UHGV virus genome: UHGV-1661176
DNA from: a virus
Length of the DNA: 10,142 nt
Direction: 5' to 3' (one strand)
Part shown: positions 1 through 10,142 of the stretch, piece by piece
How the letters are laid out: every line of letters begins with the position of its first letter
How positions within the stretch are numbered: position 1 is the stretch's first letter
Notes under the pieces: model-generated
Databases searched by the model: none
What the model saw: the letters and a program-made list of their open reading frames with translations, nothing else
What the model was told of the DNA's origin: nothing
Made by a program: the position numbers and the translations under genes

Positions 1-133
1 GATCCTTCACCTTAGCCAGTCGCTGCCAGTCATCGTCTGACAACGGGTTTGCATAAGCATCACCCTTGCCGTTGTAAACCCACAGAGTGGTACCGGCACC
101 TTTTACCGGCTCAAGGGGATTTGGTGTTGCCAT
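1..133 (-). CDS. V: Major tail protein V, N-terminal 44 codons only; the gene runs off the window start
   Basis: Minus-strand ATG at 133..131 with a GAGGA Shine-Dalgarno just upstream. Translation [44 protein letters not shown] closely matches the lambda gpV N-terminus as I remember it ([44 protein letters not shown]). It lies directly downstream of U, as in lambda. Confidence 0.85.
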
Positions 134-140
134 ATCGTCC

Positions 141-539
141 TCACATCTCGTAGGTAATTTTCCACAGGAGATCTGCCGATCCCCACATCATAAACTCATC
201 ATCCCGGCGGTAGTCATACCCCTGAAGATTCATCTTCAGCAGTAATGCACTGAGCCCGGGAACTGCCTCCAGCGCAGGAAGAATTTTTTCTTCCATCCAC
301 ATATCCAGTGCCGAGTCCGGTTCTTTTGCCCTGAGAAAAACCTCAATATGCAGTGTCGCCTCCCAGGTTCCCTCATCAACGAACTCGTCAGCAGCAGACG
401 CATCTGTCAGGTAAACAGCAACAGCAGGCAGTTCCTGTTCATCAATAAAAACCGGGCGACCGTCAAACCAGCTCACCCTCTCAGAAATATTTTCTTTCAG
501 GGCAGACAGAACTGCCGCCCGTATTTCACGGTGTTTCAT
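141..539 (-). CDS. U: Minor tail protein U (tail terminator)
   Basis: 132-aa ORF; ATG at 539 preceded by GGGAGGG. The product ([11 protein letters not shown]...LHIEVFL...GYDYRRDD...ITYEM) aligns along its whole length with lambda gpU (131 aa) from memory, including the same start and end motifs. Z-U-V order is conserved. Confidence 0.9.
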
Positions 540-551
540 ACACCCTCCCAG

Positions 552-1181
552 TCATTTTCTTTTCAGCACCAGGCGTAACTGATGCGTCATGGCTTTCATC
601 ATCTGCGCCGGTAATTTTTCCCGGTACATCCGGTCCCGTTCACGTTCAAAGGTTTCTGCCAGCGGTCCGGCAGTCGTAATCTTCACCACTTCGATCGGCA
701 GACGGTGGCGTTTCGGCCTCCCTTTGCTGTCCGCGCCGGTGGATGATGATGCCCACGGCATACGCTGCATCACATGCCAGCGTCCGTTAGCCAGCCGGGT
801 GATAAAGGCGTCCGGGATCCGTCTTTTCCCCACAATCAGCACACTGCCGCCCCCTTTCAGGGCCGCACGCTGTCCTTTCTTTCTCCGTTTTCTGCGGGAA
901 AGTCGAACGCGGGCCTCCCCCAGTTTGATGGCGGGCAGGTTGCCGGTATTGATGTAAACCTTTGCGTAAACCTTATCCGGTCGTGCCGGACTTAACCGGA
1001 TGCGGGCACGGATAAGACGACGGGGAACGGCCAGCTCCCTGGCAACTGAAGAGGCCGTTTTCGCAATAATGGCCCCCGCCACTCGGTTCAGTGTCGTGGC
1101 AGAGGCCCGGGGAACGGCACGGCGATCAATTGCATCCAGATTTTTCATGGCCTGCGCCAGACCTTTTATTGCCATACTCAT
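552..1181 (-). CDS. Z: Minor tail protein Z (tail completion protein)
   Basis: 209-aa ORF with MAIKGL..., RRKRRKKGQR..LKGGGSVL.VG.RRIP.AFI..L.NGRWHVMQR and a C-terminal HQLR.V.KR, matching remembered lambda gpZ. The ATG at 1181 overlaps the upstream gene stop in an ATGA arrangement; a second ATG two codons in (MAIKGL) is the lambda-equivalent start. Confidence 0.9.
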   Translation of the reverse strand: MSMAIKGLAQAMKNLDAIDRRAVPRASATTLNRVAGAIIAKTASSVARELAVPRRLIRARIRLSPARPDKVYAKVYINTGNLPAIKLGEARVRLSRRKRRKKGQRAALKGGGSVLIVGKRRIPDAFITRLANGRWHVMQRMPWASSSTGADSKGRPKRHRLPIEVVKITTAGPLAETFERERDRMYREKLPAQMMKAMTHQLRLVLKRK

Positions 1182-1459
1182 TCCTGTTCGACAAAAATCC
1201 GGGGTTTACCGTTGTACGTGTCATAACGGGTCACCGTCAGTGTGCGCCCCGCAAACACAACAACATCATGACGGGCCGGACGGTACCGGGCTGAAAACAC
1301 CACCAGTGACAACTGGCTGCCCGAAAGCGCCCCCATCTCCGCGGACTCTTCCTCCGGCATCACGTCGTACACGACGCCGTTAATCTCCGCCTGTTTGCCC
1401 ATCACCCGAACGGTCGCCACGTCCATCCGGCAACACATTCGCGTAAACAGATCAGACAT
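1178..1459 (-). CDS. Small head-tail joining/adaptor-like protein of uncertain family, in the position lambda uses for FII (database entries for such proteins are, as I recall, sometimes labelled ATP-binding sugar transporter-like prophage protein)
   Basis: 93-aa ORF with an ATG start, overlapping the upstream ORF by 8 nt and coupled by ATGA to Z. It sits between the head genes and tail gene Z. Function is inferred from position only; I cannot confirm family membership without a search. Confidence 0.55.
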   Translation of the reverse strand: MSDLFTRMCCRMDVATVRVMGKQAEINGVVYDVMPEEESAEMGALSGSQLSLVVFSARYRPARHDVVVFAGRTLTVTRYDTYNGKPRIFVEQE

Positions 1460-1778
1460 TGATTTTTACCGCCACAGTGGCGCTGTTTGCAGGGGCATTT
1501 TCCCAGGCTACCCCCGCTGCCACCGCACCGTCTGCAGCCAGCTGCACAACCCCGTCCTTCAGATAAACCACCGCGCCGGACTGAATGTCGTCAGCAGACT
1601 GTTTGGGCAGCAGGAACACGCCTTCGGCAAAACCGTCACCGGCCTCACCGGCAGGAATATCGGTAATGGCCACGGCCACCATACTGCCGACCACCACCGC
1701 AGCACCGCTCAGGATGGTCTGATCTCCGGCATTCACCAGTTCAATGGTGGTACCGTCCTGTACAAAATTTTTCGCCAT
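1452..1778 (-). CDS. Small Gly/Ala/Val-rich head protein, probably DUF2190-like (putative decoration or cement protein)
   Basis: 108-aa ORF immediately downstream of the capsid gene; ATG at 1778 preceded by GGAGAA. The composition is low-complexity and rich in G/A/V (…GAAVVVGSMVAVAITDIPAGEAGDG…), typical of small proteins encoded next to major capsid genes. Assignment rests on position and composition. Confidence 0.5.
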   Translation of the reverse strand: MAKNFVQDGTTIELVNAGDQTILSGAAVVVGSMVAVAITDIPAGEAGDGFAEGVFLLPKQSADDIQSGAVVYLKDGVVQLAADGAVAAGVAWENAPANSATVAVKINV

Positions 1779-1823
1779 AATGCTGTTTCTCCGGACAGCC
1801 CCGGTGGGGCTGTTTTTCAGGCA

Positions 1824-1843
1824 TAAAAAAAGCCCTTTCGGGC
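1824..1843 (-). terminator. Candidate intrinsic terminator or attenuator just after the capsid gene stop
   Basis: The minus-strand RNA would read GCCC-GAAA-GGGC (4-bp GC stem with a GNRA tetraloop) followed by UUUUUUUA, starting about 20 nt after the capsid stop at 1866. The stem is short, so termination is probably partial. Confidence 0.3.
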
Positions 1844-1865
1844 AGTGATTGTGATAACGCGGTTA

Positions 1866-3845
1866 TCAGGCCACCGACGAACGCACCAGCCCGCGCCAGT
1901 CAAGTGGTGCCACTCCGGCATCAATACGGATTTTTGTGGCAATGCCGTCAGTGGTGAAACCTTCCTGCTGATCAATGTATGGCGTGTCCACACCATCCAG
2001 CCAGGCCACTTCAATGGTGTCAGTGCCCTGTGCCGCCGCCAGATACCAGGTTTTCGGGTCTGCCGCATCAAGACGCGCTTCTGCAATCACCTCAGCAAAG
2101 TTCTGGATAGGGTTAATGACACCGGCGTTTGCATCCGCCCCTTTCACACTGGCCGATTTGATGGTCTGGTTCGCCACCGTCTCCAGTGCCACCGGTACCA
2201 GCATAAAGGCCGGACGGATATTCAGGGCACGATCGCCTTCTTTCTGCAGGCGCATCATCTGACGGGCCGCATCCAGTCCGGAAACGGAGATCCCCCCGGT
2301 GGCAATATTTTTGTGATCGGCATGGAACAGCGCCTTACCGTCGGACAGTTTCGGGTTATCCGTCAGCACCTTGTAGACCAGGTCACCAATCGTTGCCTTC
2401 GCCGCACGCCCCATCTTCATCGGCACGTCCACCAGCATATTCAGATCATCATTGATAATGGCCTGGCGGGTGATGGAGAAAATCTCCCCGTAAGTGGCCA
2501 GTGCAATGGTCTCCTTGCGATCTGAGGTGGTGATGTATTTATACTCCGCCCCCTCACGAACCTGGCGCAGAGAACCAAAACCGCCCATCCCCACGCGATA
2601 CGCTGTTTTGAAGTCTGACAGGCGTCCCTTACGGGTCCACTTCTGGAAGGTTTCTTCTGATTCCTCCCAGCCCTGGATCAGCCCCTTGTTCGACACATCC
2701 AGCAGAATATTGCCAAAATCAGAGGTGCTGTGCGTCAGCGCCAGCCCGACCATCTGCATGGGGTTATAACTGGCCACCCCAATACCGCGCTCCGTCAGTG
2801 ACATGCGAGCCCATTCACGCAGGGTCATCCCGTTATAGGCGTTATCCTTCTCGACATTTTCAAATCCGGCACGGGCCAGCATCGCCTGGCGGATCCCGTC
2901 CCCCACAAAATTGCCGTTTCCGGCATAAATATGGGCCGGTGTATTTTTGTTGGTCGGCGAGGACTCCTTGCCCATTTCATTCAGCAGTCGTTCACGGGCC
3001 ATTTCCAGCGAACAGTCAGGATCAGCCACGCACTGTGCCTGAAGCGTCTGATAGCGACCACCGAACATGGCAAACAGATCGTTAATGCCTGACATGCGGG
3101 CTTTCTGTTCTGCCATAACGCGGGCGCGAATGGTCGCCTCATCAGACACTGCCGGTACCGGTGATGGTTCTGTTACCGCCGGTGCAGGGATTGTCACTGT
3201 GGTATCACGCGGGGCACTGTTGCGTGGCGGAGTAATCATGTTTCGGATGGATTCCGGCATCTTTTTAAATTCCTCTGTACGTTTTGACTGAATACATGCC
3301 ATTGCCTCAACAGCGGGTGTCACCTGGTCAGCAAATCCGTGTGCCAGACATTCGGCACCGGACATCCAGGTTTCATCCGCCAGCATGGCGGCAATTTCAT
3401 CGGTGGTTTTTCCGGTTTTCTGCGCATAGGCTGGCAACAGTACCGATTCGACTTTATCCAGCAAATCGGCATAACTGCGCATATCCTCAGCATCCCCGCC
3501 ACTGAATCCCCATGGCTTATGGATCATCATGAAGGCATTTTCCGGCATAATGACCGTATCACCGGCCATCGCAATCACAGATGCCATCGAGGCGGCAACG
3601 CCATCCACATACACGGTAATGGTCGCCCCCTGATTTTTCAGGGCATTAAAAATGGCGATGCCTTCAAAGACATCGCCACCCGGTGAATTGATATGGAGAT
3701 TAATGTGGGTGATATCACCCAGTGCATTCAGTTCGCTGACAAACTGCTTCGCGGTAACTCCCCAGAAACCAATCTCGTCATAAATATAAATATCCGCGTC
3801 ACCCGGCCCCCCAGCCTGCATCCTGAACCAGGATTTATTCTTCAT
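1866..3845 (-). CDS. Prohead protease (ClpP/S14-like) fused to a linker/scaffold region and a major capsid protein
   Basis: Long minus-strand ORF. The N-terminal domain has ClpP-like motifs (INSPGGDVFEGIAIFNAL, VDGVAASMASVIAMAGD with the candidate Ser, MIHKPWG with the candidate His). A Pro/Ala-rich linker and a predicted helical segment follow, then a C-terminal ~350 aa consistent with a major capsid protein. The ORF track starts at a GTG at 4037, but that would overlap the portal gene by ~200 nt; the first ATG (3845, residue 65, MKNKSWF...) overlaps the portal stop by only 11 nt and is used here. The start is uncertain. Confidence 0.8.
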   Translation of the reverse strand: MKNKSWFRMQAGGPGDADIYIYDEIGFWGVTAKQFVSELNALGDITHINLHINSPGGDVFEGIAIFNALKNQGATITVYVDGVAASMASVIAMAGDTVIMPENAFMMIHKPWGFSGGDAEDMRSYADLLDKVESVLLPAYAQKTGKTTDEIAAMLADETWMSGAECLAHGFADQVTPAVEAMACIQSKRTEEFKKMPESIRNMITPPRNSAPRDTTVTIPAPAVTEPSPVPAVSDEATIRARVMAEQKARMSGINDLFAMFGGRYQTLQAQCVADPDCSLEMARERLLNEMGKESSPTNKNTPAHIYAGNGNFVGDGIRQAMLARAGFENVEKDNAYNGMTLREWARMSLTERGIGVASYNPMQMVGLALTHSTSDFGNILLDVSNKGLIQGWEESEETFQKWTRKGRLSDFKTAYRVGMGGFGSLRQVREGAEYKYITTSDRKETIALATYGEIFSITRQAIINDDLNMLVDVPMKMGRAAKATIGDLVYKVLTDNPKLSDGKALFHADHKNIATGGISVSGLDAARQMMRLQKEGDRALNIRPAFMLVPVALETVANQTIKSASVKGADANAGVINPIQNFAEVIAEARLDAADPKTWYLAAAQGTDTIEVAWLDGVDTPYIDQQEGFTTDGIATKIRIDAGVAPLDWRGLVRSSVA

Positions 3846-5337
3846 GCTGGCTTTCGGTGTCGCGCTGATACTGTCGTTCAGTTCCGGCACTGTTGCCTCC
3901 TTTGTCGTTGACGGGGTCAGTATCAAAGACCAGCCCCAGTCTGCTGTTTTCATCAATTTCAGCCTTGCGGCGACGTTTGACCTCATCCGGATTGCGCCCA
4001 CCAGCACGCACCCAGTCAGATTCTGTCGCTGCACCACCCCGGATCTGAATTCTCCAGGCTTCAGCTTCCTTAACCGGGTCGATCCACGGCATCACCGGAC
4101 CGGAATACGTCGCGTTATATAGCGTTTTCATCTCCACATCCGCCGGAATTTTCAGCAGACCTGCCGCAACCACCATATTCAGCCATGTCCGGTACACCGG
4201 GCGGGTTACCGCGCCAATAAAACAGTCCTGCAGGATCAGGTAACCATCCGTGGACTCGACCAACTCCTGCCGCTGGGCGCTGTAGGTGCCGTTATAGTTA
4301 CGCGCCGCACTGGAAAAACTCAGACGACTGCCTGCTGCCACTGCACGCAACTGGCCGTTGCGGAAAGTTTCAAGGTTGGGATTGGGACGGTCAGATTTGA
4401 CCATGCCGATATCCTCGCCCTTGCGCAAATCGTCATAAATAATACCCGGGGTGATATGGACTTCCCGCTCGGTCTCTTTGCTCCCCGGATCTTCATAGTC
4501 CTGTCCGTCACCTTTACGGATATACAGTCCCAGCGCCGCAGCAATACGCGCCGCTGTCAGTTCCGCATCCTCATACTCCTTAAGGGCACTGATCCGCATC
4601 AGCACCCCCGATAACATGGATGAGCCTCGCGTCTGATGCAGACGACGAGTGAACTTCAGGTGGATCATTTTTCCGGCAGCGATTTCTTTCGTATCACTCT
4701 GCCGGCCGCTGACCGGATAATTTTTATAAACCAGATATTTTTTCGGTCTTCCCCACTCATCAAGAAAAACCCCCTGATTCAGTCCGGCGGATTCATCAGT
4801 GCGCATGGGAACAAAATCCGGCTCCATCGCCTCAAGCCAGAATGGCACTCCCGCCGTCCGTTCCAGACCGTTTCCCGCACCACTGACCATCTGCGCAAAC
4901 ACTTCACCATCCCGCAGCCAGGTCCGCAGCAGTAAACGTTCAAGCACAGGACGGGTATACTGCCCTGTCACATCCGGACTCACGGACCATTCAGCCCACA
5001 AACGGCGGATATCCGCAGCCAGCTCAGCCGCCATTTCCCCGTTTTTTCGTAATGGCTGAGGCTCCACAATAATTCCCCTGGCACCAATCACCCGCTCTTC
5101 CAGCTTGTCAAACACACCAATCACCAGGTCATGATTGATATCCAGAAAACGGGCCTGCTCCCGCAGGGAAACCGCACCGTATTTACTGAGCTGATCAGCA
5201 GAGCGATTTTCCCGCCGGGCTTTATGTGTCCGGGTCGGTTTCACCGCCTCATAGGCCATGATTAACGCCCTTGAACGCAGTCTGGCTGCTTTCCACCCGG
5301 GGGAAAACACGCCGATCACATCATCAATAATTGCCAT
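3835..5337 (-). CDS. Phage portal protein (lambda-family-like)
   Basis: 500-aa ORF between the gpW-like gene and the protease/capsid gene, the conserved portal position. ATG at 5337 is preceded by GAGG and overlaps the upstream stop as TAATG. Size and position are typical for portals; family assignment is from memory of lambda-family portals. Confidence 0.85.
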   Translation of the reverse strand: MAIIDDVIGVFSPGWKAARLRSRALIMAYEAVKPTRTHKARRENRSADQLSKYGAVSLREQARFLDINHDLVIGVFDKLEERVIGARGIIVEPQPLRKNGEMAAELAADIRRLWAEWSVSPDVTGQYTRPVLERLLLRTWLRDGEVFAQMVSGAGNGLERTAGVPFWLEAMEPDFVPMRTDESAGLNQGVFLDEWGRPKKYLVYKNYPVSGRQSDTKEIAAGKMIHLKFTRRLHQTRGSSMLSGVLMRISALKEYEDAELTAARIAAALGLYIRKGDGQDYEDPGSKETEREVHITPGIIYDDLRKGEDIGMVKSDRPNPNLETFRNGQLRAVAAGSRLSFSSAARNYNGTYSAQRQELVESTDGYLILQDCFIGAVTRPVYRTWLNMVVAAGLLKIPADVEMKTLYNATYSGPVMPWIDPVKEAEAWRIQIRGGAATESDWVRAGGRNPDEVKRRRKAEIDENSRLGLVFDTDPVNDKGGNSAGTERQYQRDTESQHEE

Positions 5338-5573
5338 TAAAACCTCGCCAGTTTAAATCCCGGTTTTCCCCGCCTGCGGCTCACCATCGCGGCAAGCCTG
5401 CGTTCCCACTCCTGACGTCCGGCGCGGATCTGAGAAAGGCTTTCCAGCGTCAGTTGCTGCCCGTTGAAGGTGACAGACTTTCCCTCCAGTACGGCCATTT
5501 CCGCTTCACGGTACCGCTGTATCATTTCTCTGGCTTCTTCTGTGCTCACAACCAGCCTCCTGATGTTATCCAT
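5337..5573 (-). CDS. W: gpW-like head completion / head-tail joining protein
   Basis: 78-aa ORF between terminase large subunit and portal, as in lambda (A-W-B). The C-terminal part (GKSVTFNGQQLTLESL...RRRGKPGFKL) resembles remembered lambda gpW (...KRVATVQKDGRRVEF...QRRRGPAGFYV). The start at 5573 overlaps the terminase 3' end by 28 nt; an internal ATG at 5525 is an alternative. Confidence 0.7.
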   Translation of the reverse strand: MDNIRRLVVSTEEAREMIQRYREAEMAVLEGKSVTFNGQQLTLESLSQIRAGRQEWERRLAAMVSRRRGKPGFKLARF

Positions 5574-7669
5574 GGATTATCTTCCGCACGCTCCGTCCAC
5601 AGTTTTTTCTTCCGGCGACGGCGTTTTTCTGCCCCGGCCGTCAGTTCCGGGGATACCGTTTCACCAGAACGCTCCTGCGGGAAGACGAGCCACGTTTCCC
5701 GCTGTGCCCAGTCCGGTGCGGAGGGCCAGCGGATCTTTTCGTAACCATGCAGAACGGCAAGCGCATCCGCATAAACCAGCAGGTCAAACGCTTCGTTAGC
5801 GCCCCTGCCCGGTTTTCGCCATTTTCCGTCACTGCCGCGCTCTTCATAGGTCAGCTCATCGTAAAACCACCGCCCCAGCCAGTCGGGAAAGTGGATATAG
5901 TTCGGCCCTGGTGTGTCACGCCACAGGGCATTATTTACACGATCCTTAAACGCATCCGTCTGAACCAGCCACAGCGCGACATCGCCACTGGCTCTGGCAC
6001 GGCGGGCACTTCTGCCGGTATTATCCGGGAAGGTTCGGTTAATCAGCCTGTCACGGCGAAGTCCATCCCCCTTGAACAGAAACACCCTGTTGCCCAGTCC
6101 GTCACTCCGGCAACGACGCCAGAAACGATAGGCGTTATCTGTCACCCCGGCTTCCCCTCCCGTATCCACCGCCATGGCCATCAGACGCATGCGCACATCC
6201 GGATCAGAAGCCAGCGGCCATGTTTTATGGAACACATCCGTCAGCAACAAATCCCAGTCCTCCGGATATGCCGCCGGATCAACCGGCAGACTTTCACCGT
6301 TGGGACTGCAGCGCAGTGAATGCCGGATGTTGTAGCGATCAACAATCCAGCGTTCCCCCTGCTCTCCGTATCCGGTGATCTGCACAACAAAACGGCGATT
6401 TTTACCGCCCTGTACGTCAACCGTTGCCTCAATAAAACGCACACCATCCGGCACAGATCGCCGGGGAAACGGCTCGGCACGCTGTTCAAGCAGTTCACTT
6501 TTACGCTGTTCCGTGGCTGAACGGGGCAGATAGGGTCGTCCGATATCGGTGTTCACCACCGCTTTCAGGGTCTCTTCACTGCCGGTTCGCTCATACTCTT
6601 CTTCTGCCGCCAGCAGTTTAAAAATCAGTTGTTCCCAGGTCTGAAACGCCGCAGCTGGCCCCTCCATCCAAAATGACGCAATCCGGGAGTTTCGTGGCGT
6701 TCCGGTGATACTGCCGTCCGCCGCCGCCCGTTCACCTTCACGAAGCCAGATCCCCTGGTTATTCAGTTCGCGTTTCTGCTCAGGGGCAATCAGCCCGCGA
6801 CAATGCGGACACATCAGACGGGCAGCCTGACCGGCAGCCACAAAATCCGGGTTATTCCGGTATCCGGTCATGTTATCCATCACCGGCTGAAAATATTCCC
6901 CGCAGTGCGGACACGGCCAGTACCACCGGCGGCGGTCTCCCCGGTTATACAGTGACAGGATCCCCGTTGTTGGCGGTGCCTCATGTGCGCCACCACAACG
7001 CCATTTGGTATCGGTGATATCCCGCCCCGGTGAACTCTCGACCAGGGTCATCCCCGAGGACATAAAGGTGGTGGTACGCTTTGAGGCCAGCGTGAAGGCA
7101 TCCCCTTCCCCGTCCACGTTTTCAGGGAAACGGTCATAATCCGTCAGCGCCACACGACGGTAATCCGAAGAGGAAAAGACGGTGATCGACGGCCAGCCAA
7201 TCTTCAGGAAGGAGCCGTCAAGAAACATTTTATCGTGGACGTTGTTGTCATTACGGGAAGGACTGAGGCGCTTGCTGACCTCCGGACTGTGGCGAAACGT
7301 CCTGGAAAGACGCGTTCTGGAATGCTCACGCGCCTTCGTCTCAGTCATCTGCACCACCAGCATATCCGCCGGATCACAGATGATGCCGTACACAATCCAG
7401 CCATCAATCAGCCCTTCGGTTTTCCCGGTTCGCGCAGGTCCCACAAACACCACCGCGTCATATTCACGGGCTGATAATGTATTAATGGGATCAATCATAT
7501 AGGGCGTCAGCGATGACTCCCACGGACCGGAAGTATTGGCTCCCCGTGGAACCCGCATATAACGCCTGATGGCTTCCGCTACTGGTAACCGGCTGGGTGG
7601 GCGAAACAGCGAGGCCACTTCGCGCCAGATATCGGATGCGCGGCTATGGCTCTCGTTCACCTGATTCAC
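5546..7669 (-). CDS. terL: Terminase large subunit (lambda gpA family)
   Basis: 707-aa ORF. It shares the N-terminal SLFRP motif with lambda gpA at a similar distance from the start, carries a P-loop-like GPARTGKT, and has a Cys cluster CPHCGEYF...CPHCRG resembling lambda's CPHCGEE...C.H..C. The first codon is GTG at 7669..7667, overlapping the small-subunit stop as GTGA. The first in-frame ATG lies after the conserved SLFRP motif, so the GTG start is likely real. Confidence 0.9.
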   Translation of the reverse strand: MNQVNESHSRASDIWREVASLFRPPSRLPVAEAIRRYMRVPRGANTSGPWESSLTPYMIDPINTLSAREYDAVVFVGPARTGKTEGLIDGWIVYGIICDPADMLVVQMTETKAREHSRTRLSRTFRHSPEVSKRLSPSRNDNNVHDKMFLDGSFLKIGWPSITVFSSSDYRRVALTDYDRFPENVDGEGDAFTLASKRTTTFMSSGMTLVESSPGRDITDTKWRCGGAHEAPPTTGILSLYNRGDRRRWYWPCPHCGEYFQPVMDNMTGYRNNPDFVAAGQAARLMCPHCRGLIAPEQKRELNNQGIWLREGERAAADGSITGTPRNSRIASFWMEGPAAAFQTWEQLIFKLLAAEEEYERTGSEETLKAVVNTDIGRPYLPRSATEQRKSELLEQRAEPFPRRSVPDGVRFIEATVDVQGGKNRRFVVQITGYGEQGERWIVDRYNIRHSLRCSPNGESLPVDPAAYPEDWDLLLTDVFHKTWPLASDPDVRMRLMAMAVDTGGEAGVTDNAYRFWRRCRSDGLGNRVFLFKGDGLRRDRLINRTFPDNTGRSARRARASGDVALWLVQTDAFKDRVNNALWRDTPGPNYIHFPDWLGRWFYDELTYEERGSDGKWRKPGRGANEAFDLLVYADALAVLHGYEKIRWPSAPDWAQRETWLVFPQERSGETVSPELTAGAEKRRRRKKKLWTERAEDNPWITSGGWL

Positions 7670-8142
7670 ATATCGGCCTCATCACAACAGTCAATGACTG
7701 CCTTTTCCAGTGTGTCGCGGATCTCATCAACCACAATCTGTACTTCATTCAGTTGTGATGCGGTCCACCCCCTGTCCCTCTCCAGCCGGTCAGGCCAGGT
7801 TTCCAGTACCTGAACTATCGCTTTCACCACGACAGAAAAGGACCGCCTGACATCACTGACTGGCACAAGCTGAACAGTTTCATGCTGAAATTTAAGACGC
7901 TCGCGCTCGGACTGATACCATGCCTTACGAGCGTGAGGATCCATATCCTCATCTTCGGAAGATGGTGGTTTTTCCAGCAACGAAGTTATCAAATCCGTCA
8001 GGAGATACAGTTTTTTCTTTTCATTACTGCCTGGTGCAAGAGGAACATCCGCCATTCTGGCGGCAACAGTCTGCCGGTGCAGACCTGAAAGGGCTGCCAG
8101 TTGATTAATATTTAACTTCATATTTTTCAGCTCGCCGTCCAT
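7666..8142 (-). CDS. terS: Terminase small subunit (Nu1-like DNA-recognition subunit)
   Basis: 158-aa ORF immediately upstream of and overlapping the large subunit. ATG at 8142 is preceded by GGAGGG. The N-terminus (MKLNINQLAALSGLHRQTVAARM) looks like a helix-turn-helix, as in Nu1-type small subunits. The AT-rich candidate cos region is directly upstream. Confidence 0.75.
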   Translation of the reverse strand: MDGELKNMKLNINQLAALSGLHRQTVAARMADVPLAPGSNEKKKLYLLTDLITSLLEKPPSSEDEDMDPHARKAWYQSERERLKFQHETVQLVPVSDVRRSFSVVVKAIVQVLETWPDRLERDRGWTASQLNEVQIVVDEIRDTLEKAVIDCCDEADM

Positions 8143-8159
8143 TTACATCCCTCCACATA

Positions 8160-8350
8160 AACCGCAGAACAGAAGTGACTCTGTTTTTTTGTAAAGAAAT
8201 GCCGCCATATAAAGATGTCGAACAAAAAACAACCACAATCATCATCTTTTTAATACTAACAGCATTAAAAACAACAAGTTACCATCATGATGATGATGAC
8301 GATAAAATCACAAAAATGCGCCTTTTTCCGCGCCCGCCCGCCCCGTGTTC
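8160..8350. other. Candidate cos site: GC-only cosN-like core (about 8328-8346) plus an AT-rich cosB-like region with ATCATC/GATGAT repeats
   Basis: Read on the minus strand, 8346..8311 is ACGGGGCGGGCGGGCGCGGAAAAAGGCGCATTTTTG, which resembles the lambda cos junction as I recall it (ACG|GGGCGGCGACCTCGCGGGTTTTCGCTATTTATG). It lies ~190 bp upstream of the small terminase start, the same geometry as lambda cosN-cosB-Nu1. The region between it and terS is strongly AT-rich and holds a 10-bp palindrome CATCATGATG (8283-8292) and ATCATCATC (8239-8247). Confidence 0.4.
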
Positions 8351-8670
8351 AGGCCCACCCCACCAGGAGGACCCGCAAAAACGATAATGGTTATCATTTG
8401 CAACAAAATCCAGTTTCTTCCACCATCGCACCGGACTGGCGACTATGAGGGGACAACACCGCGCTCCGTTAACGCGGTAAACCCCGGTGTGTATCGTTTT
8501 TGATTATCCCCGCACACTCGCGCAGAAGGAATTCCCCGTCGGGCTACGGTCATGGTTAATGCGGAAATACAGCGACGATACAGCGCATGATGTGTCAGGC
8601 TTGAATACCTTTATCCGTTAAAAGGGATATCAGTTAAGTTATCCCGTGTAGGGTATAAGCCATTATCAAA

Positions 8671-8696
8671 GCCACTCTGTAGGGAGTGGCTTTTGT
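8671..8696 (+). terminator. Plus-strand stem-loop followed by TTTTGT; possible terminator, or one half of a bidirectional terminator
   Basis: GCCACTC-TGTAGG-GAGTGGC forms a 7-bp stem (8671-8690), followed by TTTTGT. No plus-strand gene was identified upstream, so its function is uncertain. Confidence 0.3.
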
Positions 8697-8702
8697 AATG
8701 GC

Positions 8703-8730
8703 AATAAAAAAGCCCCGCGAATGCGAGGCT
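8703..8730 (-). terminator. Intrinsic terminator on the minus strand, downstream of the lysis cassette
   Basis: The minus-strand RNA would read AGCCUCGC-AUUC-GCGGGGCU (8-bp GC-rich stem with one G-U pair) followed by UUUUUUAUU. It lies ~170 nt after the Rz stop. Confidence 0.55.
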
Positions 8731-8903
8731 AAATCCAGGTATTTTTAATGACTGGCTCTTATCTCAACGCAGCCCCTTACCGCGCGCCAGATGCTCAATA
8801 TCAAGCATCAGCAATGAGATGTTTAACCATGATTCACTCCAGAAGTGAGCACCACCCTGTCTACAGAGCCAGATGTGAAGGATGATGAGTAAAATTATCG
8901 CTA

Positions 8904-9371
8904 TCATCGAAGGCATTGCGTCCTGATGTATTCCTGAAGCGTTCTCAGTGCTGTTTGGTCGCGGATAATTCCGTCCCGGATACCGAGAACGTTTCGTCCA
9001 GCAACTGGAGAGAGTTCGACGGTGGCATCATTGCCCATGCCGGAGGCGCTGGAGGTTTCGTCTGAGGATGGCACAGGGCATTTTCCTTTGACGAACACCC
9101 GACCACCATTATCAAGCTTGCGCCGAAGAGCATCATTTTTAGCTTTCGCATCAGCTAACTCCTTCGTGTATTTAGCATCGAGTGCATCAGCAGCACGCTG
9201 GCGCTGCTGCATGTCAGTAATGGTGGCGGTCGCCTGCTTCAGCTCACTGACTTTTTTATCACGCTGTTCTTTATAGGCGATGGCGTTATCACGGTAATGA
9301 TTAACCGCCCATGACTGGCAGACGATGATGCAGATAACCAGAGCGGAGATAATCGCGGTTACTCTGCTCAT
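8904..9371 (-). CDS. Rz: Spanin inner-membrane subunit Rz (i-spanin)
   Basis: The product [37 protein letters not shown]... matches remembered lambda Rz almost residue for residue at the N-terminus. ATG at 9371 overlaps the endolysin stop as ATGA, the same junction sequence (ATGAGCAGAGT) as lambda R/Rz. The GTG start at 9383 in the ORF track is rejected. Confidence 0.9.
8945..9151 (-). CDS. Rz1: Spanin outer-membrane lipoprotein Rz1 (o-spanin), nested in the +1 frame of Rz
   Basis: 68-aa ORF wholly inside Rz in another frame. ATG at 9151 is preceded by AAGGAG at 7 nt. N-terminus [21 protein letters not shown] has a lipobox (VVGC), followed by a Pro-rich KPPAPPAW motif, matching lambda Rz1 (MLKLKMML...VVGCTS...KPPPPPAW) from memory. 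Confidence 0.85.
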
Positions 9372-9865
9372 TGTTGCCCCCACAAACAGACTTCACGCTC
9401 AATCTCGCGGCGAGTCATCAGCCCTTTCCATTGCTTACCGCCAGCGTATGTCCAGCGCCGTAGCTGATCACATGCGCCTTTGATATCGCCCTGGTTTATT
9501 TTGCGAAGAAGCGTCGATGTTCTGAAATTGCCAGCGCCCACGTTGTAAACGAACGAGTAAAGAGCGCCGCGCGTTGTTTCCGGTATATCGACTTTGATGT
9601 ACGGGTTAATTTGTCTGGCGACCGTGGCAAGGTCTTTATTCAGGAGGGCTTTGCATTCTGCTTCGGTATACGTTTTACCGGGAATGATGTCTTTTCCGGT
9701 GTGTCCGTGACATACAGTCCATACGCCAACGATATCTTTGTATGGTATGTAGCTGACACCTTCCAGACCATCGTTACCACCTGGACCAGTGATGAGCACA
9801 GACGCTATGGCAACAGCCCCACCACCAATAGCAGCTGCAACAGCCTTGCGTAATGACGGCGACAT
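9368..9865 (-). CDS. R: SAR endolysin (T4-lysozyme-like muramidase with an N-terminal signal-anchor-release domain, phage 21 R21 type)
   Basis: 165-aa ORF with an ATG start overlapping the holin stop as TAATG. The N-terminal weakly hydrophobic Gly/Ala-rich segment ([20 protein letters not shown]) is typical of a SAR domain. The catalytic triad spacing E35-D44-T50 ([18 protein letters not shown]) matches R21. From memory the sequence is almost identical to phage 21 R. Confidence 0.9.
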
Positions 9866-10080
9866 TATTCACCTCTCGCAGCCTTACGCTTATCTTCTTT
9901 AATCTTGAAATAAAGATTTGTCAGATACGTCAGCAGGCCAAACAGCAGACTTCCCAGCACACCTATTGCCACCCACTGGGACGGAGAGACTTTGTCCAGC
10001 AGCTGCAGTAACCAGTATCCCGTCCCCACCGCTGACGTGGTGTATGACACACCTGTTGTGATTTTTTCCATCTGGTACAT
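9865..10080 (-). CDS. S: Pinholin (phage 21 S21 type, class II holin) with a dual-start motif
   Basis: 71 codons from ATG at 10080, preceded by GGGAGA: [71 protein letters not shown]. It has two transmembrane segments (the first SAR-like and Gly/Ser/Thr-rich) and a charged C-terminus, and closely resembles S21 from memory. Met1 and Met4 give the two starts. The GTG start at 10137 in the ORF track is rejected because it would add an unlikely Cys-rich extension. Confidence 0.85.
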
Positions 10081-10142
10081 ACCCCGTCTCCCGCAATCCG
10101 GAAGCTCACAACAATAAAAAAGACCACCGGCACACACCGATG

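Follow-up and report, generated by a model that had tools for sequence, protein, structure and literature searches.

A fused protease, scaffold and capsid gene of the Gifsy-2 type in an Escherichia coli prophage genome and its candidate internal start

Introduction

According to PMC12315714, which cites Effantin 2010, the prohead protease and coat genes of Gifsy-2 are fused. The tripartite capsid gene of Gifsy-2 has been described structurally, and particles of this phage have been imaged after purification (Effantin et al. 2010, Virology 402:355, PMID 20427067). The fused protease-scaffold-capsid arrangement is already known, as a curated family with an experimentally studied member in Gifsy-2, and annotators of actinobacteriophage clusters recognise a "major capsid and protease fusion".

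The lambda protease gpC is S49-like. In herpesvirus UL26/UL26.5 and in phage Mu I/Z, nested genes give a long protease-bearing chain and a short protease-less chain, whose shared C-terminus drives their co-assembly. Here we describe a fused gene in a window of 10,142 nucleotides, the whole stretch of DNA that was analysed (UHGV virus genome UHGV-1661176).

Results

The open reading frame (ORF) very probably serves head assembly in a lambdoid E. coli prophage that resembles Gifsy-2, and it encodes a ClpP-fold protease, a linker, a helical scaffold-like segment and an HK97-fold capsid protein. The whole protein matched the NCBIfam profile NF045540, "ClpP-like prohead protease/major capsid protein fusion" ("scaf_prot_MCP1"), with 1003.6 bits, well past the curated cutoff of 475, and the profile was covered in full (positions 2-651 of 652). 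The single uninterrupted frame of the original prediction was found as described (Table 1), with the ClpP-type domain at the N-terminus and the capsid domain at the C-terminus (CLP_protease at residues 95-240 and Phage_capsid_4 at residues 433-720 of the 723-aa translation), and it contains all of the peptides that had been quoted, AASMAS, MIHKPW, the Pro/Ala linker and ARVMAEQKARM...EMARERLLNEMGKE. The RefSeq entry for the product in E. coli O157:H7, [quoted passage not shown], is 100% identical, as are the gene copies in phage ASU11 and in O157:H7 genomes, and a match to the fusion gene was present in 2070 of 5426 complete E. coli genomes (~38%). The host context is an E. coli O157-type prophage, and the gene is an ordinary one apart from an apparent conserved, unannotated internal start. 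Residue numbers below, unless stated otherwise, refer to the 674-aa protein that begins at GTG 3890.

Table 1. Coordinates of the features of the fusion gene and its neighbours in the window
Feature	Position	Strand	Remarks
Portal protein gene, lambda gpB family	3835..5337	-	Pfam Phage_portal_2, E=1.6e-80; PGAP "phage portal protein"
Longest ORF	1866..4037	-	723 codons, GTG 4037 to TGA 1868-1866
Shine-Dalgarno (SD) sequence AAAGGAGG	3896..3903	-	Within the portal C-terminal Lys-Gly-Gly codons (AAA GGA GGC)
Most likely full-length coding sequence	1866..3890	-	From GTG 3890; 674 aa, 73.1 kDa protease-scaffold-capsid polyprotein
ATG of RefSeq/PGAP	3843..3845	-	WP_000792357.1, 659 aa; overlaps the last portal codons (ATGAAGAATAA)
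ATG of the mEp460 and VT1-Sakai records	3819..3821	-	14 nt past the portal stop
ClpP-fold (MEROPS S14-like) prohead protease	3318..3833	-	Residues ~20-191; Pfam CLP_protease, E=1.9e-36
Catalytic Ser codon, S101	3588..3590	-	Third residue and first Ser of AASMAS; aligned with the active-site Ser of ClpP (GxAASM)
Catalytic His codon, H124	3519..3521	-	In MIHKPW; aligned to the His of ClpP MIHQP
Candidate nested start	3258..3275	-	GAGGA 3275-3271, 10 nt, ATG 3260-3258 (Met211, KKMPES)
Pro/Ala/Thr-rich linker	3147..3221	-	Residues 224-248; predicted disordered, pLDDT <50
Three-helix scaffold-like (delta-domain-like) segment	2967..3140	-	Residues 251-308; AlphaFold
Low-confidence junction (...KESSPTNKNTPAHIYAGNGNF)	2910..2966	-	Residues 309-327; pLDDT down to 54 at 311-320
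HK97-fold major capsid protein, Mu gpT-related family	1869..2909	-	Residues 328-674
Head decoration/cement gene, downstream	1452..1778	-	108 aa; Pfam Phage_cement_2, 6.6e-19; PHROG 122 "head decoration", 4e-39

The comparison with Gifsy-type fused genes that had been proposed at the outset was made with the Gifsy-2 gene of the STM1033 region (NC_010393 22471-24561), in which a ClpP protease, a central helical domain and a capsid protein follow one another in the same order in one ORF. Identity was 60% over 696 aligned positions, end to end, and the surroundings are fully syntenic (terminase-W-portal-fusion-cement-Z-U), the cement gene being part of the same head module and occupying the same position in both. 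The two genes also share the start position (MPE...) and an internal GAGGAG/GAGGA-ATG. They nevertheless represent separate lineages, of 674 aa here and 696 aa in Gifsy-2, with unrelated linker sequences, a GTG start here in place of the ATG of Gifsy-2, and an internal SD of -6.0 kcal/mol here compared with -8.8 kcal/mol in Gifsy-2.

As in lambda, a terminase and a portal protein of the lambda family are encoded upstream, the scaffold follows the protease in the same frame as in C/Nu3, a candidate in-frame internal start would give the scaffold part without the protease, and the cement/decoration protein is separate. Unlike in lambda, the protease is ClpP/S14-like (27 bits against a cutoff of 155 for the SppA type), the capsid protein belongs to the fused frame and has no gene E of its own, and the decoration gene, of the DUF2190/Phage_cement_2 family, comes after the capsid gene instead of before it. 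With HK97 gp5 the protein shares the capsid fold and an N-terminal helical scaffold-like domain, which a phage protease would be expected to remove within the procapsid (PMC10275583). The HK97 protease gp4, in contrast, is the product of a separate gene, belongs to another fold family and is recruited non-covalently, whereas here the protease precedes the scaffold in one covalent chain. Given the cement protein, cross-linking of the capsid is not implied here. The protease domain is also homologous to the stand-alone ClpP-like head maturation proteases (NF045542) of HK97-like siphophages, with 33-49% identity that includes the SW[FY] region and homologues in Staphylococcus, Paenibacillus, Mycobacterium and Gordonia phages. 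In most phages with such proteases, however, the protease ends after ~200-250 aa and the capsid protein is encoded by a separate gene of another family.

The original prediction had allowed that a sequencing error or a frameshift might separate two genes at this locus; none was found, and relatives with amino-acid identities as low as 37% have the ORF intact. Damaged copies of the gene are known, including one with an IS629 insertion in VT1-Sakai, a frameshifted copy (L169) and singleton fusions to the portal gene, and these could be taken to suggest that the fusion arose by sequencing error, frameshift or decay of a prophage gene that merged two real genes. This is extremely improbable, since an induced phage and numerous independent complete genomes have the identical sequence, the ORF is intact and full-length in at least 150 representatives of 50%-identity clusters, down to 36% identity, and in 76 of 80 species-level genome loci, and the Gifsy-2 orthologue comes from the phage whose particles were imaged. 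Identical copies in many complete E. coli genomes together with intact distant relatives mean that the ORF is no product of chance or error, and the comparative data refute a false joining of two genes.

The 5′ end of the longest ORF overlaps the 3′ end of the portal gene by 203 nt. Its first 49 codons, within the portal gene, are probably not translated in that frame. The length of the open extension upstream of the gene differs among relatives (0 to 146 codons), and the extension is therefore not conserved.

The proposal that the N-terminal domain is ClpP-like, with its candidate catalytic Ser in AASMAS and His in MIHKPW, is supported by the Pfam match, by alignment to ClpP and by the invariance of S101 and H124 in 54 homologues (35-54% identity). 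The domain scored 224 bits against NF045542, "head maturation protease, ClpP-related" (cutoff 120), and matched ClpP structures in the PDB both by sequence and by fold; the predicted structure likewise has the ClpP alpha/beta fold, the point on which the S14-like assignment had been said to stand or fall. At the position of the ClpP catalytic Asp, Glu173 (ADETW) is aligned and Asp172 is adjacent, and the family consensus is ETW. Two other identities were ruled out. The cellular ATP-dependent ClpP models (TIGR00493 and the PRK equivalogs) gave 61-82 bits against cutoffs of 228-361, and the S49 (SppA-like) models gave 16-27 bits against cutoffs of 155-311, far below the ClpP models.

The remainder of the chain agrees with the Pro/Ala linker, helical stretch and capsid-sized C-terminus that had been read from the sequence. 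Met211, at the boundary of protease and linker, lies within a conserved peptide, SKRxEEFxxMPxxIRNM, and protein-level constraint could explain its conservation. The linker itself is hypervariable, with neither sequence nor length conserved in relatives. It is followed by AlphaFold helices at residues 251-274, 281-289 and 295-308 (pLDDT 85-97), in which R265, F273 and A298 are conserved and which, by analogy, may act as a scaffold. The junction at residues 309-327 varies in length among relatives, and the maturation cleavage that frees the capsid protein is expected there. The C-terminal domain has the HK97/encapsulin fold.

That the start of the gene is ambiguous, as had been noted, is borne out by the four different starts that have been annotated for it, at 3986 (phage ASU11), 3890 (674-aa calls such as P0001/P0002, 99% identical), 3845 (RefSeq PGAP) and 3821 (mEp460 and VT1-Sakai). 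From its sequence context, full-length translation most likely begins at GTG 3890, which is preceded at a spacer of 5 nt by an SD whose duplex with the anti-SD (-11.6 kcal/mol) is by far the strongest among all in-frame start codons of the ORF. The SD-N5-start arrangement is conserved in position in mEp460, Salmonella, the Pseudomonas phage BR200a and ~20 Enterobacterales species, with ATG replacing GTG in several, and the annotated start of Gifsy-2 (MPEV...) aligns with GTG 3890. The original prediction overlooked this SD-preceded in-frame GTG.

An alternative is that the gene starts at ATG 3845 or at ATG 3821 by termination-reinitiation coupled to the portal gene, and that the SD-GTG is a by-product of the Lys-Gly-Gly codons. 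The proximity of both ATGs to the portal stop (ATG 3845 overlaps it) would suit such coupling, PGAP and other annotators have chosen these starts, and most distant family members start 2-5 residues ahead of SW[FY], as a protein from ATG 3845 would. We consider it unlikely, because neither ATG is conserved: ATG 3845 is TCC in mEp460 and GCA in Salmonella, and ATG 3821 is ATT (Ile) in the Pseudomonas relative. A start at 3821 would in addition delete conserved residues, among them the N-terminal SW[FY] motif, and homology with stand-alone phage ClpP proteases reaches upstream of it. The position of the SD-N5-start across the Enterobacterales, with GTG and ATG interchanging, and its coincidence with the Gifsy-2 start also argue against this alternative, as does the spelling of the portal-tail Gly-Gly, which is GGA GGC in four of four lineages examined and is retained in E. 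coli, Salmonella and a Pseudomonas phage despite differing portal tails around it. The original prediction was right that ATG 3845 lacks an SD (-0.1 kcal/mol), but it is not the first ATG, since in-frame ATGs at 3986 and 3953 come earlier, and the coupling to portal that had been deduced from the missing SD is weakened by the canonical, conserved SD-GTG start 45 nt upstream. With GTG 3890 as the start, the RefSeq start of exactly this protein is probably 15 codons too short.

The sequence also suggests, with somewhat better than even confidence, a second, internal start at ATG 3260 (AGGA-N10-ATG), which lies at the protease/linker boundary and would also make a protease-less scaffold-capsid protein of 464 aa and 50.5 kDa. 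Of 79 genes compared, 53 (class A, 49-77% identical) keep both Met211 and AGGA. In 51 of 51 relatives the codon at -5 (Glu, Lys or Gln), the source of the first G in AGGA, has G as its last base; at 20 control columns, which provide a phylogeny-matched control, the figure is 20-79%, so that codon -5 is the only fully G-ending one among 21 comparable E/K/Q columns. A linker ATG with an SD of -5 kcal/mol or stronger is present in 90% of the 79 genes and in 20% of size-matched control windows (kinship ignored). The site lies in AT-rich, weakly structured RNA, with a local folding energy of -4.3 kcal/mol compared with -10.6 kcal/mol for control ATGs (kinship likewise ignored). Distant genes without Met211 have instead AAGGAG-N6-9 followed by ATG, GTG or TTG within the hypervariable linker, and Gifsy-2 has GAGGAG-N9-ATG at the corresponding place. 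The nested product is annotated in none of the sequence records inspected.

It could also be that all capsid subunits are made as the 73-kDa chain from one start, and that the AGGA-ATG at 3275-3258 is unused, constrained by the protein or a relic of an ancestral two-gene arrangement. This reading is plausible, though we hold it to be somewhat less probable than not. The ORF is unbroken in all relatives, the curated family model is of a single protein, the internal SD is of moderate strength and 10 nt away from its ATG, four relatives with short linkers (L138, L139, L144 and L145) show no internal start, and by a rough estimate a T=7 shell has room for ~415 internal copies of ~35 kDa. Against it stand the synonymous-site constraint on the very base to which AGGA owes its first G, the persistence of an SD-ATG in a linker otherwise variable in sequence and length, and the location of the site in locally unstructured RNA. 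On balance, we lean towards the view that the tripartite gene may really be two nested genes, which would give the 73-kDa chain and, from a conserved internal ribosome-binding site, a protease-less scaffold-capsid chain.

Discussion

The fusion gene itself adds nothing new, and thousands of enterobacterial prophages carry the family, Stx-converting phages included. By analogy with HK97, lambda and Gifsy-2, the capsid domain would co-assemble around the portal to form a T=7 procapsid with the scaffold and protease parts facing inward, so that the protease would be delivered by its covalent attachment to the capsid subunit. The enclosed protease would then remove the scaffold, the linker and itself, leaving a mature capsid protein of ~39 kDa, and the shell would expand on DNA packaging and gain stability from the cement protein encoded downstream.

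Use of the internal start would mean that only a fraction of the subunits carry the protease, and the ratio of the two starts would set the number of proteases per procapsid. Herpesvirus UL26/UL26.5 and Mu I/Z share the scaffold only, whereas here the capsid protein would belong to the shared part as well. Were the internal start real, the family would dose its maturation protease in the manner of lambda C/Nu3 and herpesvirus UL26/UL26.5, but, unlike in those systems, with the capsid protein itself as the shared assembly handle. It would also explain how a 1:1 fusion of protease and capsid protein avoids ~415 proteases per shell, and annotation pipelines would need a nested coding sequence for genes of this family.

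The fusion gene and its relatives

The reading frame at 1866-4037 lies exactly where the original prediction placed it and contains every peptide motif quoted there. Its interpretation as a protease-scaffold-capsid fusion is right, but it was already established. RefSeq calls the product 'ClpP-like prohead protease/major capsid protein fusion protein', as does NCBIfam NF045540, which the protein matches with 1003.6 bits against a cutoff of 475. The cutoff of NF045542 ('head maturation protease, ClpP-related') is also passed, and the match to PHROG 133 spans the protein end to end. The family is very large, with at least 150 full-length fusions among 1.84 billion cluster representatives searched, all with E <1e-100 and the most divergent at 36% identity. 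Actinobacteriophage genes, too, are routinely annotated as 'Major capsid and protease fusion'. The DNA is 100% identical in phage ASU11 and many complete E. coli O157:H7 chromosomes, 97-99% identical in several Stx-converting phages, and has a match in 2070 of 5426 complete E. coli genomes.

A studied relative is the gene of the Gifsy-2 prophage; the original prediction had proposed a comparison with Gifsy-type prophages. In the Gifsy-2 record this gene has the same neighbours, and its protein shows 60% identity to that of the window from end to end. It was described by Effantin et al. 2010, whose work is drawn on here through citing papers. One of these, PMC12315714, describes the prohead protease and coat genes of Gifsy-2 as fused, and another, PMC8538268, refers to Gifsy-2 for a cement protein that sits as trimers at the 3-fold axes.

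A frameshift or sequencing error dividing two genes, a doubt attached to the fusion, can be ruled out since many genomes carry identical copies and nearly all relatives have an uninterrupted frame. The portal is fused to protease, scaffold and capsid in 16 database proteins of 1158-1159 aa (P0071-P0086). Ten of these were inspected; their frame switches fall at no fewer than five different positions, each a singleton, in the stretch of roughly 200 nt (3835-4037) that is open in both frames. Programmed frameshifting from the portal gene was rejected because of these scattered, singleton switch points, and the portal fusions look like indel errors or mutations.

In VT1-Sakai, the Stx1 prophage of the Sakai strain (AP000400), the fusion gene at 2568-3877 of our locus L004 is split by IS629, and its halves are annotated 'scaffolding protein' and 'hypothetical protein'. 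A second curated fusion family, NCBIfam NF045541 (scaf_prot_MCP2), matches the scaffold and capsid part (residues 262-720 of the 723-aa translation) with 418 bits, short of its 525-bit cutoff. The N-terminal part of this family cannot be aligned to the ClpP domain, and its protease may therefore be of another type. Some short relatives of 616-628 aa (loci L139, L144 and L145), in which the linker is very short and an internal start is lacking, may belong to it.

Domains of the fusion protein

The Pro/Ala-rich linker, helical stretch and capsid-sized C-terminus of the original prediction were all recovered, as was its ClpP-like N-terminal domain (Table; residues are those of the 674-aa form). 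A phmmer search matched ClpP crystal structures, with GVAASMASVI aligned on GMAASMAAVI and MIHKPW on MIHQPW. All 54 homologues compared (35-54% identity) share S101, H124 and G71-G72 of the conserved SPGG motif. Glu173 (3372-3374, in ADETW) aligns with the catalytic Asp of ClpP, and the family consensus is ETW; this branch may use a Ser-His-Glu triad or a Ser-His dyad. Models of cellular ClpP and SppA score far below their cutoffs on the fusion protein, which rules out a cellular ClpP or an S49 enzyme of the lambda gpC type. Within the ClpP fold, the protease represents a phage branch. An AlphaFold model built on 54 diverse homologues reached a mean pLDDT of 87.4 (35 with a shallow set of 39 close homologues), and therefore the structure prediction upholds the ClpP fold.

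Table. Genes of the late region and domains of the fusion protein.
Feature	Position	Strand	Basis or remark
DUF1441 protein gene	heads the listed gene order	minus	gene order in window
Lambda-type large terminase gpA	5546-7669	minus	gene order in window
Small W-like ORF	between terminase and portal	minus	gene order in window
Lambda-family portal	3835-5337	minus	gene order in window
Fusion ORF	1866-4037	minus	between portal and cement gene
ClpP-fold protease	residues about 20-191	minus	Pfam CLP_protease 1.9e-36
Disordered linker	residues 224-248	minus	pLDDT <50
Helical scaffold-like segment	residues 251-308	minus	three confident predicted helices
Junction	residues 309-327 (2966-2910)	minus	pLDDT dip at 311-320
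HK97-fold capsid protein	residues 328-674	minus	Phage_capsid_4 9e-56
Cement/decoration protein, 108 aa	1452-1778	minus	after fusion ORF
Gifsy-2-family 93-aa protein	1178-1459	minus	between cement protein and gpZ
gpZ and gpU homologues	after 93-aa gene	minus	gene order in window

Start of the full-length protein

The original prediction took ATG 3845 for the first ATG of the frame, which is wrong, as in-frame ATGs occur at 3986 and 3953. Its remark that ATG 3845 has no clear Shine-Dalgarno (SD) sequence is confirmed by an anti-SD pairing energy of -0.1 kcal/mol; ATG 3821, the start in the mEp460 and VT1-Sakai records, has -2.7 kcal/mol. The in-frame GTG 3890 is preceded by AAAGGAGG with a 5-nt spacer and pairs at -11.6 kcal/mol. 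The arrangement AAAGGAGG-N5-GTG is kept in mEp460 (78% DNA identity) and in a Salmonella relative. In a Pseudomonas phage with 58% protein identity, the corresponding site reads GGAGG-N5-ATG, and the Met of ATG 3821 is replaced by Ile. Across 80 species-level genome loci, the best-SD start of the Enterobacterales members stands 19-24 codons ahead of a conserved Trp; some of them use GTG there and others (L098, L099, L101, L102, L104 and L141) use ATG. The annotated Gifsy-2 N-terminus, MPEV..., aligns with (V/M)PEL... of the window, and homology with stand-alone phage ClpP proteases reaches upstream of ATG 3821. Because the strongest SD, its conservation in relatives, the Gifsy-2 N-terminus and the upstream homology agree, GTG 3890 is in our view the most likely start, which predicts a protein of 674 aa and 73.1 kDa.

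The RefSeq model, in which the gene begins at ATG 3845, is possible, and most of the distant family members likewise begin only 2-5 residues before SW[FY]; however, besides its negligible SD pairing, this ATG is replaced by TCC or GCA in mEp460 and the Salmonella relative. The translational coupling to portal that was suggested for an ambiguous start could apply to ATG 3845 or 3821, but it is unnecessary to explain expression given the overlooked SD and GTG at 3890. Apart from this omission and the first-ATG detail, the original prediction was essentially right. A functional role for the extension up to GTG 4037 was rejected because its length is not conserved (0-146 codons among relatives).

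A candidate nested start

Within the otherwise hypervariable linker, a Met is kept in 74% of 136 aligned distant representatives, usually preceded by residues rich in Lys, Glu, Gly and Asp. Comparison at the DNA level of 79 genes from different species revealed two patterns. Distant genes (37-46% identical) have AAGGAG or GGAGG, 6-9 nt and then an in-frame linker ATG, replaced by GTG or TTG in two of them. The 53 closer genes, the window and Gifsy-2 included, lack a linker Met of this type; in them, a Met stands where the protease meets the linker (...SKRxEEFxxMPxxI[KR]N...), with AGGA or AGGAG at a fixed distance upstream. The window site is GAGGA 3275-3271 with ATG 3260; its Gifsy-2 counterpart, GAGGAG-N9-ATG, pairs at -8.8 kcal/mol. 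Four short-linker relatives in this survey have no internal start site.

A linker ATG with SD pairing of -5 kcal/mol or stronger is present in 90% of genes and in 20% of equal-sized control windows of the same genes. The Glu, Lys or Gln codon giving the first G of the motif ends in G in 51 of 51 sequences, as against 20% to 79% at 20 other conserved Glu/Lys/Gln alignment columns, a control that shares its phylogeny with the tested codon. The RNA from -25 to +20 folds at -4.3 kcal/mol around candidate sites versus -10.6 at other internal ATGs, and GC content is 0.42 versus 0.55. Gene callers choose the boundary ATG once the upstream part is lost, which speaks only for its start-like appearance. 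It is likely from these comparisons that selection has conserved an internal initiation site, and the nested product of the window would be a scaffold-capsid protein of 464 aa and 50.5 kDa. The literature searched, in which Effantin et al. 2010 was represented by papers citing it, gave no report of internal initiation in ClpP-capsid fusions.

Two stand-alone scaffold-capsid proteins beginning at the MP motif (P0164 and P0211) were rejected as independent proof, one coming from a frameshifted copy (L169) and the other from a gene cut by a contig end (L168). In L169 (GCA_000755365.1, contig BBMQ01000056.1, 2440-2500), protease and scaffold-capsid lie in different frames owing to a 1-nt indel just ahead of the conserved ...SNRIKDFHNMP motif; the apparent two-gene arrangement is probably a frameshift.

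Genomic setting

The window is the late region (lysis, packaging, head) of a lambdoid prophage, and its genes all lie on the minus strand. Three ORFs at 8904-10137 look from their sequences like a holin, a lysozyme with an N-terminal hydrophobic segment and an Rz-like spanin. Between them and the DUF1441/terminase genes is a gap of about 750 nt (8143-8900) with a lower GC content (0.46-0.47) and no sizeable minus-strand ORF; this gap may contain the cos site.

The product of the 93-aa gene is named 'DNA breaking-rejoining protein' in RefSeq, and Pfam lists its family, PF13856, as 'ATP-binding sugar transporter from pro-phage'. Both names look misleading; a role in head-tail joining is suggested by the gene's position between the cement protein and gpZ, a weak Phage_attach match and PHROG 153 ('minor tail protein'). 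The minus strand at 1825-1843, immediately behind the capsid stop codon and ahead of the decoration gene, reads GCCC-GAAA-GGGC followed by U7, and then come a second hairpin and the GGAG SD of the decoration gene. A simple terminator scan did not call the first hairpin because its stem has only 4 bp; a rho-independent terminator is annotated at the equivalent place in the mEp460 record.

Proposed assembly

Our analysis demonstrates the domain architecture, the conserved catalytic residues, family membership and synteny; the assembly pathway is proposed by analogy with HK97, lambda and Gifsy-2. Capsid domains and portal would form a procapsid with the scaffold helices inside, together with the protease on full-length chains. 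The enclosed protease would then cut off scaffold, linker and itself, and the resulting capsid protein of about 39 kDa, its N-terminus somewhere in 309-327, would expand and be cemented by the 108-aa downstream protein. The conserved internal start is the one item that deserves experimental follow-up. If it is used, the dose of protease would be set by the two initiation sites.

Follow-up and report, generated by a model that had tools for sequence, protein, structure and literature searches.

We find that positions 8185-8374 of the window (the whole 10,142-nucleotide stretch analyzed here), read on the minus strand, are most likely the cohesive-end site (cos) of a lambdoid prophage with a packaging module of the VT1-Sakai/Sp15 type. 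Its sequence indicates that this site is very probably built like the cos of lambda, except that its binding repeats go with another small terminase (TerS) and that its core is slightly shorter. The evidence is comparative: which elements are present, how they are spaced and conserved, and how they vary together with the N-terminal half of TerS.

The minus strand of the window is the late and packaging region of a lambdoid phage, in which lysis genes, a non-coding stretch, terS, terL, a small ORF, the portal gene and a fusion of ClpP protease and major capsid protein follow one another in this order (Table 1). Prophages in hundreds of E. coli genomes match the whole window. Over positions 7600-8588 its identity is 98% to VT1-Sakai, an Stx1 prophage (Sp15 of O157 Sakai), and 95-97.5% to a number of Stx2a and Stx2d phages; over the 281 bp surrounding the cos region the identity to VT1-Sakai, in which terS bears no label other than hypothetical protein, reaches 99.3%. 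The stretch from the spanin gene to cos (8408-8900) is 92-95% identical to mEp460-type phages, not to VT1-Sakai, and its small ORFs are hypothetical in the mEp460-type records. Because homology to VT1-Sakai begins at 8588 and the mEp460-like segment occupies 8408-8900, a mosaic joint must be situated a short way upstream of cos. The minus strand also carries a terminator-like hairpin (8711-8730) in the interval from the lysis genes to cos, AGCCTCGCATTCGCGGGGCT followed by TTTTTATT.

Table 1. Packaging genes and elements of the predicted cos site in the window. A slash within a sequence marks a flank or nick boundary.
Feature	Position	Strand	Remarks
cosQ-like heptamer GGGTCCT	8368-8374	minus	24 nt upstream of predicted left nick; identical to lambda cosQ
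cosN-like core CG/GGGCGGGCGGG/CGCG	8329-8345	minus	predicted top-strand nick between 8344 and 8343
Conserved cosN-R3 segment CGCGGAAAAAGGCGCATTTTTGTGATTTTA	8303-8332	minus	occupies position of lambda I2 segment
R3 TCGTCATCATCATCAT	8287-8302	minus	proposed cosN-proximal TerS site; three overlapping TCRWCATCWT matches
I1 TAACTTGTTGTTT	8269-8281	minus	like IHF consensus YAANNNNTTGATW (1 mismatch); between R3 and R2
R2 TCATCATCTT (AAAAAGATGATGA on minus)	8239-8251 (motif 8239-8248)	plus	inverted relative to R3 and R1
T-run + R1 TTGTTTTTTGTTCGACATCTT	8212-8232 (motif TCGACATCTT, 8212-8221)	minus	orientation as R3
Conserved block TTCTTTACAAAAAA	8185-8198	minus	downstream of R1
terS	7666-8142	minus	158 aa; Pfam DUF1441 small terminase (PF07278, E=3.8e-48, residues 10-150)
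terL	5546-7669	minus	707 aa; lambda gpA-type large terminase (Pfam GpA_ATPase 1.8e-81, GpA_nuclease 6.2e-84)
Portal gene	3835-5337	minus	lambda-family by Pfam
ClpP-protease/major-capsid fusion	1866-4037	minus

The cos of lambda is composed of cosQ, cosN and cosB (Feiss laboratory; PMC4669245, PMC9026076). On the minus strand the window reads GCGGGTCCT-CCTGGTGGGGTGGGCCTGAACACG-GGGCGGGCGGG-CGCGGAAAAAGGCGCATTTTTG..., and the lambda junction reads ACGGGTCCT-TTCCGGTGATCCGACAGGTTACG-GGGCGGCGACCT-CGCGGGTTTTCGC..., that is, ACG/GGGCGGCGACCT/CGCGGG. Both carry the cosQ heptamer, spaced alike from the left nick, then ACG/GGGCGG, and CGCGG after the cohesive end. This alignment of cosQ, a 24-nt spacer, ACG/GGGCGG and CGCGG with the lambda junction lends comparative support to the candidate cos site that the initial annotation had placed at 8160-8350, a range that ends short of cosQ. 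The GC-only tract that it had singled out (plus strand CCGCGCCCGCCCGCCCCGT) occupies exactly 8328-8346, and the near edge of this tract is 186 bp from the terS ATG at 8142, in line with the ∼190 bp given there; with the predicted left nick (8343) as the origin, terS starts at position 202, compared with 191 in lambda. The window core, ACG/GGGCGGGCGGG/CGCGG, has the left half GGGCGG and a 5'-CG at both predicted nick positions, and it is these parts, the CG flanks and the left half, that are conserved in cosN (PMC4669245). The annotation was also right that the core differs from GGGCGGCGACCT of lambda: it does so in its right half and in the spacing of the flanks, 11 nt versus 12 nt. Alignment of the GC-rich core with known cosN sequences, on which the candidate had been made to depend, is obtained with the lambda junction and with the flanks of cdtI, LLS and Cr-LKS3.

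The heptamer GGGTCCT is the packaging termination signal of lambda (PMC2669165, Fig. S8; PMC4669245). All 33 distinct type-A sequences (defined below) have it unchanged, and the mosaic junctions of relatives sit just upstream of it. A composite pattern, GGGTCCT-N20-28-ACGGGGCGG, matches the window once (8338-8374, minus strand) and none of 200 shuffled sequences. After the core, the minus strand continues with a conserved CGCGGAAAAAGGCGCATTTTT segment, and the whole of 8303-8332 hardly varies among relatives of types A, B and C or among satellite copies; a pattern CGCGG[AG]A...GGC...TTTTT is common to the window, cdtI, LLS, yong2, Fels-1, Gifsy-2 and Cr-LKS3. In the literature searched, all hits to the core strings were G-rich sequences of no relation to cos.

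Two further observations concern the surroundings of cosQ and the core. Just upstream of cosQ, the minus strand carries ATGATAACCATTATC (8375-8395), which resembles GATAATCATTATC at the equivalent place in lambda; it is missing in several relatives, whose homology starts exactly at GGGTCCT, and thus probably lies outside the minimal cos. The top strand over cosQ and cosN (minus strand, 8333-8362) contains four or five G runs (GGGGTGGGCCTGAACACGGGGCGGGCGGG), which might form a G-quadruplex provided that one loop may be 9 nt long.

Among Stx phages of the 933W type, many are not known as lambda-cos phages. Headful (pac) packaging of this prophage, with the lambda-like sequence surviving as a relic, is nevertheless extremely improbable: we found nothing specific in its favor, the large terminase is of the gpA type with both domains, and cosQ, cosN and cosB are all intact and visibly constrained.

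In the cosB position, the motif TCRWCATCWT has five matches in the 10-kb window, all of them within 8212-8302, where 0.34 are expected; since the motif was derived after the sites were seen, the clustering carries more weight than the count. By sequence, the layout is R3, an IHF-like site, an inverted R2 and R1, and the order R3-I1-R2(inverted)-R1 is that of lambda, 21, phi80 and Gifsy-1 (PMC9026076). This shared order leads us to read the ATCATC repeats as R sites within a lambda-like architecture. The initial annotation had reported that lambda-like R repeats are lacking, which holds for their sequence and fails for their arrangement. It had also offered the ATCATC repeats as binding elements for either TerS or IHF: they are candidate TerS sites, lying as they do in the cosB position, and the IHF-like site is a separate element (TAACTTGTTGTTT). 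Its ATCATCATC is present one position away from where it had been placed (8238-8246, not 8239-8247), and forms a 9-nt inverted repeat with GATGATGAT that is 100% complementary. The palindrome CATCATGATG at 8283-8292 is real as well, but incidental: its GATGG half varies in close relatives and in a satellite copy, and only the CATCAT half is kept, as part of R3.

The individual elements of cosB recur in relatives. R3, which includes a GATGATGATGA run at 8289-8299, is invariant in the 33 type-A sequences, and LLS, yong2 and Fels-1 have the same CATCATCATCAT 33-35 nt after /CGCGG. The match of I1 to the IHF consensus is, in the window alone, no better than chance, but its placement recurs: of 12 relatives, 8 have their best IHF match in this orientation at +49 to +52, counted from the /CGCGG anchor, and type B, type C, mEp460 and cdtI match the consensus without a mismatch. 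R2 is conserved in type A, with AAAAGATGATGA at the equivalent place in Fels-1, and the pattern TGTTT.TTGTTC..CA, in the T-run and R1, is invariant over types A, B, C and Fels-1. The TTCTTTACAAAAAA block, conserved in type A and partly in the satellite type-B cos, may be a further cosB element or a promoter-like element.

To look at constraint, we compared 33 distinct IMG/VR prophage sequences whose TerS is 93-100% identical to that of the window (type A). Invariant or nearly so, besides cosQ and R3, are the left half of the core, the segment CGCGG...ATTTTA, I1, R2, the T-run with R1, and TTCTTTACAAAAAA; variable are the GATGG half of the palindrome and the stretches after I1 and after R2. The same division is seen in a satellite copy of the site without terS (L110). 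Here R3 (16/16), R2 (13/13), the T-run with R1 (21/21) and TTCTTTACAAAAAA (14/14) are identical to the window, and the differences in I1 are confined to N positions of the IHF consensus, while the spacers agree at only 2/5 positions flanking R3, at 10/17, and at 2/6 and 2/13 flanking the T-run with R1.

These comparisons bear on a different reading of the region, in which the AT-rich repeats are not terminase sites but an operator, promoter or leader controlling the transcription or translation of terS, the GC tract being incidental. The region does lie directly upstream of terS, contains a weak promoter-like match (plus strand, 8279-8308), and folds as a single strand somewhat better than shuffled sequences (z = -2.9). 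However, the folding is explained by the R3/R2 inverted repeat and is no evidence of structured RNA or DNA; promoter and terminator counts over 8050-8950 do not exceed those of shuffles, the sole terminator-like hairpin being that at 8711-8730, outside the feature; and an Rfam scan of the whole window gave no family above threshold. The same blocks are, moreover, kept in satellite copies with no terS downstream, and the repeats co-vary with the N-terminal half of TerS, as expected of its own binding sites. We therefore consider control of terS a very unlikely function of the repeats, and return to them as candidate TerS sites.

The TerS of the window is 100% identical to VT1-Sakai H0025 and to the terS annotated in Stx2a phages, and its relatives are annotated as terS in Fels-1, Gifsy-2, mEp460 and LLS. 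The gene lies directly upstream of a terL of the gpA type, and the protein belongs to the DUF1441 small terminases, the group of Gifsy-2, cdtI, mEp213 and mEp460. It contains an N-terminal helix-turn-helix-like segment, LNINQLAALSGLHRQTVAARM. The Pfam search gave DUF1441 only, with no assignment to the Nu1 family, and BLASTP against lambda Nu1 returned no alignment; a weak hhalign match (probability 19%, E = 0.0013) pairs LNINQLAALSGLHRQTV, from the helix-turn-helix-like segment, with VNKKQLADIFGASIRTI from the helix-turn-helix of Nu1. No sequence relative of TerS was found in the PDB, and a single-sequence AlphaFold model (pLDDT 54.5, below 50 in residues 1-38) did not reach the quality that a fold search needs.

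The strongest argument for the repeats being TerS sites is that they change together with the N-terminal half of TerS. In a second group of prophages (type B, TerS 78% identical), cosQ, the core and the CGCGG segment are the same as in the window, while the repeats differ (GGCACCATCACCACC, TAGTGTCGAAT and TTCATCACTGG); the TerS of this group differs from that of the window only in the N-terminal ∼95 residues, and its C-terminal part is identical. Likewise, one locus (L084) combines an N-terminal half of the mEp460 type and repeats of the mEp460 type with a window-type C-terminal part. The association extends to the segment that follows the helix-turn-helix: it is APGSN in the window, LLS, yong2 and Fels-1, all with CATCATCAT at R3, and AGGHES in type B, type C and mEp460, all with CATCACCAC. 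This modular pattern is like that known from lambda and phage 21, and the proposed pairing of R sites with TerS offers a specificity code, open to testing, for the small terminases of the DUF1441 family, which many records label 'unknown function' or 'hypothetical'. The terS gene itself is a mosaic: the last ∼60 residues of its product are identical in type A, type B and L084, whose N-terminal halves differ, with an exchange point near residue 95 (window 7666-8142 compared with L062 and L084).

If cutting, binding and nick positions are carried over from lambda by homology, the site would work as follows. Dimers of the DUF1441 small terminase would bind the three TCRWCATCWT repeats R3, inverted R2 and R1, and an IHF-induced bend at I1 would bring R3 and R2 face to face. 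This arrangement would then place the gpA-type large terminase on the GC-rich core ∼45 bp away, where it would nick the top strand at ACG/GGGCGG and the bottom strand 11-13 nt further. The predicted product is a G-rich 5' overhang starting GGGCGGGCGGG, with packaging proceeding towards terS, and GGGTCCT would serve as the cosQ termination signal on arrival of the next cos.

The length of the core deserves closer inspection. In the window, 11 nt separate ACG/ from /CGCGG, the two conserved flanks, and 13 nt separate ACG/ from the CG that comes next; the length between the flanks is 12 nt in lambda, LLS, cdtI, mEp460 and Fels-1, 14 nt in Gifsy-2 and 9 nt in Cr-LKS3. Among 100 related sites in E. 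coli prophages and satellites, 50 have 10 nt, 45 have 11 nt, 3 have 12 nt and 1 has 7 nt; the commonest allele is thus the 10-nt GGGCGGGCGG/CGCGG, and the 11-nt class includes 11 type-A phage sites with exactly the core of the window as well as 6 satellite sites. The outer distances are almost fixed: cosQ to ACG/ measures 31 nt (heptamer plus spacer) in 95 of the 100 sites, and /CGCGG to R3 measures 33-35 nt in relatives of the APGSN class.

Given this distribution, the extra G in the (GGGC)n tract of the window, relative to GGGCGGGCGG/CGCGG, might be a slippage mutation that blocks cutting, in which case the cos would be decayed and the prophage packaging-defective. The commonest allele in relatives is indeed 1 nt shorter, lambda is harmed by even small changes in the spacing of cosN and cosB (PMC9026076), and defective prophages are many among those of O157 type (PMC2669165). 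However, the 11-nt class is itself common and shared by phage and satellite sites, and terS, terL and the portal gene are full length in the window. The same core allele, together with the same cosB, is also found in VT1-Sakai/Sp15, which is reported to give DNase-resistant packaged DNA (PMC2669165), and in Stx2_12E129_yecE, which is reported to be packaged, likewise as DNase-resistant DNA, after mitomycin C (PMC8112680). The identity of the allele in two phages reported as packaged argues against a dead one; complementation by other prophages may contribute to the packaging of Sp15. We judge decay of the site to be unlikely.

Because 11 nt, rather than 12, separate the flanks, the nick positions of lambda are not simply transferable to the window. 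The bottom-strand nick may fall after 8333, 8332 or 8331, giving a predicted overhang of 11, 12 or 13 nt, respectively. A nick directly before CGCGG, like those of lambda and Cr-LKS3, would give 11 nt, a fixed stagger 12 nt, and a nick at the next CG 13 nt. Scoring candidate nick pairs for two-fold symmetry did not separate these three lengths, and likewise did not single out the 9 nt reported for Cr-LKS3. We raise, tentatively and as less than an even chance, the idea that the flanks ACG/ and /CGCGG, and not a fixed 12-bp stagger, set both nicks, so that near-identical phages and satellites would have ends of 10 nt (GGGCGGGCGG), 11 nt (GGGCGGGCGGG) and 12 nt that arise by (GGGC)n slippage. 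If this were true, cohesive ends would differ in length by natural polymorphism among the prophages of a single E. coli population, and the polymorphism would affect which recombinant or cross-packaged genomes recircularise. The core-length polymorphism bears on how gpA-type nucleases place their nicks.

Deposited genome ends of phages with a related TerS were also inspected, and some of them speak for the predicted left nick. The records of cdtI (AB285204.1) and Tritos (OV696610.1), as deposited, start at GGGCGGGAGCGT, homologous to GGGCGG, and end in ...CCACG (for cdtI, ...GGGTCCTTCCGGTGGGGTGGCCTGCCACG); the LLS record starts at the homologous base as well, and that of Hafnia phage yong2 starts at CGCGGG, directly after the core. 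For mEp460 and Ayreon, the first base of the record was set at terS as a convention and has no bearing on cos, and among 98 IMG/VR stretches no contig begins or ends at the cos site. One mEp460-type record (LR595868.1, mEp460_4F5; L002 1-30) differs from mEp460 (L003 845-875) by 3 bp inside the cosN core, GGGCGGGAGCGCGG versus GGGCGGGAGCGGCGCGG, which is either a further length allele or a genome-end assembly artefact. This record starts 4 nt before the predicted nick with a core 3 bp short relative to mEp460; as its ends may not be physical ones, we left it out as evidence on cos ends.

Related loci outside the window revealed a second setting for such sites. No terS follows 32 of the 100 related cos sites; these lie in a satellite-like element (L110 at 4205 and 6700-6880, L157, L168 and 29 others) with the order P4-type integrase, Bro-N protein, D5_N primase-helicase, a cos with type-B repeats, a 629-aa ClpP/major-capsid fusion, and a second cos, ∼2495 bp downstream, that has the type-A repeats of the window. 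Both cos sites are present in all 22 satellite loci with enough downstream sequence. By our own inference, an element with both types of cosB could be packaged by a helper with the one TerS type or the other; the literature searched for dual-cos elements gave no match. In three loci (L110, 7583-8704; L157, 9498-10505; L168, 2459-3247), the satellite-like element sits inside the terL of a type-A prophage, the rest of which is collinear with the window, and splits this gene in two, an ATPase part of 262-335 aa and a 3' part of 373 aa; the terL of the window is intact. The cos site and its cosB type indicate which terminase is able to package which prophage or satellite, and such matching is relevant in E. 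coli, where many near-identical lambdoid prophages, including Stx phages, are found.

It is instructive to compare the site with those already described. Sites of lambda layout, putative or proven, are on record for lambda-like phages (PMC4669245, PMC9026076), mEp213/LLS (PMC12315714) and Sp4/Sp14 (PMC2669165); the literature searched, which did not include the cosN survey of Vahanian et al. (2017), holds no description of the allele of the window or of DUF1441-type R sites. The putative cos sites of Sp4 and Sp14 of O157 Sakai (PMC2669165, Fig. S8) resemble the present one in being assigned in silico, and in the strain background of VT1-Sakai/Sp15. However, they have a true lambda-type cosN, cosB and Nu1, and the type found in the window is absent from that figure.

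The sites of cdtI and Tritos share with the window the TerS family (37.6% identity), cosQ, the left flank ...CCACG/GGGCGGG, CGCGGAAAAAGGC... on the right, and a perfect IHF site at the same offset, but have a 12-nt core, cosB repeats unrelated to ATCATC, and a terS start further away (185-236). Closer to the window in their repeats are LLS and mEp213, with a 50% identical TerS, the APGSN segment, and CATCATCATCAT at the R3 position 34 nt after /CGCGG, followed by an inverted AAGATGTCGAA. The annotation of LLS places a 5' cohesive end, GGGCGGCGCGCT, at the homologous base, as inferred by its authors (PMC12315714). These sites differ in their 12-nt core and shorter cosB (terS at 130), in which a third R-like copy, with one mismatch, overlaps the terS start codon. 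Cylindrospermopsis phage Cr-LKS3, from a cyanobacterial host, has a DUF1441-like TerS (32% identity) and the flanks CG/GGGC.../CGCGGAA, with a cosQ of GGGTCCC and cosB without ATCATC repeats. Its reported 9-nt 5' overhang, GGGCTCGCG (PMC9303873), is followed by CGCGGAAGTCGG, so that CGCGGAA comes directly after the overhang; this phage shows that lambda-like terminases are able to make overhangs other than 12 nt.

Compared with lambda itself, the window differs in the right half and length of the core, in its R sequence (TCRWCATCWT, as against the CGTTTCC-type 16-mer of lambda), in the closer placement of R2 and R1, and in having a DUF1441 TerS in place of Nu1. In contrast, the two agree in GGGTCCT 23-24 nt before the left nick, in ACG/GGGCGG and the CG flanks, in the order R3-IHF-R2(inverted)-R1 with like IHF sites in the equivalent place (TAACTTGTTGTTT in the window, TAACTTAATGTTT in lambda), in a location ∼190-200 bp upstream of terS, and in a gpA-type TerL. 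The cos of an E. coli lambda-like prophage is an ordinary feature of known layout.

Follow-up and report, generated by a model that had tools for sequence, protein, structure and literature searches.

A conserved module with a predicted RNA fold lies between the lysis genes and a candidate cos site of lambdoid prophages and is probably part of the late mRNA

Introduction

RNase III sites, such as those of the T7 R1.1 type and the lambda sib retroregulator, are irregular intercistronic hairpins in long phage transcripts, read in the sense of the operon. They span about two turns of largely double-stranded RNA, which an internal loop often interrupts. In H-type pseudoknots, a short first loop (L1) runs across the deep groove, a longer third loop (L3) runs across the shallow groove and the stems are stacked. 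The late operons of lambdoid phages are known to contain intra-operon terminators, for which a role in stopping non-antiterminated transcription has been proposed (PMC8022706). In lambda and P22 the slot between Rz and the packaging genes is occupied by protein genes on the opposite strand, bor and pid respectively, each equipped with a promoter and terminator of its own; the pid moron has a long 5' UTR, and its promoter is weak (PMC8835761). EHEC prophages carry short non-coding features with back-to-back hairpins in the late region, the convergent anti-sRNA pair AgvB and AsxR, which lies downstream of PR' and before the lysis genes (PMC4104026).

Here we analyze the window, a stretch of 10,142 nucleotides from virus genome UHGV-1661176, in which an earlier sequence-only reading had placed convergent terminators in a spacer between Rz and a candidate cos and had named this spacer the most likely place for an unannotated small RNA or micro-ORF. 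This spacer shares its slot with bor and pid but holds no such ORF or promoter, and it resembles AgvB and AsxR as a short non-coding stretch of a prophage late region with neighboring hairpins, although RF02702 and RF02703 have no match in the window and its hairpins are in tandem, in one sense. The P22 locus shares with the window the neighborhood GGTATAAGCCATTATCGAGGCCACTC of one of these hairpins (hairpin A), but neither the central module of the spacer nor the pid promoter.

The true homologues of that module (window 8409-8588) are lambda 46868-47032, between bor and lambdap78, and the borD-ybcV spacer of DLP12, which bears out the suggestion that the spacer corresponds to the bor slot of lambda. 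The lambda copy is 80% identical over 117 nt and shares the GGAAGAAACCGGA end. Both copies have the window's orientation relative to the late operon and its position after the lysis genes. Unlike the window, they are flanked on one side by bor, the bor promoter region and a PhoP-box-like repeat (TGTTTAGGGTTTGTTTA) and on the other by an antisense DUF1398 gene, and within the module a variable hairpin (hairpin 2) is replaced and one pseudoknot stem (S1) is mismatched in the late sense.

Results and Discussion

The genes of the window run on the minus strand in the order holin, lysozyme, Rz, cos, DUF1441 protein and large terminase, with the DUF1441 protein in the small-terminase position, 3' of cos in the late sense. 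Rz (8904..9383, minus strand; Pfam Phage_lysis PF03245, E = 2.6e-28) encodes the spanin and is the last lysis gene upstream in the late sense, and a domain search found gpA ATPase and nuclease domains encoded downstream of cos. A tRNA/tmRNA search returned none. The Rz-cos spacer is built, as a mosaic, from conserved pieces that are inherited separately and that all read in the late-operon sense, the minus strand of the window. The late-sense order after Rz would be a 50-aa ORF, terminator B, hairpin A, a smaller hairpin, a 180-nt module, cosQ and cosN. An ORF search agreed with the earlier statement that 8388-8903 has no ORF of at least 60 aa on either strand, and BLAST comparison, which had been suggested as a check, found the spacer to be conserved, arguing that it is neither passive nor the remnant of a deletion. 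We assign a probability of about 55% to the reading that the spacer is a lysis/packaging junction of the late operon carrying a structured module, probably a cis element of the late mRNA.

The module, hereafter the core, is a non-coding, sharply bounded segment of 180 nt (8409..8588, minus strand). BLAST breakpoints cluster at 8405-8413 and 8586-8590, and the flanks on both sides are unrelated. The core was found in 398 phage records and in 3003 of 5426 complete E. coli genomes, in which it occupies 7402 places with up to 10 copies per genome; among the five best E. coli matches listed, no annotated feature lies beneath it. Copies occur in lambda, DLP12, 933W-type Stx phages, Stx2 II, P13374 and the Salmonella phages ES18 and SPN3UB, with 75-98% identity within the family, similar to that of neighboring phage genes. 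Apart from a few probable contaminants, scanning species-representative genomes with a 20-base core pattern returned Escherichia only; the sole additions from a relaxed viral scan were ES18-like copies from Salmonella, and P22 lacks the module.

The orientation of the core relative to Rz and terminase is constant in every annotated locus inspected. In most loci it lies directly against Rz or some other gene of the late strand and a plus-strand terminator is lacking, and in 933W-type phages bor follows it on the same strand. Some contigs have tandem duplicate copies, and duplicates also flank inserted genes. The core is retained in lambda, 933W-type Stx phages, mEp460 and Salmonella phages, which use four different packaging systems, and it is evidently dispensable for packaging because the lambda copy sits 1.4 kb from cos. 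We found no paper on the element and no functional description of the lambda segment in the literature; the folded core RNA element is apparently previously undescribed, lambda included.

Structure prediction on the aligned core family gave a fold with several domains in the late sense. The 5' half is dominated by a long bipartite hairpin (8490..8582, minus strand), recovered both by RNAalifold on the minus alignment and by single-sequence MFE folding, in which helices Ha (8 bp, 8490-8497 with 8575-8582) and Hb (10 bp, 8505-8514 with 8560-8569) are parted by an asymmetric 5 x 7 nt internal loop below a conserved apical part. The E. coli (ATTCCCGC/GCGGGAAT) and Salmonella (ATCATTGC/GCGATGAT) forms of Hb differ by three compensatory double changes, and a pair of Ha passes through the series U-A, U.G, C-G. 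The GC-rich dyad noticed earlier (GGGG..ACCGCG-9 nt-CGCGGT..CCCC) is present at 8449-8485 and forms the predicted variable hairpin 2 (8449..8485, minus strand), which is hypervariable in sequence while its stem is kept. Its variants include ACCGCG/CGCGGT, CCGCGC/GCGCGG (locus L067) and CAGC/GCTG (ES18), with compensating +1/-1 indels and with three of the four inner-stem pairs changed on both sides in the late sense; in the 933W and lambda types the hairpin is replaced.

The 3' end of the core is predicted to form an H-type pseudoknot (8409..8443, minus strand) from stems S1 (5 bp, 8443-8439 with 8429-8425) and S2 (6 bp, 8435-8430 with 8414-8409). In the late sense L1 is 3 nt (8438-8436), L2 is 0, with zero nucleotides between S2a and S1b, and L3 is the 10-nt GGUGGAAGAA (8424-8415). 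S1 occurs as GUCGC/GCGAU, CUCGC/GCGGG, CUCGC/GCGAG, GCCGC/GCGGU and GCCAG/CUGGC, and S2 as UCCGGU/ACCGGA, UCCUGU/ACAGGA and CUCGAU/AUCGAG, so that three of five S1 pairs and four of six S2 pairs are changed on both sides while 95.4% and 97.3% of alignment cells, respectively, still pair in the late sense. For S1 the plus-strand figure is only 77.9% of cells, and in that sense the loop order becomes 10, 0, 3. The crossing stems of the predicted pseudoknot covary, and its loop lengths fit the classical H-type in the late sense only. The T4 gene 32 operator and viral frameshift pseudoknots likewise have crossing, stacked stems, a short L1 and a long purine- or A-rich L3; unlike them, the core has no conserved ORF entering the pseudoknot and no conserved start codon downstream of it.

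Taken over the whole core, the late-strand structure has 95.0% of cells paired and a covariation score of 0.185; changes on both sides affect 16 pairs and 55 cells, there are 38 further pair types, and all measures were reached in 0 of 500 shuffles, a control that overstates significance because the aligned sequences are closely related, recombine and form about three deep lineages. When partners were slid by 1-3 columns as a control, 38-57% of cells paired. The plus strand pairs in 88.0% of cells with a covariation score of 0.082, and RNAalifold gave -29.9 kcal/mol for the minus versus -13.2 kcal/mol for the plus strand. The strands also differ in wobble pairs: read in the late sense, 170 cells are G·U and 40 are A·C (47 versus 15 by distinct arm haplotype). 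This asymmetry is not a mutation bias, since C/T and A/G variants are balanced in unpaired columns (22 versus 23). Compensatory changes thus support two predicted long helices, the variable hairpin and the H-type pseudoknot, with the late strand favored about 4:1 by G·U. The covariation analysis proposed earlier for 8400-8700 did uncover compensated helices, on the late (minus) rather than the plus strand.

Several features of the core are less one-sided. The stability of its single-sequence fold is unremarkable (z = -0.38), being matched or bettered by 75 of 200 shuffles, the lambda and DLP12 copies mismatch S1 in the late sense, and plus-favoring variants exist in Hb of ES18 and SPN3UB and in S2 (TTCGGT/ACCGGA, TCCTGT/ACGGGA). 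About half of the conserved core nucleotides are unpaired, and a simple processing hairpin leaves these unexplained; the invariant unpaired stretches include the purine-rich pseudoknot loop GGUGGAAGAA and CACACCGGGGUUU. Two alternative pairings were discarded: CACCGG (8482-8487) with CCGGUG is lost in the TCCTGT and ES18 types, and an 11-nt complement (8376-8386 with 8492-8502) is peculiar to the cos flank of the window.

Searches for a coding function of the core were negative. No conserved frame on either strand is common to the window, lambda, 933W-type and ES18 copies, and frames are broken by a 10-nt deletion in the P13374 type and by frame-shifting indels in hairpin 2. The frames of the 36-aa minus-strand ORF, the 44/58-aa plus-strand ORF and the 81-aa ORF C87 are not conserved. 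As a frameshifting signal, the conserved GGGUUU(A/U) heptamer was rejected; it is part of hairpin 2, lies at least 40 nt upstream of the pseudoknot and has no ORF feeding it. A bor-type moron, an opposite-strand lipoprotein ORF of about 97 aa under a promoter of its own, was also sought and not found, and the bor start MKKMLLATALALLITG, present in the lambda, Stx2 II and L034 loci, is absent from the window. Neither spacer peptide appears in the small-ORF ribosome-profiling supplements for Sakai.

Known RNAs and signals gave no better match. Rfam models run over the full window at E <= 1 returned only three matches, all sub-threshold. One was STnc560, whose 22.7 bits fall short of its gathering score of 55 and whose alignment involves nothing but the two hairpins; the AbsR28 alignment likewise depends on terminator hairpins. 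None of the Hfq-dependent prophage sRNA families AgvB, AsxR, Esr41, STnc100, IsrK, Sok and STnc560 reached its gathering score. By position, we set aside the Pas sRNAs (next to holin, Q or esterase genes), svsR (at cI), and lambda PreS/LPR1 (between ea10 and ral), LPR2 and 6S (at PR'), all away from the spacer. K-12 3'-end mapping has nothing inside the DLP12 copy and only a Rho-dependent end 170 nt downstream, and the PdhR site near ybcV belongs to the spacer between ybcV and ybcW rather than to the core. Inspection by eye found no sigma-54 motif or boxA that holds across the core family. Three other candidates likewise do not hold across the family: a late-strand -10 element, (G/A)ATAAT at 8503-8508, is accompanied by neither a usable -35 nor an extended -10; in a sigma-E-like GGAAYTY...TCAAA the 25-nt spacer is too long; and GATGGTGG, which differs from Chi at one position, lacks conservation.

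Between Rz and the core, terminator B (8701..8730, minus strand) is an intrinsic terminator with an 8-bp G+C-rich stem (8711-8730) and a U-tract at 8710-8701. In the minus sense it has 8 pairs (6 G-C), a 4-nt loop and the tail UUUUUAUU, which fits the criteria for intrinsic terminators, and a terminator scan of 7900-9500 reported it, with its T6, as the sole site. Terminator B is kept in window-type loci, and its stem includes a U.G pair in the late sense that would be C.A in the plus sense. An extension segment (8589..8658, minus strand) with a small hairpin, GGGAUA/UAUCCC (8623-8628 with 8640-8645), adjoins the core. It occurs in only about 40% of core-bearing loci, P22 retains part of it, and breakpoints in this region fall at about 8588, 8615 and 8702. 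Folding of the entire late-sense segment 8590-8765 gave -60.4 kcal/mol (z = -6.9), and none of 200 shuffles did as well.

The conservation, sharp mosaic boundaries, predicted helices, covariation and strand preference described here come from sequence comparison. By analogy with lambda, for which it is established, we infer that the module is transcribed by late read-through. In a lysogen, terminator B would halt unmodified RNA polymerase ahead of the packaging genes; in lytic growth, Q-modified polymerase would pass B, so that the module would be made within the late polycistronic mRNA. The module would then act in cis, most likely as a processing or stability element, a function that is our leading guess. 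The bipartite hairpin, with its two helices of about 8-10 bp and an internal loop (Ha/Hb), resembles an RNase III-type site in shape, as does the helix of about 19 bp in hairpin A, although shape by itself is not diagnostic. Unlike the T7 R1.1-type sites and sib, to which it has no sequence similarity, the window adds the variable hairpin, the pseudoknot and long invariant single-stranded stretches. The pseudoknot may protect a 3' end or bind a factor, separating the fate of lysis mRNA from that of morphogenesis mRNA. Tentatively, and at somewhat under even odds, the multi-domain late-transcript RNA of about 180 nt would be a functional regulatory or factor-binding RNA, whether a cis switch, a processing signal or a processed non-coding RNA.

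If this is true, a conserved structured RNA has gone unnoticed in the late operon of lambda, the best-studied phage, and is carried by over half of the complete E. coli genomes, O157:H7 Shiga-toxin prophages included. It would provide a handle on how one 26-kb late transcript yields lysis and morphogenesis proteins in very different amounts and with very different timings, and the annotation of prophage-rich pathogens would gain a new RNA family. Recurrent mis-annotations of this segment would also be corrected: ORF C87 of Stx2 II, labeled an "Rz-like spanin", and the hypothetical protein of 58 aa that PGAP calls.

A trans-acting version of this RNA, in which cutting of the late transcript would release the core as a separate non-coding RNA of about 180 nt, for example to bind or titrate a protein of the host or phage or to serve as an anti-defense decoy, seems unlikely to us. 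Its gene-like sharp boundaries, its inheritance independent of neighbors, the tandem duplicates in some contigs, the several domains of its fold and the many invariant unpaired nucleotides, GGUGGAAGAA and CACACCGGGGUUU among them, would all suit such a molecule. A processed species is, however, unreported in the literature, we identified no flanking processing signals, and Hfq RIL-seq in lambda did not flag it, although the lambda copy is atypical and an RNA that does not bind Hfq would escape that method.

The plus-strand reading centers on hairpin A (8659..8702, minus strand), an inverted repeat (8659-8677 with 8684-8702) with 19-nt arms that are 89% complementary, of which the hairpin noticed earlier at 8671-8690 is the core. 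On the plus strand the window's copy is a perfect stem followed by TTTTGT (-15.7 kcal/mol), and the sequence-only reading had taken it, together with terminator B, for a bidirectional terminator that implies a plus-strand transcript, a small RNA or micro-ORF, starting in 8400-8670 and convergent with the late operon. Both hairpins exist and B is a minus-strand terminator, but hairpin A is not kept in the plus sense. Among 19 variants its minus-sense stem is 8-9 bp and folds at -10 to -14 kcal/mol in 18, the remaining one reaching -6.1; its plus-sense stem does not reach -10 kcal/mol in 15, dropping to about -2 to -3 in several, and is less stable than its minus-sense counterpart in every one of the 16 variants outside three window-type ones. 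P22-type variants have no U-tract in the plus sense, the scan did not report the plus-sense hairpin with UUUUGU of the window variant, and the phage Ayreon record annotates hairpin A as a late-strand terminator. As predicted folds, then, the hairpin is maintained in the minus sense only across the 19 variants, and it looks like a plus-strand terminator only in the sequence variant of the window. Hairpins A and B are in tandem rather than convergent, because both are kept in the late-operon sense.

A plus-strand unit, comparable to the bor, lom or pid morons or to the convergent sRNA pairs of the PR' moron site, would have precedents in this slot, which holds opposite-strand morons elsewhere (bor in lambda and 933W, pid in P22), and it could draw on a 58-aa plus-strand ORF that PGAP annotates in some genomes and on the few stem variants that favor the plus strand. 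That ORF (8445..8621 in the window) meets a TAA at 8478 in the window, is truncated in lambda and 933W and is absent from ES18. A sigma-70 scan of 7900-9500 gave two matches, both outside the spacer and not above shuffle expectation, bearing out the earlier failure to find such a promoter; the P22 pid promoter region has no similarity to the core; and the sRNAs found by Hfq RIL-seq in lambda lie only elsewhere (bioRxiv 10.1101/2024.10.31.621285). Since the core also pairs worse in the plus sense and in most loci lacks any plus-strand terminator, we regard a plus-strand unit as highly improbable. The proposal that the spacer is the most likely place for an unannotated small RNA or micro-ORF survives in that a structured non-coding element is there, but its plus-strand reading is not supported, and it overlooked a late-strand micro-ORF.

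We give equally poor prospects to an element that works as DNA, whether a protein-binding site, a single-stranded DNA structure or a favored recombination joint of the lysis and packaging modules. The core is always at the module junction, both of its edges are recombination breakpoints, duplicated copies flank inserted genes, it contains several palindromes (GGAATTCC, CCGG cores), and the strand evidence is mixed in some helices. Against this, the symmetric compensatory changes in five helices and the G·U bias of about 4:1 are expected for RNA and not for duplex DNA, the geometry of the crossing stems suits A-form RNA, and the hypervariable hairpin 2 keeps its pairing rather than its sequence. 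A passive spacer or 3' UTR, spread recently among recombining prophages with covariation from hitch-hiking of linked haplotypes, would fit the gene-like family identity, the few deep lineages and the lack of thermodynamic excess in the core, but is very improbable given boundaries that stay sharp across unrelated flanks, retention with four different packaging systems, helix-preserving double changes far above the slid and shuffled controls, and unpaired columns free of strand asymmetry.

Beyond the core, alignment of the lambda-type cos flanks of related loci placed a cosQ-like heptamer, GGGTCCT (8368..8374, minus strand), 24 nt upstream of the cosN-like 12-nt cohesive-end sequence GGGCGGGCGGGC (8332..8343, minus strand). 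We take the lambda counterpart of the latter to be GGGCGGCGACCT, the cosN position in the window being assigned by homology. The window's ATGATAACCATTATCGTTTTTGCGGGTCCT aligns with lambda 48451-48479, which ends in GGGTCCT, and the spacing from GGGTCCT to GGGCGGGCGGGC is lambda-like. With its cosQ heptamer, G+C-rich 12-nt cosN and gpA-type terminase, a lambda-type assignment of this predicted site is plausible, in keeping with the candidate cos proposed earlier.

At the other end of the spacer, the largest ORF is one that was missing when only short ORFs of 45 aa (plus) and 36 aa (minus) were listed: a 50-aa minus-strand ORF with a hydrophobic N-terminus (8764..8916), which overlaps the Rz stop by 13 nt and has AGGA 4 nt before its ATG. 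Among the spacer micro-ORFs it alone has annotation support, as a CDS by PGAP (WP_001139679/80) and in O157, O55, MS1657 and phage Ayreon. All 62 relatives (61 from E. coli and one partial Enterobacter entry) are named hypothetical or partial 'lysis protein', and the product has no Pfam match. The 28 copies compared are all ungapped, and 12 of 13 distinct sequences are open, one having an internal stop; variable sites number 7, 2 and 10 at the three codon positions (chi-square about 5.2, p about 0.08, calculated by hand). The product is possibly a membrane protein, and its translation is probably coupled to that of Rz.

A conserved segment in the spacer between Rz and cos

Every gene in the lysis-to-terminase part of the window lies on the minus strand: a P21-type holin (9865..10137), lysozyme (9368..9865), Rz (8904..9383), a DUF1441 protein in the small-terminase position (7666..8142) and a gpA-type large terminase (5546..7669). 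On the same strand, a cosQ-like GGGTCCT (8368-8374) and a cosN-like GGGCGGGCGGGC (8332-8343) are spaced as in lambda. This order and orientation make the spacer the stretch crossed by late transcription between the lysis cassette and cos.

Similarity searches broke the spacer at fixed points, with breakpoints clustering near 8409, 8588, 8615 and 8702 among more than 100 distinct viral-contig sequences and unrelated flanks on either side among loci. These comparisons show the spacer to be a mosaic whose pieces are each conserved; the one found in every locus is a 180-nt core (8409-8588). The core occurs in 398 of 50,697 phage records and in 3003 of 5426 complete E. coli genomes (7402 places, up to ten per genome), and no annotated feature lies under it at the best five of the 7402 places. 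It sits between bor and lambdap78 in lambda (46868-47032), between borD and ybcV in the K-12 prophage DLP12, and at the right genome end in Salmonella phages ES18 and SPN3UB; P22 lacks it. The sequence-only reading had assigned the spacer to lambda's bor slot and asked whether it was conserved or a deletion remnant. The homologue beside bor bears out the slot, and the distribution in phages and E. coli speaks for conservation as opposed to a remnant.

The core adjoins four packaging systems (DUF1441/gpA, lambda Nu1/A, 933W and HNH-plus-terminase types), and the last late-strand gene before it may be Rz itself, a Rha- or KilA-N-type gene, or a 50-aa ORF. In the collections of phages and of complete E. 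coli genomes, no record matched the spacer (8143-8903) over its full length: coverage at the best single place reached 81%, and identity in the best core match 97.2%. With this exact set of cos flank, core variant and Rz-side pieces, the window is thus a recombinant absent from those collections. In some viral contigs a late-strand gene of some 200 aa, located between Rz and a Nu1-like gene, has a core copy on each side, both in the same orientation (about 5030-5215 and 5980-6170 in L143; about 950 bp apart in L186 and L190, and about 1785 bp apart in L163). Such an arrangement suggests that the core is a recombination joint, or that it was duplicated along with inserted cargo.

Coding capacity of the core and spacer

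The core is non-coding as judged from its alignment: its GC-rich dyad (hairpin 2, 8449-8485) varies in length by indels not divisible by three, the P13374-type core has a 10-nt deletion, and no frame on either strand is open across the window, lambda, 933W-type and ES18 cores. A 58-aa plus-strand ORF called by PGAP in some genomes (L005 2656-2832, L006 2578-2754) is cut by a TAA at 8478 in the window, and the 81-aa late-strand "Rz-like spanin" ORF C87, which the record of Stx2 phage II places over the core (NC_004914; L135 1295-1540), has no counterpart in other lineages. Since neither is conserved across the family, both are probably mis-annotations.

Our ORF search likewise found nothing of 60 aa or more in 8388-8903, although the earlier list of short ORFs had overlooked a 50-aa minus-strand ORF (8764..8916) that overlaps the Rz stop by 13 nt and has AGGA 4 nt before its ATG. 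Its product has a hydrophobic N-terminus. Annotations of O157:H7 and O55:H7, of other E. coli and of phage Ayreon treat the ORF as a CDS, and its relatives are all unnamed and all from E. coli except one partial Enterobacter entry. Variable sites fall 7/2/10 by codon position and one variant contains a stop, a pattern weakly suggestive of coding.

Structure and strand of the core

Five helices in the core are backed by compensatory changes. These are the proposed pseudoknot stems S2 (8409-8414 with 8430-8435; TCCGGT/ACCGGA, TCCTGT/ACAGGA and CTCGAT/ATCGAG) and S1 (8425-8429 with 8439-8443; four covarying forms), hairpin 2, and the lower and upper helices of a long bipartite hairpin (8490-8582), Ha (8490-8497 with 8575-8582) and Hb (8505-8514 with 8560-8569), the latter with three double substitutions between E. 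coli and Salmonella copies.

To compare strands, the same 40 pairs were scored over 49 distinct sequences. The minus (late) strand exceeded the plus strand in cells paired (95.0% versus 88.0%), pairs changed on both sides (16 versus 14), cells changed on both sides (55 versus 40), further pair types (38 versus 25), covariation score (0.185 versus 0.082) and RNAalifold consensus energy (-29.9 versus -13.2 kcal/mol). With partners slid by 1-3 columns, 38-57% of cells paired on the minus strand versus 28-44% on the plus strand, and none of 500 shuffles reached the minus-strand value on any pairing measure. G·U cells on the late strand number 170, and A·C cells, the equivalent of G·U for the plus strand, number 40 (47 versus 15 by distinct arm haplotype). 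A strand-biased mutation spectrum does not account for this asymmetry, because C/T and A/G variants are equally common in unpaired columns (22 versus 23).

S1 and S2 cross, running in the late sense as S1a, 3 nt, S2a, S1b, 10 nt, S2b, with a nearly invariant 10-nt loop (GGUGGAAGAA). A short loop followed by a long one is the layout of the classical H-type pseudoknot, which the late-sense arrangement matches; in the plus sense the loop lengths would be reversed. The comparative evidence thus argues that the core is a structured RNA in the late-operon sense. The core shows no thermodynamic excess (z = -0.38), its deep lineages are few with much recombination among sequences, certain variants fit the plus strand better (Hb of the Salmonella copies is a notable example), and S1 is mismatched in lambda. 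A perfect 11-nt complement (CAAAAACGATA/TATCGTTTTTG; 8376-8386 with 8492-8502) joins the cosQ-proximal flank to the most conserved stretch of the core and overlaps Ha; as it is confined to the window's cos-flank variant, a chance match or an alternative pairing is the probable explanation.

Tandem late-sense hairpins

The second hairpin and the GC-rich dyad lie where the sequence-only reading had located them, and the minus-sense hairpin with a U-tract (terminator B, 8711-8730) is the sole terminator-like site reported by our scan. Hairpin A (8659-8702, 19-nt arms) has 19 sequence variants at one position, some with wholly different stems (AGCCACTC/GAGTGGCT, GCCCA/TGGGC, GAGGCCA/TGGCCTC). In the minus sense, 18 of the 19 form an 8-9 bp stem of -10 to -14 kcal/mol, the remaining one reaching -6.1; in the plus sense only window-type variants are strong, the others ranging from -2 to -10 kcal/mol. 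Terminator B contains a U·G pair in the late sense that would be C·A in the plus sense, the late-sense 8590-8765 fold has z = -6.9, and the Ayreon record labels hairpin A a late-strand terminator. Instead of a convergent, bidirectional pair implying a plus-strand transcript, the two hairpins appear to stand in tandem in the late sense, and nothing in this evidence indicates a plus-strand transcript. No sigma-70 promoter was found in the region by promoter scan, as before. The features observed in the sequence-only reading are largely borne out. What survives of the earlier interpretation, about half of it, is the bor slot, the conservation and the non-coding character; the strand and the convergent-terminator logic do not.

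Proposed role and relation to known elements

The conserved late-sense element is inherited independently and preceded by an intrinsic terminator. We estimate a probability of about 0.55 that the core is a late-sense cis-acting RNA element. From established lambda biology, Q-modified polymerase would transcribe the late strand across the region in lytic growth, and terminator B would stop unmodified polymerase in the lysogen, as has been proposed for terminators inside lambdoid late operons (PMC8022706). Our guess is that the core acts in cis on the late mRNA: at the lysis/morphogenesis boundary it might signal processing, control stability or bind a factor. In shape, the Ha/Hb hairpin and the 19-bp hairpin A resemble RNase III substrates; a pseudoknot might shield a 3' end or provide a binding site for a factor. 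Even granting a late-sense cis element, a specific processing or stability role is a guess that we consider less likely than not.

No expression or structure-probing data for the core were found. A K-12 3'-end map places a bicyclomycin-sensitive end at NC_000913.3 579345 (+) (PMC7815308, supplementary file 2), antisense to ybcV and about 170 nt downstream of the DLP12 core in the late sense, indicating that even a defective prophage has some late-sense transcription across the region.

A scan of Rfam 15 gave no family match, and literature searches covering lambda bor, ybcV and structured RNAs of lambdoid phages yielded nothing on the core. The known prophage RNAs AgvB/AsxR, Pas RNAs, svsR, lambda PreS, LPR2 and 6S are located elsewhere. 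In P22 this slot is taken by the pid moron, which lies on the opposite strand and has only the hairpin A neighbourhood in common with the window. The core could be an unnamed candidate in large phage RNA screens (PMC10690425). We regard it as a structured, conserved RNA element of a polycistronic phage mRNA, one that appears undescribed; its presence in lambda and most prophage-bearing E. coli genomes makes the region worth more interest than a spacer.

Between the core and the bor/borD start codon, lambda (L134 1400-1425, minus) and DLP12 (L141 2440-2465, minus) carry a direct repeat, TGTTTAGGGTTTGTTTA, that looks like a PhoP box; borD is presumably regulated by PhoP. The bor promoter would then fall downstream of the core and outside it. 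Rz contains an out-of-frame 68-aa ORF (8945-9151, minus) where the Rz1 (o-spanin) gene is expected. Between the cosN-like sequence and the DUF1441 start, 8143-8331 is AT-rich, with imperfect palindromes rich in ATCATC/GATGAT (8239-8260 with 8278-8299; 8278-8288 with 8290-8300) and the only promoter-like match on the plus strand (8279-8308); the stretch may thereby offer cosB-like sites for binding of terminase or IHF.
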